Counted from the first letter of the stretch, positions 1 through 64,000 are shown. The stretch: 64,000 bases of DNA from Dehalococcoidia bacterium (GCA_963665775.2 CAXXTF010000002.1:352001-416000); one strand, 5' to 3'. The notes: generated from the letters alone by a model not told the origin. A program made the numbers and translations.

Positions 1-149
1 TTCTCTGGCACTCCCCCTGCTTTGCGTAGCAAGCATGGTGCATGGGGATTTCGCTTCTTCTTTCTCTTACCGTTTCCTGGCCATCCTGTCGCCTGCCCGG
101 CTAGGCCGCAATGGGTCGACGGGAACCCACGACGGAGTCCGTCAGCCTA

Positions 150-229
150 CCGTAGACCTCCTCTTCCATCTGGCCAGCAACGCTGGCCAGGTGTTTAGCC
201 GGGATGAGCTGACGGACGCGGTCTGCTAG
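150..229 (+). pseudogene. Remnant of an OmpR/PhoB-type winged-helix (response regulator C-terminus)
   Basis: Translation DLLFHLASNAGQVFSRDELTDAVC resembles the Trans_reg_C consensus (LL..LA...G.V.SR..L...VW); no receiver domain, early stop. Confidence 0.55.
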
Positions 230-313
230 ACTGACTCCTAGAGTCTTTGAGGCGGATAAGATAGCGCCAGCGCTGGCTATCAGACCAGAGCCGGCTAATA
301 GAAGGAGCGTGGC

Positions 314-1492
314 ATGCGGAGCATGAGCCTGACGACGGCTGGCCTGGCCCTAGTTGCCGTGATCGGCGTGGTTGTGGTGGGGTTGGCGCTGGCCGTGTCC
401 CCGGCGCGGGGCCAGGACGACATCACCTACAACGTGACTATAGAGAACCTCACAGGCGGACAGCCCTTCACGCCGCCACTGGTCGTGGCGCACTCCGACC
501 AGATAGACCTCTTCAAGCTGGGCCTGGCGGCGACCGCTGAGCTGAAAGAGTTAGCCGAGAACGGCAACAACGATCCCCTTGTGGCCCTGTTCGGCGGCTC
601 CGATGCGGTCTTCGACATGGAGACCGGCACGGGACCCATCCTCCCCGGCGAGTCGGCTATCATCACCGTCGAGGCTCCGGAGGGAAGTCTGCTATCTGTG
701 GCCGCGATGCTCATCTGCACGAACGACGGCTTTACCGGCGTGGACTCCCGGCCGTTGCCTGCCAGCGGGTCGGACTCCATCGACGTTAACTCCTACGATG
801 CGGGCACGGAGCTGAACACCGAGGATTTCGCCCATATAGTTCCGCCTTGCCAGGCGCTGATCGGCGTCACTTCTGATGACGAAGGCACGGGCATGAGCGA
901 CCCGACGCTGGTCGAGGGCGGGTTCATCGCACCCCACATCGGAATCCTGGGCGGCACCGACCTGACCATGTTCGATCACGGCTGGACCGATCCGGTCGCC
1001 AGGATCACGGTCAACGTGATGCCTTCGCCACCCCCGGGGGGGGAGCCACCGGTGTTCAGCGCTGCTCGCTTTACCGGGACCGCCACCATCGATGGAGTTC
1101 CCCTGCCCGACAACCACCCGGGCATCGGCGCCCAGGTCAACGGAATCAACTGCGGAAGCGGATTGATCACCGGCGGCACCTACACCATTGACGTGGCCTC
1201 CGATCTCACAGGAAAGGAAGGGTGCGGCAAGCCAGGTGACACAGTAGTCTTCGTGGTCCTCGGAGAGGGCGATCCGGGCGGTCAGGAGTTCGACCAACAA
1301 GGAATCTGGGACAACACCAAAACGACCGAACTGAACCTGACACTCACCACGGAGCCAGGCGGGCTGCCCCCCACCGGTGGGCCTCCCGGTGGTGCCGATA
1401 GCGCCTCGCCTTTGGTTTATGTTCTCCTAGCGTTGGGCGGTCTGGCAGTACTGGTTGGCTCTGCTGGACTCTTCCGGCGCCTCAACCGGTAA
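314..1492 (+). CDS. Secreted, C-terminally membrane-anchored Spondin_N-domain protein
   Basis: Signal peptide; motifs YNVTIENLT..QPFTP, LAENG, MLICTNDGFTG, YDAGTELN; C-terminal LPPTGG plus TM helix and basic tail; RBS GAAGGAG. Confidence 0.8.
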   Translation: MRSMSLTTAGLALVAVIGVVVVGLALAVSPARGQDDITYNVTIENLTGGQPFTPPLVVAHSDQIDLFKLGLAATAELKELAENGNNDPLVALFGGSDAVFDMETGTGPILPGESAIITVEAPEGSLLSVAAMLICTNDGFTGVDSRPLPASGSDSIDVNSYDAGTELNTEDFAHIVPPCQALIGVTSDDEGTGMSDPTLVEGGFIAPHIGILGGTDLTMFDHGWTDPVARITVNVMPSPPPGGEPPVFSAARFTGTATIDGVPLPDNHPGIGAQVNGINCGSGLITGGTYTIDVASDLTGKEGCGKPGDTVVFVVLGEGDPGGQEFDQQGIWDNTKTTELNLTLTTEPGGLPPTGGPPGGADSASPLVYVLLALGGLAVLVGSAGLFRRLNR

Positions 1493-1508
1493 GCTCATAG
1501 CGTCTCCA

Positions 1509-1541
1509 GCTAAACGGGCCCCTTTGCCGGGCCCGTTTAGC
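1509..1541. terminator. Inverted repeat, probable terminator hairpin
   Basis: GCTAAACGGGCCC-7 nt-GGGCCCGTTTAGC just after the spondin stop. Confidence 0.6.
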
Positions 1542-1857
1542 ATGGTTCGGCTGTATCTGCCGGAGCGTCGAGCCACCCTTCGGCGTCCCACAGGCGGGCC
1601 TCGGCGGCCTCCAGCTCGCCGCCAAACAGTGACGCCCAGGCAACCCAAACGCTGAGCACGGGCCTAGGAGGGGCAAGCTCGTCTGGTAGCGTCTTCAACC
1701 AGCCAGACAACGTAGCTTCCTGTCCACCGGTGAACATCGATGGCGCTGCCAGCTCGACTAGGGCCGCCGCTCGCTCGAATTCCTTGGCGACAAGAGCATG
1801 GCGGACTGCATCGGCCCGCAGACCATTTGCTCGTACCACCCGCTCGCCCGACGACAA
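1537..1857 (-). pseudogene. Internal fragment of a MalT/LuxR-family ATP-dependent regulator
   Basis: AVRHALVAKEFERAAALVE..GQEATLSGWLKTLPDE..RPVL resembles the TPR-like region of MalT-like regulators; both ends missing. Confidence 0.6.
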
Positions 1858-2031
1858 TGTCTATCGGCAAGACGGGTAGACGCATCGAGTGGCCCCACAG
1901 AAACGGCAGCTTACATTGCTGCCTACATGCGGACAGGCTGCGGCGGGGTGAGCAGCGACACTATGCAGACTTAGTGTTGGTCGCCCAACCGTCTGATAAG
2001 GCCCTCGGTGACATGAACGAAGGGTATTTGG

Positions 2032-2577
2032 CTAATCTCTGCTGGCGCGGCGCGCTGCCTGCTCGTTGTCCCGTTGGACACTGCCGAAGCGAGTTAGTTC
2101 GTGTCTGAGGTCGAGGGGGGCCACCACGGCGCGGCTATCGAATTCGCCCCATCGGTCCCGGGGAACCATCCACATTACCTCGAACTCATTGCCATCGGGA
2201 TCGCGCCCATAGAGCGACTTGGTAGCCCCGTGATCGCTCTGGCCAGTGAGCGCACCTAGATCGGCCAGCAGGGAGGCAGCCTCGGCCAGATCCTCAATCT
2301 TGGCCACTTCCCAGGCCAGATGGTAGAGTCCGGTAGATCCGGGCGCCGGCTGCGCGGCCGTCGGTCCCACCTCCAGAAGCCCAAGGTCATGGTGGTTGCT
2401 GAATCCGCGGGAGCGCAGGAAGGCCATCTTCCCCGCTTCGCGGGCGATCTCTTGGAATCCGAAGGCTAGCTGGTAGAATTCCACCGACCGGTTCAGGTCC
2501 CGAACGTATAGGACGGCGTGATTCAATCGCGTAACCCGAACGAAAGTGGCGGACTCCTTGGTGTCCAAGTCACTCAT
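2032..2577 (-). CDS. VOC/glyoxalase family protein (catechol 2,3-dioxygenase-like)
   Basis: LNHAVLYVRDL..S..FY, HHDLGL, GLYHLAW, SLYGRDPDGNEFEV. Confidence 0.85.
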   Translation of the reverse strand: MSDLDTKESATFVRVTRLNHAVLYVRDLNRSVEFYQLAFGFQEIAREAGKMAFLRSRGFSNHHDLGLLEVGPTAAQPAPGSTGLYHLAWEVAKIEDLAEAASLLADLGALTGQSDHGATKSLYGRDPDGNEFEVMWMVPRDRWGEFDSRAVVAPLDLRHELTRFGSVQRDNEQAARRASRD

Positions 2578-2589
2578 AATATGCTCCTT

Positions 2590-3471
2590 TCAGATTCGGC
2601 CCTTCCATATCCCCACTGGTTTGAACTGCATTGGCACATCCACAAGGATGAGCTCGCTCCGATTAACCGCACGGATGCGAAGATCGGGTTCGTCCGTCAC
2701 CTTGGCCGCGTCGCCAGTATGCAGGTGCTCTTCGAAGAACCGGGCCGCGCCATTGATCAGATATGCATACACGCCACGGCGGGCGCCAATCTCGTGCGCG
2801 ACCTCAACGCCAGGCTCCAGCGAAGCGATGTGGACGGACGCGTCCTGATGAAGCTGGACACTGTCGCCTCCTTCGGGACCGATGACCTTCAGGAGCCTGT
2901 TGGTGCGGTCTTCGAGCGTAAAGACACGCTGCTCGACTCCTGGCTTGAGGTCAGGTGTGTCTGGGAGGATCCAAATCTGGACGAATCGCATCGGTTCGTC
3001 TTTCGACGCGTTCTGCTCGGAGTGGAGCGCCCCTGAGCCCAGCGTCATGCGTTGCACCGACCCGGCCGGTAGTGGTCCATATGAGCCTCCGACGTTGTCC
3101 TCGTGTCCGAACGTGCCTTCCACGACATAGGTGAGCCCTTCGACGTCGCGGTGTGGGTGAAGCGGCCAGGTGGCACCGGGGGTCAGGCGGTCGTCGTTGA
3201 ATACGCGCATCGCCCCGAAGCTTTCATTCTCGGGATCGTTGTACGTCTCAAACGAAAAGTGCCAGCGGGCGTGATACCAGTCGCCCACGACTTCGTAGAT
3301 TTCACTATTGCGACGAACTCTGATCACCGCGATCTCCCTTCCACCGTCCAGATCCGACGGACCCTGAAGGGCGGCGTGGTCCTCCCCCTCAAGCCCGTGC
3401 CGCCACGCTAGTGAGAAAGGATTATAGTACTCCCTTCCGCGCCTCGCAATGAGGGTCGGAATTGGCCACAA
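2590..3471 (-). CDS. Pirin family protein (true start probably later, near IAVIRVRR)
   Basis: HFSF..Y.DP, RVFNDD, HPHRDVE, H.DN.G, MT.GSG..HSEQN, QIWILP. Confidence 0.85.
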   Translation of the reverse strand: MWPIPTLIARRGREYYNPFSLAWRHGLEGEDHAALQGPSDLDGGREIAVIRVRRNSEIYEVVGDWYHARWHFSFETYNDPENESFGAMRVFNDDRLTPGATWPLHPHRDVEGLTYVVEGTFGHEDNVGGSYGPLPAGSVQRMTLGSGALHSEQNASKDEPMRFVQIWILPDTPDLKPGVEQRVFTLEDRTNRLLKVIGPEGGDSVQLHQDASVHIASLEPGVEVAHEIGARRGVYAYLINGAARFFEEHLHTGDAAKVTDEPDLRIRAVNRSELILVDVPMQFKPVGIWKGRI

Positions 3472-3572
3472 CCCAAACTCTTGGGTAAAGTTGTCTGCCT
3501 AACCACACAGCCCCGATTCGGGACGGATTGTACGGTTGCCTCAGCGTGGTCTTGCGTCAAGCTGATTCCACC

Positions 3573-3714
3573 GGATCTGTCAGATCTCAGGGCTTAGGCG
3601 CCGCCAGGAACGCGGTCCTGGCCTCACGACGCCCGCCCTCAGATTCGGAGGGCGTCGATTTCTCGCCCTCCAGCATGCCCCGATATGGCTCGAGCCCTGA
3701 GTTCTGACAGATCC
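3573..3714. mobile_element. 142-bp non-autonomous (MITE-like) IS6-type element
   Basis: Ends GGATCTGTCAGATCTCAGGGC and GCCCTGAGTTCTGACAGATCC closely match the IS6 IRs at 17401 and 20259; no transposase inside. Confidence 0.75.
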
Positions 3715-3715
3715 C

Positions 3716-4012
3716 TTTAGTCAGGGCTACGTCTCGTCCGAACTGCTGGTTGATAACGCTGATTACCGCACGGCCATCCGCGAGAAGATCGGCTCTGGCG
3801 CCCCCGGCTTCCAAGCTTTGTTCCCGGATGGCGGGATAGTGCCAGCCGACTATGAAGTCGTTTATGCGATCGTGGCCGAATGGGGCGATCGGACTCTTCG
3901 CGACCTCCCTTTCTTCAGCAAGATCAACCTTCGTAAGCATTCACGGAATCTGCGGCGACTGGGATTCAAGGTGACCCACGCTGCGGTGCAAGTTGTCAAT
4001 CCTGACCCATAG
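3716..4012 (+). pseudogene. C-terminal remnant of a DUF6119/TIGR04141-like protein
   Basis: FSQGYVSSELL...YEVVYAI...LPFFSKINL...LRRLGFKV; begins at the edge of the mini-element. Confidence 0.65.
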
Positions 4013-4348
4013 AAGCCAGAAAGACGGCGTCCGTAGGTTGACGAAATCTCGAACCACAGGTGTCAGCAGATCGAAAATATCCGCAGCGGTCAGGCCTGTG
4101 GGGTGCTAAAATTACATCCGTATCTGAAAACGTCATGCGGCCAGCCATTCGTACTCGTGATGTAGACCACTGTGGGGTGCCAAAACCTCATCCGTATCTG
4201 GAGATTCGGATCGGCCAGCCAAGGGATCTGGGTCTTAGATGGCCAGGAGCACCTGCGGAAGTGTCCAACTAGACTCCCTGCCCGGCAAGTAGGTGGTCCA
4301 GCGGCTGGCCTGTTACGTAGGGATAGGGTTTTGGATCCCCACAATGCT

Positions 4349-4489
4349 CTACGCCTTCCCGATGCGGGACATCTTGCCTCCGCAGACCGGGCAAGGCCCC
4401 TGGGTTGCTGGCCGTCCGTTCTTGAGGGTCACAGATTTGGCGTCGCGAATTTCTCTCATCGCCTTGCACACCAGGCAGTAACCCTGCGT
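4349..4489 (-). CDS. DUF5679-like small zinc-ribbon protein (46 aa) with ACG in place of ATG; possibly a pseudogene
   Basis: (T/M)QGYCLVCKAMREIRDAKSVTLKNGRPATQGPCPVCGGKMSRIGKA*; RBS AGGAGG; absent from the ORF track. Confidence 0.75.
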   Translation of the reverse strand, partial: TQGYCLVCKAMREIRDAKSVTLKNGRPATQGPCPVCGGKMSRIGKA

Positions 4490-4520
4490 GGCAGCCTCCT
4501 TTGGATGGATAGGTGGCCCA

Positions 4521-4548
4521 ATCATACGATGGCCAAGAGGGCTGTCAA
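4521..4548 (-). promoter_or_regulatory. Sigma70-type promoter of the DUF5679-like gene
   Basis: TTGACA-16 nt-TATGAT on the minus strand. Confidence 0.6.
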
Positions 4549-4694
4549 GGGCTAAGCACGGCGGGGTGCCAAGATGTCATCCGTGTCTGATGGGCTAGCC
4601 ACATCTTAGGCGCTCGCGGCCAAGAACCCGGAGGGTGTAAAGCGGTGGGCGCTCGAGCGGTGCCAGCGGAGCGAACGGTAAGAGTTCGCACTGG

Positions 4695-4853
4695 CTCGAG
4701 TTCGACTATGCCGTCGTGGTGGATACGGACAAGTTTAACGCGAAGGAGTTCTACGTTGCTTCGACTCGCGGCACGAGCGGATTAACTGTTCTATCACCAA
4801 GTCCCGTAGTGAGGTTCGACGGTGTCTCGAACACTTTGGAGGAGTACCCATAA
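4695..4853 (+). pseudogene. C-terminal remnant of an SF1 UvrD-like helicase (GajB-like)
   Basis: LEFDYAVVVDTDKFNAKEFYVASTRG..LTVLS, corresponding to SF1 motifs V and VI. Confidence 0.6.
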
Positions 4854-5099
4854 GTTGGTCCGCTGCTCCGATAACAGCTATCAACCATTGTGGGGTGCCA
4901 AATTGTTATCCGTATCTGAACGATGTCCTGGATATACCAGTTGCCCGCCGTTCACGTGGCTCGCATGCCACAGGTCGTGAGTGGCTCGACGAGGGTTCCA
5001 GGGCAAGGGGGCAAATGAACGGCGACTCCGGGATTCTAACTCCGGGAGTCTAGCGGCCAGCCGCCGATTCGCTGTGGCCAGCCCTTTACATCTGAGTGA

Positions 5100-5145
5100 T
5101 GGAGGGCCCGGTGGGATTCGAACCCACGACTCCCGGATTTAAAGT
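5100..5145 (-). repeat. tRNA-Lys 3' fragment, att-site copy 1
   Basis: Reverse complement ACTTTAAATCCGGGAGTCGTGGGTTCGAATCCCACCGGGCCCTCCA: T-arm, 3' acceptor strand and CCA; no 5' half. Confidence 0.8.
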
Positions 5146-5224
5146 TCGGGGGCTGCCCGCGCCTTGAGTTGTCCTCCTCTTAAATATGGGAGGTAACCAC
5201 TTCTTGCGTGCAGTTATGCGCTGT

Positions 5225-6076
5225 CTACCTCGGATTTAGGCTCCAATTCCCGTCAGCCCGGACATCCCAATAACAGGGTCCCTCGGCGAACGAGACGACC
5301 GTGCTGCCGGTGACAGCCCCGATTTCATTTTGGACGAGGTCAAACCCACCAAAGCAGAACAGCCAGACGATGAAGTTACGCGATCCGTCATGGGATACCT
5401 CCCACGGTGCCGCATTCGTACTTGAGGGTATGAAGAGCCCGCTTATCGCGTCTCCAGATCCACCGAAGCTGGACGATGTCACTATCCCTATGGGCTTAAT
5501 CGTAGCCGTCCAGGAACCATCAGCATTAATTTCCAGGAAGAATGGTTCAGCCCCCACGATTGCGCGAGTGCCCTGGTATCGACCGATCTCGTTGACGAGG
5601 AGGTCCTCTTCTCCGTTCTGAAAGACCTTGACGATGAAGTTGCTCGGCCCGGCGTGAGTAAAGGTTATGGTCGAGATCGCCGACGGTGGAGTTATCGGGT
5701 CCGTCACGACTTGGCCGACTCCCTGCAGGACTATCGGTGTCGGTGCCGGCGTAGGCACCGGCGTTGGCGTCGGACTAGCGGTTGGAGTTGCGGTCGGAGC
5801 GATTGTTGAAGTCGGCTCCGGTGTCCGAGTCGGGGTAGCGGCTGGCGTGGCACCAGGAGTGGGACTAGGTGTGGCAGTGGGTGTGGCTGTTGCGCCCCCG
5901 ACGATCCCGTCCGATTCGTCGTCTCCATCTCCGGAGCCCGCCGCGATCGAGATAATGACAATCCAGAGTAGCCCGGTGCCGACCGCGGCACTGATCTGAC
6001 CCCATCTGAATGGTATAAACCGCCGCCAGACGGGTAGCAGGACCGTCCACTCAAGGATCAGTCGGATGCGATCCAT
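5225..6076 (-). CDS. Membrane-anchored surface protein with Pro/Thr linker and two repeated beta domains
   Basis: N-terminal TM segment, PT-rich linker, duplicated H.G..NFIV...DL..NEIG...G unit. Confidence 0.7.
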   Translation of the reverse strand: MDRIRLILEWTVLLPVWRRFIPFRWGQISAAVGTGLLWIVIISIAAGSGDGDDESDGIVGGATATPTATPSPTPGATPAATPTRTPEPTSTIAPTATPTASPTPTPVPTPAPTPIVLQGVGQVVTDPITPPSAISTITFTHAGPSNFIVKVFQNGEEDLLVNEIGRYQGTRAIVGAEPFFLEINADGSWTATIKPIGIVTSSSFGGSGDAISGLFIPSSTNAAPWEVSHDGSRNFIVWLFCFGGFDLVQNEIGAVTGSTVVSFAEGPCYWDVRADGNWSLNPR

Positions 6077-6343
6077 CGCTAGAATCCTGCCTTTACTGGC
6101 CAGCTATGTCGGCGCTTCGTATTCACTCCGCTTCAGCTCCTCGATCCAGGTGGTCATGTCTGCCACCGACCTCATTGACTCTACGACTACCCACAGCATC
6201 TGATCCGGCGGTGGGTGCTTGGCAAGGTAATCAGCAAGGCAAACGACCTCACGCCGCTGGCAATGCGCCGAAAAGGTGGGTGCCTGATGGCGGATGTGAA
6301 AACAGCCGGGGAACCTCGGATCTATGATGGCTACCTTTACGAT

Positions 6344-6715
6344 TCATTCTGCATTTCTAGGGCGCTCTATCAAAGGGAGATTGACCGACTCGTCATCAGT
6401 AACGGTGAGGGTAGCGACCTGTTTGCCATCGATAAGGAGGTCAACGTGATTGTCACCCCATCGAACAAAAACCCTGATGATGCCCTCCGGGCTGGGAACG
6501 GCAGCGCTTATAGACCCAGTAAGGATTAGTTCTTCTTTATGAAGTACGTTCGCCAACTTGACCTGAATCGTTCCATCAGGAAGCTTCGTGGGCTGTGCGC
6601 TTACCTCCGCGTGGATACGGGTCGGAAACCAGTAGCTGCTCCCGTTCTTGTGCCAGTCTTGGTGCGGGTGCTGCAGCCCCAGCATGATCGTTCCTGTGTC
6701 TCTTACATCTGCCAT
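6344..6715 (-). CDS. Hypothetical protein (possible beta-sandwich fragment)
   Basis: 123-aa ORF ending with the pattern VFVRWGDNHVDLLIDGKQV. Confidence 0.35.
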   Translation of the reverse strand: MADVRDTGTIMLGLQHPHQDWHKNGSSYWFPTRIHAEVSAQPTKLPDGTIQVKLANVLHKEELILTGSISAAVPSPEGIIRVFVRWGDNHVDLLIDGKQVATLTVTDDESVNLPLIERPRNAE

Positions 6716-6894
6716 CGTAGCTCCCTCTCTGTTCAGGTACTTCCCCGCTTCTTGCGAAGCGTGCCCTTGCTATGGCCATCTGTCAATATTTTTGGCCATT
6801 TGGCCATAGAGGTAGGTGCCTGATGAACCGTCGTCAAGCGCAGGGCGCGGTGATGGGCGATAGAAAAGAAATGCGCCCGGTCTACGATGTTCCT

Positions 6895-6995
6895 TTCCCT
6901 TTGATGCTCAGCTTCGCGTTCCTTTAGCGGTCGCTCCGTAATTCCGCCGTGCTTGATCTTGTTGCCTTCTTTGAACTCGTATTTCCTATAGGTTC
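6895..6995 (-). pseudogene. Remnant of a small GIY-YIG-like nuclease
   Basis: KYEFKEGNKIKHGGITERPLKEREAEHQ fits Y..K.G....H.GIT....RE.EH. Confidence 0.45.
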
Positions 6996-7199
6996 TCGCC
7001 GGCCTGCATCCCCTGGCCCCGCGTGGAAGGCTTCCGGCCCGCCGTTGGTACACATGATAATTCTAGCGTCCTTCACTTGCCTATTGCCAGCCGTACCAGG
7101 CAAAGGTGGCAAACGAGCGGAGACCCCCGGATTCTCACTCCGGGAGTCTAGCCATCATTGGCAAGGACCACGGGGGGCCAGCCCGTTACATTTAAGTGA

Positions 7200-7246
7200 T
7201 GGAGGGCCCGGTGGGATTCGAACCCACGACTCCCGGATTAAAAGTC
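7200..7246 (-). repeat. tRNA-Lys(UUU) 3' fragment, att-site copy 2
   Basis: Reverse complement GACTTTTAATCCGGGAGTCGTGGGTTCGAATCCCACCGGGCCCTCCA, from the anticodon loop CT-TTT-AA to CCA; 40 nt identical to 5100-5139. Confidence 0.85.
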
Positions 7247-7254
7247 ACACTCTC

Positions 7255-7502
7255 AGGGCCTAATTGCTAAGGCCTCAGATTCGATAATCGGGGTGAAACT
7301 GGGGTAAGAACAGGGTGAAATCGGGACCTCGCTGAGGGGCCCAATTGCTAAAAGGCTGAAATTAAATCTGCGGTAAACTTGCGGTGAATCTTCGGCGGAT
7401 TTACGTGAGCGATCGCCTCCGCCGCGAGGGCCCTAATTGCTAAGGTAATTGTTAAGGCGCTAGATTCAGAATCTTCAGGATACCTTCAGGGAATCTTCAG
7501 GC
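7255..7502. repeat. Structured att-arm region: three GGGCC(C)(T)AATTGCTAA boxes, each followed by 11-bp-period repeats
   Basis: Boxes at about 7255, 7336 and 7427; the last is the tandem TAATTGCTAAGG-TAATTGTTAAGG. Confidence 0.75.
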
Positions 7503-8471
7503 TAATCGGGCATTCCCCAAGATCCGACTCTCCTCCGCTAGCCTCCCCTTCAAGCGATCTGCCGGGCTGAACAGGACGTGCGCCTGCGCCGCCTTCTCCG
7601 CATCGTAGGTCGCCGTGTAGCGCCGCAGCATCGCCGGCGTGGAGTGGCCAAGAAGCGTCTGAACGTCAATCTCCCTCGCTTGCTGCTCGATAGCCCAGGT
7701 GGCGAAGGTGTGGCGGAAGCGGTGCGGATGTACGTTGGTTAGAGAGGCCTTCTGGCCCAGCCTCTGGAAGATGGTCCGCAAGGCGGTCCGGCACAGGGAC
7801 TGTCCTCTGCATGTCAGAAATAGCCGCCCGGGGCCCCGGCCTCGAAATCCCTCCAGGTAGTGCTGGATGGCCCGGCGAGCCTCATCCCCAAACCGGACCA
7901 CTCGCTGTTTGTTCCCCTTCCCGTGACTGATGTGCATGCGCCCAGTCTCAAAGTCGACCTCTTCCAGATCAAGGTTACATAACTCGCTGGCCCTGAGGCC
8001 GGTGTCCAGCAGGACGAGGATGAGGGCCCGGTCTCTGGCCCCTTTGTGGGTCGAGGGATCGCACCAGGCGAGGAGGCGAAGGACATCCTCCTGGGAGAAC
8101 GGTCGAATCACCTTCTGAGGCACCTTGATGTTCTTCACCTTGGAGAACGGGTTCGTGGTGACGTAATCGTGACGCAGGAGCCAGGAGAAGAATGCCCTGG
8201 TCTCCCGCTGCCTCCGCCACTGGGTCATGGCGGAAACGCCAGTATCGGCCACGCACCCCAGGAACTGGTAGACGTGGGCAGCAGTGAAGGAGGCTGGATC
8301 CTCGGGTAGTCTCTTCTGCCCGATGACGTTCGTGAAGATCCCAAGGGACTCCCGATAAGACCGGATGGTCTCCTCCGACTTCCCCTCGATGCGACAGGAG
8401 GTGAGGTAGAGTTCGATGATCCCCGTCAGGTCCCGCTGGTGGCTGCCGTTGCCGTCGCCGTTTCTCTCCAT
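7497..8471 (-). CDS. Tyrosine recombinase/integrase (XerC/D-like fold)
   Basis: Catalytic set intact: TGLRASE, GKGNK, HPHRFRH, LLGH, RRY; likely ATG start at 8471 after GGGGAG. Confidence 0.92.
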   Translation of the reverse strand: MERNGDGNGSHQRDLTGIIELYLTSCRIEGKSEETIRSYRESLGIFTNVIGQKRLPEDPASFTAAHVYQFLGCVADTGVSAMTQWRRQRETRAFFSWLLRHDYVTTNPFSKVKNIKVPQKVIRPFSQEDVLRLLAWCDPSTHKGARDRALILVLLDTGLRASELCNLDLEEVDFETGRMHISHGKGNKQRVVRFGDEARRAIQHYLEGFRGRGPGRLFLTCRGQSLCRTALRTIFQRLGQKASLTNVHPHRFRHTFATWAIEQQAREIDVQTLLGHSTPAMLRRYTATYDAEKAAQAHVLFSPADRLKGRLAEESRILGNARLA

Positions 8472-8662
8472 GCTCTCCCCCACACTTAGATAAGAAGGCC
8501 GTGTTCCATTCATCACTCTGCTGCTGCGGGAAGTCAAGCGCCGTTGCAGAGAACGCGGGAGGAAACAGGAGCGAATCGGGCGGATAGGCCCAATTCAGGC
8601 TGCGGGAGAGGGGTCGGCACACACTAGAACGAGCGAGGTGCACACACAGGCGCGCTACCTTT

Positions 8663-9099
8663 TCAGCTTCGGATGTATTTTGACCCCCCACAATCGCTCA
8701 CTGCCCTTAGCCGGATGTATGATTGTGCCACCTATCTGTCCAAAGGAGGCTGCCATGCAGGGTTACTCCCATTTTGCCCCCCCCACACTGAGAGTTGCTG
8801 GCGGAGGGCCATATTCTCCAGGACGAGGTGATGCTGAGATCTAAAGGTGGCGCGCAGGGCAGAGCGAAGGAGCAGCAGGTGATCAATGCCGGGCCTCCGT
8901 GACTTCGTAATGTCCTAACGCTGGCCCAACTAGCTCAGTGCGTCAACCCTCCTAGATACGGATGACATTTTGCCCCCCCCCCCACACCCACAACTTCGGC
9001 TAACAGAACCCAGCTGTACAGATAGGGATGACATTTTGCCCCCCCCCACAGGTCCAGCAGCTGGCCTTTTGAATACGGATGAAGTTTTGGCACCCCACA
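8663..9099 (-). repeat. Cluster B of the ~31-bp motif (5 copies, all on the minus strand)
   Basis: Copies at 8663-8692, 8770-8787 (half), 8952-8986, 9018-9050, 9069-9099; three have poly-G tracts (G8, G11, G9). Confidence 0.9.
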
Positions 9100-9138
9100 G
9101 AGCGATTCGGGGACGCACCGCCCATGCCGAGGACGACG

Positions 9139-9879
9139 CTACGTTGCTGGCGTATCAAAGCGGCTATGGATCACTTTGTACTTGTTCCGTAGTCTCACAA
9201 AGTCCCAGAGCTCTCCGTGCTTCTCGCGAGTGACTATTATGATCCCGGCTTCTTTGAGTTCCTTCACGCCGCGAGTCCATGTGTCCTCAGAGAGTCCATA
9301 CTGCAAGCGCGCCCTGTCGGGTCTGACATGGGCGCCTTGTTCACGATCTTTCTCTCCCACCAGTTCTGACAGAATGAGGAGGAGGGCGATCGCGCGACCT
9401 GAGAGTCGAACGATCCACCCGTTCGTCCAGAACGTAACGGGAAGATTCACCCAGGTGCTCCTTGGGCGGGAGTATGGTTTGCCATCTCCGGTATGACTCC
9501 GTAGGTAGACTCGTCGCGGCCGGCCACGGCGTCGGTTATCTATGGAGATGAGTTTGTGCTGCTGCAACGAAGCAATAGCCTCGCTTACTCGGCGCGCACC
9601 GTTAATTTTAGGGCTAGGGAGGTTGAGCATCTCGGCCCACACCCGTGCCGGCTGGGGCCGAACATCGAATGGATCGCTGGTGGCTAGCAGGTTCATTGAC
9701 AGGAAAAGTTTCAGCCTCACCTCCCCTCCGCGGCCTCCGCGCATCAACGTGGCCAACGGAGGCGGCCGTCCGTCGTCGCGACGGATGAAGTCTTTTGCAA
9801 GGGGGACAACGCTGCGTCTTGATGTAGTAACCACCCAGTGGAGGAGACGGCGACCATCGGTAGTAACGGTGTTTTTCAA
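9139..9879 (-). CDS. Basic hypothetical DNA-binding protein, probably tandem winged-helix
   Basis: Two wHTH-like segments (RVWAEMLNL..ARRVSEAIASLQQHKLISI; YGLSEDTWTRGVKELKEAGIIIV...RNKY). Confidence 0.6.
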   Translation of the reverse strand: MKNTVTTDGRRLLHWVVTTSRRSVVPLAKDFIRRDDGRPPPLATLMRGGRGGEVRLKLFLSMNLLATSDPFDVRPQPARVWAEMLNLPSPKINGARRVSEAIASLQQHKLISIDNRRRGRPRRVYLRSHTGDGKPYSRPRSTWVNLPVTFWTNGWIVRLSGRAIALLLILSELVGEKDREQGAHVRPDRARLQYGLSEDTWTRGVKELKEAGIIIVTREKHGELWDFVRLRNKYKVIHSRFDTPAT

Positions 9880-10337
9880 ATTCGTGCTCCTTGTTGCGGG
9901 GGGAGCGGGGCTGCTGTGGTAGTGCTAGGCGTTGCAGGCGTTCCTCGGGTTGCAGGCATTATCGGTCCAATCGAATCCGTTTCCGCCGTCGGCGCCACCG
10001 CAATAGATGCATTGGTTTATTGGTACGCAACGCCAGGATAGTACCGCAACAATAGCATGTTACCCCCTACATATCCTCCTTGCGGTCCCGCCATAAAGGT
10101 GTCGCGGGTGTATTTGACCGGGTACGTTGCCGCCCGATAATAATCATAGACGAAAAGAGGCCTAGGACTGAAGCACCAGCCCTAGGTCTAGATAGATACA
10201 CCGCAGGGATGGGAATCACCTCAGGTGTCTCCGCGCTAATCTCCGATCCGTCTAGCGAACGACTTTTGCGAGCCTATGGATGTCAGGTGGGAGCGGGCCG
10301 CTGGGGTTGGCCTTCGCAGCATCCGAGGAAATCCACT

Positions 10338-10432
10338 GCTCTCTGGCAGCAGATGGCCGCGATCTATCCGCCCTATAACGACTACCAGGCGCGCACCGAG
10401 CGCGAGATCCCAGTCGTCATTCTGGATCTGGA
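10338..10432 (+). pseudogene. C-terminal remnant of a deazaflavin-dependent nitroreductase (Ddn-like)
   Basis: [28 protein letters not shown]. Confidence 0.6.
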
Positions 10433-10439
10433 CCAGTTT

Positions 10440-10612
10440 GGCGGCGTGCTGTGTCTTGACGGTCTGGTGCAGTAGGTCGGGCAACGCGAATAGATCCCGG
10501 GTGCCCTGTAGAAAGAGCATCGGGACGGCGATATTCACTAAGTGAGCGTCTCGGATGCGTTCGGGCTTGCCGGGCGGGTGGAGCGGGTAGCCGAGAAACA
10601 CGAGACCCGAAG
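10440..10612 (-). pseudogene. Internal remnant of an alpha/beta hydrolase
   Basis: [33 protein letters not shown]. Confidence 0.65.
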
Positions 10613-10706
10613 ATGCCACTCTACACCTCCCCGACAGCAAGGATGGCCGTGCTTCAATCGCCCCGCCCGGCACGGAGTCCCGCATGAGAAGCGCTATGCC
10701 GTATGA

Positions 10707-11387
10707 CTACTGGGACGAGCCACTGGACTGGACGATCCGCATGTACGCGCTCACCCCGAGGAGGGCACCAAGAGGCGGGCCAAGCCAGTAAACCCACTGA
10801 TCCTCGAATGTGAAAGTCGCGAGAGCGGGTCCAAGTGAGCGAGCTGGGTTCATTGAGCCACCGGTAAGGGGCCCAGCCAGGATTGCTCCAACGCATACGG
10901 CTCCACCAACTCCGAGAGCGGCAGTTACGGATGAGAGGTCCTGCTTTGAGATGACGATGGCGACGACGAGCGCCAATAGCGCAGTGATGGCGATCTCTAT
11001 AGTTAGCGCCTCTCCCAGCGTGACGGAGGGGACTGTCGCACCGAGCTGGACTTTGTTTCCGGCTAGGATCAGCAACAGGAGACTAGCCGCTACGGCTCCA
11101 CCAATCTGGGACGCGATGTAAGCCGGAATGTCACGGTATCGGAACCTACCGTAGACAGCAAGCGCGAAGCTTATCGCAGGATTAAAGTGAGATCCGGACA
11201 CATGCCTGGTAGCATAGACCATCAACCCAATGGCGAGCCCGAACACGATCCCAATTCCGAGGTTGCCTAAAGGCCAATCTGCTGACCCATCGAGAACGAT
11301 TGCCCCCGTGCCCGCAAACACAAAGGCGAAGGTCCCAAGGAACTCAGCCTGGCAGCGGCGAATTAGGGAATTTGTGCTCAAACGCAA
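10707..11387 (-). CDS. MIP family aquaporin/aquaglyceroporin
   Basis: AEFLGTF, SGSHFNPA, GGSMNPARS, WVYW.GP..GA. Confidence 0.9.
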   Translation of the reverse strand: MRLSTNSLIRRCQAEFLGTFAFVFAGTGAIVLDGSADWPLGNLGIGIVFGLAIGLMVYATRHVSGSHFNPAISFALAVYGRFRYRDIPAYIASQIGGAVAASLLLLILAGNKVQLGATVPSVTLGEALTIEIAITALLALVVAIVISKQDLSSVTAALGVGGAVCVGAILAGPLTGGSMNPARSLGPALATFTFEDQWVYWLGPPLGALLGVSAYMRIVQSSGSSQ

Positions 11388-11567
11388 TTCTTCAAGCGGC
11401 TCCGGCCGAATCCATCCAAGCTCTTCCCGAATTGGATCAATGCGTGTGGAGACTGTTCGCTACCCCGGATAAAAAGTTAATCCTCCGATCCAAGTGCCAG
11501 CGATCGTCGGGGCTCCTCTGCTCGGCGGACGCAACAGGAGACGACCGTTGCCAGCACCTCGCTGAGA

Positions 11568-13760
<2,193 letters not shown>

Positions 13761-14158
13761 TTATTGACCGGCCCCTATTAACGGGTGAAACGTCTGGTCA
13801 CGCCTCCCGTGCCACGGGTTGGGGCAAACTGTGGTCGCAGCCGTATTTCATACCGCCCTGATTATGACTCTGCCGCTCCGCCAAGTGGCGCATGCAAAGT
13901 GTGGCACCGCAGCTCAGGCACAGAGCTACCGCCGTCAGTTCCTCGCCTCGCTGCGCGCAAACATAACAGTTCACGGTCCGCCGCCTTCTAAGACTAAGTC
14001 TGTGTTTAGAATCTGTGTATCGCGAAGGCTAATGGGGGGGAGGGTGGATGTCAAGGGGTAAACATGGTGAGCCCCTGATTAAGTTATGCTGCGCGATGGT
14101 CGCCAAACCGTTCTGCATATGGCATGATTCGCCGTGAGAAAACGTCCGGAGATCAGGA

Positions 14159-15367
14159 GTGAACGAGATGGCGAAGATCCTTTGCGTGCTCTATGACGAT
14201 CCGGTGGGTGGCTACCCGACATCGTATTCGCGTGACGACATACCAACGCTTCACCATTACCCAGGTGGACAGACGCTACCGACTCCCGGCGCGATCGACT
14301 TTGTGCCGGGCGAGCTCTTGGGCAGCGTCTCGGGTGGGCTCGGGCTGCGCAAGTTTCTCGAAGGGCTTGGCCACACCCTGGTCGTAACCTCCGACAAGGA
14401 CGGCGCCGATTGCGAGTTCGAACGGGAATTGCCCGATGCGGAAGTCGTCATTTCCCAGCCGTTCTGGCCTGCATATCTGACCGCTGAGCGGATTGCCAGC
14501 GCGCCTAAACTAAAGTTAGCAGTGACCGCTGGCGTTGGCTCTGATCATGTCGACCTGCAGGCTGCGTTGGAAAGGGGCCTCACCGTCGCTGAGGTGACCT
14601 ACTCCAATAGTATCAGCGTGAGCGAGCACGTTGTGATGCTAATCTTGTCGCTTGTGCGAAACTATATCCCCTCCTATCGATGGGTTATAAATGGGGGCTG
14701 GAATATCGCTGACTGCGTCGACAGGTCATACGACCTGGAGGGTATGACAGTCGGAACCGTCGGTGCTGGCCGGATCGGTACAGCTGTCTTGAGGAGGCTG
14801 AAGCCGTTCGACGTCAATCTGCACTACACGGACCGACACCGGCTGCTGGAAGGCGTCGAGCGCGAGCTTCGGCTGACTTTTCATTCCGATGCGGAGTCGA
14901 TGGTGCGTGTCTGCGATGTCGTTACTGTCAACGCCCCGCTTCATCCCGAGACCGAGCATATGTTCAACGACGCCCTTATCGGCAAGATGAAGCGAGGCGC
15001 TTATCTCGTCAATACGGCCCGCGGCAAGATCTGTGACAGGGATGCCGTGGCCAGAGCACTGGAAAGCGGGCAACTTGCCGGGTACGCGGGCGACGTTTGG
15101 TTTCCCCAGCCACCACCGAAGGACCACCCCTGGCGGACAATGCCGAATCACGGCATGACGCCCCACGTATCCGGGACGTCGTTATCGGCGCAGGCCCGCT
15201 ACGCTGCTGGGGTGCGCGAGATCCTGGAATGCTGGTTCGACAGCCGTTCCATCCGCGAAGAGTATTTGATCGTCGACAATGGCAGGTTGGCCGGCGCAGG
15301 AGCTCATTCTTACAGCGCTGGCGACGCTACCCACGGCTCCGAGGAAGCCGAGCGATTCAGGCAATAG
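14159..15367 (+). CDS. fdh: NAD-dependent, metal-independent formate dehydrogenase
   Basis: MAKILCVLYDDP, PGELLGSVSG.LGLRKFLE, ISQPFWPAY, GAGRIG, GYAGDVWFPQP, MTPHVSGTSLSAQARYAAG. Confidence 0.95.
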   Translation: MNEMAKILCVLYDDPVGGYPTSYSRDDIPTLHHYPGGQTLPTPGAIDFVPGELLGSVSGGLGLRKFLEGLGHTLVVTSDKDGADCEFERELPDAEVVISQPFWPAYLTAERIASAPKLKLAVTAGVGSDHVDLQAALERGLTVAEVTYSNSISVSEHVVMLILSLVRNYIPSYRWVINGGWNIADCVDRSYDLEGMTVGTVGAGRIGTAVLRRLKPFDVNLHYTDRHRLLEGVERELRLTFHSDAESMVRVCDVVTVNAPLHPETEHMFNDALIGKMKRGAYLVNTARGKICDRDAVARALESGQLAGYAGDVWFPQPPPKDHPWRTMPNHGMTPHVSGTSLSAQARYAAGVREILECWFDSRSIREEYLIVDNGRLAGAGAHSYSAGDATHGSEEAERFRQ

Positions 15368-15427
15368 ACCGGGTGAGCGGGCCGACCCGATCGGACTGCT
15401 AGGGCGATCCCGTCGAACCCCATCCAT

Positions 15428-15458
15428 TGTGGGGCGCCAAAACTCCATCCGCGGCGGT
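15428..15458 (+). repeat. ~31-bp motif copy
   Basis: TGTGGGGCGCCAAAACTCCATCCG, 60 bp after the fdh stop. Confidence 0.8.
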
Positions 15459-15937
15459 GAGGCCGCATCTCGCCGGAGAATAGTTGCCCCAAACGGGCTT
15501 CGCGGCGGCACTGATAATCGCGGTTAACTAAACGATGAGCCGCAACGTTTATATCATTTCTGTCCCTGCGCTCGGCTCCAACTGGAAGGTGCCGGTAGAT
15601 GCTTCGTAGATGCATGTTATGGTGGCACCATCTGACGTGCCGAACCTGCCGTTCTCTGCCGAATCGGTAGCCCTACACCTCACCCGGCAGCGCAGCCTTA
15701 CGTACGCCTAATGACCGTCCTAATGGCGCCAGAAGCGCAACTCATCCAACAAGTGAATCCCGTTGTAGGGCTCCTCTAGCAAACTCCTCACTCGGTCCGA
15801 ATCTCGGCTCATGTGGCTTTGGGTGTCGCTTCTTCATCGTTCAATACACTCCAGTCCTGAGCCTGTGCCCATTCCTGGAATGTATGCCAGCTAGCCTCGG
15901 GTGGGCTTTACGGAGCGTCTCGATGTCGGCGCTGTAT

Positions 15938-15968
15938 TGTGGGGCGCCAAAACCTCATCCGCTATAAT
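15938..15968 (+). repeat. ~31-bp motif copy, probable left end of the adjacent IS remnant
   Basis: TGTGGGGCGCCAAAACCTCATCCGCTATAAT starts about 110 bp before the transposase remnant. Confidence 0.8.
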
Positions 15969-16045
15969 CGGCCCTGTGATTACGGTTGTCGGCAGGTAGG
16001 TGTTGCCTCTTGCTCCAGAGCCTTCGTAATTGGCGGAACCGCCTC

Positions 16046-16430
16046 ATGGCGCGTCTCGTCGACCGGCTCGACCTGGTTCTCGAGAACCTTGCGCTGCAGC
16101 ACCAGTTGAGAGTATAGGAACGCGGACGCCGTCTCCAGGGCAGCGATCGCCTTTACTGGTGTCTTCTTTCACGCTTCTGGCTGAGGTGGCGGGAGCCGCT
16201 AATGGTCGTTCAGCCGGCTACTGTCTGGCGCTGGCGCCGGACAGCCTGGTGGCGGCATCTAGGCCAGCGCCTTCACTTGGGCGGAAGGCCGCCGATCGAT
16301 CCAGATCTGCAGGCGCTGATTCAACGGATGGCGGCAGAGAACCGTCTGTGGGGCAGCATGCGCATCGTCGGGGCGTTACGGGCAGCTGGGCTTCAGGGTG
16401 AGCAACTCGACGGTGCGCCGGTACCGCGGA
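16046..16430 (+). pseudogene. N-terminal remnant of an integrase-core (rve) DDE transposase, IS3/IS481-like
   Basis: LVLENLALQHQL, DRLYW, VVQPATVWRW, GRPPI..LIQRMAAENRLWG..RI.G.L, VSNSTVRRY; internal TAG at 16115, frameshift, no DDE domain. Confidence 0.8.
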
Positions 16431-16475
16431 GGCAGCGCGCGACCACTGCCGACGCAGGGTTGGGCGACCGCAGGC

Positions 16476-17285
16476 TCATTCTTCCTGGGCGTCAGGCTTC
16501 GGCGGGCGGATACGAAGGGTCTTGAGGGCGAAAGCAGTGGCCGCCATCGGCGGAGCCGCGCGCCACATGTCGCCCCAAGCGCCGCCCCCCGCCCGGTCGA
16601 GAACGGGTGCTACGTCGCGCAATAGGCGGAACATGGGCCGCACTAGGCCCCCGCTCTGCGAGCGACGCGGCGACTCGCCAGCCGCGATCGCATCCAGCGC
16701 GCCAGCAAGCGCTTTCGTGTCATTGGCCCACTGCGCACGGAAGAGGATCGTCCCGTCTTTGCCTAGAGCGTAGGCAGAGTTGGGTTTTGGACTCAGGGCA
16801 CGGTGGAAAGTGCCGTCGATGTCGTCCACCGCCACTTCGAACTTGAATTCGTGGAGGTCACGTAGCTGTCCCGCGTGCGCCATCTTCTCGTCGAGCGATT
16901 TGGGCTGGGGCACCGCCTTTCCGGGGTGCGCTTCACGGACGTCCACTATCACGAAGCGCACGCGGTCGCCCAAGCGCGCGTGCAGCTCTTTCAGGCCAGG
17001 GGCGGCGCTGTCCGTCACGGGGCAGGTGTAAGAGCCGAAGATCAGCAGCGCCGGTCCGGTCTCGCCGAGATCGGTGGACCGGAAGCGGCCTCCGCCCAAA
17101 GTCGGGAGGTCGAAGTCGGGCACGCGGTCGCCTGGCCCCGGATCATCTCTGCTGTAGTACAGGTCCTTCAACACGAGCGGCAGTGCGAGATGGTCGAAGC
17201 GGTAGCGTTGTCCGACGTCCTGGGAGTCGTCGCTTCGCTTCTGTCCTGAGGTGCCGATGTGAGTCTCGCCAGTTTCCTTTGTCAT
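16476..17285 (-). CDS. Thioredoxin-fold deiodinase-like/redoxin protein
   Basis: PGD.VPDFDL.TL.G, LLIFGSYTCP, VREAHPG, VAVDD.DG..H. Confidence 0.75.
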   Translation of the reverse strand: MTKETGETHIGTSGQKRSDDSQDVGQRYRFDHLALPLVLKDLYYSRDDPGPGDRVPDFDLPTLGGGRFRSTDLGETGPALLIFGSYTCPVTDSAAPGLKELHARLGDRVRFVIVDVREAHPGKAVPQPKSLDEKMAHAGQLRDLHEFKFEVAVDDIDGTFHRALSPKPNSAYALGKDGTILFRAQWANDTKALAGALDAIAAGESPRRSQSGGLVRPMFRLLRDVAPVLDRAGGGAWGDMWRAAPPMAATAFALKTLRIRPPKPDAQEE

Positions 17286-17400
17286 CTTCCAACTCCTTTC
17301 TTGGTCGGGCGTTGTCCTATAGGATTGCCCCCTCCCCTCAATTCTTAGGCTGGGCCGTGACGAGCCGGACGGATCCGGGTCCTTCGCCTCACCCCGAAAC

Positions 17401-18347
17401 GGTTCTGTCAGAACTCAGGGCGTCAATGCCGCGGAGATGGTTCTCGGTTCGTAATCGGGGCTGATTACGCTGCTGCCATCTCCGCCGTCAGCGCCTGCCA
17501 TCTCGATAGGAAGACTCGACGCCTCTCCGACAAAGACATCTGCCCGCCCATTGGCGTGCGGATGCGCAGGTACTGGCGCAGCTCTTCGAACGCCGAGCAG
17601 AAGCGCTTCGCCGACTCCATTCGCTTGAACCCCAGCATGGGGTAGTAGCGCTGTTTGATGGCCCGGTGGTCCTGCTCGATACGATTGTTCAGGTACCGAC
17701 TCTGCCGGTGCAAGACCTTCCCACCCAGTATCCAGCGGATCGCCTTTCCGTAGGCCGGATGCTGGTCAGTGGTGAGGCGCAACGGCTTGTGGGTCGTGAC
17801 GTCGGCCAGCCGCCGTAGAAAGAGACGGGCAGCCGCTCTATCCCTTCGCTCACTCAGCATCGAGTCCAGAAGATTGCCGTCCCGGTCAATGGCGCGGTAC
17901 AGGTAACGCCAACGACCGCCGACCTTCACGTAGGTCTCATCTAGATACCAGGAGAGACCGCTTGTCTGGCCGCGCCGCCGGGTACGCAGTTGTTCGCCCA
18001 GAAGAGGAGCAAACCGGAACTCCCATGCCCGTACCGTCTCGTGTGTGACCTCGTAGCCTCGCTGAAGGAGCGGTTCGGCGACATCGCGGAACCCAAGCTT
18101 GTAGCGTAACCGCCAGAGGACCGCCAACAGGACGATGTCGGTGGGGAACTGGAGGTCGTTGTAGGGCGTACCGGTGCGCTCGTTAAAGCGACGGTGGCAA
18201 GACCTACACGAGAACCTATGGTAGCCTAGGGTGGAGCGGTGCTTCCGTTTGCTGGTTGCTGTCGATCGGCAATGCGGGCAGTTCATGGGTAGCTCCTCTC
18301 CTACATTGAGACAAGCTTACCCCCGCGCCCTGAGTTCTGACAGAACC
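17401..18347 (-). mobile_element. IS6-family insertion sequence, copy 1 (947 bp)
   Basis: IRs GGTTCTGTCAGAACTCAGGGCG at both ends; encodes a transposase. Confidence 0.93.
17465..18286 (-). CDS. IS6-family DDE transposase with N-terminal zinc ribbon
   Basis: WYLDETYVKVGG.W.YLYRAID, TTD, YLNNRIEQDHR.IK. Confidence 0.93.
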   Translation of the reverse strand: MNCPHCRSTATSKRKHRSTLGYHRFSCRSCHRRFNERTGTPYNDLQFPTDIVLLAVLWRLRYKLGFRDVAEPLLQRGYEVTHETVRAWEFRFAPLLGEQLRTRRRGQTSGLSWYLDETYVKVGGRWRYLYRAIDRDGNLLDSMLSERRDRAAARLFLRRLADVTTHKPLRLTTDQHPAYGKAIRWILGGKVLHRQSRYLNNRIEQDHRAIKQRYYPMLGFKRMESAKRFCSAFEELRQYLRIRTPMGGQMSLSERRRVFLSRWQALTAEMAAA

Positions 18348-18549
18348 CGTCCAGTCCGGAGGCCAGCATGAGACCGCCGGCCCCGGCAGTGTGGGAGGAG
18401 CCGGACGTACGGGCCGGCTCACATCGCTCAGCCGCCGGCAACGCCTGTCCAGCGCGCCCGGATACGCCCCCGATCACCAGCAGGAGCAATGTGATCGCCG
18501 CAAAGGCGGCAAACAGCAACAGGTAGCTTCTTCTCAGCCTTTTTCCCAT
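18348..18549 (-). pseudogene. Inverted 5' end (signal peptide) of the secreted metalloprotease gene that continues at 20260
   Basis: MGKRLRRSYLLLFAAFAAITLLLLVIGG...LASGLD ends at the IS boundary and joins in frame to AMTDESD. Confidence 0.85.
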
Positions 18550-19086
18550 ACCCTCTGACACGGGGGATCCGGCAATCCATCTCGTACTGGAAGACGCGTG
18601 GCTTCGGGCGGCATTACTCGCGCTCCAAGATCGCGGCCCAGAAGGCACAAGTTGTTCTGCCCGCCGTAAGGCACCGCCGTCTCCACTCTAATATAACGAG
18701 ACCGAGCGGAAACCGTCCTCGACCTCATGTTCGGCCGCTCATTATATCGTGAATTTCGATCGAGCGCGCCCAATAAGGACCTCGGCAGGCCACCTTCCGA
18801 CCGAAGCGGGACGGAGCCTCGCCCCCAGCGATACGCTAGGGTTCAGCCGGTCCTCCAGTTTTGCGGCCGGACAGGCCATCGGCTGCTACACTACTCCTAG
18901 TGCTGGGCTGGCTACAAAGCTAGTTGACAGGAACCATAGGCGCTGTTTCAATACCTGCGGAGGCCTTTCGGGAAATTAGCGCCCGGGCGAGAGTGTGGGT
19001 GTCGCCCGCGGAGCTGATATTTCGGGGGGGGCAGCGGGACGCCTGAAACCGCCCGAAATAGTTTTGGCGAAGGCCTCTCACAGGGA

Positions 19087-19161
19087 GCGGGCGTAGCTCA
19101 GTGGTAGAGCATCTGCTTCCCAAGCAGAGGGCCGTGGGTTCGATCCCCATCGCCCGCTCCA
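19087..19161 (+). tRNA. tRNA-Gly(CCC)
   Basis: GCGGGCG acceptor stem, anticodon arm TCTGC-TTCCCAA-GCAGA, GGTTCGAT, CCA end. Confidence 0.95.
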
Positions 19162-19258
19162 AGTACAACTTGGCCGACATCCGGGAACGCTCCGGCTGTC
19201 TGGGATACAATCCATCAGCCTCAACATGGGCGGTGGCAGAGCGGTGCGCGAACGTCCG

Positions 19259-19289
19259 CCAGATACGGATGAAATGTTGACACCCTATA
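19259..19289 (-). repeat. Degenerate ~31-bp motif copy
   Basis: Reverse complement TATAGGGTGTCAACATTTCATCCGTATCTGG. Confidence 0.7.
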
Positions 19290-19312
19290 GCCAGGATGGA
19301 TCTGCTCGGCGC

Positions 19313-20259
19313 GGTTCTGTCAGAACTCAGGGCGCGGGGGTAAGCTTGTCTCAATGTAGGAGAGGAGCTACCCATGAACTGCCCGCATTGCCGATCGACA
19401 ACAACCAGCAAACGGAAGCACCGCTCCACCCTAGGCTACCATAGGTTCTCGTGTAGGTCTTGCCACCGTCGCTTTAACGAGCGCACCGGTACGCCCTACA
19501 ACGACCTCCAGTTCCCCACCGACATCGTCCTGTTGGCGGTCCTCTGGCGGTTACGCTACAAGCTTGGGTTCCGCGATGTCGCCGAACTGCTCCTTCAGCG
19601 AGGCTACGAGGTCACACACGAGACGGTACGGGCATGGGAGTTCCGGTTTGCTCCTCTTCTGGGCGAACAACTGCGTACCCGGCGGCGCGGCCAGACAAGC
19701 GGTCTCTCCTGGTATCTAGATGAGACCTACGTGAAGGTCGGCGGTCGTTGGCGTTACCTGTACCGCGCCATTGACCCGGACGGCAATCTCCTGGACTCGA
19801 TGCTGAGTGAGCGAAGGGATAGAGCGGCTGCCCGTCTCTTTCTACGGCGGCTGGCCGACGTCACGACCCACAAGCCGTTGCGCCTCACCACTGACCAGCA
19901 TCCGGCCTACGGAAAGGCGATCCGCTGGATACTGGGTGGGAAGGTCTTGCACCGGCAGAGTCGGTACCTGAACAATCGTATCGAGCAGGACCACCGGGCC
20001 ATCAAACAGCGCTACTACCCCATGCTGGGGTTCAAGCGAATGGAGTCGGCGAAGCGCTTCTGCTCGGCGTTCGAAGAGCTGCGCCAGTACCTGCGCATCC
20101 GCACGCCAATGGGCGGGCGGATGTCTTTGTCGGAGAGGCGTCGAGTCTTCCTATCGAGATGGCAGGCGCTGACGGCGGAGATGGCAGCAGCGTAATCAGC
20201 CCCGATTACGAACCGAGAACCATCTCCGCGGCATTGGCGCCCTGAGTTCTGACAGAACC
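19313..20259 (+). mobile_element. IS6-family insertion sequence, copy 2 (947 bp), inverted relative to copy 1
   Basis: Same IRs and length as copy 1; transposase differs at 4 residues. Confidence 0.93.
19374..20195 (+). CDS. IS6-family DDE transposase
   Basis: Same motifs as copy 1. Confidence 0.93.
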   Translation: MNCPHCRSTTTSKRKHRSTLGYHRFSCRSCHRRFNERTGTPYNDLQFPTDIVLLAVLWRLRYKLGFRDVAELLLQRGYEVTHETVRAWEFRFAPLLGEQLRTRRRGQTSGLSWYLDETYVKVGGRWRYLYRAIDPDGNLLDSMLSERRDRAAARLFLRRLADVTTHKPLRLTTDQHPAYGKAIRWILGGKVLHRQSRYLNNRIEQDHRAIKQRYYPMLGFKRMESAKRFCSAFEELRQYLRIRTPMGGRMSLSERRRVFLSRWQALTAEMAAA

Positions 20260-21793
<1,534 letters not shown>

Positions 21794-22098
21794 CGGGCTG
21801 TCCTCTGATCGGCCCAGCTGGGCCCTGACCCCCTCGGAGAAGCTGCTCCAGCGCCTGCTCCGCCACATCTCGGCGGGACGCTTTAGGGAACAGTCAACTC
21901 ATTTACGTCTTCCGGCGTCGTGGCCAGCCTACCCCAGGCCTGGGAGCGAGTCTAAAACACCGTCCGGCCCCATCAGTCCCTCGCCTTCTGTTCACCTAAG
22001 AAGAATCGTGCTACTATAGCCTGGCTCGCGTCAGCCGGGCCATGGGGAATTTGATCCATCACTGTATCAGCTAGCTACTCTGCCGAGGATGTCACGCA

Positions 22099-22683
22099 AT
22101 GCCTAATCTGACGTTGGATAGGAATACGACCGCCGTAATAGCGAGCGAGCTGAGCAAGCAGAACGTGGCGAATAGACAGACCGCTCAGGAGCGGAACATC
22201 ATCGGGAACGCGAGGAGAGTGATGGATGCCGCGAGGGCCGCCGGCATCCCCGTAATCCACGTGACGGTTGGCCTCCGCGAGGGCTATCCCGAGGTCAACG
22301 AACGGAACAAGCTGTTCGCCATGATCAAGGATAGGGGCATCCTGAGAGCCGGCAGCGAGGAGATGGAGATCCATGACGGAGTGAAGGCGGCCCCTGACGA
22401 AATCGTGATCAACAAGACAAGAGTCAGCCCCTTCTATGGCACGGAGCTAGAGTCCGTCCTCCGAGCCAGAAACGTAGACACTGTGGTCATCATGGGCATC
22501 GAGACGAACTTCAGTGTGGAGGCGGCAGTCCGTTACGCCGCCGACGCCGATTATCGGGTCATTCTTCTGGAGGACTGCTGCGCCGCCCAACGGCAGGAGG
22601 ATCACGACTGGACTGTTCAGAGCATCCTCTCGCGGCTGGCGGATGTGGCCTCCTCGGAGGACTTCGTGGCCAGTCTTTCGTAG
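22099..22683 (+). CDS. Isochorismatase/cysteine hydrolase family protein
   Basis: ARAAGIPVIHV, INKTRVSPFYGTELE..LR, GIETNFSVE, Y.V..LEDCC; the usual Asp/Cys catalytic residues appear as Glu/Ser. Confidence 0.85.
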   Translation: MPNLTLDRNTTAVIASELSKQNVANRQTAQERNIIGNARRVMDAARAAGIPVIHVTVGLREGYPEVNERNKLFAMIKDRGILRAGSEEMEIHDGVKAAPDEIVINKTRVSPFYGTELESVLRARNVDTVVIMGIETNFSVEAAVRYAADADYRVILLEDCCAAQRQEDHDWTVQSILSRLADVASSEDFVASLS

Positions 22684-22910
22684 CTGGATAGTGGATGAAG
22701 CGGAGACAGTACGGGCCGCGAGGCAACCGCGCTTACACCTTCAGACGGCGTTCTCGAAGGGTAGATCAAAACCCGTCCTGGTCTGAGGGTCGCAGGACTC
22801 TCGCCTATCCGATTGGCTCAGTGCGATGCCGCAGCCGGTGATATCGAGCTAGAACGACCCTACAGCGGCTACATACGCAGCGCTGGCCTCGTGACCAGGG
22901 AGGTGTAACG

Positions 22911-24554
22911 GTGGCAACCGTACCACAGCATTGGGAGCTGGAAGTCGACTTCGTCTCGATAGGTTCGGGCATCGGTGGCTTGACCGGGGCCATCGTCGCC
23001 CACGACGAGGGGCAACAGGTAGCTATCTTGGAGAAGACCGACAAGGTTGGTGGCGTGACCGCTTATTCCGGAGGCGACGTCTGGGTCGGCAACAACCATC
23101 TAGAGAAGGAACAAGGCATCGAGGATTCCGATAACAATGTCCAAGAGTACCTCAAGTTCTTGAGCGGTGGGGAATATGAAGAGGAAAATCTTACGGCCTT
23201 CATCGCTAATGCTCCTCTCGCTCTGAAGCACCTGATGGAACGGGCCGGCGTCCGCTTCGCGATCTCCAAGAGCATGAGCGACTACTACAGCGCCCGCGCG
23301 CCCGGAGGATTACGGGTAGGGCATCACCTTCACGTGGAGCCCTTCCCGGGGACCACGCTGGGTGAGTGGCAGCACAAGACAAGGACATCTCCTCACATAC
23401 CCCCCGGTGTCACCGCTGATGAGATGGCCAGCTGGGGATCGTTGGACAAATGGGATCAGGAGTTGCTGGCGAAGCGAATTGCCGAGGACATGCGGACTTC
23501 CGGCCCTGGCCTTGCGGCTTACCTGGTGAAGGCGGCCCTGGTGGACCGGGAGATCCCCTGTTACACAGGAACCCCTGCCGAGGAGTTTGTCACTCGAGAC
23601 GGCGTGGTTATGGGGGTTCGAGCCAAACGGGAGGGCAACGACTTTTTCCTGCGGGCCCGCAGGGGTGTCCTCATCGCCACCAGCGCCTACGATTACAACC
23701 AGAAACTGGTCGGGCTCTACGATCGGGCGCCTGAGTGGAATGCCGCGACCTTTCCCGGACTGACCGGCGACGGCCTCATCATGGGTACGGAGATCGGTGC
23801 GGCAGTGGGGGTTAGCGCTATCGATCATCTGCTGGCCAGTGTCCATGTATCGGGTGAAACCCATGAAGGCGTCCCTCTTTATAGATTCCTTCTGGGAGGA
23901 AATCCCGGCGATATTCTGGTTAATCGCGAGGGCAACCGTTTCACTGATGAGTCCTTCTACCGTGCTGTGGCCCAGGCCGCTCTGGAGTTTGACGCACGCA
24001 CAGAGAGATTCAAGAACTTCCCCTTCTACCTTATCTTTGACCGGGACCACAGGGAGAAGTTCCCTGTTGGCGGCGTGCTCCCTGGTCAACCCCTGCCGGA
24101 AGGGCTGGGAGCTCAGGCCGAGACCCTAGGGGACCTGGCCGAGAAGCTCGGCATCGACCCCAACGGCCTTGAGGAGACGGTAGCCCGCTTCAACGGGTTC
24201 GCTCGTCAGGGGAGAGATCTGGACTTTCACAGGGGGGAGTTATCGATGGCGGAGGAGGAGATCGGCGTGAAGCCCAGCCGAGGCCTGGGGCCTCTCGAGC
24301 GGCCGCCCTTCTACGGCATTCGACTCACGTTCGCTGCCGTAGGGGTAGGTAACGCGGGCCTGATGATCGACGGCAACGCCCGGGTGCTTCGTGCCCGGGG
24401 GGACGCCATTCCCGGTCTTTACGCTGCCGGCAACGCCGCCGCCCACCTGGAAACGAAACGAGGGTATGAGAACGGCCTCTCCAATGCCCGGGGGATGACC
24501 CATGGTTTCCTGGCGGCCCGGCATGCGGCCCGGCAGCCAGCGCGAGACCGCTGA
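22911..24554 (+). CDS. FAD-dependent oxidoreductase, 3-ketosteroid delta1-dehydrogenase-like (FAD_binding_2)
   Basis: IGSGIGG, EKTDKVGG.TAYSGG.VW, ARRGVLIAT, G.D.DF.RG, IPGLYAAGN. Confidence 0.8.
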   Translation: MATVPQHWELEVDFVSIGSGIGGLTGAIVAHDEGQQVAILEKTDKVGGVTAYSGGDVWVGNNHLEKEQGIEDSDNNVQEYLKFLSGGEYEEENLTAFIANAPLALKHLMERAGVRFAISKSMSDYYSARAPGGLRVGHHLHVEPFPGTTLGEWQHKTRTSPHIPPGVTADEMASWGSLDKWDQELLAKRIAEDMRTSGPGLAAYLVKAALVDREIPCYTGTPAEEFVTRDGVVMGVRAKREGNDFFLRARRGVLIATSAYDYNQKLVGLYDRAPEWNAATFPGLTGDGLIMGTEIGAAVGVSAIDHLLASVHVSGETHEGVPLYRFLLGGNPGDILVNREGNRFTDESFYRAVAQAALEFDARTERFKNFPFYLIFDRDHREKFPVGGVLPGQPLPEGLGAQAETLGDLAEKLGIDPNGLEETVARFNGFARQGRDLDFHRGELSMAEEEIGVKPSRGLGPLERPPFYGIRLTFAAVGVGNAGLMIDGNARVLRARGDAIPGLYAAGNAAAHLETKRGYENGLSNARGMTHGFLAARHAARQPARDR

Positions 24555-24660
24555 CGGCCTCTGTGATCTCTTCGTCACCCTTACGCGGGTGCACCAGTCG
24601 TAATTGCCCAGCTCGTTAACCTGCTCTTCCCACTTCAGCGGGATCAAGCCGGCGTAGCTG

Positions 24661-24828
24661 ATGCCCTTCTCAGGCATAGGGCTGGTGGAAGGCGACGCAT
24701 TCTGCTGTCCGGGTTGCGCGGAGGGCGGGCCCTGCAGCTGTACCTACGAGGGCGATCAGGCCCGCTACCCCCACAACGGCCACGGCGAACTGATGCTGGC
24801 CTTGGAGCGGCTTGAGGACGGGTTATGA
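24661..24828 (+). CDS. Small Cys-rich, metallothionein-like peptide (55 aa, perhaps 5'-truncated)
   Basis: FCCPGCAEGGPCSCTY motif; below the ORF-track length cutoff. Confidence 0.45.
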   Translation: MPFSGIGLVEGDAFCCPGCAEGGPCSCTYEGDQARYPHNGHGELMLALERLEDGL

Positions 24829-25079
24829 CGGGATCTCTAAAGGAAGCGGATGGCGCAGGACCGCGAATCCTCGAGCTTTTGGCCTGGGAACACGGGATTT
24901 GGGGTGCGCCACTAGCCAGCAGGTATGAGCGGCTGGTACAATCCGAAATTGATTGCAATTTTCGTGGTACCGAGTGTCGGCGTTAGGGGGGCGCGAAGGG
25001 CGACCTGAGCGATCAACCTCTACGAGACGTGAAGAAAGGATGGATCCTTGAGACGGTTCCTGAACAGACTTGGCCTTAG

Positions 25080-26783
25080 CCCGAATCCACCGAAGGACAC
25101 GGATGGACGGCGTGAGGACAGCGGAAGGGGGTGGGTGAGGGAGCTACAGGGGAGATGGCCTGGGGTCTTGGGGTAGATGGGAGGCCGGCGGACGGTCTTC
25201 AGTCGCCGCACAGGGCCCCTAAGGCCCTATGCGGGAGTTGCGATGCGCGGGATGGCGAGAGGATACGCAGCAGGGGACTCTCGCGACCGGGGTGGCGCGA
25301 GATTGCGGGGACGTTGGGTCAGTTGCAGGCTGGCCGTCAGGCCGGGAATGGAATGGCTTGCAGCCGGGCCAAGGCGCGACTGAACTGGGTTTCCCAAGGC
25401 CAGCGCCGGGGGAGATGCAAAGTGAGGCGGCGCGCCGAGCGGGTGATCCGTCCCACGAGAGCGAAGACCCGCCGCCTGAGGGTCTTGGTGGTCACGATCT
25501 GCTGACCCAGGCCGATGCGGGCTGTCCAGCGGGCCAGGTTATGCGCCATCACCTGGCCCGCCAGCCAGGCGCCGTTGGCGGCGAAGCGCCCCGACGGCAT
25601 GTGGTTCAGCCCGACGCCGTACTTGAGGTCGCGTATGGCGTTCTCGACCTCGGCGTGGCGGCGATGATCGGCCTCCAGTTCCAGCGTCTCCCCATCGCGG
25701 TCGGTGATGAAGGCGTGATAGCTGTATCTGGCGAAGAGGGCGAGCTGGGAACCGGGCGTCGGCTTCACCCGCCGGACAATGAGCCGCACCGGCGCGGCGT
25801 CCGGCTTGGTCTGGAACGGGGTGTAAGTCGTCTCGGCGACATCGGCGGCGCCGTCCATCCAGTAGGGAATGGGAGTCCAGTCCTCCTCTGGTATCGCCTC
25901 GATCAGGTCCCGCAGGCTGGCGCGCTGGCGGATGGTGATAGAGAAGCGGACATCCATTTCCCGGCAGGCGGCAACGACAGTGTGGGCGTAGAAGCCGCTG
26001 TCGGCCCGCACCGTGAGTTGTCCCCTGGCCCCGCCGTAGCGCACCCGCCCCACCGTCTCACGCAGGAAGTGGGCGGCGCCACGGGCGGTGTTGGCCCGGC
26101 CCTCGCGCAGCCGGGACATCAGCACCTCGCCGGTGCCGGCGGCAATGGCCAGCAGCGGGTGATAGCCGCGGGCGCCGGTATAGCCGTGGTGGCGCGCTCC
26201 CTCCTTGGCCAGTCCATAGGTCTCGCAGATGGTCGAGTCCAGGTCGATGGTCAGGGGCGAGTCGCCGGGTCCGGCCCCAGCGGCCCAGGCCCGGGCCAAC
26301 AACTGGCGGCTCACGCGGTCGAGTTGACGGACATGCCCCCACCGGAAGCTGCGCAGGAAGGTCCCCAGGGTGGATGGCGCCTTGACCACGCAGCCTAGAA
26401 CACCGACCGTCCCACCAGCGCGCAGCGCATCGGCGTCGTCGATGCAGTCGCCGCCTGCCAGCGCGGAAGCGACCAGCGTCAGCATCTTGTCCCCAGTGTT
26501 CGCCCGTCCCGGCGCTCCGCCGAGGTCAAGGTGATGGTCGACGAGTTCCCGCAGGCCCAGGTGCCGGGCTAGGGTGGCTGGCAGGAGCAGGCCGGCATTG
26601 GCCACCAGGCGATGGTCGTCAAAGAGGATGCGGATACGGTCGGGTTTGTTCTGTGGCAGCATCTATTGGGTGCTCCTTGTTTCCGGGCTGGTTTCTGTTC
26701 CAAAACCATTATCCCAGATTCAGAGGAGCACCCGATGGCTTCTTCAAGGACTGTCCCCAAGGCCGTCCTTCGGTGGATTCGGG
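25080..26783 (-). mobile_element. IS1380-family insertion sequence (about 1.7 kb)
   Basis: IRs CCCGAATCCACCGAAGGAC; flanks CTTAG and CTAAG. Confidence 0.9.
25337..26662 (-). CDS. IS1380-family transposase
   Basis: APSTLGTFLRSF, IDLDST, GYHPL, VRADSGF, HRRHA.VENAIRDLK, PSGRFAAN.AW. Confidence 0.92.
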   Translation of the reverse strand: MLPQNKPDRIRILFDDHRLVANAGLLLPATLARHLGLRELVDHHLDLGGAPGRANTGDKMLTLVASALAGGDCIDDADALRAGGTVGVLGCVVKAPSTLGTFLRSFRWGHVRQLDRVSRQLLARAWAAGAGPGDSPLTIDLDSTICETYGLAKEGARHHGYTGARGYHPLLAIAAGTGEVLMSRLREGRANTARGAAHFLRETVGRVRYGGARGQLTVRADSGFYAHTVVAACREMDVRFSITIRQRASLRDLIEAIPEEDWTPIPYWMDGAADVAETTYTPFQTKPDAAPVRLIVRRVKPTPGSQLALFARYSYHAFITDRDGETLELEADHRRHAEVENAIRDLKYGVGLNHMPSGRFAANGAWLAGQVMAHNLARWTARIGLGQQIVTTKTLRRRVFALVGRITRSARRLTLHLPRRWPWETQFSRALARLQAIPFPA

Positions 26784-27583
26784 CTAAGGCAAAAATCTTT
26801 CTTGGTAGCTGGCGGCCAGGCGAGAAGCACGTGGTCGAGCTGCCGTTGACTTGCCGGAGAACACCGCAGGCAGAGATTCGAAGTAGGATTCTCCGCGGGC
26901 TTCATCGCCTATACGAAGGTGGATTCAAAGAGGAGAACTGCCAATTCGATCTGGCGGGGATCGGATTTGAACTCGGTGTAACCGAAGACCTTGTGATACG
27001 GGCAGTCAACTTTCTCTATGGCCAGGGCTTGCTCGACGATGGTGGAGCGATCAGCCTACCCAGAAGGTGGGGAGAGTTCACGTGGACGCCGCAGGGGATC
27101 CAACATGTCGAAGCCGAATTGGTTCCTGTGGAGACATTTCTGCAGGAATTATACGGTTCTACACTGGGCAATCTCGCATCCCTGGATTCAAATCTGGAGT
27201 CCAGCCTGATCCACCTACGAGAATGTGCGGGATCAATTGGGACCGCACGAGAGGATCTCGTCGGGTTTGCCTCTATGGTCAGAGAATTCATCGAGCGACT
27301 CACTGATCACCTCTATGGGTTAACGGGCAACGCCGAGTCGATAGCCAAGAGCCGGACCATTAATAAGGTGAAGGCCATCACGGCGTCGGCTTCAGCGGCG
27401 TCAACGAGTGGTGGAGCGCACGTTCAAGCTCTCGCTGAGGTCGTTGACACGCACTGGCGCAGGCTGAATGACGTTCAGCAGAAAGGAGTTCACTCAGGAA
27501 CCGTGGAATCGCAGCGACTCTTTGCTTACACACTGCTATTTGTAGCTGACTTGATGGATGTTTGGGGATCGAAGGACCGGTAG
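26784..27583 (+). pseudogene. 3' part of a hypothetical gene interrupted by IS1380 (5' part at about 24825-25079)
   Basis: Left frame ...ETVPEQTWP joins KAKIFLGSW across the IS; lower GC than its surroundings. Confidence 0.55.
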
Positions 27584-27670
27584 CCCTATCTAGGGAACAT
27601 AACTGCACGCAAGCTGTTAGCGTCCCCAGATACGAATACCCGGCTTCGCAGGCAATGATTTGGGGCCTAT

Positions 27671-27714
<44 letters not shown>

Positions 27715-27954
27715 CACATTTCGGCTAAGGGCACCGGCTAGTTGCAAACGAAATTGCAAACGAACGGTTTGCAACTGCCCGTCACCGGGCATCATGAGCG
27801 GCCAACCCCAGGCCAAAGTTCAGATACGAAATGTGGCTGAACAGGATCACCCGACACACTCCATCACGACAATGAAGGGACTCTCACTCCGCTCGCTGCC
27901 TCAGGCTAGACCCCCTGCTGGCTCGGCTGCGCGGAGGGCCCGTATAATTCACCC

Positions 27955-29148
27955 ATGCGGCTCCTCCGTCTACAGCTCTTCGACTATCGCAATTTCCACC
28001 GTCTGCATGTGGAGCTACCGCCGGGGCCGGCCGTGATTATCGGCGACAACGCTCAGGGAAAGACCAACCTCCTGGATGCCGTCTACCTGCTGGCCACCAT
28101 GCGTAGCCTGCACGTACAGACCGATGTTCAGCTCATCCGCCGCGAAGCTCTCGATGATGTCATGCCCGCCGCCCGCATCCTGGCCCATGTGGAGACCCTG
28201 GGAGGCCCTCTGAAAGTGGAGGTGGGCATCGCGGCGCGGGCGGGGCCCCAGGGTCCCATCGCCACCAAGGTAGCGCGGGTCAACGGCGTACCCAAACGTC
28301 TGTCTGACGCCGTGGGTCATCTCACAGCTGTCCTGTTCACCGCTGGTGATCTGAACCTCATCGGCGGCTCGCCGTCGCTGCGGCGACGACATCTAGACAT
28401 AATGATGGCACAGGTCGAGCCGCCGTATGCGGCCGCGTGGCAGCGTTTCGAGAAGGTACTTCTCCAGCGTAACCACCTGCTGAAGAGGATACGGGAGGGC
28501 CCGGGCCGGGCCGACGAGCTGTCTTTCTGGGATCAGGAGATATGTAGGGATGGGGGATTCATCTTCCAGCGCCGAGCCGTGGCCCTGGCTGAAATGGACC
28601 TGCTGGCCCACGAGGCTCACCTCGCTCTGGCCCCTGGTGAGGAGATGGCTCTGGTCTACCGTCCCCGGCTGGATATCGCCGCTTCGGAGCTGGCCAGCGG
28701 CGATCCGCAGGCGGCTGCCCAGGCCTATGCGATAGCGTTGAAGCGCGGCCTGTCCGGCGACATCGCCGCCGGCATGACCCTCCAGGGGCCTCATCGCGAT
28801 GATGTGATCTTCACGCTCGACGGCCTTCCGGCTGCGGGCTACGCCTCCCGCGCTCAGCAGCGCAGCATCGCCCTGTCTCTGCGGCTGGCGGAGGCCCGCT
28901 TCCTCCTGGCCCGCCGCGGCGAGCCTCCCGTCCTCCTCCTGGACGATGTCCTGTCCGAGATGGATGCCAGCCGTCGTCGCTCTGTGCTGGCTGCGGTGGC
29001 AGACTACGAGCAGATGCTAGTCACTAGTACCGACCTGGATCGGTTCCCGCCTGAGTTCCTGTCCCCTGCCTCCCTGTTCTCCGTAGAGGCGGGCTCGATT
29101 CAGCCCTGGGCCGGCGAGGCGGCTAGCCGGAGAACAGCGGAGAGCTGA
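27955..29148 (+). CDS. recF: DNA replication/repair protein RecF
   Basis: YRNF, GDNAQGKTNLLDA, G.P..RR..LD, GPHRDD, S.AQQR, LLLDDVLSEMD. Confidence 0.96.
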   Translation: MRLLRLQLFDYRNFHRLHVELPPGPAVIIGDNAQGKTNLLDAVYLLATMRSLHVQTDVQLIRREALDDVMPAARILAHVETLGGPLKVEVGIAARAGPQGPIATKVARVNGVPKRLSDAVGHLTAVLFTAGDLNLIGGSPSLRRRHLDIMMAQVEPPYAAAWQRFEKVLLQRNHLLKRIREGPGRADELSFWDQEICRDGGFIFQRRAVALAEMDLLAHEAHLALAPGEEMALVYRPRLDIAASELASGDPQAAAQAYAIALKRGLSGDIAAGMTLQGPHRDDVIFTLDGLPAAGYASRAQQRSIALSLRLAEARFLLARRGEPPVLLLDDVLSEMDASRRRSVLAAVADYEQMLVTSTDLDRFPPEFLSPASLFSVEAGSIQPWAGEAASRRTAES

Positions 29149-30061
29149 GGCCGCGCGGGACCGCCACCCACACGGCTGCCGGCGCAACCGTCACCTCTGT
29201 GGCCGATTCCTCGATGGCTTCTCCGTCCAGCTGCACCGGTAGCGGCTCCTCCCAGGCCAGCTCCAGTCGCCGTACCCGTCTGTACCGCACTCGCCTCGAG
29301 CGGCGATGCTGACGCAGCATGGTTCTCGCCGCCTGCATGATGATGTCCGCCGTGCCGCGCCCCTCATAGACGCATACGTCCAGCAGACCGTCGTCCACGC
29401 GGGCCTCCGGTGTTACCTCCACGAGACCCGCGTAGTTACGCGAGTTCCCCGCCACCAGCATCAATAGGTCAGCCCTCTGCTCCTCTCCGTCCAGGCGCAG
29501 GGTCACGGGCGTACTCCGGTACCTCAACGACTCCCTCACCGCGGTAATCGCGTAGGCGGCCGCCCCTAGGCGGCGCTTTAGCGGCAGCGACACGTTGCCG
29601 GTGATGAGGCCGTCCAGGCCGTAGCCGGCCATCAGCAGGAAGTAGCGTTCACCGGCTCGCCCGAGGTCGATGTGCCTTCGCTCCCCCTCGATGCAGACGC
29701 GCACCGCGTCAACCGGTCGTCTGGGGATGCCCACCTCTCGCGCCCAGATGTTCGATGTGCCGCCGCGTATCGGTGCCAGGGCCGTCTCGCTCCCTGCCAG
29801 GCCGTTGGCCACTTCGCTTACCGTGCCGTCCCCGCCGCAAACGAAGAGCAGCGGCGTTCCCCTCTGCGCTACTCGTGCCGCCAACTCTGTGGCCTCTCTC
29901 GGCCGCGTGGTCTCCAGCCACTGGGTGCGCCATCCCTGCGCCTGAAGCCAGCGGTCGGCCTCGTCCAGCGACTCCCGCTTGGGCAGGTTGTGGGCTGCCG
30001 GATTGACGATGATGACGGTCTCGTGACGGGCATCGGATGGGTCCATGGCTGGCGAACTCAT
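29123..30061 (-). CDS. Diacylglycerol kinase family lipid kinase (YegS/DgkB-like)
   Basis: IIVNPAA, CGGDGTVSEVANG, GTSN..A, DDGLLDV, QLDGE. Confidence 0.9.
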   Translation of the reverse strand: MSSPAMDPSDARHETVIIVNPAAHNLPKRESLDEADRWLQAQGWRTQWLETTRPREATELAARVAQRGTPLLFVCGGDGTVSEVANGLAGSETALAPIRGGTSNIWAREVGIPRRPVDAVRVCIEGERRHIDLGRAGERYFLLMAGYGLDGLITGNVSLPLKRRLGAAAYAITAVRESLRYRSTPVTLRLDGEEQRADLLMLVAGNSRNYAGLVEVTPEARVDDGLLDVCVYEGRGTADIIMQAARTMLRQHRRSRRVRYRRVRRLELAWEEPLPVQLDGEAIEESATEVTVAPAAVWVAVPRGLSSPLFSG

Positions 30062-30216
30062 ATCAGGGTCATGCTAAGGGCCACCGATGGTGACTACAAG
30101 GGCGCCCAACCTGTATCATGGCTGGTGCCCGGAATGGGCCTCACCTGGTGTGAGCCGGTGCGATGCCTGCGACGGCGGTAGTAGTAGCGTTGTTGGCCCG
30201 ATAGGCGGCCAGCGGG

Positions 30217-32304
30217 CTAGGCGGCCTGGTGGCCCAGACGCTTGCGCTTCTGGGATACGTAGTCCACCAGGATGTACTGGCCCAGCCTTTCGGGCGTGGT
30301 GTAGAACACCCGGCCCTTGTTCATCCTAGCGATCTGATCGACGAACTCTTTCAGATAGTAGTTCCGGTCCAGCATGAAGGTGTTGATGACGATTCCCTTA
30401 CGTGTGCACCGTCGTACTTCCTTCAGGGTCTCTCGGATGGTGACAGGGCTGGGGGGGTAGGCGAAGTAGGAGCGGCCGTTCTCCAGGTGGGCTGTTGGTT
30501 CTCCATCAGAGATCATAATGATCTGGCGGGTGCTGGGGTTGTGGCGGGCCAGCAGCTTCTGGGCCAGCATGAGGGCGTGGTGCATGTTCGTCCCCAGGAC
30601 TGACTCATCCCAGCGGGCGTAGGGCAGCTCCTCCTGCCGCAGCTCCCGAGCGTAAGCGGCGAAGCCAATGATGTAGAGCTTGTCCTTGGGGAACTGGGTG
30701 CGGATCAGATTATTCAGGGCCAGGGCGACCTTCTTGGCGGCCTGAAAACTACCTCGCAGGGCCATCGACCAGGATAGGTCCAGCATTAGCACCGTCGCCG
30801 TTGTCGTGAGCGTCTCCGAGCGATAGACCTGGAAGTCGTCCTTCTCCAGGCGAACCGGCACTCTCGGTCCTTCCCGCACGACGGCGTTCATGATCGTCTC
30901 GCCTAGGTTCAGGTGGAAGGGGTCGCCGAACTCGTAATCCTTCGTCTCGTCGGCCCGCTCACCGCCAGCGCCTCGCTCCCGCAGGGGATGCTTGCCGTAG
31001 CTGGACTTCTTGAGCTGCGTGTATATCTCGCCCAGGGCTTTCTCCCCGATCTTGCGTACCCCTTTCGGTGTCAGCTCCCAGGAGCTGTCCTTTCGACGGA
31101 TGTAGCCGGCCTCCTCCAGGATCTCCAGGAAGTCTTTGAGCTGCTTCAGGGTTTCAGCCGCCTCTTCGCCAAGGAGCTGGCGCAGCTTCTCCTCGTCGAT
31201 CTCGTCCAGGTTGCCGCCGTACTGGGTGCGCTCCAGCTGCTTTCCCAGCTCGTCCAGCCCCTGCAGGTTGTCCATTACCTCCAACGCTTGTAGCAGGTCC
31301 AGCTCTTCGTCGCCGCGGAAGGGGTACTGACCGTGCTGCTCGCTATTGGGAGCCACGATGTCCAGGTTAATGGCCAGCTCCTGTAGCTCGCGCTGCAGCC
31401 CCGGGTCGCCTACTTTGTCCATCAGCAGGTCTTCTAGCTGGCGGCGCATCTCCGGCGGTAGGCTGTTCAGCAGACCTTGCATGGCGGCGATCCCCTGCTG
31501 CATCTGCTCCACGAGCTCTTCCAGGCTCTGGGGCGGGTTCGGCCCGAACATGTCGCCGTACTTCTGCATGAACCCCTGGAAGTCCGGCTGGTCGCCGGCC
31601 ATCTTCTCCGAGAGCATCTCGTTAATGTCTCGGATCATCTCTTTCATTCCGGCCATCTCTTCCGGGCTCATGTTGGCGATCTGCTGGTACATGTCCTTGA
31701 AGAAGGTGTCCATCATCGCCTTCTTCAGCATCTCCATGAGCTCCTGGAACTTGGCCGCCGCCTCTGGGTCCATGAACTCGTAGTTCTGGAGCTCCTTCAC
31801 CTGGCCGCCCACGTCTTCGGGAAGGTCCTCTAGGACACTCTTCTTCTTTTCCGTTATGCTCTTCAGCATCTCGGATAGCTGGCGCTCCTCTTCGGCCGTG
31901 CGTTGCTGGGTGGAAGGCTTCAACGCTTCCTCGAACGGCTGCAGGGGGTTCTTGGCGCCCTCCAGCACCTGGTTGGCCTCTTGCAGACGGCGGTCCAGGG
32001 TCTCGCGCTCCATCGACAGGACCTCATCGAGCCGCTTCTGGATGTCCTCGAAGGCGGCGCTCAGGTTATAGCGCTCCAGGGTCTCCCGCCGCTGCTGCCG
32101 GAGCTGCTGGAGCAGGTCACGCAGCCCCTCACGGCGCTGGCCCATGGGGTCGCGGAAACCGCGCTGCATCAGGTTTCGCAGGGCGTGCTGCAGGTCCCCG
32201 AAGTTCATCAGGTCATCGGTCAGATCGGCCAGCAGGTGATCCGGGTCCAGGGGGGGGATATCCTGCGTTCCGTCCCACTCAGAGTAGCGGTAGCGAAATG
32301 TCAT
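30217..32304 (-). CDS. VWA-domain protein, partner of the adjacent AAA ATPase
   Basis: YRYSEWDGTQ N-terminus; DLSWSM MIDAS motif, GTNMHHAL, ISDGEPTAH. Confidence 0.85.
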   Translation of the reverse strand: MTFRYRYSEWDGTQDIPPLDPDHLLADLTDDLMNFGDLQHALRNLMQRGFRDPMGQRREGLRDLLQQLRQQRRETLERYNLSAAFEDIQKRLDEVLSMERETLDRRLQEANQVLEGAKNPLQPFEEALKPSTQQRTAEEERQLSEMLKSITEKKKSVLEDLPEDVGGQVKELQNYEFMDPEAAAKFQELMEMLKKAMMDTFFKDMYQQIANMSPEEMAGMKEMIRDINEMLSEKMAGDQPDFQGFMQKYGDMFGPNPPQSLEELVEQMQQGIAAMQGLLNSLPPEMRRQLEDLLMDKVGDPGLQRELQELAINLDIVAPNSEQHGQYPFRGDEELDLLQALEVMDNLQGLDELGKQLERTQYGGNLDEIDEEKLRQLLGEEAAETLKQLKDFLEILEEAGYIRRKDSSWELTPKGVRKIGEKALGEIYTQLKKSSYGKHPLRERGAGGERADETKDYEFGDPFHLNLGETIMNAVVREGPRVPVRLEKDDFQVYRSETLTTTATVLMLDLSWSMALRGSFQAAKKVALALNNLIRTQFPKDKLYIIGFAAYARELRQEELPYARWDESVLGTNMHHALMLAQKLLARHNPSTRQIIMISDGEPTAHLENGRSYFAYPPSPVTIRETLKEVRRCTRKGIVINTFMLDRNYYLKEFVDQIARMNKGRVFYTTPERLGQYILVDYVSQKRKRLGHQAA

Positions 32305-32329
32305 GATAGCCCCTTATCTATTTCTAGTC

Positions 32330-33727
32330 CTAACCCCGGTACTGGTAGCGGCCAGCCTCCTTGTCCTTGTTTAGCCGCTTGTTCAGGTGCAGGCCTTCCA
32401 GCACGAATTCCGCCGCCGAGGCCTGCAGCGATGGGCTTCCCTTTACCCCCAACCTCTCGATGGCCCCTTTCAGCCCTTCCGTCTGCTTGATGAGCTTGGT
32501 ATACTCCGCCGCCGGCGTCATCTCTGAGACTTCCGCAGCGTGGCCGGCTTTGAAATGAGCCACCACGGGCTCTAGCTCGCTCAGGCTAAAGTAGCGGTTG
32601 AACACAGCTTGTACCGCCCCCTGGATCAGCCGCTCGACGACCTGATCCAGGGGGCCATCGTCCACCGTCTCGAACTCCAGCTTGCCGGTCAGCGCCGGCA
32701 CGAGGAACGGAAGGTCGCTCACCCTGGGCACGATCTTCTTCTCGCCCAGCCGGATGGACCGCCGCACAGCGTTGGCTAGCAGCGCCTCGTAGTCGGCGAT
32801 GGAGGCGCGAACCGACACGCCGGAGCGCTGATTGATGTCCGGGCTACGCCGGGCCAGGCGGGTGATCTCCGCTACGATCTCCTTCATGTACGCCGGCACG
32901 TTCAGCGCCCGTTCGTAATCCGCCTCGAAGTGCGCTCGTTCCTGCTCCATGATGGCGATCTCGTTCTCCGCGTTGCGCGGGTAATGGGTGCGGATCTGCG
33001 CCCCGTAGCGGTCCTTCAGCGGCGTGATGATGCGGCCGCGGTTTGTGTAGTCCTCCGGGTTGGCGGAGACGACTATGAGTACGTCCAGGGGCAGGCGGAT
33101 ACGGTAGCCCCGGATCTGGACATCGCGCTCCTCCATGATGTTCAGCAGCCCTACCTGGATGCGTTCAGCTAGATCCGGCAGCTCATTGAGGCAGAAGATG
33201 CCGCGGTTGTGGCGGGGGATCAGGCCATAGTGGATCGTATGCTCATCGGAGAGGTAGCGGCCCTCGGCTACCTTGATCGGATCCACCTCGCCGATGAGAT
33301 CTGCTATCGTGATGTCCGGCGTCGCCAGCTTCTCCCCGTAGCGGCGCTCTTTATCGAGCCACTCGATCTCGGCGTCGTCGCCTTCCCCGGCCACTAAGTC
33401 ACGGCAGTGCTGGCAGATGGGTTGATACGGGTTATCGTTGATCTCGCAGCCAACGATGGCCGGGACCTCCTCGTCGAGCAGGTTTACCAGCGATCGCATT
33501 AGGCGTGACTTCGCCTGTCCGCGCTCGCCCAGGAAGATAATATCCTGCCCGGACAGGATGGCGTTCTCCAGATGGGGCACGACCGTGTCCTCGAACCCGA
33601 TTATTCCGGGGAAGTGCTCCTCTCCCTTACGGATGCGCCCAATCAGGTTGTTCCGCATCTCCTGCTTAACGGTCAGCGCCCTGTAGCCAGAATTCCGGAG
33701 CTCGCCAACTGTCCTGGGCTTTACCAC
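32330..33727 (-). CDS. Mg-chelatase subunit I-like AAA+ ATPase
   Basis: GERGQAKS, NELPDLAERIQV, ANPEDYTNRGRIITPLKDR; likely GTG start at 33727. Confidence 0.88.
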   Translation of the reverse strand: MVKPRTVGELRNSGYRALTVKQEMRNNLIGRIRKGEEHFPGIIGFEDTVVPHLENAILSGQDIIFLGERGQAKSRLMRSLVNLLDEEVPAIVGCEINDNPYQPICQHCRDLVAGEGDDAEIEWLDKERRYGEKLATPDITIADLIGEVDPIKVAEGRYLSDEHTIHYGLIPRHNRGIFCLNELPDLAERIQVGLLNIMEERDVQIRGYRIRLPLDVLIVVSANPEDYTNRGRIITPLKDRYGAQIRTHYPRNAENEIAIMEQERAHFEADYERALNVPAYMKEIVAEITRLARRSPDINQRSGVSVRASIADYEALLANAVRRSIRLGEKKIVPRVSDLPFLVPALTGKLEFETVDDGPLDQVVERLIQGAVQAVFNRYFSLSELEPVVAHFKAGHAAEVSEMTPAAEYTKLIKQTEGLKGAIERLGVKGSPSLQASAAEFVLEGLHLNKRLNKDKEAGRYQYRG

Positions 33728-33932
33728 AGTATCCCTCGCCTCTTTAGCCGCTATCCGGGCAGCCCCGGCAATTCGGGGCCGCTTTGACTCTCCCCTTTGG
33801 CCAGAATGCGCGCCACGTCCTCTCTGCCGAAGCGGGGAAGCTTCTTCCGTTGATCGTGCCCCTCCATTATAGCGCCCCCCTCCGCCTTGAGCAGCCCGCC
33901 TCTCCACGAGGGGATATCGTTCGGCAGCTCGG

Positions 33933-34721
33933 TTGCATCCATGCGTGCCCGCATCATGTCCTCTGTCCCTCCCTCTGTCAACTCTCGCTTGGCCCGCCGC
34001 AGGGGGTGGGCGTATACTGGCTTCAGGTAAGCTGAGGTGGGAGGTCACACGACCGCTGTTTGGTATTGAGGACGCGCTCCTCGACGTAGCGACCGAGATC
34101 TTTGAAGCCATCGAGTGGCCTGGCGTCGTCTTCCTCATGGCTGTGGAGAGCGCAGCCATCCCCTTCCCCAGCGAGATCATCATGCCCCTGGCCGGCTGGA
34201 TCCTGGTCAAGGATCGAGGATTGGGGGAGGAGTGGCTCCTGTTGGCCGCCTTTTACGGGGCCCTGGGCAACACCATCGGCTCGCTTATAGCCTACTATGC
34301 TGGCGCCTGGGGTGGCCGCCGCCTGCTTCTGCGCTACGGCCGCTACGTCCTGGTGACCCCTCGCGATCTGGATAGGGCTGACCGCTGGTTTCAGCGCTAC
34401 GGCGAAGTGACAGTGTTAGTCAGCCGTATGCTGCCGGTGATCCGCACCTTTATCAGCGTCCCCGCCGGCATCGCTCGCATGAACGTCTGGCGGTTCACTG
34501 TACTCACCTTCGTCGGTTCCTTCCCCTGGTCTTTGGGCCTGGCCTGGGGCGGTTTCCTCCTGGGGGAAAACTGGGAGCGCATCTCCGACTATCTCCGGCC
34601 CGTGGCCATACCGATTGCTGTAGCCCTTTTGCTCCTGGGCGGCTACTACGTCTACCGTCGCCTCCGGGAGGTGAGCCGGTCGGAACCTCCCGCGCTGGCG
34701 CCGGATGACCCGGAGGCTTAG
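33933..34721 (+). CDS. DedA family membrane protein (true start probably near 34056)
   Basis: ES..IPFPSEIIMP.AG, WF.RYG, R.LP.IRTFISVPAG. Confidence 0.9.
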   Translation: MHPCVPASCPLSLPLSTLAWPAAGGGRILASGKLRWEVTRPLFGIEDALLDVATEIFEAIEWPGVVFLMAVESAAIPFPSEIIMPLAGWILVKDRGLGEEWLLLAAFYGALGNTIGSLIAYYAGAWGGRRLLLRYGRYVLVTPRDLDRADRWFQRYGEVTVLVSRMLPVIRTFISVPAGIARMNVWRFTVLTFVGSFPWSLGLAWGGFLLGENWERISDYLRPVAIPIAVALLLLGGYYVYRRLREVSRSEPPALAPDDPEA

Positions 34722-35991
34722 CCCCGGCTCCCTCCGAGGCGAGCTGGTTCTCCCCTTGGGCCGCGGGCTGTCTAACGCCTTGGGGCCGCTATCCGGATGC
34801 GGATTGCGGCGGCTTCTCCTCGCTTCGGCCTTTCTCCTCCCTCTTCTGCTGGCCGCTTGCGGCGGCTCCGGTTCCGATCCGGCAACGGCAACCCCTGTGG
34901 CCACGGTTACCCTCGTCCCGACAGCCACCTCGTCGCCGGGCTACGACTTCCTCTACCGCGAGTTTGGGCGGGAGCGGGACATCATCTGGCGGGTCGACCC
35001 GGCCGCCCCCGGCCAGCGAGAGCAGGCGGCGGTTATCCCCCATCGTACCGGCTGGGGTATCGTGCCCTCGCTGTCGCCCGGCGGTAGGCAACTGGCCTAT
35101 ACGTCCTTTCCGGAAGGGGCGTTGGACCCGGCGTCTCAGTCCGAGGTCTACCTCCTGGATCTGGAGAGCGACACGCGTGAGCTCATCGCCGAGGGCGTAG
35201 ATCTACGCCTGCCTCCCGTCTGGTCACCGGACGGAAGCCTCCTGTTTCTAAGGCGGATCACAGGGACGGAGGTCATGATCCTCCAAGTGGAGCTGACCGG
35301 CTCCGAGGATAGCCCCGACCGCATCCGGATCACCCTTCAGGCCGACCTGACCGATGTTTTGACCTTTGTCCCCGTGGGCTTTACGGCAGACGAGCGCTCA
35401 ATCTACCTCGCTCAGGTACAGGGCGGGGCCGGTGGCGGAACCGTGTTGGGCCTCTATGCGCTCGGCGGCACGCCGCCGGTCAGTCCGGCGTCGCGGGCGA
35501 TCCCTGTCGTCCGCCTCAGCGAGGACGGGATCGCCCGCGGTTACGCCCTGAGCCCGGACTCAGGGCGGCTCGTCTTCCTTGTCCAAGAGCTAATCGAGGG
35601 GAGACTCCTCTTCAGAGCTTCCGTCGCCGATCTCGGCGGTGGGAGCGTGGCCCCTCTCCCTACTGATAGCCTCGGCGATGGCGATCACCTGCATCCGCTA
35701 TGGCATCCAGATGGGAGCCGCATAGCGCTGGGGCAGCCGTCCTCGGCGGGCGAGGCCGCTGCCGTGGCCCTGGTGGCCGTGGACGGTGGTGCGCCGTCCT
35801 TCCTCGCGCCCCCTGACAGCGGGTTCGACGTGCCCTTGAGCTGGGCCCCTGACGGGTCATACCTGGCGCTGATCTCCAGGGATAGTGCTGACCCGGGAAA
35901 GAGGCTGCTGGTATTCGTCTCGGCTTCTGGGGAGCGGGTCGCGGTGGCCGCTGGGGTGGATGTGCTGGTGGTGGGCTGGGTCAGGCGGTAG
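34705..35991 (+). CDS. TolB-like beta-propeller (PD40 repeat) lipoprotein
   Basis: Lipobox LAAC; repeated WSPDG, LSPD, WHPDG, WAPDG. Confidence 0.75.
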   Translation: MTRRLSPGSLRGELVLPLGRGLSNALGPLSGCGLRRLLLASAFLLPLLLAACGGSGSDPATATPVATVTLVPTATSSPGYDFLYREFGRERDIIWRVDPAAPGQREQAAVIPHRTGWGIVPSLSPGGRQLAYTSFPEGALDPASQSEVYLLDLESDTRELIAEGVDLRLPPVWSPDGSLLFLRRITGTEVMILQVELTGSEDSPDRIRITLQADLTDVLTFVPVGFTADERSIYLAQVQGGAGGGTVLGLYALGGTPPVSPASRAIPVVRLSEDGIARGYALSPDSGRLVFLVQELIEGRLLFRASVADLGGGSVAPLPTDSLGDGDHLHPLWHPDGSRIALGQPSSAGEAAAVALVAVDGGAPSFLAPPDSGFDVPLSWAPDGSYLALISRDSADPGKRLLVFVSASGERVAVAAGVDVLVVGWVRR

Positions 35992-36046
35992 GCGCCTCCC
36001 GGCCGAGTCATTGTGCTATACTTTTTACCCAGAGGTAGCTGTTTAG

Positions 36047-36547
36047 ATGCTCAAACCGTTGATCAATGCTGTCAGGCGAAATCACGCCTTGGAGCATGCC
36101 ACAGTCTCGGTCATCCTGAGCCGACATGGCCAGCACACTCGAGTTCTGGGTCGGGCTACACGAGATGGTTTCTACATCTACAGCGATGTTCCGACGGACA
36201 GACTCACCGAGTTTGCCCACGAGGGGCTGGCCCGCCTCCAGCGGGGCGAGTCCCATCTTGCCGTCTCGCCCCTGTGCGGCACTAACCTGGCCGTTGCCGG
36301 GCTCCTATCCGGCCTGGCCTCCTACACAGTCGCCGCTGGCCGCAACAATCGGCGGGGTGGCCTACCTGCTGCCCTAATGGCCGGCATGCTCGCCGTACTG
36401 GTTGCCCAACCGCTCGGCCGCATTGTGCAGAAGCGATTCACGACTTTGGCGAAGATGGATGGCGTGCGCATCGTCTCTGTTGAGCCCATGGGCAAGCGCC
36501 TCCACGGCGTCCACAAAGTCCGCACCGAATCCTCCACTGGGCTCTGA
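36047..36547 (+). CDS. Conserved membrane protein (DUF6391-like)
   Basis: RRNHALEHAT, RL..GE..LA....CGTN. Confidence 0.7.
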   Translation: MLKPLINAVRRNHALEHATVSVILSRHGQHTRVLGRATRDGFYIYSDVPTDRLTEFAHEGLARLQRGESHLAVSPLCGTNLAVAGLLSGLASYTVAAGRNNRRGGLPAALMAGMLAVLVAQPLGRIVQKRFTTLAKMDGVRIVSVEPMGKRLHGVHKVRTESSTGL

Positions 36548-36593
36548 CCGGCGACGGGCATCTCACGCTCTGGCCTGCTTCCTTGTGGCTCGG

Positions 36594-36965
36594 TCAGGCC
36601 TCTGGGGAGGGATCAAAGTCTACCGCTATCGGTAGAGCGTTCCGCTCCCACTCGGAGAGGTCGCTACTGTAGCCTGGTTGGTACTTCGCTCGCAGCAGCC
36701 GGCGGGCCTGCCCATCCTCGTCCGACCCCTCTCGGACGATTCGCGCCACGCCCGTCATCTGTATGTCGGCGACCCGGACACCGACGGACGGCGTATTCGC
36801 TAGGTTCTTGACCCAGTCCGACCTGTCGCGGCCACCGGAGAGAATGTAGAGCGTGTTCCCCACTAGCCCGAACCAGATCTCGATCTCGTGTGGGTTGCCG
36901 GTGACCCGGCCAACCGTGGTCAGGTAACAGAACTGCTCTGCCGCGTGGCGTTCCTCAAGGGTCAT
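36594..36965 (-). CDS. Deazaflavin (F420)-dependent nitroreductase family protein
   Basis: LTT.GR.TG.P..IEIWF, SDWVKNL..P.V.V. Confidence 0.8.
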   Translation of the reverse strand: MTLEERHAAEQFCYLTTVGRVTGNPHEIEIWFGLVGNTLYILSGGRDRSDWVKNLANTPSVGVRVADIQMTGVARIVREGSDEDGQARRLLRAKYQPGYSSDLSEWERNALPIAVDFDPSPEA

Positions 36966-37040
36966 GGCGCCTGCTTCTTTAGCTGACGGTCGTGTAGGCC
37001 GCCCACATCGTTCTCTGGCTACGAGGGTGAAGGCGGGCGG

Positions 37041-37976
37041 TTAACCGGATTCCGGCTCTCCCCAGCGCCTCTCGATGTCGTGGAGGAAGCGTTCCATCTC
37101 TGAGGATAGCTTCGGGGAATCTTCACTGGCGCTCTCCAACTTGGCATCATAGGAAGCCTCAAGCTCTCGCATCATCTCCTGCGCGCGAGGGTCTTGCCGG
37201 ATGCTATCGTCCAGGGCGGCGGACTGGCGATCTCGCTCCTCGCGCAGGCTATCGGTGTCCAGTGAGAGGTCGTGGATGCGCGACAGGAGATCGAGGAGGG
37301 CTTCCAGGCCGCCGTAGTCCCGTTCCAGCTGGGCGTAAGCGGGCAGCTGGAGGATCATGCTCAAGGTGTCGATTCCCAGTTCCTGGGCCCGGTTAACAAC
37401 GAGAGTGAGTATCGTCGTGGGCCCCTCATATGTACTCTCCCTTAGGCCTAACTCCTGTAGTCGCTGCTGAAGCGCCTCGTCGCTGGCCCGGCCGCTCACA
37501 ATGGGCGGCCTGGTGTGAGGCACCGGCGCGTACATAGAGCCGATGAGACAGTACTGGCGCACGCCAAGGTACTTCATGAGCTCCAACAAGGAGTCGACGT
37601 AGTCCTCGCCGTGGCTGTGGGGTTCCAGGGCGTGGAGGAGTAGCCAGTCCTGACCGCCTGCCGGCCTAGCATGATGCAGGAAGGTGTTGGGAATCGATAC
37701 CTCCCGTTTCCCGTCCTTCAACTCTGTCACGGGGCGGTATCGGGTGAAGTCGTAGAACCTGCCGGGGTGGCTTAGCTGAGCCAGCGGCCGGGCTCGCCAA
37801 GCTTCCTCTAGGAAGCCGAGGGCCATCGTCCCTACGGAACCGACGTCTACCCACGGTTGGAGAGACACGAGCAGGCGAGGGTGGTCTAGATGCGGGACCG
37901 GATCATGAAGTTCGAAGGCGCCGATCTGCGTGGCCATCTGTAACCACATTTTGTCACGACTTGCCGCTGCATGCAC
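37041..37976 (-). CDS. PAC2 family (proteasome assembly chaperone-like) protein
   Basis: W.D.GSVG, FYDFTRYRP, EPH, VPHTRP, STYEGPT.I. Confidence 0.85.
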   Translation of the reverse strand: MHAAASRDKMWLQMATQIGAFELHDPVPHLDHPRLLVSLQPWVDVGSVGTMALGFLEEAWRARPLAQLSHPGRFYDFTRYRPVTELKDGKREVSIPNTFLHHARPAGGQDWLLLHALEPHSHGEDYVDSLLELMKYLGVRQYCLIGSMYAPVPHTRPPIVSGRASDEALQQRLQELGLRESTYEGPTTILTLVVNRAQELGIDTLSMILQLPAYAQLERDYGGLEALLDLLSRIHDLSLDTDSLREERDRQSAALDDSIRQDPRAQEMMRELEASYDAKLESASEDSPKLSSEMERFLHDIERRWGEPESG

Positions 37977-38051
37977 GCGACGCCGCTGACCGAAGCCCTT
38001 CCAGAGGCGGCTGACCGTCTATCTTGGACTGACTGCCTAGGGTCTCGTACA

Positions 38052-38522
38052 ATGGAGATTGTAGCTATGGATGCCCCTCAGCAGATCCAGCCCTCCGGCC
38101 TCGGCGACTACCTGGCGGTCATGAGCAAGGCCGTCTTCCAGGTTGGCATCTCCTGGAAGGTCGTCGAGAGCAAGTGGCCCGGCATCCGCGATGCTTTCCG
38201 GGGCTTCGAGCCTCTCGCTGTCGCCTCCCTCAACGAGAAGGAGCTGGAGGAGCTGGGCAACGACAGGCGCATTATCCGCAACCGACGTAAGATCGAAGCG
38301 ATCGTGGAGAACGCCCGCCAGATGATCGAGCTGGACGAGAAACACAGCGGGTTTAGCAATTACCTCCGCTCACACGGCGACTTTGACGCCACCGCAGCCG
38401 ACCTGCGCAAGCGCTTCCGCTTCCTTGGCGAATTCGGCACCTACTACTTCCTTTACGTCGTCGGCGAGGAGGTGCCGCTACACGAGGAGTGGGCCCGCGC
38501 CCGCGGCATCGAGATGCGCTAG
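38052..38522 (+). CDS. DNA-3-methyladenine glycosylase I family protein
   Basis: FQ.G.SW.VV..KW..IR.AF..F, D.RIIRNRRKI.A...NA. Confidence 0.8.
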   Translation: MEIVAMDAPQQIQPSGLGDYLAVMSKAVFQVGISWKVVESKWPGIRDAFRGFEPLAVASLNEKELEELGNDRRIIRNRRKIEAIVENARQMIELDEKHSGFSNYLRSHGDFDATAADLRKRFRFLGEFGTYYFLYVVGEEVPLHEEWARARGIEMR

Positions 38523-38603
38523 GGCTGATCCGGGCAACGCTGCCAGCCGGCGGCATCATTCTTTTCAGCGGGCAGCTATTGGGTTAACCTGGTACGGGGA
38601 TGC

Positions 38604-38679
38604 GCCCCCGTAGCTCAACGGACAGAGCATCTGCCTTCTAAGCAGAGGGTTGCAGGTTCGAATCCTGCCGGGGGCACCA
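38604..38679 (+). tRNA. tRNA-Arg(TCT)
   Basis: Anticodon arm TCTGC-CTTCTAA-GCAGA, GGTTCGAAT, CCA end. Confidence 0.95.
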
Positions 38680-38730
38680 GACCGGCTATAATCTAGACGT
38701 TCCCTTGCCTAGCTGGAGGGACCGTGGGAG

Positions 38731-38835
38731 CTAGCGAAGCGCTTCACCGAAGTAGTTGAGCAGGCCTGCACCGGCCACCGCTACTGCGGCTATGGCCACC
38801 ATGAAGACAGCGGTCTCGACAATCCGTCTGACCAT
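38731..38835 (-). CDS. Putative 34-aa single-pass membrane peptide
   Basis: MVRRIVETAVFMVAIAAVAVAGAGLLNYFGEALR* with a purine-rich leader. Confidence 0.35.
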   Translation of the reverse strand: MVRRIVETAVFMVAIAAVAVAGAGLLNYFGEALR

Positions 38836-39075
38836 CTCTCTACCCCCATTCTTGTCAGGCTTCTGCCTTCAGCATGAGGTCAGACTCTCGCCAAAATGTC
38901 GCCGGGACAGCGCTAGCGATCGTCCTGCTCCGCAACGCGGCCGTCTGCTGTTGGTGGCTACCGCCCAGATCCGCTTCAACCGAGCGACGCACGGCATTCG
39001 ATGGCTTTGTGATCGATTCTAACGAGGGTCGGGCTTCCCCGAGCAGCTCGTTTAGCCGCTTTGCACCTGGCAGTC

Positions 39076-40232
39076 CTATCTCTTCCCCACGGCTTCGAGC
39101 GTCACCGCCCGCCTCAAGGCCTCCTCGTACTCGCTGTCCTGACCCTGGGCAGCCAGCTCCCGCGCCAGCATCTCCCCCTCCCCGCACGGCTCGATGCGTA
39201 CCCGCTCTTGCCGTACCTCCTGATCCCCCTCCCGGCGCAGCGTCAGGTGCAACGGGTCGTCGACCATGGTGATGGAGAGCGATGCTCGGTCTCGTTGTCT
39301 ACCCTGAAGCCGCACGGCGCTCACCGAGCCAGGCTTCATGCCGGGGCACCCTTCGCGCGGCCTGACGTTGACGGAGACCCGGCGCCTGCCCGATAGCATA
39401 GTGAAGCCGCCGTCCGATCCTGGCCGGAAAGGCTGCCCTGTCTCCCAGCCGAGGCGGGCCGCCAGCCATCCCAGGAGCAGCAGCGCCTGGCTGGGTGGCC
39501 TCTGCCGCCCGCCTTTCGTGAAGCCGATCTCCACCGCCGTGATCGGTTCCAGGCGGCGCCTCATGTCGGGCATTTCGCCGTATTGGGCTAGCGCCTGACG
39601 CCACGGTGTCAGGCGGCTCCAGTTCAGATCGCCGACGCCGCAATTCGGGCGCTCTCGGCGGAGCTGGGCCAGCCGGCCCAGTCCATCGCCAGACCGGCTG
39701 AAGCGGGCCGAGTCCGCGATGAAGCGGTCCGCGTTGCCGATCATCTCCTCGAGGATATGGGGGTTGTGGGCAAGCTCCCCGGTCCACCAGACGTACACGG
39801 GCAGGTCCGATACCAGCAGCGGTACGATGATGCTGTGCGGGTGGTAGGCCACGCGACCGGTCAGCCCCTCAGGGTTAGCTCCTCGCAGCAGACCTGCTGC
39901 TGCAGGCCCGGGCTGAGGTGGCAGTGGGCTGCCAGGTTCGCATCGATCCGTGACCGCGCCTCCGATGGCTTCGTCACCGCAATGATGGCTCGCGAAGCGT
40001 GGTGGCTGGGCAGGGCCGCAATGACTTGACCCGCCTCGCGGGCGGCCTTTCCGTCGGCGGCGTGGACGACTAGATTGAAAAGGCTGGTTCGAATGGCGAA
40101 TGTGTCGTCCCCTTCGGTTCCCCCCGCCGCCTCCTACCGTAGGCCGAGGAGCTCGGACTCGATTCTCTCGATGTCTACCGCCCGCCCGGACCAGGTCAGG
40201 GTGCTCTCACCTTGCCTTAGAGCCGCCGCCAT
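39076..40232 (-). pseudogene. opcA: Glucose-6-phosphate dehydrogenase assembly protein OpcA, disrupted
   Basis: IRTSLFNLVV, VCCEELTL, PLLVSDLPVYVWW.G, DLNWSRLTPWR; in-frame TAG near 40135 and frameshift near 39865. Confidence 0.8.
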
Positions 40233-41773
40233 TGGCGGCCTCCGTCACTTTCCATGAGAGCGGTGGCACCCTGTGGCCCCCAGGTGCCAGCCTCGTACTC
40301 AGGGAGGGGGCGGGCCGCCATCTGACGCCATCCCTCAAGGATGTCCGTCGTGATCGTCCAGGCTACCTCCACCTCATCGCCGCGGGTGAACAGCGTGGAG
40401 TCGCCCTGCAGGGCATCCAGCAACAGCGTCTCGTAGGCGGAAGGGGGTTCCACCAGGAATGAGGAGCCGTACAGGAAGTCCATGTTCACGGGCCGGAGGC
40501 GCACCGGCGAGCCGGGTACCTTAGCGTGAAACTTGAGCGTAATCCCCTCGTTGGGCTGGATCCGCATGGTCAGGATGTTTGGCTCCAGGGCGGAGACGTC
40601 GGTGATGTCGCGGAAGAGGAGGTGGGGCGCCCGCTTGAAATGTATCGCCACCTCAGTGCTCCGTTTGGGCAGTCGCTTACCGCTGCGCAAGTAGAAAGGC
40701 ACATCCGCCCAACGCCAGTTGTCCACGTACAGCTTGAGCGCTACGAACGTCTCCGTCCGTGATTCGCCGGACACTCCCGGTTCCTCTCGATAGCCGGGCA
40801 CCTCCTCGCCGGACACCCAGCCCTGGCTGTACTGACCCCGCGCGGTGCATCTCTCCACCTCAGCGCCCCGCAAGCGCCGGATGGCTTGCAGCACCTTCAC
40901 CTTCTCGTCCCGCACCGAGCGGCCGTCGAAGGTTGTCGGCGGCTCCATCGCCACCAGGGAGAGCAGCTGCATCAGATGGTTCTGCACCATATCCCGCAGT
41001 GCGCCCGCCTCCTCGTAGTAGCCACCCCTTCGCTCCACGCCGACGCTCTCGGCCACGGTTATCTGCACGTGGTCCACGTATCGTCGGTTCCATATGGGCT
41101 CGAATATCCCGTTGGCGAAGCGGAACACCAGGATGTTCTGAACGGTCTCCTTGCCCAGGTAGTGGTCGATGCGGTAAATCTGGTCCTCTGTGAGTACCGA
41201 ATGGATCTGGCGGTTAAGTGCGCGCGCCGACTCCAGGTCGCGTCCGAACGGCTTCTCAACTATGACCCGAGTCCAGGCCCGGCTATCGTCGTGATCGCCC
41301 ACCAGATCGCAGTCGCCCAGCCGCTCGATGATCAACGGATATGTGCTGGGGGGAACCGCCAGGTAGTACAGGTGGTTACCGGCGGTGCCCCGCTCCTGTT
41401 TGAGCGTTTCCAGGGTGGAGGCTAGCCTCCGGAGGCTAGCCTCGCTGTGGTACTCCCCCGGCACGTAGAACAGCCCTTTAGCGAAGCTCTCCCAGACGGC
41501 CTCGTCTACCGGCCGACGGGAAAATTGCTTCACGGCCTCAAGGGCCTGGTTTCGGAACTGCTCATCGCTGAGCTCCGTGCGGGCGAAGCCTACCACCGCG
41601 AACCGCGGCGGCAGCTGCTGGTCCAGAGCTAGATCGTAGAGCGCCGGCAGCAGCATCCGGCGGGTCAGATCGCCGGAGGCGCCGAAGATGACCATCGCGC
41701 AGGGATCAACGGCTAGGTCTGAGCGCATCGTCTCTGACGGTGTGACGGCCGAGGGGGATGTCTGGCCGCTCAT
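40217..41773 (-). CDS. zwf: Glucose-6-phosphate 1-dehydrogenase
   Basis: [35 protein letters not shown]. Confidence 0.97.
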
Positions 41774-41859
41774 TCCCTCTTCACCTGGTGGCCTCCCTTT
41801 AGCAACCGCTGGGCCATGTTCGACCCCATCCGGCCCAGCCCAACGAGACCGAGTTCCAT
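41770..41859 (-). pseudogene. gnd: 6-phosphogluconate dehydrogenase reduced to 29 codons by internal deletion
   Basis: [29 protein letters not shown]; RBS AAGGAGG; stop overlaps the zwf ATG. Confidence 0.85.
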
Positions 41860-41907
41860 ACGGCTAGCCTCCTTCTCGGCGCGCGCTAACAGTCAGCGCC
41901 GGCGCTG

Positions 41908-43053
41908 CTATCGGCTCCTTGTCTCCGCCCGTAGTGCGTCGCGCTTCTGCCGGAGGGTGTCCATAACGTTCTGGAAGGAGTCGGCGAACAGCTGTACGCC
42001 CTGGACCTGGAGCTCATCCGTCACTGCCTTGAAGTCGATCCCCATCTGCTGCAGCTGGCGGATCGTCTCTCGCGCTTCGTTTAGCTCCTCCCCAATCGTC
42101 GCCGCCACCCGGCCGTGATCCCTGAACGCATCCAGCGTGACCTTGGGCATCGTGTTGATGGTGTCCGGCCCGATGAACGGCTCGACGTACATGACGTCTC
42201 GGTAGTTCGGGTTCTTCCTGCTCGTGCTGGCCCAGAGGCAGCGCTGTACCCGCGCCCCCTTCGCCGCCAGGGCTCGCCAGCGAGGGCCCGAGAAGACCTC
42301 CTGGAACTTGGCGTAGGCGATCTTGGCGTTGGCGACGCCGGCCCTGCCCAGCGGCGAATTCAGCTTCTCCCGCTCGGCCTCGCCGGTCGCGGCCGCGATC
42401 CGCTCCTGCAGCTTGCCGTCTACCAGCGTGTCGACGCGGCTGACGAAGAAGCTGGCGACCGAAGCGACGCGGTCGATGGGCTGGTTCGCCGCCAAGCGCC
42501 TTTCCAGCGCCCCGATGTACGTCCAGGCTACCTGCTCGTAGTTCTCCACTCCGAAAAGGAGCGTGATGTTGATGTTTATCCCCTCGCTCAGGCACTGCTC
42601 GATGGCGGGCATCGCTTCCGGCGTGCCGGGAATCTTGATCATGGCGTTCGGCCGGCCGAGCGCCGCGAACAGCCTGCGCGCGGCCTCGACGCTGCTCTGG
42701 ACCTCATACGCCAGGAGCGGTGACACCTCTAGGGAGGCGTAGCCGTCCACCCCTTGTGTCTGATCGTATACGGGCCGAAAGATGTCTGAGGATCGCTGAA
42801 TGTCCGTCACGGTCAAGCCGTCATAGATCTCCGCGATCTCCTGGCCCTGACCCGCGAGTTGGTGGAAGTGGTCGTCGTACACGTCGCTGCCCTTAAGGGC
42901 CTTCTCGAAGATCGACGGGTTGGAGGTGCCGCCGGAAACACCGTCCTCGTCGACCAGTCGCTGCAGCTCGCCCTCTACGAGGAGGGCGCGGTTAAGGTCG
43001 TCGTACCAGACGCTCTGGCCGTGCTCCTTCAGTAGTTGTAAGGGGTTTCCCAT
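41908..43053 (-). CDS. tal: Transaldolase
   Basis: GQSVWYD, G.TSNPSIF, SLEVSP, MIKIPGT, ININITLLF, VASFFVSRVD, LWAST. Confidence 0.95.
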   Translation of the reverse strand: MGNPLQLLKEHGQSVWYDDLNRALLVEGELQRLVDEDGVSGGTSNPSIFEKALKGSDVYDDHFHQLAGQGQEIAEIYDGLTVTDIQRSSDIFRPVYDQTQGVDGYASLEVSPLLAYEVQSSVEAARRLFAALGRPNAMIKIPGTPEAMPAIEQCLSEGININITLLFGVENYEQVAWTYIGALERRLAANQPIDRVASVASFFVSRVDTLVDGKLQERIAAATGEAEREKLNSPLGRAGVANAKIAYAKFQEVFSGPRWRALAAKGARVQRCLWASTSRKNPNYRDVMYVEPFIGPDTINTMPKVTLDAFRDHGRVAATIGEELNEARETIRQLQQMGIDFKAVTDELQVQGVQLFADSFQNVMDTLRQKRDALRAETRSR

Positions 43054-43070
43054 ATCGCCCACTCCCTTTC

Positions 43071-43532
43071 CTATTCCCCTAACCGTTCCGCTCCCTGCTC
43101 CAGCTCCCGCACCTTGGCCAGGCGACGGCGATGGCGTTCCTCGCCGCTGAAGATGGCTTTCAGGAATGCCTGGGTCAACTCCAGGGCCAGCTCCGGCCCG
43201 ATGACCCTGGAGCCCAGACATAGCATGTTCATGTCGTCATGTTCCACGCCCTGGTGCGCTGAGTAAGTGTCGTGGCAGAGGCCGGCCCGCACCCCCGATA
43301 GTCTGTTGGCGGCGATGCTGGCCCCGACGCCGCTGCCGCAGACGAGGATCCCCCGCTCCGCTTCGCCGCTCAGGAGGGCCTTGCCCACAGCCAGGGCGTA
43401 GTCCGGATAGTCGACCGGCTTCTCGCCGTCCGTGCCCACATCCAGCACCTCGTGCCCGGACGACCGCAGCCGAGCGGCGATGGTCTCCTTGAGGGAGTAG
43501 CCACGGTGGTCGGCTCCCACGACGATGCGCAT
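43071..43532 (-). CDS. rpiB: Ribose 5-phosphate isomerase B
   Basis: GADHRG, VDYPD, CGSGVG.SIAAN, RH.RR. Confidence 0.95.
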
Positions 43533-43900
43533 CGCTTCTCCTTATATCGGCGCTGGCTTCCGGCTGGGTTCGAGCGGCTGGCGCACCTGAACCGGCTCCG
43601 TGCGATGACTGAAGCTCTTTGTCTGCCACAGGGATGTGTTCGGACCCCTAAAGACTATGCTAGTCTCTGCCGTCCGGCCTTGCAACCGCGCGGCTTGGGA
43701 GCTTTCAGCGGGTTCAGGGCCGGCCCTCGCTCGCCTATCGCCGCCTTCCGACGAAGGGCCGACGGGCCTGCTCAGATCGTGCCGAATGCTACCTTCCCCC
43801 TCAAGGGAGAGCGTGTCATGCCGCCGGCGCTTGTCTGAGAGAGGCCGGACGCCACGTCCCTCATCCGGGTTGGCGGGCCGTTTCTGCGCCGGCCGAACGC

Positions 43901-45049
43901 TCAGGCGTTGGGTGCGGCGCCCGGCTTCTCGCTCAGTTCGCTGCGGATCTGAATCAGCCTTACCACATCAGCCCTGGTCACGAACCCTAGAAATATCCGG
44001 CCTTCCAACACCGGCATCTGGTGCACATCGTTGGCGGCCATCACCGCCAGCGCCTGCGATAGGTCGTCCCGCGGACCGGCGATGTGCAGCTTCTCCTGTG
44101 GCGTCATCGCCCGGAAGACGCTGGTGGTGGGCCAGTCCTGTTGCGGCACTCGCCGCAGGTCGCCCATGGTCACTAACCCCAGCAGCTCCTCGCCGGCCAC
44201 CACCGGCACGCATCGCTGGCCCAGGGCCAGCATGTAGTCGTTGACCAGTTGGTCAAGGGAGATGTCTGGCGGCACGGCGCGGAAACTGCGGTTCACCACC
44301 TCGCCCACCTTCGTCCCTTCCAGGGTGCTGCGGAGCTGCTGCTGGCGGTACGAGGAGTCAGAGACGTTGCGCAGGAACCAGCCGATGATGATGAACCAGA
44401 CACCGCCCACAAAGTTCCCGATCAGGATCGATACCACTCCGGCCGCCATCAGGGCAAACGAGATGATAGTGCTGGCGCCGGTGGCTCTCCTCGTCGATCC
44501 GAGTAGGTTGCCGCTCCGGGCCCAAAGAGCCGCCCGCAGCACCCTCCCGCCGTCCAGAGGATAGCCGGGCAGCATGTTGAATATCGCTACGGCGGCGTTG
44601 ATGAAGGTCAGGTACTGGAAGATCGCCCCGACGGGCGTGTCGTGGATGTCGGTGGCCCAGGCCACTGCCGTCAGGGCGCCAAACACGATGGCCAGAATCA
44701 CACTTGTCAAAGGGCCGACGATCGCTATCTGGAATTCCTTCTTGGCGCTGTCCGGCTCCGCTCCCAGCGCCGAGATCCCGCCGAATACGAACAACGTGAT
44801 GTTCTTGACCGGCAACCCCAGCCGCTTGGCCATCAGCGAGTGTGACAGCTCATGAAGGAGGACGCAGCCGAAGAAGAGCAACGCTGCTGCCATCGCCGTC
44901 CCCCAGCGCTCCCTGGCGCTCCAGTCTTCGTAGACATCCTCGAAAAAGCCTTCCGCGAGCCACCAGGTGAGGAGGAAGAAGATAGCAAACCAGCTCCAGT
45001 GGACCAGAATATCGATCCCGATTATCCGTCCCAGCCGGAAGGAACCCAT
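43901..45049 (-). CDS. Site-2 protease (M50) with CBS domain pair
   Basis: HELSH, AIVGP, FNMLPGYPLDGGR, C-terminal CBS domains. Confidence 0.9.
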   Translation of the reverse strand: MGSFRLGRIIGIDILVHWSWFAIFFLLTWWLAEGFFEDVYEDWSARERWGTAMAAALLFFGCVLLHELSHSLMAKRLGLPVKNITLFVFGGISALGAEPDSAKKEFQIAIVGPLTSVILAIVFGALTAVAWATDIHDTPVGAIFQYLTFINAAVAIFNMLPGYPLDGGRVLRAALWARSGNLLGSTRRATGASTIISFALMAAGVVSILIGNFVGGVWFIIIGWFLRNVSDSSYRQQQLRSTLEGTKVGEVVNRSFRAVPPDISLDQLVNDYMLALGQRCVPVVAGEELLGLVTMGDLRRVPQQDWPTTSVFRAMTPQEKLHIAGPRDDLSQALAVMAANDVHQMPVLEGRIFLGFVTRADVVRLIQIRSELSEKPGAAPNA

Positions 45050-45052
45050 GGC

Positions 45053-45454
45053 TTACTCCTGCGCCGCTAGCCCCTCTGGTCGCACCATGAGGCAAGGCAG
45101 GGCGCTGCGTCGCAACACCCCGTCCGCGACGCTCCCGAACACCCAGCGCAGAGCCCCGGAGCGCCCGTGGGTGCTCATGGCGATAAGGTCCGCCTCCCAG
45201 GCCTCCGCCTCGCTCAGGATCGTTTCCGCTTCTCCGTCCGACGCCACAGAGATGGAGGCTTCAACGGCCCGCTTCTTTAGCTGATTTTGCTTGGATTTCA
45301 GGTAGCTGTTCGCGCGCTCCCTGTCGGGCTCGTCCTTGGCTACGGTGAGGAGTCGCACCTTGATGCCGGTACCCATCGCCAGGCGCTCCAGATAGGGAAG
45401 CACGGCTTCAGCCAGATCCGAGCAGTCCAGGGGCACGAAAATCCGCTCAATCAC
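45053..45454 (-). CDS. Universal stress protein
   Basis: [21 protein letters not shown]...FGSVA..VLR. Confidence 0.88.
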
Positions 45455-46680
45455 GGGGTCTCCTCTCTGTAAGTAAGACCAAATTGCTCGATCCCCAGGG
45501 CTCGGGCGACGATATCGATGTCCTTGTCGCCCCGGCCGGAGAGGCAGACCAGAACGATAGCGTCCCGGGGCAGCGTTCCGGCCAGCTCCGCCGCCTGGTA
45601 TACAGCGTGCGCAGACTCCAGGGCGGGGATAATCCCCTCCGTCTGGCAGAGGAGGGTGAACCCCTCCAGCGCCTGCTGGTCCGTCACCGCCACGTACTGG
45701 GCGCGCCCCGAATCCTTATAGAAGGCGTGCTCCGGTCCCACACCGGGGTAGTCCAGACCGGCAGAGATAGAGTGGGTCTCCACCACCTGGCCCGCCGCAT
45801 CCTGGAGGAGGTAGGAGCTGGCCCCGTGCAGGACGCCGGGGCGGCCTGCCGCCAGGCTCGCTGCGTGCGCGCCGGTCGATAGGCCGCGGCCCGCCGCCTC
45901 CGCACCCACGAAGCGCACGGACTCATCGGCGTAGAAGGGGTGGAACAGGCCAATGGCGTTGGAGCCCCCGCCGACGCAGGCTACGGCGTAGTCGGGCAGC
46001 CGTCCCTCCGCCTCCAACATCTGCTCCCGCGCCTCCCGGCCGATGACCGACTGAAAGTCGCGCACCAGCATAGGGTAGGGGTGGGGGCCCACGACGGAGC
46101 CCAGCAGATAGTGGGTGGATTCTACGTTGGTCACCCAGTCCCGGATCGCCTCGTTGATGGCGTCCTTGAGGGTGCGGGAGCCGGAGGCGACGGGTCTCAC
46201 CTCGGCCCCCAGGAGGCGCATCCGGAAGACGTTGAGGGCCTGCCGCTGTATGTCCTCCTCGCCCATGTAGACCACGCATTCGAGGCCCAGCATGGCGCAT
46301 ACGGTGGCGGCGGCGACTCCGTGCTGACCGGCGCCGGTCTCGGCGATGACACGGGATTTCCCGATGCGCCGCGCCAGCAGCCCCTGGCCCAGGGCGTTGT
46401 TGATCTTGTGGGCCCCGGTATGGGCCAGGTCCTCCCGCTTCAGATATATCCGGGCGCCGCCCGATCGCTCCGTCAGACGGCGAGCGAAGTAGAGGGGCGT
46501 GGGCCGGCCTGCGTACTCCCGCAGCAGCGGCTCCAGCTCTCGCCGGAAGCCCTCGTCCTGCTGGGCCTGCCGATAGGCTCGCTCCAGCTCTGCGAGGGCG
46601 GGCATGAGGGTCTCCGGTACGTACTGGCCGCCGAAGGTCCCGAAGCGGCCGCGGTCGTCCGGTAGCGCGGCGTTACCCAC
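45451..46680 (-). CDS. trpB: Tryptophan synthase beta chain
   Basis: [37 protein letters not shown]. Confidence 0.97.
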
Positions 46681-47356
46681 CTCCGGCCCCCTTCGCCGCC
46701 TCGATGAAGGCGCGCACCTTCAAGACGTCCTTGGCGCCGCCGGTCTCCACCCCGCTCGACACGTCCACCGCCCAGGGGCGGACGGTCCGCACGGCGTCCG
46801 CCACGTTCTCCGGCGTCAGGCCGCCGGCCAGCATCAGCGGAAGTCGGGCCGCCACCTGGCCGGCCACGGCCCAGTCCAGGGTCACCCCGGTGCCGCCGTA
46901 CGATCCCTCGACGTACGGGTCCAGAAGGACCAGCCCGCCCTGACCGACCCCCGCCAGCACCTCTCCAGCCTGCTGGCCCGGGCGGACCTTCGTGCACTTC
47001 AGCACGGGCCGCCTCAATAGCTCGCACATCTCCCACGGCTCAAATCCGGAGAGCTGCACGAGGTCCAGTGCGCACTCCTCGGCGATGCCGTTGATCGTCT
47101 CCGTGTCCTGGTCCGCGAACACCCCCACCAGCAGCGGCCGACGGGAGCGCAGCGCCTCCTCCACGGCCTCGGTCGTGGCGGCTGTGGGCGGGCGATCGCC
47201 ACCCTTGCCCAGGGCCGTGGCGATCCGTTTCCCCTGACCCATCGTCACCTGCCGCCGCGAGGGCGCGAACACCATGCCCACGAAGTCGGCCCCCAGGGCG
47301 GCCGCCGCCCGGGCCTGCCTGGGCTCCGAGACGCCGTCTATCTTAACCAGGGTCAT
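46673..47356 (-). CDS. trpF: Phosphoribosylanthranilate isomerase
   Basis: [29 protein letters not shown]. Confidence 0.93.
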
Positions 47357-48147
47357 CCCATCAGCTCCCGTATCTTGGCCGCCGGGTCCGCCGCCGTCAC
47401 CAGCGCCTCGCCGATGAGCACGGCGTGGGCCCCTACCGCCGCCACTCGTTCCACGTCCGCGCGCGCCGAAATGCCGCTCTCGGCCACGACCGTCTTGTCG
47501 GGCGGCACCAGCGGTCGCAGCCGCTCCGTGGTCGCCAGCGTCACCTCGAACGTGCGCAGGTTCCGGTTGTTGATGCCGATGATTTTCGCCTCCGCCATCA
47601 GGGCTCGCTCCATCTCCCGCTCGTCGTGCACCTCCACCAGGGCGGCCATGCCCAGGGAGTGGGCCAGGGCGATGAGTTGGGCCAGCAGGCCAGGGTTCAG
47701 TATGGCCGCGATGAGGAGAACGGCGTCCGCGCCGTAGAGGCGGGCCTCATACATCTGGTAGACGTCGAACAGGAAGTCCTTGCGCAGCAGGGGCGGCTCC
47801 TGGGGCAGCGCCTTCCGCACGGCCCCCAGATGCTCCAGCGAGCCCCCGAAGTGCTTCTCGTCCGTCAGCACGGAGATGGCGGCGGCGCCCGCGTCCGCGT
47901 AGCTCTGCGCGAAGGCCGTCGGATCGAGGTCGGCCCGCAGCAGCCCCCGCGACGGCGATGCCCGCTTGACCTCGGCGATGAGCCGGATCGCTTCGCCCCG
48001 GATCGCCTCCTCGAACGGTCTCAGCGGCGGCGCCTCGGCGAGCCGCGCCTCCAGCTCGGCGATAGGCTTGGCCGCCTGGGCGGCCGCCAGCTCCTCCCGC
48101 TTGTGCGCGACGATGCGGTCGAGGATGGTCTCCGTGTGCTGGGTCAT
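47353..48147 (-). CDS. trpC: Indole-3-glycerol phosphate synthase
   Basis: IAEVKRASPS.G, ISVLTD..F.GS, LRKDF, GINNRNL, ESGI. Confidence 0.96.
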   Translation of the reverse strand: MTQHTETILDRIVAHKREELAAAQAAKPIAELEARLAEAPPLRPFEEAIRGEAIRLIAEVKRASPSRGLLRADLDPTAFAQSYADAGAAAISVLTDEKHFGGSLEHLGAVRKALPQEPPLLRKDFLFDVYQMYEARLYGADAVLLIAAILNPGLLAQLIALAHSLGMAALVEVHDEREMERALMAEAKIIGINNRNLRTFEVTLATTERLRPLVPPDKTVVAESGISARADVERVAAVGAHAVLIGEALVTAADPAAKIRELMG

Positions 48148-48205
48148 GGCTGGATTATCTCACAATCGGTTCAAGGTCAGGGCGTTGGGCGGCCGCCGAT
48201 CGGGC

Positions 48206-49222
48206 CTAGTCGAGGCTGTTGGTAAGATCGATGAACTGCTCCAGTCGCTGTCTGGCGGCGCCGGAATCGATCGCCTCCTGGGCCAGGCGGACGCCGTCTC
48301 GTAGGTCGGCTGCCACCTCGGCCGCCATCAGGGCGGCGGCCGCGTTCAGCAGCACGATCTCCCGCAGCGGGCCCTGTTGCCCGTCCAGGATGGCTCGGAG
48401 GGCAGCGGCGTTCTCCTCGGCGCTGCCGCCTCGGATCGCCTCCAGGGGTGCGCTCGTCAGCCCTACCTCCTCCGGCGACACCGTATACTGGCGACTCTCG
48501 CCGCCCTGGACCTCGTGGATGGTAGAGGGGCCGCTCAGGGAGAGCTCGTCCAGGCCCTCATGGCCGTGGACCACCAGGGCCCGGCGGCTGCCCAGCCTCT
48601 GGAGCGCCGCCGCCATCTTGGGCGCGAGCTCGGGACGGGCGACGCCCAGCAGCTGGGCCTGGGCCCCGGCCGGGTTGGTCAGCGGGCCGAGGATGTTGAA
48701 CACGGTGCGCACGCCGATCTCCCGTCTGGGGCCTGCCACGTGCTTCATCGCCGGGTGGAAGGCCTGCGCGAACATGAACCCGAATCCGGCCTCGCGGATG
48801 CAGCGGGCCACCCCCTCCGGCGGCAGGTCGATCTTCGCCCCCAGCGCCTCCAGCACGTCCGCCGAGCCGCAGGCGCTGCTCATCGCCCGGTTGCCGTGCT
48901 TCGCCACGCGGGCGCCGGCCCCCGCCGCCACGAACGCCGCGGCGGTGGAGACGTTGAAGGTGCCCTGGGCGTCGCCGCCGGTGCCGCAGGTGTCCACCAG
49001 CGGGCCATCGATTTCCACCCGCAGGGCATGCTTCCGCATCACCCGCGCCATGCCGACGATCTCCTCCACGGTTTCGCCCTTCATACGCAGGGCGATGAGG
49101 AAGGCGCCGATCTGGGCGGGGGTGGCCTGGCCGGACATGATCTCCCGCATGGCACCGGACGCCTCGTCCTCGGTGAGGTCGCGCCCCTGGTTGACGATGG
49201 CGTCTATCGCTTCGCGGATCAT
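48206..49222 (-). CDS. trpD: Anthranilate phosphoribosyltransferase
   Basis: DTCGTGGD, FNVST, KHGNR, RTVFNILGPL.NP. Confidence 0.96.
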   Translation of the reverse strand: MIREAIDAIVNQGRDLTEDEASGAMREIMSGQATPAQIGAFLIALRMKGETVEEIVGMARVMRKHALRVEIDGPLVDTCGTGGDAQGTFNVSTAAAFVAAGAGARVAKHGNRAMSSACGSADVLEALGAKIDLPPEGVARCIREAGFGFMFAQAFHPAMKHVAGPRREIGVRTVFNILGPLTNPAGAQAQLLGVARPELAPKMAAALQRLGSRRALVVHGHEGLDELSLSGPSTIHEVQGGESRQYTVSPEEVGLTSAPLEAIRGGSAEENAAALRAILDGQQGPLREIVLLNAAAALMAAEVAADLRDGVRLAQEAIDSGAARQRLEQFIDLTNSLD

Positions 49223-49223
49223 C

Positions 49224-49790
49224 TCACGTCTCCAGGAAGTTCCGCAGGATGTCCTTCCCAACTGCCGTCAGGATCGACTCCGGGTGGAACTGTACCCCCT
49301 CGATGGGATAGCGCCGGTGGCGCACCGCCATGATCACGCCGCTGTCGGACTCCGCCGTCACCTCCAGCTCGTCCTCCGGGAAGCCCTCCTTCTGGATGGA
49401 TAGCGAGTGGTAGCGGATCGCCTCGAAGGGGTTGGGCAGGCCCCGCAGCACGCCCTGGCTGCCGTGGTGGACGAGCGATGTCTTGCCGTGCATGATCTCG
49501 CCCGCCCCGGCCACCACGCCCCCGAACGCCTCGCCGATCGCCTGGTGACCCAGGCAGACCCCCAGCAGCGGCAGCTTCCCGGCGAAGCGCCGTACCAGCG
49601 GCACGCTGATCCCCGCCTCTTTCGGCGTGCAGGGCCCCGGCGAGATGACGATCCGCTCCGGGGCCATCGACTCGATCTCCTCCAGCGAGACTTTATCGTT
49701 GCGCACCACCCGCACCTCGGCGCCTAGCTCGGAGAGGTACTGATAGAGGTTGTAGGTGAAGCTGTCGTAGTTGTCGATGAGGAGGATCAT
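49224..49790 (-). CDS. trpG: Anthranilate synthase component II
   Basis: IDNYDSFTYNL, SPGP, GVCLGHQ, QFHPES. Confidence 0.94.
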   Translation of the reverse strand: MILLIDNYDSFTYNLYQYLSELGAEVRVVRNDKVSLEEIESMAPERIVISPGPCTPKEAGISVPLVRRFAGKLPLLGVCLGHQAIGEAFGGVVAGAGEIMHGKTSLVHHGSQGVLRGLPNPFEAIRYHSLSIQKEGFPEDELEVTAESDSGVIMAVRHRRYPIEGVQFHPESILTAVGKDILRNFLET

Positions 49791-49798
49791 CGGCCCGC

Positions 49799-51292
49799 CT
49801 AGTACCCCGGGCTTCCCGCCGGCCCCGTCTCCTCCAGCGCCTCCGCCCGGTCGATAGCGGTAAGGAGGGCGCGCGCTTTGTTCAGGGACTCCTGGTATTC
49901 GCTCTCCGGCACGCTATCGTAGACGACGCCGCCCCCGGCCTGAATCTGGGCCAGCCCGTCCTTCATGACGATGGTACGAATGGTGATGGCGGTATCCATG
50001 TTGCCGGAGAAGTCGAAGTAGCCCACGGCGCCGGCGTAGGGCCCGCGACGGTCCGGCTCCAGCTCGGCGATGATCTCCATCGCTCGGATCTTGGGAGCGC
50101 CGGTCACGGTTCCGGCGGGAAAGCAGGCCCGCAAGGCGTCGTAGGCGGAGAGCTCCGGTCGCAGGCGGCCCGTTACCCGGGAGACCAGATGCATAACGTG
50201 CGAGTATCGCTCCACGATCATGAAATCGCCGACCCGGACGCTGCCCGGCTGGCTCACCCGGCCGATATCGTTGCGGCCCAGGTCCACCAGCATGACGTGC
50301 TCGGCCCGCTCCTTCTCGTCAGCCTGAAGCTCGCTCTCCAGCGCCGCGTCCTCCTCTGGGCTGTGCCCCCGGCGACGCGTCCCGGCGATGGGGTGGGTCT
50401 CCACCTCACCCTCCTCCACCCGCACCAGCATCTCCGGCGAGGCGCCGATGATGTGCGCGTCTCCCATCGCCAGGTAGTACATGTAGGGTGAGGGGTTCAC
50501 GGTGCGCAACGCCCGGTATATCGAGAAGGGGTGGGCGGCAGTGCGCCGGGTGAGGCGTTGTGACGGTACGACCTGGATGACGTCGCCCGCCACGATGTAC
50601 TCGCGGGCCTGCTCCACGTTGGCCGCGTACTGCTCCCTGCTGACGTTGGATCGCACCGGCTCTGGGGCGGCCGGGGCCGCCTCCACGGGGTAGGGAGAGG
50701 CCGGAAGCGGCTGGGTCAGCCGCTTCACCAGCTCGTCGATGCGCCGGCAGGCCTGGCGGTATGAGGACTCGATGTCGCCGTCCAGGTGGCAGTGGGAGAC
50801 CACCTTGATGGTGTGTCGCAGATGGTCGAATACGAGGATGGTGTCCAGGAACACGAACAGCGCCTCCGGTATCCCCTGCGGGTCAGCTTCGGCGATGGGC
50901 ACTCGCGGCTCAAAGTGGCGTATCGACTCGTAGGCCAAGAAGCCGACGGCGCCGCCGGTAAAGCGGGGTAGGTCGTTCTGCAGACGGGCCAGCCGGTAGC
51001 GACCCAGCTCGCTCTCGATCTCCTGGAGGGGGTCCGAACCCTCGGAGGGGTCCGCGTAAGGGCCGCGACGCAGGACGCGGTACGGCTCCGTGCCGATGAA
51101 GCTGTAGCGGGCCAGCCGCTCGCCTCCCTCCACCGACTCCAGCAGGAAGGAGTGGTCGCCGCGGGCCACCTTCAGGAAGGCGGAGACCGGCGTCTCCAGG
51201 TCGGCTGCTACATCGCGGTAGACGGGCACCAGGTTAGCCTCGGTGCTGGCCGCGAGGGCCTGAACGATTTCCAGCTCCGGCAGGTATCTCAT
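49799..51292 (-). CDS. trpE: Anthranilate synthase component I
   Basis: SFLLES, NPSPYM, PIAGT, KERAEH.MLVDLGRND, PAGT..GAPK. Confidence 0.95.
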   Translation of the reverse strand: MRYLPELEIVQALAASTEANLVPVYRDVAADLETPVSAFLKVARGDHSFLLESVEGGERLARYSFIGTEPYRVLRRGPYADPSEGSDPLQEIESELGRYRLARLQNDLPRFTGGAVGFLAYESIRHFEPRVPIAEADPQGIPEALFVFLDTILVFDHLRHTIKVVSHCHLDGDIESSYRQACRRIDELVKRLTQPLPASPYPVEAAPAAPEPVRSNVSREQYAANVEQAREYIVAGDVIQVVPSQRLTRRTAAHPFSIYRALRTVNPSPYMYYLAMGDAHIIGASPEMLVRVEEGEVETHPIAGTRRRGHSPEEDAALESELQADEKERAEHVMLVDLGRNDIGRVSQPGSVRVGDFMIVERYSHVMHLVSRVTGRLRPELSAYDALRACFPAGTVTGAPKIRAMEIIAELEPDRRGPYAGAVGYFDFSGNMDTAITIRTIVMKDGLAQIQAGGGVVYDSVPESEYQESLNKARALLTAIDRAEALEETGPAGSPGY

Positions 51293-52326
51293 TCCCTCAT
51301 CTCTACCGTGGCGTCGCGGAAGTAGGTCAGGCCCATCGCCTCCCGAGCCTCGGCCAGAGTGCGGCGGCACTCCTCCCGCGCCCGCGCCGAGCCGTCGCGG
51401 ATGATCTCCTCCACCAGGCCCGGTTGCGCAGCCAGCCCGGCCCGACGCTCTCGGATCGGCGCCAGGAAGCGGTTGATCGCCGCGGCCAGCTTTGTCTTCA
51501 CCTCTACGTCGCCGACCTTACCTTTGCGGTATCGCTCCTTCAGCTCTTCCACCTCTCCTGGATCATCGTTAAAGGCGTCGTGGTATGTGAACACCGGGTT
51601 GCCCTCCACCCGACCGGGAATATCGGCCCGGACGCGTTTGGGGTCCGTGTACATGGACGTCACTCGTTGCTCCACCGTCTTGGGGTCGTCCGAGAGAAGG
51701 ATGATGTTGCCGACGGACTTGCTGGCCTTGGCCTGACCATCGGTGCCCACTAGCATAGGGCCGATGGGCGCGTCCGGCTCCGGGAAGACAGGGGCGTAGG
51801 TAGAGTTGAAGCGGCGGGCTATCTCCCTGGTCAGCTCTATGTGTGAGGCCTGGTCGCGGCTGACGGGCACTACATCGCCCTTCACCATCAGGATGTCGGC
51901 CGCCTGGAGGATAGGATAGGCCAACAGGGACATAGAGGCCGTCTCCAACCGGAGGTCACGGACCTGCTCCTTAAGGGTGGGAATGCGTTGGGCGCGCGGG
52001 ACGCCGACCAGGGGCATGAACAGCCAGGTAAGCTCCAGCACCTCCGGCACCAGCGATTGCAGATATATGGTCGTCTTCTGGGGGTCGAGGCCGACCGCAA
52101 GGTCATCTAGGACGACCTCTCGGATGTTCTGTCCGATCTCCTCCAGGTGTTCTGTGCGAGTCGTCAGGACGTGCAAGTCAGCCACCAGGACGAAGCACTC
52201 CAGCTTCTCCTGGAGCTCCACTTGTGCTTTGAGCGTGCCCACATAGTGGCCCAAGTGCAGGGGCCCGGTGGGCCGGATCCCCGTAAGCATCCGCTTCCAG
52301 CGCGGGTCGATGGCTAGTTCAGTCAT
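51289..52326 (-). CDS. trpS: Tryptophanyl-tRNA synthetase
   Basis: TGIRPTG.LHLGH, YPILQAADI, DQ..H.ELTR, KASKS (KMSKS variant). Confidence 0.93.
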   Translation of the reverse strand: MTELAIDPRWKRMLTGIRPTGPLHLGHYVGTLKAQVELQEKLECFVLVADLHVLTTRTEHLEEIGQNIREVVLDDLAVGLDPQKTTIYLQSLVPEVLELTWLFMPLVGVPRAQRIPTLKEQVRDLRLETASMSLLAYPILQAADILMVKGDVVPVSRDQASHIELTREIARRFNSTYAPVFPEPDAPIGPMLVGTDGQAKASKSVGNIILLSDDPKTVEQRVTSMYTDPKRVRADIPGRVEGNPVFTYHDAFNDDPGEVEELKERYRKGKVGDVEVKTKLAAAINRFLAPIRERRAGLAAQPGLVEEIIRDGSARAREECRRTLAEAREAMGLTYFRDATVEMRE

Positions 52327-52344
52327 TTCAGCTCACCATACAAT

Positions 52345-52625
52345 TCAAAGACCCCTCGCCACAGGGGCGAGGGGTCTCTCGCGGTGCCACCCTAGTTCCC
52401 CCATTTCGGGGGATCTCGTTCCAGACACGGCCCCTTGGGGCGATGTCCTGGGCCTGTAACGGTGCCCTCTCCGGCCCGGCCTACTTCCGTTCCATATTTT
52501 CCGTGTTGGGGTTCGGCTGGCAGCTCCCGGGTCCATTCCCTCGTGGCGCCGGCGCCGGGCTTCCACCTCTCCCCGGCTCTCTGGGCCTCGCTTCACGGGG
52601 TACTAGTCCCGTTCGCGGCTGTTCG
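52345..52625 (-). ncRNA. T-box riboswitch with Trp (UGG) specifier and intrinsic terminator
   Basis: Stem-I motifs AGTA, AGAGA, GGTGGAA; specifier GAA-TGG-A at 52533-52535; T-box AACTAGGGTGGCACCGCG at 52380-52397; hairpin AGACCCCTCGCC/GGCGAGGGGTCT followed by TT. Confidence 0.9.
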
Positions 52626-52964
52626 CGATTTTATTGTGATAGGAGTGTAGCAGCGACCGGTAACCGTGTCAAACCTGGGAGCGTTGTGGACGGGCCGCCC
52701 GAGTCACGCTGGCTGATCTCCAAGAGAGGTACGGACAACCCGTTAAAGGTATCGAAGTAGATCTCCTCCAGCGGCACACTGTGCCGGGACAGATCGGCGC
52801 CAGCGATGCTCTGGCGAGGGGACGGTGACGGCGATGACGCTCCCTCGCCCGACGTGAGGCAAGCGGCGGCAACGAGCAGTACGGGGCAGTACGGGTAGGA
52901 AAAGATAAGCGCGGCGCCTGTCGCCCCACCTGACGATAAGCTTGTCCGGGAGTGAGGGATCGCC

Positions 52965-53693
52965 TCAGGCGGGCTCGGGGGCAGACTGGACGAGGGTGAT
53001 GTCGCCGAAGGGCCGGTCCTGTTCGGCCCAGAGGCGGCCGGTGTTGATCAACTCCAGGACGGCCAGAAAGACGACGACGATCTCGGTGCGGGTCTGGCAA
53101 TCGGTCAGGAGGGAGCGAAGGTGGAGGCGGCCGCGACGGCGGGCGAGGGCTGTCTCGATCTCCCGGACCTTCTCGTCCACGCTGATGGGTTCGATATGAA
53201 GGAGCGCCCCTTCTGGTTCGGGCGGTGTTCGGTCCAGGGCCTCCTGGACCGCCTCTCGGAGGGTGTCCAGGGTGACCCCATGGAGGCCGGGTGGGAGGGG
53301 GGCGGCTTGGCTCGGGCCGGGACGGGCGTAGGTGCGGTGTCCCTGCTCCTCCAGTTGGCGGAAGAGGTCGGCGGCGTCTTTGAAGCGCTTGTACTCCTCC
53401 AGCATGTCGGTCAGGCTGCTCGCGACCGCCTCGGCCTCGGGCTTGAGGTCCGCTGACGGCGCCTCGGCCGAGGGGATTACGGCGCACGACTTGAGGTAGA
53501 GCAGCTTAGAGCCGACGACGATAAACTCGGCGAGGGCATCGGCCGCCATCTCCCGCTCGGATTGGACATGCCGCCAGTACTGATCGGTTATCTTGACCAG
53601 GGAGAGGGCGGTGATATCGAGCTGCTGGCGTTCGATAAGGTCGAGGAGGAGATCGAGGGGCCCATCGAAGCCGTCAACCTTTATTTCCAGCAT
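52965..53693 (-). CDS. scpA: Segregation and condensation protein A
   Basis: FDGPLDLLL.LI...LDI, IT.QY, LL.LKS, FLAVLEL, Q..PFG.I. Confidence 0.9.
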   Translation of the reverse strand: MLEIKVDGFDGPLDLLLDLIERQQLDITALSLVKITDQYWRHVQSEREMAADALAEFIVVGSKLLYLKSCAVIPSAEAPSADLKPEAEAVASSLTDMLEEYKRFKDAADLFRQLEEQGHRTYARPGPSQAAPLPPGLHGVTLDTLREAVQEALDRTPPEPEGALLHIEPISVDEKVREIETALARRRGRLHLRSLLTDCQTRTEIVVVFLAVLELINTGRLWAEQDRPFGDITLVQSAPEPA

Positions 53694-53743
53694 CTCGCCT
53701 CTTATAACGACCCCGGCCGTCAGTAGTGACCCGGGGGGAAGGG

Positions 53744-54802
53744 TCAGCTCTTCTTGCCGGCCGCCTGCCGCTTCTCCTTTAGCGCCGGTGCCAGGGGCCG
53801 TCCCAGGGAGTCGCTGAGCGCGCGGACGCGATCCATCAGCTTCTGGAAATTGGCTGGCGTCAACGATTGGGCGCCGTCTGAGAGGGCGTGGTCGGGGTTG
53901 GGGTGGACCTCGATCTGGATGCCGTCGGCGCCGGCCGCAATGGCGGCCAGGGCCACCGGTTCCACCAGGTACCACTTGCCGGTGGCGTGGCTGGGGTCGC
54001 CGATGACCGGCAGGTGGCTCAGACGCTTCACCAGCGGGATGGCGTTGATGTCGAAGGTGAAGCGGGTGGCCGTCTCGTAGGCGCGAATGCCTCGTTCGCA
54101 AAGGATGACCTGGCGGTTGCCGTGAGAGAGGATGTACTCGGCGGCCAGGAGCCACTCCTCGATGGTGGCCCACATGCCTCGCTTGAGCATGACGGGCTTC
54201 TGGCTCTTGCCGGCCTCGTCCAGGAGCGAGAAGTTCTGCATGTTCCGGCTGCCGATCTGAAGGATATCAGCGTGGCGGGCCACGAGGTCGACATCACGGG
54301 CGTCCATGACCTCCGTGATGATGGGAAGGCCGGTCTCGTCACGGGCGGCGCTGAGGATCTTGAGACCCTTTTCGCCGTGGCCGCGGAAGGCGTAGGGGCT
54401 GGTACGCGGCTTGAAGGCGCCGCCGCGCAGGATGTGTCCGCCGGCCGCCTTGACCGCGCGGGCGGCCGCCAGCACATTCTCTTCCGTGTCCACGGAGCAG
54501 GGGCCACCCATCACTACCAGGCGCCCGTTGCCTATCTCTACGGGTCCGACCTTGACGACGGTGTCGTGCGGGTTGACCTCGCGGCTGGCCAGCTTGTACG
54601 GCTTGCTGATCCGGACCACGGAGTCGACCCCGTCGAGGACGCCGAGCTCGTCGACCAGCTCCGGGTAGACCTGGCCGAGCACCGCAACGACGCTGCGCTC
54701 CACGCCGCGGATGAGGTGGTCATTGAAGCCCAGTTCCCGTACGTGCTTTTGTACGCTAATGACCTGCTCATCAGAGGCGTCGGTCTTCAAAATTACGATC
54801 AT
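53744..54802 (-). CDS. aroF: DAHP synthase, type I-beta, with N-terminal regulatory domain
   Basis: GPCSV, RGGAFKPRTSPY.F.G, QIGSRNMQNF, LCERGIR, DPSH. Confidence 0.93.
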   Translation of the reverse strand: MIVILKTDASDEQVISVQKHVRELGFNDHLIRGVERSVVAVLGQVYPELVDELGVLDGVDSVVRISKPYKLASREVNPHDTVVKVGPVEIGNGRLVVMGGPCSVDTEENVLAAARAVKAAGGHILRGGAFKPRTSPYAFRGHGEKGLKILSAARDETGLPIITEVMDARDVDLVARHADILQIGSRNMQNFSLLDEAGKSQKPVMLKRGMWATIEEWLLAAEYILSHGNRQVILCERGIRAYETATRFTFDINAIPLVKRLSHLPVIGDPSHATGKWYLVEPVALAAIAAGADGIQIEVHPNPDHALSDGAQSLTPANFQKLMDRVRALSDSLGRPLAPALKEKRQAAGKKS

Positions 54803-54863
54803 GTCGGTCTCTCCTTCCTAAGAGTTGCGAGCGGAGAATGGCGATGCGCTAGCTGGGCCGGTC

Positions 54864-55235
54864 CTAACTAGGTCGGTCTTTGAAGTCGGGCCGGAGTACA
54901 GTGGCGCCGCGAAGGTAAACGTGACGGATCTCCCGGGCGGACTTGTCGGTGTTGACGTGGAGGAGGGTGCGCAGACACTTGGGTAGGGAATCCGGTACGT
55001 TCATCTCGTGTCCACAGAGGAGGGCCACATCCGTCCAGCCCAGATCTCTAGCCCCCAGGGCAGGGAATTCGGCGTTCAGGTCTGCCGTGGTGGTGAAGAA
55101 GGCCGAAGCGACATCTTCGATGGCGAAGCCGTTAGCCTCCATCATGGCGCCCAGGAGCTCCTTGGTAGCCTCCAGGATCGCCTCTCGAGTGTTGGTCTCG
55201 ACGGTGGTGGCGCCCCGGACACCTCGGGTGACCAT
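54864..55235 (-). CDS. aroH: Chorismate mutase, AroH (Bacillus) type
   Basis: RGVRGATT, FTTT.DL...FPA..AR, HVYL.GA..LRPD. Confidence 0.92.
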   Translation of the reverse strand: MVTRGVRGATTVETNTREAILEATKELLGAMMEANGFAIEDVASAFFTTTADLNAEFPALGARDLGWTDVALLCGHEMNVPDSLPKCLRTLLHVNTDKSAREIRHVYLRGATVLRPDFKDRPS

Positions 55236-55345
55236 GCCGTACGCCCCGGCATCCTCCGGAGCCGGCCCGCTAGCGGGGTCCAAAGGTACCGGCCCGAGAG
55301 TCACCACGATACACACGGCCGACGGCACCCGACGTCTGTCGGGCC

Positions 55346-56182
55346 CTAGCGGCTATCTGTAGCGGCCCTCCGCCGACCGGTGAGCACCTCCACATACTCC
55401 CTGACCCTCGCTGCCTGCTGTGACGGATCGCTACGGTCGATCTCGTCGATGATTGCACTGCCCACGGCGGCGGCCTCCGCGATGCGGGCTACCGCTCGGA
55501 AGTGCTTGGCATTAGATATACCAAATCCTACCGCTAACGGCAAGGGGGTGTGGCGCCGTACGCGGGCGATAAATGGCGGCAATCCTTGGGGAAGTTCCTG
55601 ACGGGCGCCCGTGGTGCCGGTCAGGCTGATGCAGTAGATAAAGCCGGAAGCCAGTCCGGCCACCAGCTCTATACGCTCGTCGGTGCTGGTCGGGGCCAGC
55701 ATGTAGACGAGGCGCAGCCCCTGCGCCACACAGGCCTCGCGCAGGGGAGCCGACTCCTCCGGCGGCAGATCGACGACGATGATGCCGTCGGCACCGGCCG
55801 CGGCGGCGTCCCGCACGAAGGGCTCGATGCCGTAGGCCAGGATCGGGTTGTAGTAGCCCATCAGGATCACGGGCGCCTCCAGGCCTGTGGCCCGTAGCCG
55901 GGCGGCCATATCCAGGCAGAGCGCTGGAGTCACCCCCTGCCGCAGGGCCTGGAAGGAGGCGCGCTGGATCGTGGGGCCTTCGGCTAGGGGATCGGAGAAG
56001 GGGATGCCCAGCTCGATCATGGAGGCGCCGCCCTCGACGAGGGCGGACGCCAGCTGGAGAGTGGCTTCCAGGTCCGGGTAGCCCACCGTGAGGAAAGCGG
56101 CCAGGCCGGCACGCTCCTCGGCCTTCAGTCGGGCAAAGGTGGCCTCGATGCGTCCCGTCGGAAGAGAGCTGAGGCGGGTCAA
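55346..56182 (-). CDS. trpA: Tryptophan synthase alpha chain
   Basis: IELGIPFSDPLAEGPTIQ, MGYYNP, DLPPEE, AVGFGIS. Confidence 0.96.
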   Translation of the reverse strand: MTRLSSLPTGRIEATFARLKAEERAGLAAFLTVGYPDLEATLQLASALVEGGASMIELGIPFSDPLAEGPTIQRASFQALRQGVTPALCLDMAARLRATGLEAPVILMGYYNPILAYGIEPFVRDAAAAGADGIIVVDLPPEESAPLREACVAQGLRLVYMLAPTSTDERIELVAGLASGFIYCISLTGTTGARQELPQGLPPFIARVRRHTPLPLAVGFGISNAKHFRAVARIAEAAAVGSAIIDEIDRSDPSQQAARVREYVEVLTGRRRAATDSR

Positions 56183-56184
56183 CG

Positions 56185-56949
56185 CTAGCTCGCTTCGATG
56201 GCGACGCTGACGGCAAAACTGATGCTATTGAACAGGAAGTGAGCGGCCATAGGTGTCCAGATCGAGCCCGAGTAGACGTAGCCGAAGGCGAAGAGCATGC
56301 CGATGATCGTGAATGGGATGTAGAGAAGAGGCAGTAGATGGGCGAGGCCGAAAAGGAGGCCACTGGCAAAGATCGCTCCGGCTAGACCCCACCGATTTCT
56401 GAGGCCCCCAAACACGAACCCCCGAAAGAACGTCTCCTCTGCGATGGGCGCGGCGATGATGGCGAGGAGGCCGACAAGGGGGATAACCACCGGCGACTTA
56501 AAGGCTTCATCGGGGAACTGGCTCTGGTCGCCCAGGGCACCTGCTCCAACAGCGTCGACGATGACAAAATAGGCGACCACGGTGATCCAGGCAGAGACGA
56601 CCAGGAGCGGGGGCAGCCACCAACCGCCCCGGGTCGGACGCCGAAAGCCCAGCGCGCTCCAGGGGCATCGGTACTTGCCAACGGTGAACCGAACGGCTAC
56701 CAGCAGCAGCAAACCCTCCAGGGCCAGACTGGGCACCAGGACGGCCAGAGTTTCCGCGTCGGAGCCGGGTCGGTCGATGATGGCGATAGCGATGGCGACA
56801 GGGATCAGGACGATTATCGCGCCCAGGATGACGAGGCCGATGGCTTTAAGGACATCCGCAGTTTGCCAGGGAATGCGTACCTGCACCCCCGTCCGGGACA
56901 CGTCCGTCTTGGCAGGCTCGACAGGTTGGGAACTCTCTTCGAAGGCCAA
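56185..56949 (-). CDS. CPBP (CAAX/Abi) family intramembrane metalloprotease
   Basis: APIAEETFFRG, LFGLAH, H..FN. Confidence 0.9.
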   Translation of the reverse strand: MAFEESSQPVEPAKTDVSRTGVQVRIPWQTADVLKAIGLVILGAIIVLIPVAIAIAIIDRPGSDAETLAVLVPSLALEGLLLLVAVRFTVGKYRCPWSALGFRRPTRGGWWLPPLLVVSAWITVVAYFVIVDAVGAGALGDQSQFPDEAFKSPVVIPLVGLLAIIAAPIAEETFFRGFVFGGLRNRWGLAGAIFASGLLFGLAHLLPLLYIPFTIIGMLFAFGYVYSGSIWTPMAAHFLFNSISFAVSVAIEAS

Positions 56950-57005
56950 GGCGGCTCCATCGTAGCAGATGGCCGTTGCCGCCGCACGACCGTTATACTG
57001 AGCGC

Positions 57006-57605
57006 GTGAAGGAGGACATCGCCGGCTACTGGGACGAGCGCTATCGTGGCAGAGGCGAAGAGGAGCGGCCGCCGGCGGATTTCCTGGTGCGGCACGCCGA
57101 CCTGCTGCCCGGGTCGGGCAGGGCGCTGGACGTGGCGATGGGGACTGGGCGCAACGCCCTCTACCTCGCCTCCCGGGGATACGAGGTGACGGGGATAGAT
57201 ATCTCTCCCCTGGCTGTCGAGCGCTGCCAGGAGGAGGCCCAACGGCGGGGGCTGCGGATCGAGACGATCTGCGCGAACCTGGAATCCTATCCGCTCCTGG
57301 AGGAGACGTACGGTGTGGTGGTGAACCTCTACTATCTGCAGCGGGAGCTCTGCCTGCGGCTGGTGGAGGCCCTGCGACCGGGCGGGGTGCTGATGTTCGA
57401 GACGTTTACCATAGAGCAGCCGCGGTTCGGGTGGGGGCCTCGGGAGGAGGAGTTCCTGCTGCGGCCGGGGGAGCTGCGGGAGCTGTTCCCGGAGCTGGAG
57501 GTACTGACCTACAGGGAGAGCATCGAGGAGGAGGGCGAGCGGGGAATGAAGGCGGTCGCCGGCCTGGTGGGCAGGAAGCGGGTAGCCCCCGCCAAGCTTC
57601 CTTGA
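57006..57605 (+). CDS. Class I SAM-dependent methyltransferase (TehB-like)
   Basis: WDERY, ALDVAMGTGRN..YLA..GY.V.G.DIS, LRPGG. Confidence 0.85.
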   Translation: MKEDIAGYWDERYRGRGEEERPPADFLVRHADLLPGSGRALDVAMGTGRNALYLASRGYEVTGIDISPLAVERCQEEAQRRGLRIETICANLESYPLLEETYGVVVNLYYLQRELCLRLVEALRPGGVLMFETFTIEQPRFGWGPREEEFLLRPGELRELFPELEVLTYRESIEEEGERGMKAVAGLVGRKRVAPAKLP

Positions 57606-57666
57606 CCCCCTCGTGGGCCCATGCTAGACTGCGCTTGGCCCCGTCTGGCGGGGCTCTTTTTCGCAG

Positions 57667-57744
57667 GGTGGGCGTCGCCTAGTGGTCTAAGGCGCCAGGT
57701 TGTGGCCCTGGAGATCGAGGGTTCGAATCCCTCCGTCCACCCCA
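57667..57744 (+). tRNA. tRNA-His(GTG)
   Basis: G-1:C73 pair, anticodon arm CCAGG-TTGTGGC-CCTGG, CCA end. Confidence 0.93.
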
Positions 57745-58124
57745 TCTCTTCTTCCCCCTTTACGTGAGCTGGCCCATCCGCAGCGTGGCCAGCCCCAGCA
57801 GGAACAGGAAACCCGGGACGTCCGCAAACGTCATCGGGAATATCCCGGAGGCGATGGCGGGCCGCCTACTCCTGGTCGGCGTCGGGCCTAATGGCGATGG
57901 TACCCCTGGTCATCAACTCCTCGATGCGGGACGTGAGGTCGGAGACGGTGAGCTGGAGCCGGTTGCGCGTCGAGGACGTATAGCATAGTAGGCCTCCTCA
58001 GGCGGCCAGAACCGTACGCGGCAACCTGAGGTCATGGTACACCTCTCGATGGCAGGTAAATGTGAATAAGGCTCAACGGAGACGAGCCGTGGTGGGATGG
58101 AGAGAGTGCTATACTCCGTTCGCT

Positions 58125-58201
58125 GCCCCCGTAGCTCAATTGGACAGAGCGCCTGGCTTCGGACCAGGAGGTTGTGGGTTCGAGTCCTGCCGGGGGTGCC
58201 A
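58125..58201 (+). tRNA. tRNA-Arg(TCG)
   Basis: Anticodon arm CCTGG-CTTCGGA-CCAGG, GGTTCGAGT, CCA end. Confidence 0.93.
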
Positions 58202-58547
58202 GCGTCTGAATCCGATAATGGCCTATCTGGCTACGGTAATTGCTAAGGTAGCGCGCAGTTGCCAGCATATTGCCAACTGTTGTTTGCTACCAGGCCTTAG
58301 TCGCAGTCGCCCACATCTACTTTGGTTACTCCGTGCGAGCTCTCCATACTTGGAAGGACGGAGCGGGATCGCCTATTCCTAAAGTGTATAATTAGGGTAG
58401 CTGAGGAACGAGCTGGTCGTAGGCAAGAAATCATGGACAACTTGGCGGGACGGCTCGACAATGGGCTGCGACGGCGCTTTCTGCCGTCTCGGGCCCAAGC
58501 CAGGGAAATTTTGATCCCGCTACTGAACGACAGGTGAGGACGCACCG

Positions 58548-59981
58548 TTGACACAGACCCACGAAGCGGGCCGCGAGCACCAGTTGATAGTTTGCCCTGT
58601 GTGCGGCACGCCTAACCAATATGGCAAGATGTTCTGTCAGGACTGCCGGAGCCGATTGCAGGCCGGGCGTATGGTCGGCGAGGAAGAGGCGTCACGCCTG
58701 GAGGAGAACCGGGAGCGACGCGCTCGCTGGAGACCACCGGGACGCTGGGGTCGTCGCGTCCTCATTTGGCTATCGGTTGCCTCAGCAGCTGGTCTCCTGA
58801 GTCTCTTCCTTTTCTCACCGCCTGCTTCGCCCCTGCCGCCTGGCGCGTCGATGGCCAGCTCCGATTCTCGCCCTGGCGAATGGGCAATGTATGGCTATGA
58901 CCTGGGACACACGCGTTCGGTCCCGGGGCAGCAGCCTCACTCAGGTCGTTTGAAGTGGAGCATCAACCTGGACACACCCTTTGCCACGGCACCCGTCGTT
59001 GTTGGTGATTGGGTCTATATCGCCACCAGCGATGGTCGGCTGGTAGCCCTCGATGCGGCTAGCGGGAAAGTGCGTTGGGAGACGCCGCTGGGTGCACCGC
59101 CTAACGGCATGCCGGCGGTGGACGGAGAGAGACTCTACGTGGCCTTGCCTGATGAGCGTCTACTAGCCCTGGACATGGAGACGGGGGAGACCCGGTGGTC
59201 GCTATCGACTACTGGCGCTCTTATATCGTCACCGGTAGTGGTGAACGGGGCCGTCTATGTGTTGAGCGCTCAAGGGCGGGTCATCAGCGCGGATGCTCTG
59301 ACCGGAGAGAAGTTATGGGAAGCTGATGTGGCAAAAGGCTGGTCGGCCTCGGCAGTGACTTGGACCGGCGATAGGCTACTGGTGACGACAGCCAAAGAGA
59401 TTTCCTATTTTGACGTGCTTTCTGGCGAGAATTACTTCACCTACCATCTTCTGGCTGGAAGCGTGCTGGGCGCGCCAGCAGTGCTGGGTCGCGAGGCGTA
59501 TGTCGCCGTTAACATTGGCGGCATTCTGGCCCTTGACATCGATGCAACAGAATCCTTCGGGAGTCAGCCGATACGCCGCATTTGGGGGAGTCTATGGTTG
59601 AGAGGTCTGGCACCGCGACCACCGACGCCCAGCGGTCTGTCGTGGGTCTACTTCGTGGGCGAGCCCATGGTAGCACCGCCAGCCGTAACCGAACAGGCTC
59701 TCTACTTCGGCACTAGTAGCGGACAAGTGGTGGCCTTGGACCTAGAGTCTAGAGAGCCCAGATGGATATTCCAAGCTGCAGGAGCCGTCCTCGGTGCTCC
59801 CGCTGTCGGTGGCGAGACGCTTTACATGGGTGCAGGCGACCACCTCCACGCATTTAGCACTGACACGGGCGAGGTGCAGTGGAGTTTCCAGACGAGGAGG
59901 AGGATCAGTAGTGATGTCGTGATCACGGCCGACGCGATCTACGTCATCGACGAAGGGGCTAATCTGTACGCCATCGAATAG
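58548..59981 (+). CDS. Zinc-ribbon, TM and PQQ-like (BamB-type) beta-propeller protein
   Basis: CPVCG...FCQDC, TM helix, repeated ALD..TG...W. Confidence 0.85.
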   Translation: MTQTHEAGREHQLIVCPVCGTPNQYGKMFCQDCRSRLQAGRMVGEEEASRLEENRERRARWRPPGRWGRRVLIWLSVASAAGLLSLFLFSPPASPLPPGASMASSDSRPGEWAMYGYDLGHTRSVPGQQPHSGRLKWSINLDTPFATAPVVVGDWVYIATSDGRLVALDAASGKVRWETPLGAPPNGMPAVDGERLYVALPDERLLALDMETGETRWSLSTTGALISSPVVVNGAVYVLSAQGRVISADALTGEKLWEADVAKGWSASAVTWTGDRLLVTTAKEISYFDVLSGENYFTYHLLAGSVLGAPAVLGREAYVAVNIGGILALDIDATESFGSQPIRRIWGSLWLRGLAPRPPTPSGLSWVYFVGEPMVAPPAVTEQALYFGTSSGQVVALDLESREPRWIFQAAGAVLGAPAVGGETLYMGAGDHLHAFSTDTGEVQWSFQTRRRISSDVVITADAIYVIDEGANLYAIE

Positions 59982-60145
59982 ACACGATTCGCCAGCGAGC
60001 CAGGCGGAAGTCTGGCGGAAGGACTACAATGGGGAGCGCTCGTCGATGGCGGGGCACGCTTCGGCTGCTATCTAAGGGGTACTGCTGCCACCACTCCCGC
60101 CCGTAGGTCTTACCGGAAAGCGTAAATGTGTAGAAGGAGGTCATC

Positions 60146-61342
60146 ATGAAGCTGCTGGAAGGGATCAAGGTCTTGGACCTGTCCCGACTCATCCCGGGTC
60201 CCATGCTCACTATGCTCCTCGCCGATCTGGGCGCCGACGTGATCAAGGTCGAGGAGAAGTCAGTTGGCGACTACCTGCGGACTGGCAGCGAGCCCGACAA
60301 ATGGGGTGGGTCGACCCCCATGTTCCTCTGGATGAACCGCAACAAGCGGGACATCTCCGTGGACCTCAAGGCGCCTGAGGGCCGGCAGCTACTGCTGGAC
60401 ATGGCCAAGAGCTGTCAGGTAGTGGTGGAGGGCGCCCGACCCGGCGTCGAGGCCAAGCTGGGTCTGGGCTACGAGGACATGAGGGCCGCTAATCCAAGCA
60501 TCATCTACTGCTCGATTACCGGCTTCGGCCAGGACGGGCCTTTCGCTCAACTGGCTACCCACGGTGGCGCCTATGATGCCGTCGCCGGCTTGGCTGTCCC
60601 CTACCAGACGAAGGACGGCAACTACGTCCAGTTCCGGCCCTACCCTCATGGGCTAACCTACGGCTCCTGGGCTGGCGCCATGGCTGTTTGCGCCGCTCTA
60701 GTTAAGGCTTTGCGCACCGGTGAGGGCGCGAACCTGGATATCTCCTGCTCGGACGCGACAATAGCCGCCCTGGGGCAGGAGCTGTTGCCCGTCCTCAACG
60801 ATGGCGAAGAGGGTTGGCAGGACCCAAACGTCGATATAAGCGCTAAGTACTGCTACTACAAGACCAAGGATGACCGCTTCATGCTAATCCAGGCTATCGA
60901 GCAGCACTTCTGGGTGCACTTCTGTGAGGTCATCGACCGGCCCGACCTGGCGAGCCGCGGCGATTGGAGTGTGAGCCGCATGGATATGGGCTCTGGTGAC
61001 GAGGAGCTGAGGCAAGAGATGGTCAAGACCTTCGCCACAAAGACGCAGGCTGAGTGGACCAACATCTTCATCGAGAACAACATCGCCGGTGCTCCCTATT
61101 ACCCGCTTGACGAGTTGACCGAGTCTCCGCTGTTCAAGGCGCGCCAGATGTTCGTCGATCAGGACTGCCGAAAGTACGGGACGATCAAGACCGTCGCCAG
61201 CCCCATCAAGGTCAGCGACGATGGCTTCGAGATCCGCAAGCCTACCCCATACAAGGGCGAGCACACCGACGAGGTTCTGGCCGAGATCGGGTATAGTCAG
61301 CAACAGATCGCCGACCTGAGGGAGCGTGGAGTCGTTGTCTAG
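60146..61342 (+). CDS. CoA-transferase family III (CaiB/BaiF)
   Basis: L.GIKVLDLSR..PGP...LADLGADVIKVE, NRNKR, RPGV, P..GEHTDEVL. Confidence 0.92.
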   Translation: MKLLEGIKVLDLSRLIPGPMLTMLLADLGADVIKVEEKSVGDYLRTGSEPDKWGGSTPMFLWMNRNKRDISVDLKAPEGRQLLLDMAKSCQVVVEGARPGVEAKLGLGYEDMRAANPSIIYCSITGFGQDGPFAQLATHGGAYDAVAGLAVPYQTKDGNYVQFRPYPHGLTYGSWAGAMAVCAALVKALRTGEGANLDISCSDATIAALGQELLPVLNDGEEGWQDPNVDISAKYCYYKTKDDRFMLIQAIEQHFWVHFCEVIDRPDLASRGDWSVSRMDMGSGDEELRQEMVKTFATKTQAEWTNIFIENNIAGAPYYPLDELTESPLFKARQMFVDQDCRKYGTIKTVASPIKVSDDGFEIRKPTPYKGEHTDEVLAEIGYSQQQIADLRERGVVV

Positions 61343-61555
61343 AGCTGGGGTGTGTTCCCCACCAGAACTAGTTCGGCCACTGCACAAGCAGTTTCCCGCC
61401 GATGTAGTCATGTCTAGGCCTGTTCACGGCATCGATTCTAAGGATTCACAGGGATAAAATGACAGCATCTGGCACCCTATCGGGGGCGCCACTGATATAG
61501 CATCTACCGCGGGTGGCTCAGGCGCCAGCGGGATCTCTTAAGGAGGGAACATCTG

Positions 61556-61849
61556 ATGAAGTATATCGTCCAAGCTGAGGTCGACGCGGTGACAGGGCTC
61601 GATATGGAGGCGCAGCCGACCAGTATTCAGGAGTGGATCGGAAAATGGCAGGCCCTGAACCCTATCGGCATGTACTTCTCTCTCACCCGCCGTGCCGTCA
61701 CCATCATCGTGGATGTCCCTAACGAGGACGCTATGTTTGAGGCCTTGCATGCCACCTGGGTTCTGACCAAGGATTACCCGGAGGTCTGGCCGGTAGCCGG
61801 CGTAGATGAGTTCCCAGCCCTGATGCAGCGACTTGGGATTGGCGGCTAG
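61556..61849 (+). CDS. Small hypothetical protein
   Basis: 97-aa ORF with strong RBS AAGGAGG. Confidence 0.6.
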   Translation: MKYIVQAEVDAVTGLDMEAQPTSIQEWIGKWQALNPIGMYFSLTRRAVTIIVDVPNEDAMFEALHATWVLTKDYPEVWPVAGVDEFPALMQRLGIGG

Positions 61850-62010
61850 TCCCGCCCGACGCCAGGGAGCGTTGCCGCCCCGGTGCCGATCATCTTGGGT
61901 GCAGAGCCGGCGCCGGCGGCCTCAGACGTAGGCCAAGGACTAGACTCTTCCCCAAGGCGCTAGGCCTGATCGCGCGCCCGGCGCATCTTCTGGAAGACGG
62001 TACGGAAAGT

Positions 62011-62051
62011 GCGGCGGCGAGAGCCACTGGCTCTCGCCGCCGCGCGCTTTT
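62011..62051. terminator. Hairpin between convergent genes
   Basis: GCGGCGGCGAGAGCCA-C-TGGCTCTCGCCGCCGC followed closely by TTTT. Confidence 0.65.
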
Positions 62052-62082
62052 CGCTGAAACCAACGCTGCGGACGTAACCGCA

Positions 62083-62706
62083 TTAGTCGGCGAAGCTATC
62101 CTCTGCCGGTGTCACGGGCGGGACGGCGCTGGCCGCGACGCCATCGGCGATCGGGGCGTTCTCGGCCTCGCCACTCCCGGAGGTGGTACCGGAGCCGCCG
62201 TCCTGATCGAACGTGCCGATGGGGACGACCCTGCCGTCCTCGGTGACATCGCTGGGCTCTACAGTGGGTGTCTCCCCCGACGCCGATCCGGAAACATCAG
62301 GTTCGATCCCTGCTACTTTGAGCTCATCTAGCTCATCTAGCGCATCCTCACTGCACGCCGTTAAATTGTGGACCAGATTGCAATCGTCAGGGCCGATGTC
62401 CTCGTCGGAGCGGATGGGGGGCTGGCTGGTGGAGCCATCGTCTATCTCTTCTTCTTCGCGGGGCACGTCCGGATGCAGCTCGCCGTCGGCAATTTCGTTG
62501 CCCGGTCCGCCATCGTCTGAGGTCGGGACGTCAGTGTCGACACAGTCGGTAACACCGGGCGCGCAAACGGCGGACGAGTCCGGCGTGTCCGAACCTTCCG
62601 GGACCGAGGTCATGTCGCCGCTGTCATGCAGGGCGAAGGCCGTCACACCGCCGGCTGTCGCCAGGCTGATAACGAGGATCGTCAGGGGAATTAGCCATTT
62701 CTTCAT
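62083..62706 (-). CDS. Secreted acidic low-complexity hypothetical protein
   Basis: MKKWLI signal peptide; D/E/S/G-rich; two Cys pairs. Confidence 0.6.
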   Translation of the reverse strand: MKKWLIPLTILVISLATAGGVTAFALHDSGDMTSVPEGSDTPDSSAVCAPGVTDCVDTDVPTSDDGGPGNEIADGELHPDVPREEEEIDDGSTSQPPIRSDEDIGPDDCNLVHNLTACSEDALDELDELKVAGIEPDVSGSASGETPTVEPSDVTEDGRVVPIGTFDQDGGSGTTSGSGEAENAPIADGVAASAVPPVTPAEDSFAD

Positions 62707-63025
62707 CGTGCTTTCTCCATCACTATATGTGCCATCTCGGAACCGGTTCTATTGTCCTAGACGGAGGGCGGCGGCAATTGGTTCCCGCCTCCACGCGCAT
62801 GCCGCTGCGCCGGCCGGATCGTTCAGGGTAACGGGGTGGTGCTTTGTCTGGTCGAGTGTGGTATGTAAGGGAAGGCGGACGAGTGATGAATTGGGGAGAG
62901 GGTCAGAAGGCCGTGTCGCCATCACGGCTGGGCTTCCGCGAGGCGTATGCCGCGCCGGTGACGAGTCACCTCCGAATTTCATCGGCCAACCGTGCGACAA
63001 ACTACCCTGCGAGTAGCTCTACGGT

Positions 63026-63931
63026 GTGGGGAGGAACGTACCTGTGGACGTTAAGTCGGCGCCTCTTTGCTTGGATAGCCCCGTCCGGTTTCGAGACCGT
63101 TGGGAGGGGCGGCTCTACGCCTTCGAGGTGAACGAAGCTTGGACGGTCATCAACCTCGTCATCAAGAGGGGGCTTCTCCGAACCGCGATCGTCAAGCTCC
63201 CCTTCTCCGGGGCCTCTGACTGGTCCGAGGACCATGTTTCCGTTGACCTCACGAGCGAAGGGGCGTTCGGCCGGCAGCCGCCGCCGGTGGTGGTGCCAGG
63301 CCTTCTTCTCTCCAGAGATCTCGCCCTATCGGCAGGCGGGGCACATGTGGCTGGGGCCATCGTAGAGCGGGGGAGCCGGCGCATGAGGTGGCTGCTGATA
63401 CGACGGCGCGGCCTGGGGGCGTCCCGGGAGCGCGTGGTGGCCGTGGAGCAGCTAAGCTTCGAGGGCGAGAGTTTACGGCTGGGCGCCCAGATCGAGAGCC
63501 TTCCGATCTACCGTAGTGATGAAGGTCTACGCTCCCTGGTACGGGCGGCACTGGCTGGCCATCCCTATCTTACCGCCTCCGACAGGCGGGCCATTACGGT
63601 GGAAGTGTCGGACGGGATCGTCTGTCTAGCCGGCAACGTTCGGAACGCGCAGGCCCGGGCCTCGGCGGAGCAGGCCGCTGCTTCCGTGGACGGAACGACG
63701 AGCTTGCCGAGCCAGATCGTGGACGACATCCATCTGGAAGCGGCGTTGGCCCAGGCTCTGGACAAGGCGGGTCTGCTTCGCTCCGCGGAGGTTTATCCCC
63801 GCTCGCTGCTGGGCGAGGTTACGCTGTTCGGCCAGGCGTCCTCGGCCCCTGTCGCGGAGGACGTACATCGCGTTGCCCTACAGGTGCCGGGCGTGCGTTC
63901 GGTGACCGCGCGCCTCGATCTACGGAGGTAG
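63026..63931 (+). CDS. BON-domain protein with PRC-barrel-like N-terminus
   Basis: D..L...V..AL, I.V.V.DG.V.L.G.V, A..VPGV..V. Confidence 0.75.
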   Translation: MGRNVPVDVKSAPLCLDSPVRFRDRWEGRLYAFEVNEAWTVINLVIKRGLLRTAIVKLPFSGASDWSEDHVSVDLTSEGAFGRQPPPVVVPGLLLSRDLALSAGGAHVAGAIVERGSRRMRWLLIRRRGLGASRERVVAVEQLSFEGESLRLGAQIESLPIYRSDEGLRSLVRAALAGHPYLTASDRRAITVEVSDGIVCLAGNVRNAQARASAEQAAASVDGTTSLPSQIVDDIHLEAALAQALDKAGLLRSAEVYPRSLLGEVTLFGQASSAPVAEDVHRVALQVPGVRSVTARLDLRR

Positions 63932-64000
63932 CGTCGAGGGCCACCGGACTCCTCCGCCTTCGTGCTCCGCCGGGGGTGCGCTTACGGCAGACGGTCGGGG

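Follow-up and report, generated by a model that had tools for sequence, protein, structure and literature searches.

What is a short motif doing when it recurs, nested and inverted, around an integrase gene? The question is raised by one end of a window of 64,000 nucleotides from a Dehalococcoidia bacterium, for which a first-pass annotation had reported thirteen copies of a TGT-initiated motif of ~31 bp. Two readings had been offered: orphan ends of an element that repeatedly inserts inside its own end, or recombination sites of a pdif/integron-like system, possibly using the local tyrosine recombinase. The account that we hold with high confidence as a whole is that the copies are terminal repeats of an insertion sequence (IS) and of its non-autonomous derivatives (MITEs), that they are dead relics, that staircases of ends most likely arose by end-targeted joining, and that the bracket around the integrase is partly an inverted duplication.

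The window was scanned with the strict consensus, allowing up to 3 mismatches, and with an nhmmer profile trained on 11 window copies (cut-off E<=0.05). The strict scan found 4 sites (4097+, 4171+, 4889+ and 9069-9099-), where 100 dinucleotide shuffles lead us to expect 0.00. The profile recovered 12 termini (4097+, 4171+, 4343-, 4560+, 4889+, 8692-, ~8986-, 9050-, 9099-, 15428+, 15938+ and 19289-), that is, 12 of the 13 copies listed earlier; the thirteenth is an 18-nt stub, 8770-8787(-), read by eye and below profile detection. Past window position 19289 the profile gave zero matches even at E<=10, so that the core half of the window is indeed free of copies. The remaining descriptive claims were also confirmed: the left cluster lies mostly on the plus strand and the right cluster entirely on the minus strand; the ~18 further inward bases, GGTCCAGCRGCTGGCCT, are common to the copies at 4295 and 9051; and the copy at 15938 is followed by TATAAT and then by an rve-type transposase remnant (16043-16469) that aligns with homologue residues 12-159 and contains 1 stop. 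The motif is not limited to this locus. Applied to the whole genome at E<=0.05, the profile found 50 copies, distributed over both contigs; these 15 kb of the window account for 12.

We conclude that an IS of ~1.17 kb has the 31-base motif as its terminal inverted repeat; its family includes MITEs of ~135-500 bp and is common in Chloroflexota/Dehalococcoidia. As the first-pass annotation had anticipated, paired copies flank rve transposases: two convergent motif pairs, with spacings of 1172 and 1175 bp, have an rve ORF between them (C2:333820-334991 and C1:786492-787666), and in 6 of 17 related genome loci the repeat bounds both ends of homologous genes (lengths 1124-1173 bp). Moreover, a relative's complete genome contains three repeat-bounded copies, two of them 99.9% identical with open single frames of 365 codons. 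Element lengths overall are 1124-1175 bp, and 233 of 248 distinct termini begin with TGT. The IS carries one gene, encoding a ~346-aa HTH + rve_3 DD(35)E transposase (Pfam rve_3, 47.7 bits, above cut-off, plus HTH_32). All 13 homologues compared share D145, D204 and E239, the D-E spacing is 35, and 7991 of 8000 scored candidates were homologues, typically 343-346 aa long. The best of 4 NCBIfam matches was the IS481 model (NF033577; 102.5 bits, below its 224 cut-off), and the IS3 model (NF033516) scored 87.7 bits, below its cut-off of 160. Judged from its sequence, the transposase is thus nearest to IS481 and IS3, below both curated cut-offs, and the element may already be catalogued as an IS. 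By analogy with IS3, IS481 and IS30, the transposase would bind the inner block of the repeat, CATCCGTATCTG, and the role of the outer block, TGTGGGG...CAAAA, would be to place the TGT/ACA tip for cleavage and strand transfer.

Outside this genome, homologous transposases in further Chloroflexota genomes are bounded by the same repeat, and MITE-like pairs sit beside rpoD, mreB and bipA in relatives. The repeat pattern was found in 7 of 31 relatives and, across the class, in 10 of 401 genomes (reversed control, 0), and at least 116 metagenome stretches hold an exact match to the repeat. Within this genome, the full-length C2 copy has lost 2 bp near codon 40, the full-length C1 copy has a TGG->TAG change, all other copies are partial, and only 2 MITE copies are complete. 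With both full-length copies lesioned, nothing in this genome appears able to move the IS copies. The copies in the window, namely one intact MITE, five solo repeats, one truncated pseudogene copy and two staircases (Table 1), are dead relics in a decayed genomic island, not a working system.

Table 1. Terminal repeats, element fragments and neighbouring genes in the window.
Feature	Position	Strand	Remarks
IS end fragment, 74 bp, transposase-distal (IRR-type)	4097..4170	+	truncated by next terminus
Complete 173-bp MITE	4171..4343	.	repeats at 4171-4201 + and 4313-4343 -; no own ORF
Small DUF5679 zinc-ribbon gene	4349..4480	-	Pfam DUF5679 59 bits, E 5e-16
Degenerate terminal repeat, starts GGC not TGT	4560..4590	+	nhmmer E 2.5e-7
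Solo terminal repeat	4889..4919	+	2 mismatches vs consensus
att-like repeat copy 1, resembles tRNA-Lys 3' part + flank	4995..5145	.	sequence identity
att-like repeat copy 2	7093..7245	.	direct orientation relative to copy 1
Tyrosine recombinase, phage-integrase family	7497..8537	-	Pfam Phage_integrase 136 bits + N-terminal SAM-like domains
Solo terminal repeat, between integrase and duplicated DUF5679 promoter	8663..8692	-	nhmmer E 3.3e-5
Inverted duplicate of DUF5679 promoter + first five codons	8693..8769	+	cut by IS end
18-nt terminal repeat stub ('half' copy of the earlier list)	8770..8787	-	read by eye
199-bp transposase-proximal (IRL-type) IS end incl. transposase gene start	8788..8986	-	
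64-bp end fragment	8987..9050	-	nhmmer E 1.5e-6; cut by terminus at 8986
49-bp MITE-type end fragment	9051..9099	-	cut by terminus at 9050
Solo terminal repeat, diverged subfamily (TGTGGGGCGCC...)	15428..15458	+	nhmmer E 2.4e-5
Diverged-subfamily IRL + ~430 bp transposase pseudogene	15938..16469	+	tblastn, homologue P0006
Degenerate terminal repeat, starts TAT	19259..19289	-	nhmmer E 1.7e-6

Sequence comparison identified most of the pieces. The leftmost fragment aligns to IS coordinates 1172->1101 of other copies (81-91% identity), and 8792-8978 aligns to IS coordinates 196-5 of five other copies (81-87%). The adjoining 173-bp element is short and non-coding, has IS repeats at both ends and exists in several copies, as expected of a MITE: it is 71% identical over its full length to a 174-bp element at C1:800025-800198 and 93% identical across 135 bp to C2:1428785-1428919. 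The 49-bp fragment is 87% identical to C1:800148-800194 and 78% identical to the end of the window MITE (4295-4343). In the pseudogene, residues 12-133 and 127-159 of P0006 are matched at 48% identity with 1 stop, and the diverged-subfamily end that precedes it, CATCCGCTATGAT, recurs in metagenome locus L043. No IS-like sequence was found by sequence comparison inward of the solo repeat at 4889..4919. The rightmost repeat lies 98 bp downstream of a tRNA-Gly(CCC) gene (19087-19161).

In each of the two staircases, the TGT tip of the next element marks the exact point at which an end fragment breaks off; staircase 1 has one 74-bp fragment, and staircase 2 has fragments of 49, 64, 199 and 18 bp. 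Similar spacings recur in unrelated metagenome contigs, which strengthens the earlier proposal of insertion 50-75 bp inside the element's own end: among 71 distinct same-direction neighbouring termini, 6 are spaced at 49-55 bp and 7 at 66-74 bp, in distance bins picked after the data were seen; the clustering rests on few events. No same-direction spacing of 0-44, 31-48 or 57-62 bp occurred among these 71. Three different MITEs, in loci L040, L042 and L071, truncate one IS end at exactly position 70, and L046, L068 and L085 have intact versions of it; IRR-type ends are cut at 50 bp (L050, L069), at 72 bp (L096) and, in the window, at 74 bp. Junctions are always one-sided, a '+ + - -' pattern being seen in 0 of 44 multi-hit loci. 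The junction distances recur in a small and selected sample: the metagenome loci were chosen for an exact repeat. The profile misses fragments shorter than ~30 nt.

The staircases most likely result from end-targeted joining. Incoming copies would preferentially be joined to DNA a short way inside a resident end, ~50 bp and ~70 bp from its tip, and the remainder of the resident element would then be lost by one-sided events, either through one-ended 'targeted' transposition (as in IS911 and IS30) or through transposase-mediated adjacent deletion. One alternative accepts the IS end as real and gives its stacking no mechanistic meaning: insertions survive in dispensable DNA such as islands and old IS copies, later deletions trim them, and the 50- and 70-bp distances are noise or a sequence hotspot. 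Indeed, 48 of the 50 genome copies sit in three regions that make up ~26% of the genome, and further nested cuts in this genome fall at 196-199, 251, ~313 and ~483 bp. The flanks of the termini also show a short common preference (C at -1 in 72% and G or C at -2 in 88% of 239 termini), and such sites exist at end positions 50 and 70; however, G-S-C triplets are frequent in this DNA and thus alone insufficient for two narrow peaks. Noise also sits poorly with different elements on different contigs being cut at the same position (70 three times; 50 in both IRL- and IRR-type ends) and with zero events at 31-48 or 57-62 bp. Moreover, it is the short fragment that is retained, which would be the opposite of slippage between close direct repeats. 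We give this alternative a substantial chance, well short of an even one.

Target duplications, expected by the first-pass annotation, did not appear. Direct-repeat lengths in 46 distinct convergent pairs matched the shuffled control, with no duplication beyond chance and only one 6-bp and one 4-bp repeat above it, and none flanks the two 99.9%-identical intact copies of the relative; a simple IS481-type insertion model is thus not demonstrated. We venture a more specific proposal, which we regard as possible but doubtful: these elements might belong to a large, apparently unnamed IS481-like clade that would integrate without target duplication at a short palindromic G-S-C^G-S-C-like step and use a transposase-bound resident end as a ruler, with one-ended joins ~50 or ~70 bp inside, two helical turns apart, leaving staircases as a record of successive transpositions.

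The bracket around the integrase is, in part, an inverted duplication of a module comprising a MITE end, the DUF5679 gene, its promoter and the repeat. The DUF5679 gene has a promoter-like TTGACA-17-TATGAT upstream (to ~4559, read by eye), which the degenerate repeat at 4560..4590 adjoins, mirroring the copy at 8663-8692; 8717-8770 is 90.7% identical to 4527-4474, and the stub (minus strand: TGT, G run, CAAAATG) is fused directly to codon 5 of the duplicate. DUF5679 paralogues lie at C2:343133-343267 (89%) and C2:631087-631221. The recombinase itself lies next to the motif without belonging to it. It has 91%-identical paralogues at C2:341893-342930 and C2:1438462-1439454; in the first module, 8450-8770 matches C2:342843-343139 (89%), with a repeat at C2:343060 in the same arrangement. 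The att-like copy 1 is 80% identical to copy 2 and 87.5% identical to C2:1423881-1423991, which overlaps tRNA-Lys(ttt) (C2:1423856-1423930). Neither paralogous module has the left-hand copies, and the bracket around 4920-8662 does not hold as a conserved unit; with the bracket partly a module duplication, a transposon carrying the integrase was rejected.

Two more elaborate systems had to be weighed. The two clusters might be the left and right ends, each with several sites, of a single Tn7/Mu-like transposon with 4920-8662 as cargo. The left cluster does point inward on the plus strand and the right one lies on the minus strand, and the repetition of sites at each end recalls TnsB or MuA binding-site arrays. 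However, each copy has its own TGT tip and is a truncated standard IRL- or IRR-type end of an IS or MITE, not an internal binding site, and nothing speaks for a Tn7-type element. There is no flanking duplication (...CAACCAT before 4889 vs ATCGCTC after 8692), the left cluster is missing from the paralogous modules, and the 23 ORFs scanned within 1-22 kb include no large TnsB-like ORF and no TnsA/TnsB/TnsC-type domain. We consider such a transposon highly improbable. Equally slight is the likelihood that the copies are pdif- or integron-like sites served by the tyrosine recombinase. One copy does lie ~125 bp upstream of the integrase, both here and in one 91%-identical paralogous module, and some IS1202-family elements are known to adjoin Xer sites, according to the abstract of PMC10132070. 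Yet motif pairs enclose transposase genes or nothing (MITEs), the relatives' copies between the housekeeping genes rpoD, mreB and bipA have no recombinase nearby, no copy lies near the third integrase paralogue (C2:1438462-1439454), and by eye the motif does not show two recombinase half-sites arranged as a dyad about a central spacer. The nested junctions are spanned unchanged by contigs from 4 runs of 3 studies, and among the 15 of 43 joints listed, no alternative junction with a side >=30 nt was found in 4 runs. Of the two original readings, recombination sites find no support, and orphan ends hold in large part: the copies are ends of TGT...ACA rve-type DDE elements, pairs flank transposases and orphan ends are stacked at 49-74 bp, but the target duplications, the Tn7 type and a conserved bracket are unsupported.

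The verdict is ordinary IS debris with a modest mechanistic curiosity. For annotation, a false lead is removed: the array is IS/MITE debris, neither a new recombination system nor an integrase-cargo transposon. The repeat profile together with the ~346-aa rve_3 protein provides a usable signature for an element that is very common in Chloroflexota metagenomes and whose protein current pipelines call only an 'integrase core domain' protein. Should the one-sided stacking at fixed distances and the absence of target duplications hold, the family would lend itself to work on how a DDE transposase selects a resident end as target, and would help to account for the growth of IS-dense islands in small genomes.

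Compared with known systems, the array recalls Tn7/Mu ends in its TGT tip and its several similar sites per side, but those sites are separate truncated element ends with their own tips, without TnsABC-like genes within 1-22 kb. As in bacterial MITEs, the 173-bp element at 4171-4343 and pairs of ~135-500 bp elsewhere have IS repeats, no ORF and intergenic positions; they differ in that no target duplication was found and only 2 complete copies exist in this genome. With the IS481 family, whose elements measure ~1-1.3 kb, the IS shares an rve-type DDE transposase that is encoded by one ORF and has an HTH at its N-terminus, a length of ~1.1-1.2 kb and TGT...ACA tips; the family traits found here are the single DD(35)E ORF, the TGT...ACA terminal inverted repeats and the element size. 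Termini of IS481 relatives are likewise TGT...ACA, and their target duplication is 2-15 bp, mostly 6 bp, according to ISfinder as quoted (excerpts of PMC10045372); the IS differs in scoring 102.5 against 224 bits and in that no 2-15-bp duplication was found. PGAP labels plasmid homologues only 'integrase core domain-containing protein'. The IS3 family (e.g. IS911) agrees in its DD(35)E integrase-like fold and its TG...CA tips, but has two overlapping ORFs with -1 frameshifting, whereas homologues here have a single ORF (87.7 vs 160 bits). IS911 makes 'targeted' insertions beside a resident repeat by single-strand transfer, as cited in excerpts of PMC9333248; here the junction lies ~50 or 70 bp inside the resident end. 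IS30 belongs to a different transposase family, no IS30 model matched in the NCBIfam scan, and it forms abutted IRL-IRR junctions, whereas here only a single back-to-back pair was seen (C2:161193/161197, whole-genome profile). Resident ends are nevertheless preferred targets of IS30, and its products include deletions starting exactly at the repeat edge, as excerpts of PMC9333248 describe, which matches the one-sided junctions seen here.

The thirteen copies of the ~31-bp TGT-initiated repeat listed by the first-pass annotation are real. Searched with its consensus at no more than three mismatches, the window gave 4 sites against 0.00 expected (100 dinucleotide-preserving shuffles), and a profile made from 11 of the listed copies recovered 12 termini at E<=0.05, with no match beyond position 19289 even at E<=10; fragments shorter than about 30 nt escape this profile, and the copy reported as a half is an 18-nt stub visible in the sequence. 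The strand pattern (left cluster mostly plus, right cluster all minus), the extra bases shared at 4295 and 9051 and the TATAAT downstream of the 15938 copy were also found as described. Rfam matched only tRNA-Gly when run on 1-22 kb, thus the motif belongs to no known RNA family. Copies in the window are nested, cut short and probably immobile (see table).

Anatomy of the repeat copies in the window (IRL-type ends are transposase-proximal, IRR-type ends transposase-distal; MITE, non-autonomous derivative)
Position	Strand	Profile terminus (E<=0.05)	Feature	Remark
4097-4170		4097+	last 74 bp of a transposase-distal end (IS coordinates 1172->1101)	severed by the next element
4171-4343		4171+, 4343-	complete 173-bp MITE	severs the 4097-4170 fragment; adjoins the stop codon of the DUF5679 gene
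beside MITE 4171-4343			small DUF5679 gene	59 bits
4560		4560+	degenerate repeat	next to the DUF5679 promoter region
4889		4889+	solo repeat	
8663-8692		8692-	repeat	followed by the integrase gene
8693-8769			inverted duplicate of the DUF5679 promoter and first five codons	8717-8770 vs 4527-4474, 90.7%
8770-8787	-		18-nt stub	below profile length
8788-8986	-	~8986-	199-bp transposase-proximal end including the gene start	81-87% identity to five other copies
8987-9050	-	9050-	64-bp end	
9051-9099	-	9099-	49-bp MITE-type end	
15428		15428+	solo repeat	
15938		15938+	start of a diverged, truncated pseudogene copy	
19259-19289		19289-	degenerate repeat	98 bp past tRNA-Gly

Two IS6-family transposase genes (DDE_Tnp_IS240, ~142 bits) form an inverted pair, 17465-18286 (minus) and 19374-20195 (plus), which encloses tRNA-Gly(CCC) and the 19259-19289 repeat and resembles a small composite structure. 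A duplicated tRNA-Gly was considered as island boundary and rejected, since the tRNA-Gly(ccc) call at C1:846875 (C1 and C2 are the two contigs of the genome) differs in sequence from that of the window. Summed contig depth over the catalase-peroxidase gene at 11505-13772 (Pfam peroxidase, 249 bits) reached thousands in all four runs, against tens in neighbouring bins, presumably reflecting homologues from many other organisms and not copy number.

The source of the repeat became apparent outside the window. Convergent motif pairs at C2:333820-334991 (1172 bp) and C1:786492-787666 (1175 bp) bound two segments that are 96% identical, each with one long reading frame. The enclosed protein matches Pfam rve_3 (47.7 bits, above its cut-off) and HTH_32, and 13 homologues share an invariant D145, D204, E239 triad with 35-residue D-E spacing. 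Homologues are numerous (7991 of 8000 scored candidates pass E<=0.001) and mostly 343-346 aa long; their source names read only "transposase InsO family" or "integrase", and those on plasmids, 40-46% identical, carry the label "integrase core domain-containing protein". Seventeen related loci were compared, from Chloroflexota/Dehalococcoidia as well as some other phyla; in 6 of them the repeat bounds the transposase gene at both ends, the element measuring 1124-1173 bp. The complete genome of one relative carries three 1174-bp copies, two of which are 99.9% identical with open 365-codon frames, showing that the IS family is active elsewhere; an intact copy lies at L144:4257-5430. Relatives also harbour ~160-bp convergent pairs, MITEs, between rpoD, mreB and bipA. 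The motif pattern was detected in 7 of 31 relatives and, across the class, in 10 of 401 genomes (the source genome being included in both counts), where a reversed-motif control found no match, and exact matches were obtained in at least 116 metagenome stretches. All together, the motif is almost certainly the terminal repeat of a DDE-transposase insertion sequence and its MITEs.

One relative has two oppositely oriented copies of an rpoD-mreB segment with the same MITEs, separated by 1.5 Mb (L018 and L019; G025:C1:196500-204000 and 1719500-1727000); they reflect a large inverted duplication or else an artefact of assembly.

The source genome (2 contigs, 2.35 Mb, 63% G+C) contains 50 repeat copies at E<=0.05, 12 of them within these 15 kb. 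Three regions that together cover ~26% of the genome (C1:650-842 kb, C2:11-371 kb and C2:1427-1491 kb) account for 48 of these copies, the other 1.7 Mb for only two; given this concentration, the genome seems to consist of plastic parts rich in IS elements and of a clean core. At C2:161193-161197 two termini, one of them a weak match (E 0.047), stand back to back with ~4 bp of overlap, much as IRR and IRL would meet in a tandem or circular form. The genome also harbours at least 13 copies, 97.6-99.4% identical, of an unrelated second IS (~1274 bp), among them C2:110378-111651, C1:36425-37698 and C2:184371-185644. TGACCTTGCCCCC-type repeats open the ends of this second IS, its rve transposase shares only ~25% identity with that of the 31-bp-repeat family, and it looks recently active.

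The copies studied here are probably not alive in this genome. Only two full-length transposase copies were found by tblastn with a 346-aa homologue, all remaining matches being fragments; the copy on C2 has a 2-bp deletion near codon 40, outside a homopolymer, and that on C1 a TGG->TAG change. Six sequencing runs from 3 studies contained 0.85-0.90 of sampled words, and contigs from 4 runs (3 studies) span the nested junctions (3662-4205, 4400-5124, 8738-11582 and 13660-16343) with 0-10 differences. By this contig-based comparison, which is blind to circles and rare variants, the sampled populations are fixed for the arrangement. Among the 15 of 43 alternative joints listed, sides are 21-29 nt long and trace back to other members of the repeat family (the joint 4310/CTTT/8953, for example, reproduces the MITE end C1:800148-800198), and so these were not counted as rearrangements; the exception is a backward joint, 19691->7137, with sides of 40-53 nt.

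The first-pass annotation favoured repeated insertion 50-75 bp inside the element's own end. In the window, tips meet the interior of a resident copy 49, 64, 74 and 199 bp from the resident tip, and elsewhere in the genome such junctions lie at ~251, 313 and 483 bp. We extended the comparison to 80 metagenome loci (391 kb, 159 repeat matches), in which convergent neighbours were MITE-sized (134-505 bp) or IS-sized (1164-1174 bp) and 40 neighbouring pairs ran in the same direction. When all sequences were pooled and identical events collapsed, 71 distinct same-direction pairs remained: none 0-44 bp apart, 6 at 45-56 bp (all at 49-55), none at 57-62 bp, 7 at 63-75 bp (all at 66-74) and 3 at 76-110 bp, the events being few, the bins set after the data were seen and the loci chosen for an exact repeat. 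In L040, L042 and L071, three different MITEs, each with a different outer flank, sever one IS left end precisely at position 70; this end is uninterrupted in L046, L068 and L085. Transposase-distal ends are severed at 50 bp (L050, L069), 72 bp (L096) and 74 bp (window), and a transposase-proximal end at 50 bp (L056). The stacking events are not copies of one locus. Beyond the inner element the outer one is not resumed in the 9 cases inspected (8 distinct), and a "+ + - -" pattern is absent from all 44 loci with at least two matches. Nesting is one-sided and clustered at two distances.

By eye, positions ~60-85 of the IS left end (e.g. C2:333820-334991, minus strand) could form a hairpin, with a 6-bp GTGGAG/CTCCAC stem and a 9-nt loop, directly before a GGAGG that precedes the transposase start; the edge of this putative loop coincides with the recurrent cut at position 70.

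By analogy with IS3- and IS30-type ends, the HTH domain would bind the inner block of the repeat and the TGT tip would be cleaved. A resident end occupied by transposase might then steer an incoming tip to the DNA just past the protected region, and the rest of the resident element could be lost if the transposase makes just a single junction, or through an adjacent deletion promoted by the inner element. Simple nesting followed by deletion through homologous recombination or slippage was rejected as sole cause, because outer and inner elements are sometimes of opposite type (in L056 and L021, IRR-type fragments precede IRL-type tips) and because the short fragment is the one retained; movement of end fragment and inner element as a composite unit is at odds with the same 70-bp fragment preceding three different elements (L040, L042, L071). 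Real end-proximal targeting, as against neutral pile-up, stays a tentative reading with somewhat less than an even chance of being right. Precedents exist for both behaviours: for IS30, PMC9333248 describes "IR-targeting" and deletions beginning at the repeat edge, and IS911 is cited there for "targeted" transposition by single-strand transfer.

The copies had also been read as a bracket around the integrase module (4920-8662), which did not hold as a unit. The mirror symmetry is partly an inverted duplication of a module that comprises a MITE end, the DUF5679 gene with its promoter, and a repeat. The window integrase has two paralogues at 91% identity (C2:341893-342930 and C2:1438462-1439454), the former retaining the right-hand repeat and small gene (8450-8770 vs C2:342843-343139, 89%). 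Profile matches show no left-hand copy at either paralogue, and the sequences flanking 4889 and 8692 have no duplication in common; the bracket is therefore no conserved mobile unit. The tRNA-Lys-like repeats at 4995-5145 and 7093-7245 match the tRNA-Lys(ttt) region C2:1423856-1423930 and five other loci, which fits decayed integrative elements. Tyrosine-recombinase genes of one family lie at 7497-8537 in the window, C2:341893-342930, C2:1438462-1439454, C2:1449747-1450685 and C1:838179-838625, three members being 91% identical. All five are close to a ~150-bp repeat that derives from the 3' side of tRNA-Lys(ttt), yet most now stand at a distance from the tRNA gene itself, suggesting remains of decayed, rearranged integrative elements.

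Counted outward from TGT, the flanks of 239 distinct termini have C at the first position in 72% (never A), G or C at the second in 88%, and G at the third in 44%, implying a palindromic G-S-C^G-S-C-like target preference. No target duplication was apparent: among 46 distinct convergent pairs, flanking direct-repeat lengths equalled those of shuffled pairings with two exceptions, a 6-bp repeat (the L141 MITE) and a 4-bp repeat, and the two 99.9%-identical intact copies of the relative have none. All together, the window holds ordinary IS debris in a decayed island, the missing duplication and the fixed-distance, one-sided stacking being a modest curiosity.

The motif is very unlikely to be a Tn7-like end or a recombinase site, both suggested earlier. 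Genome-wide scans with PF08722 (Tn7 TnsA) and PF09299 (Mu transposase C) gave no match here or in the 14 control genomes and so carry no weight. Literature searches, which were not designed to prove absence, returned no paper describing the element. Among NCBIfam models, IS481 scores best with 102.5 bits against a cut-off of 224, and IS3 comes next with 87.7 bits against 160. ISfinder, as quoted in PMC10045372, gives IS481 target duplications of 2-15 bp, mostly 6 bp; with none apparent in the convergent pairs or intact copies, the element differs from IS481 in this defining feature. Given the model score below cut-off and the duplication result, formal IS481 membership is not established; the element behaves like an IS481/IS3-type insertion sequence with MITEs.
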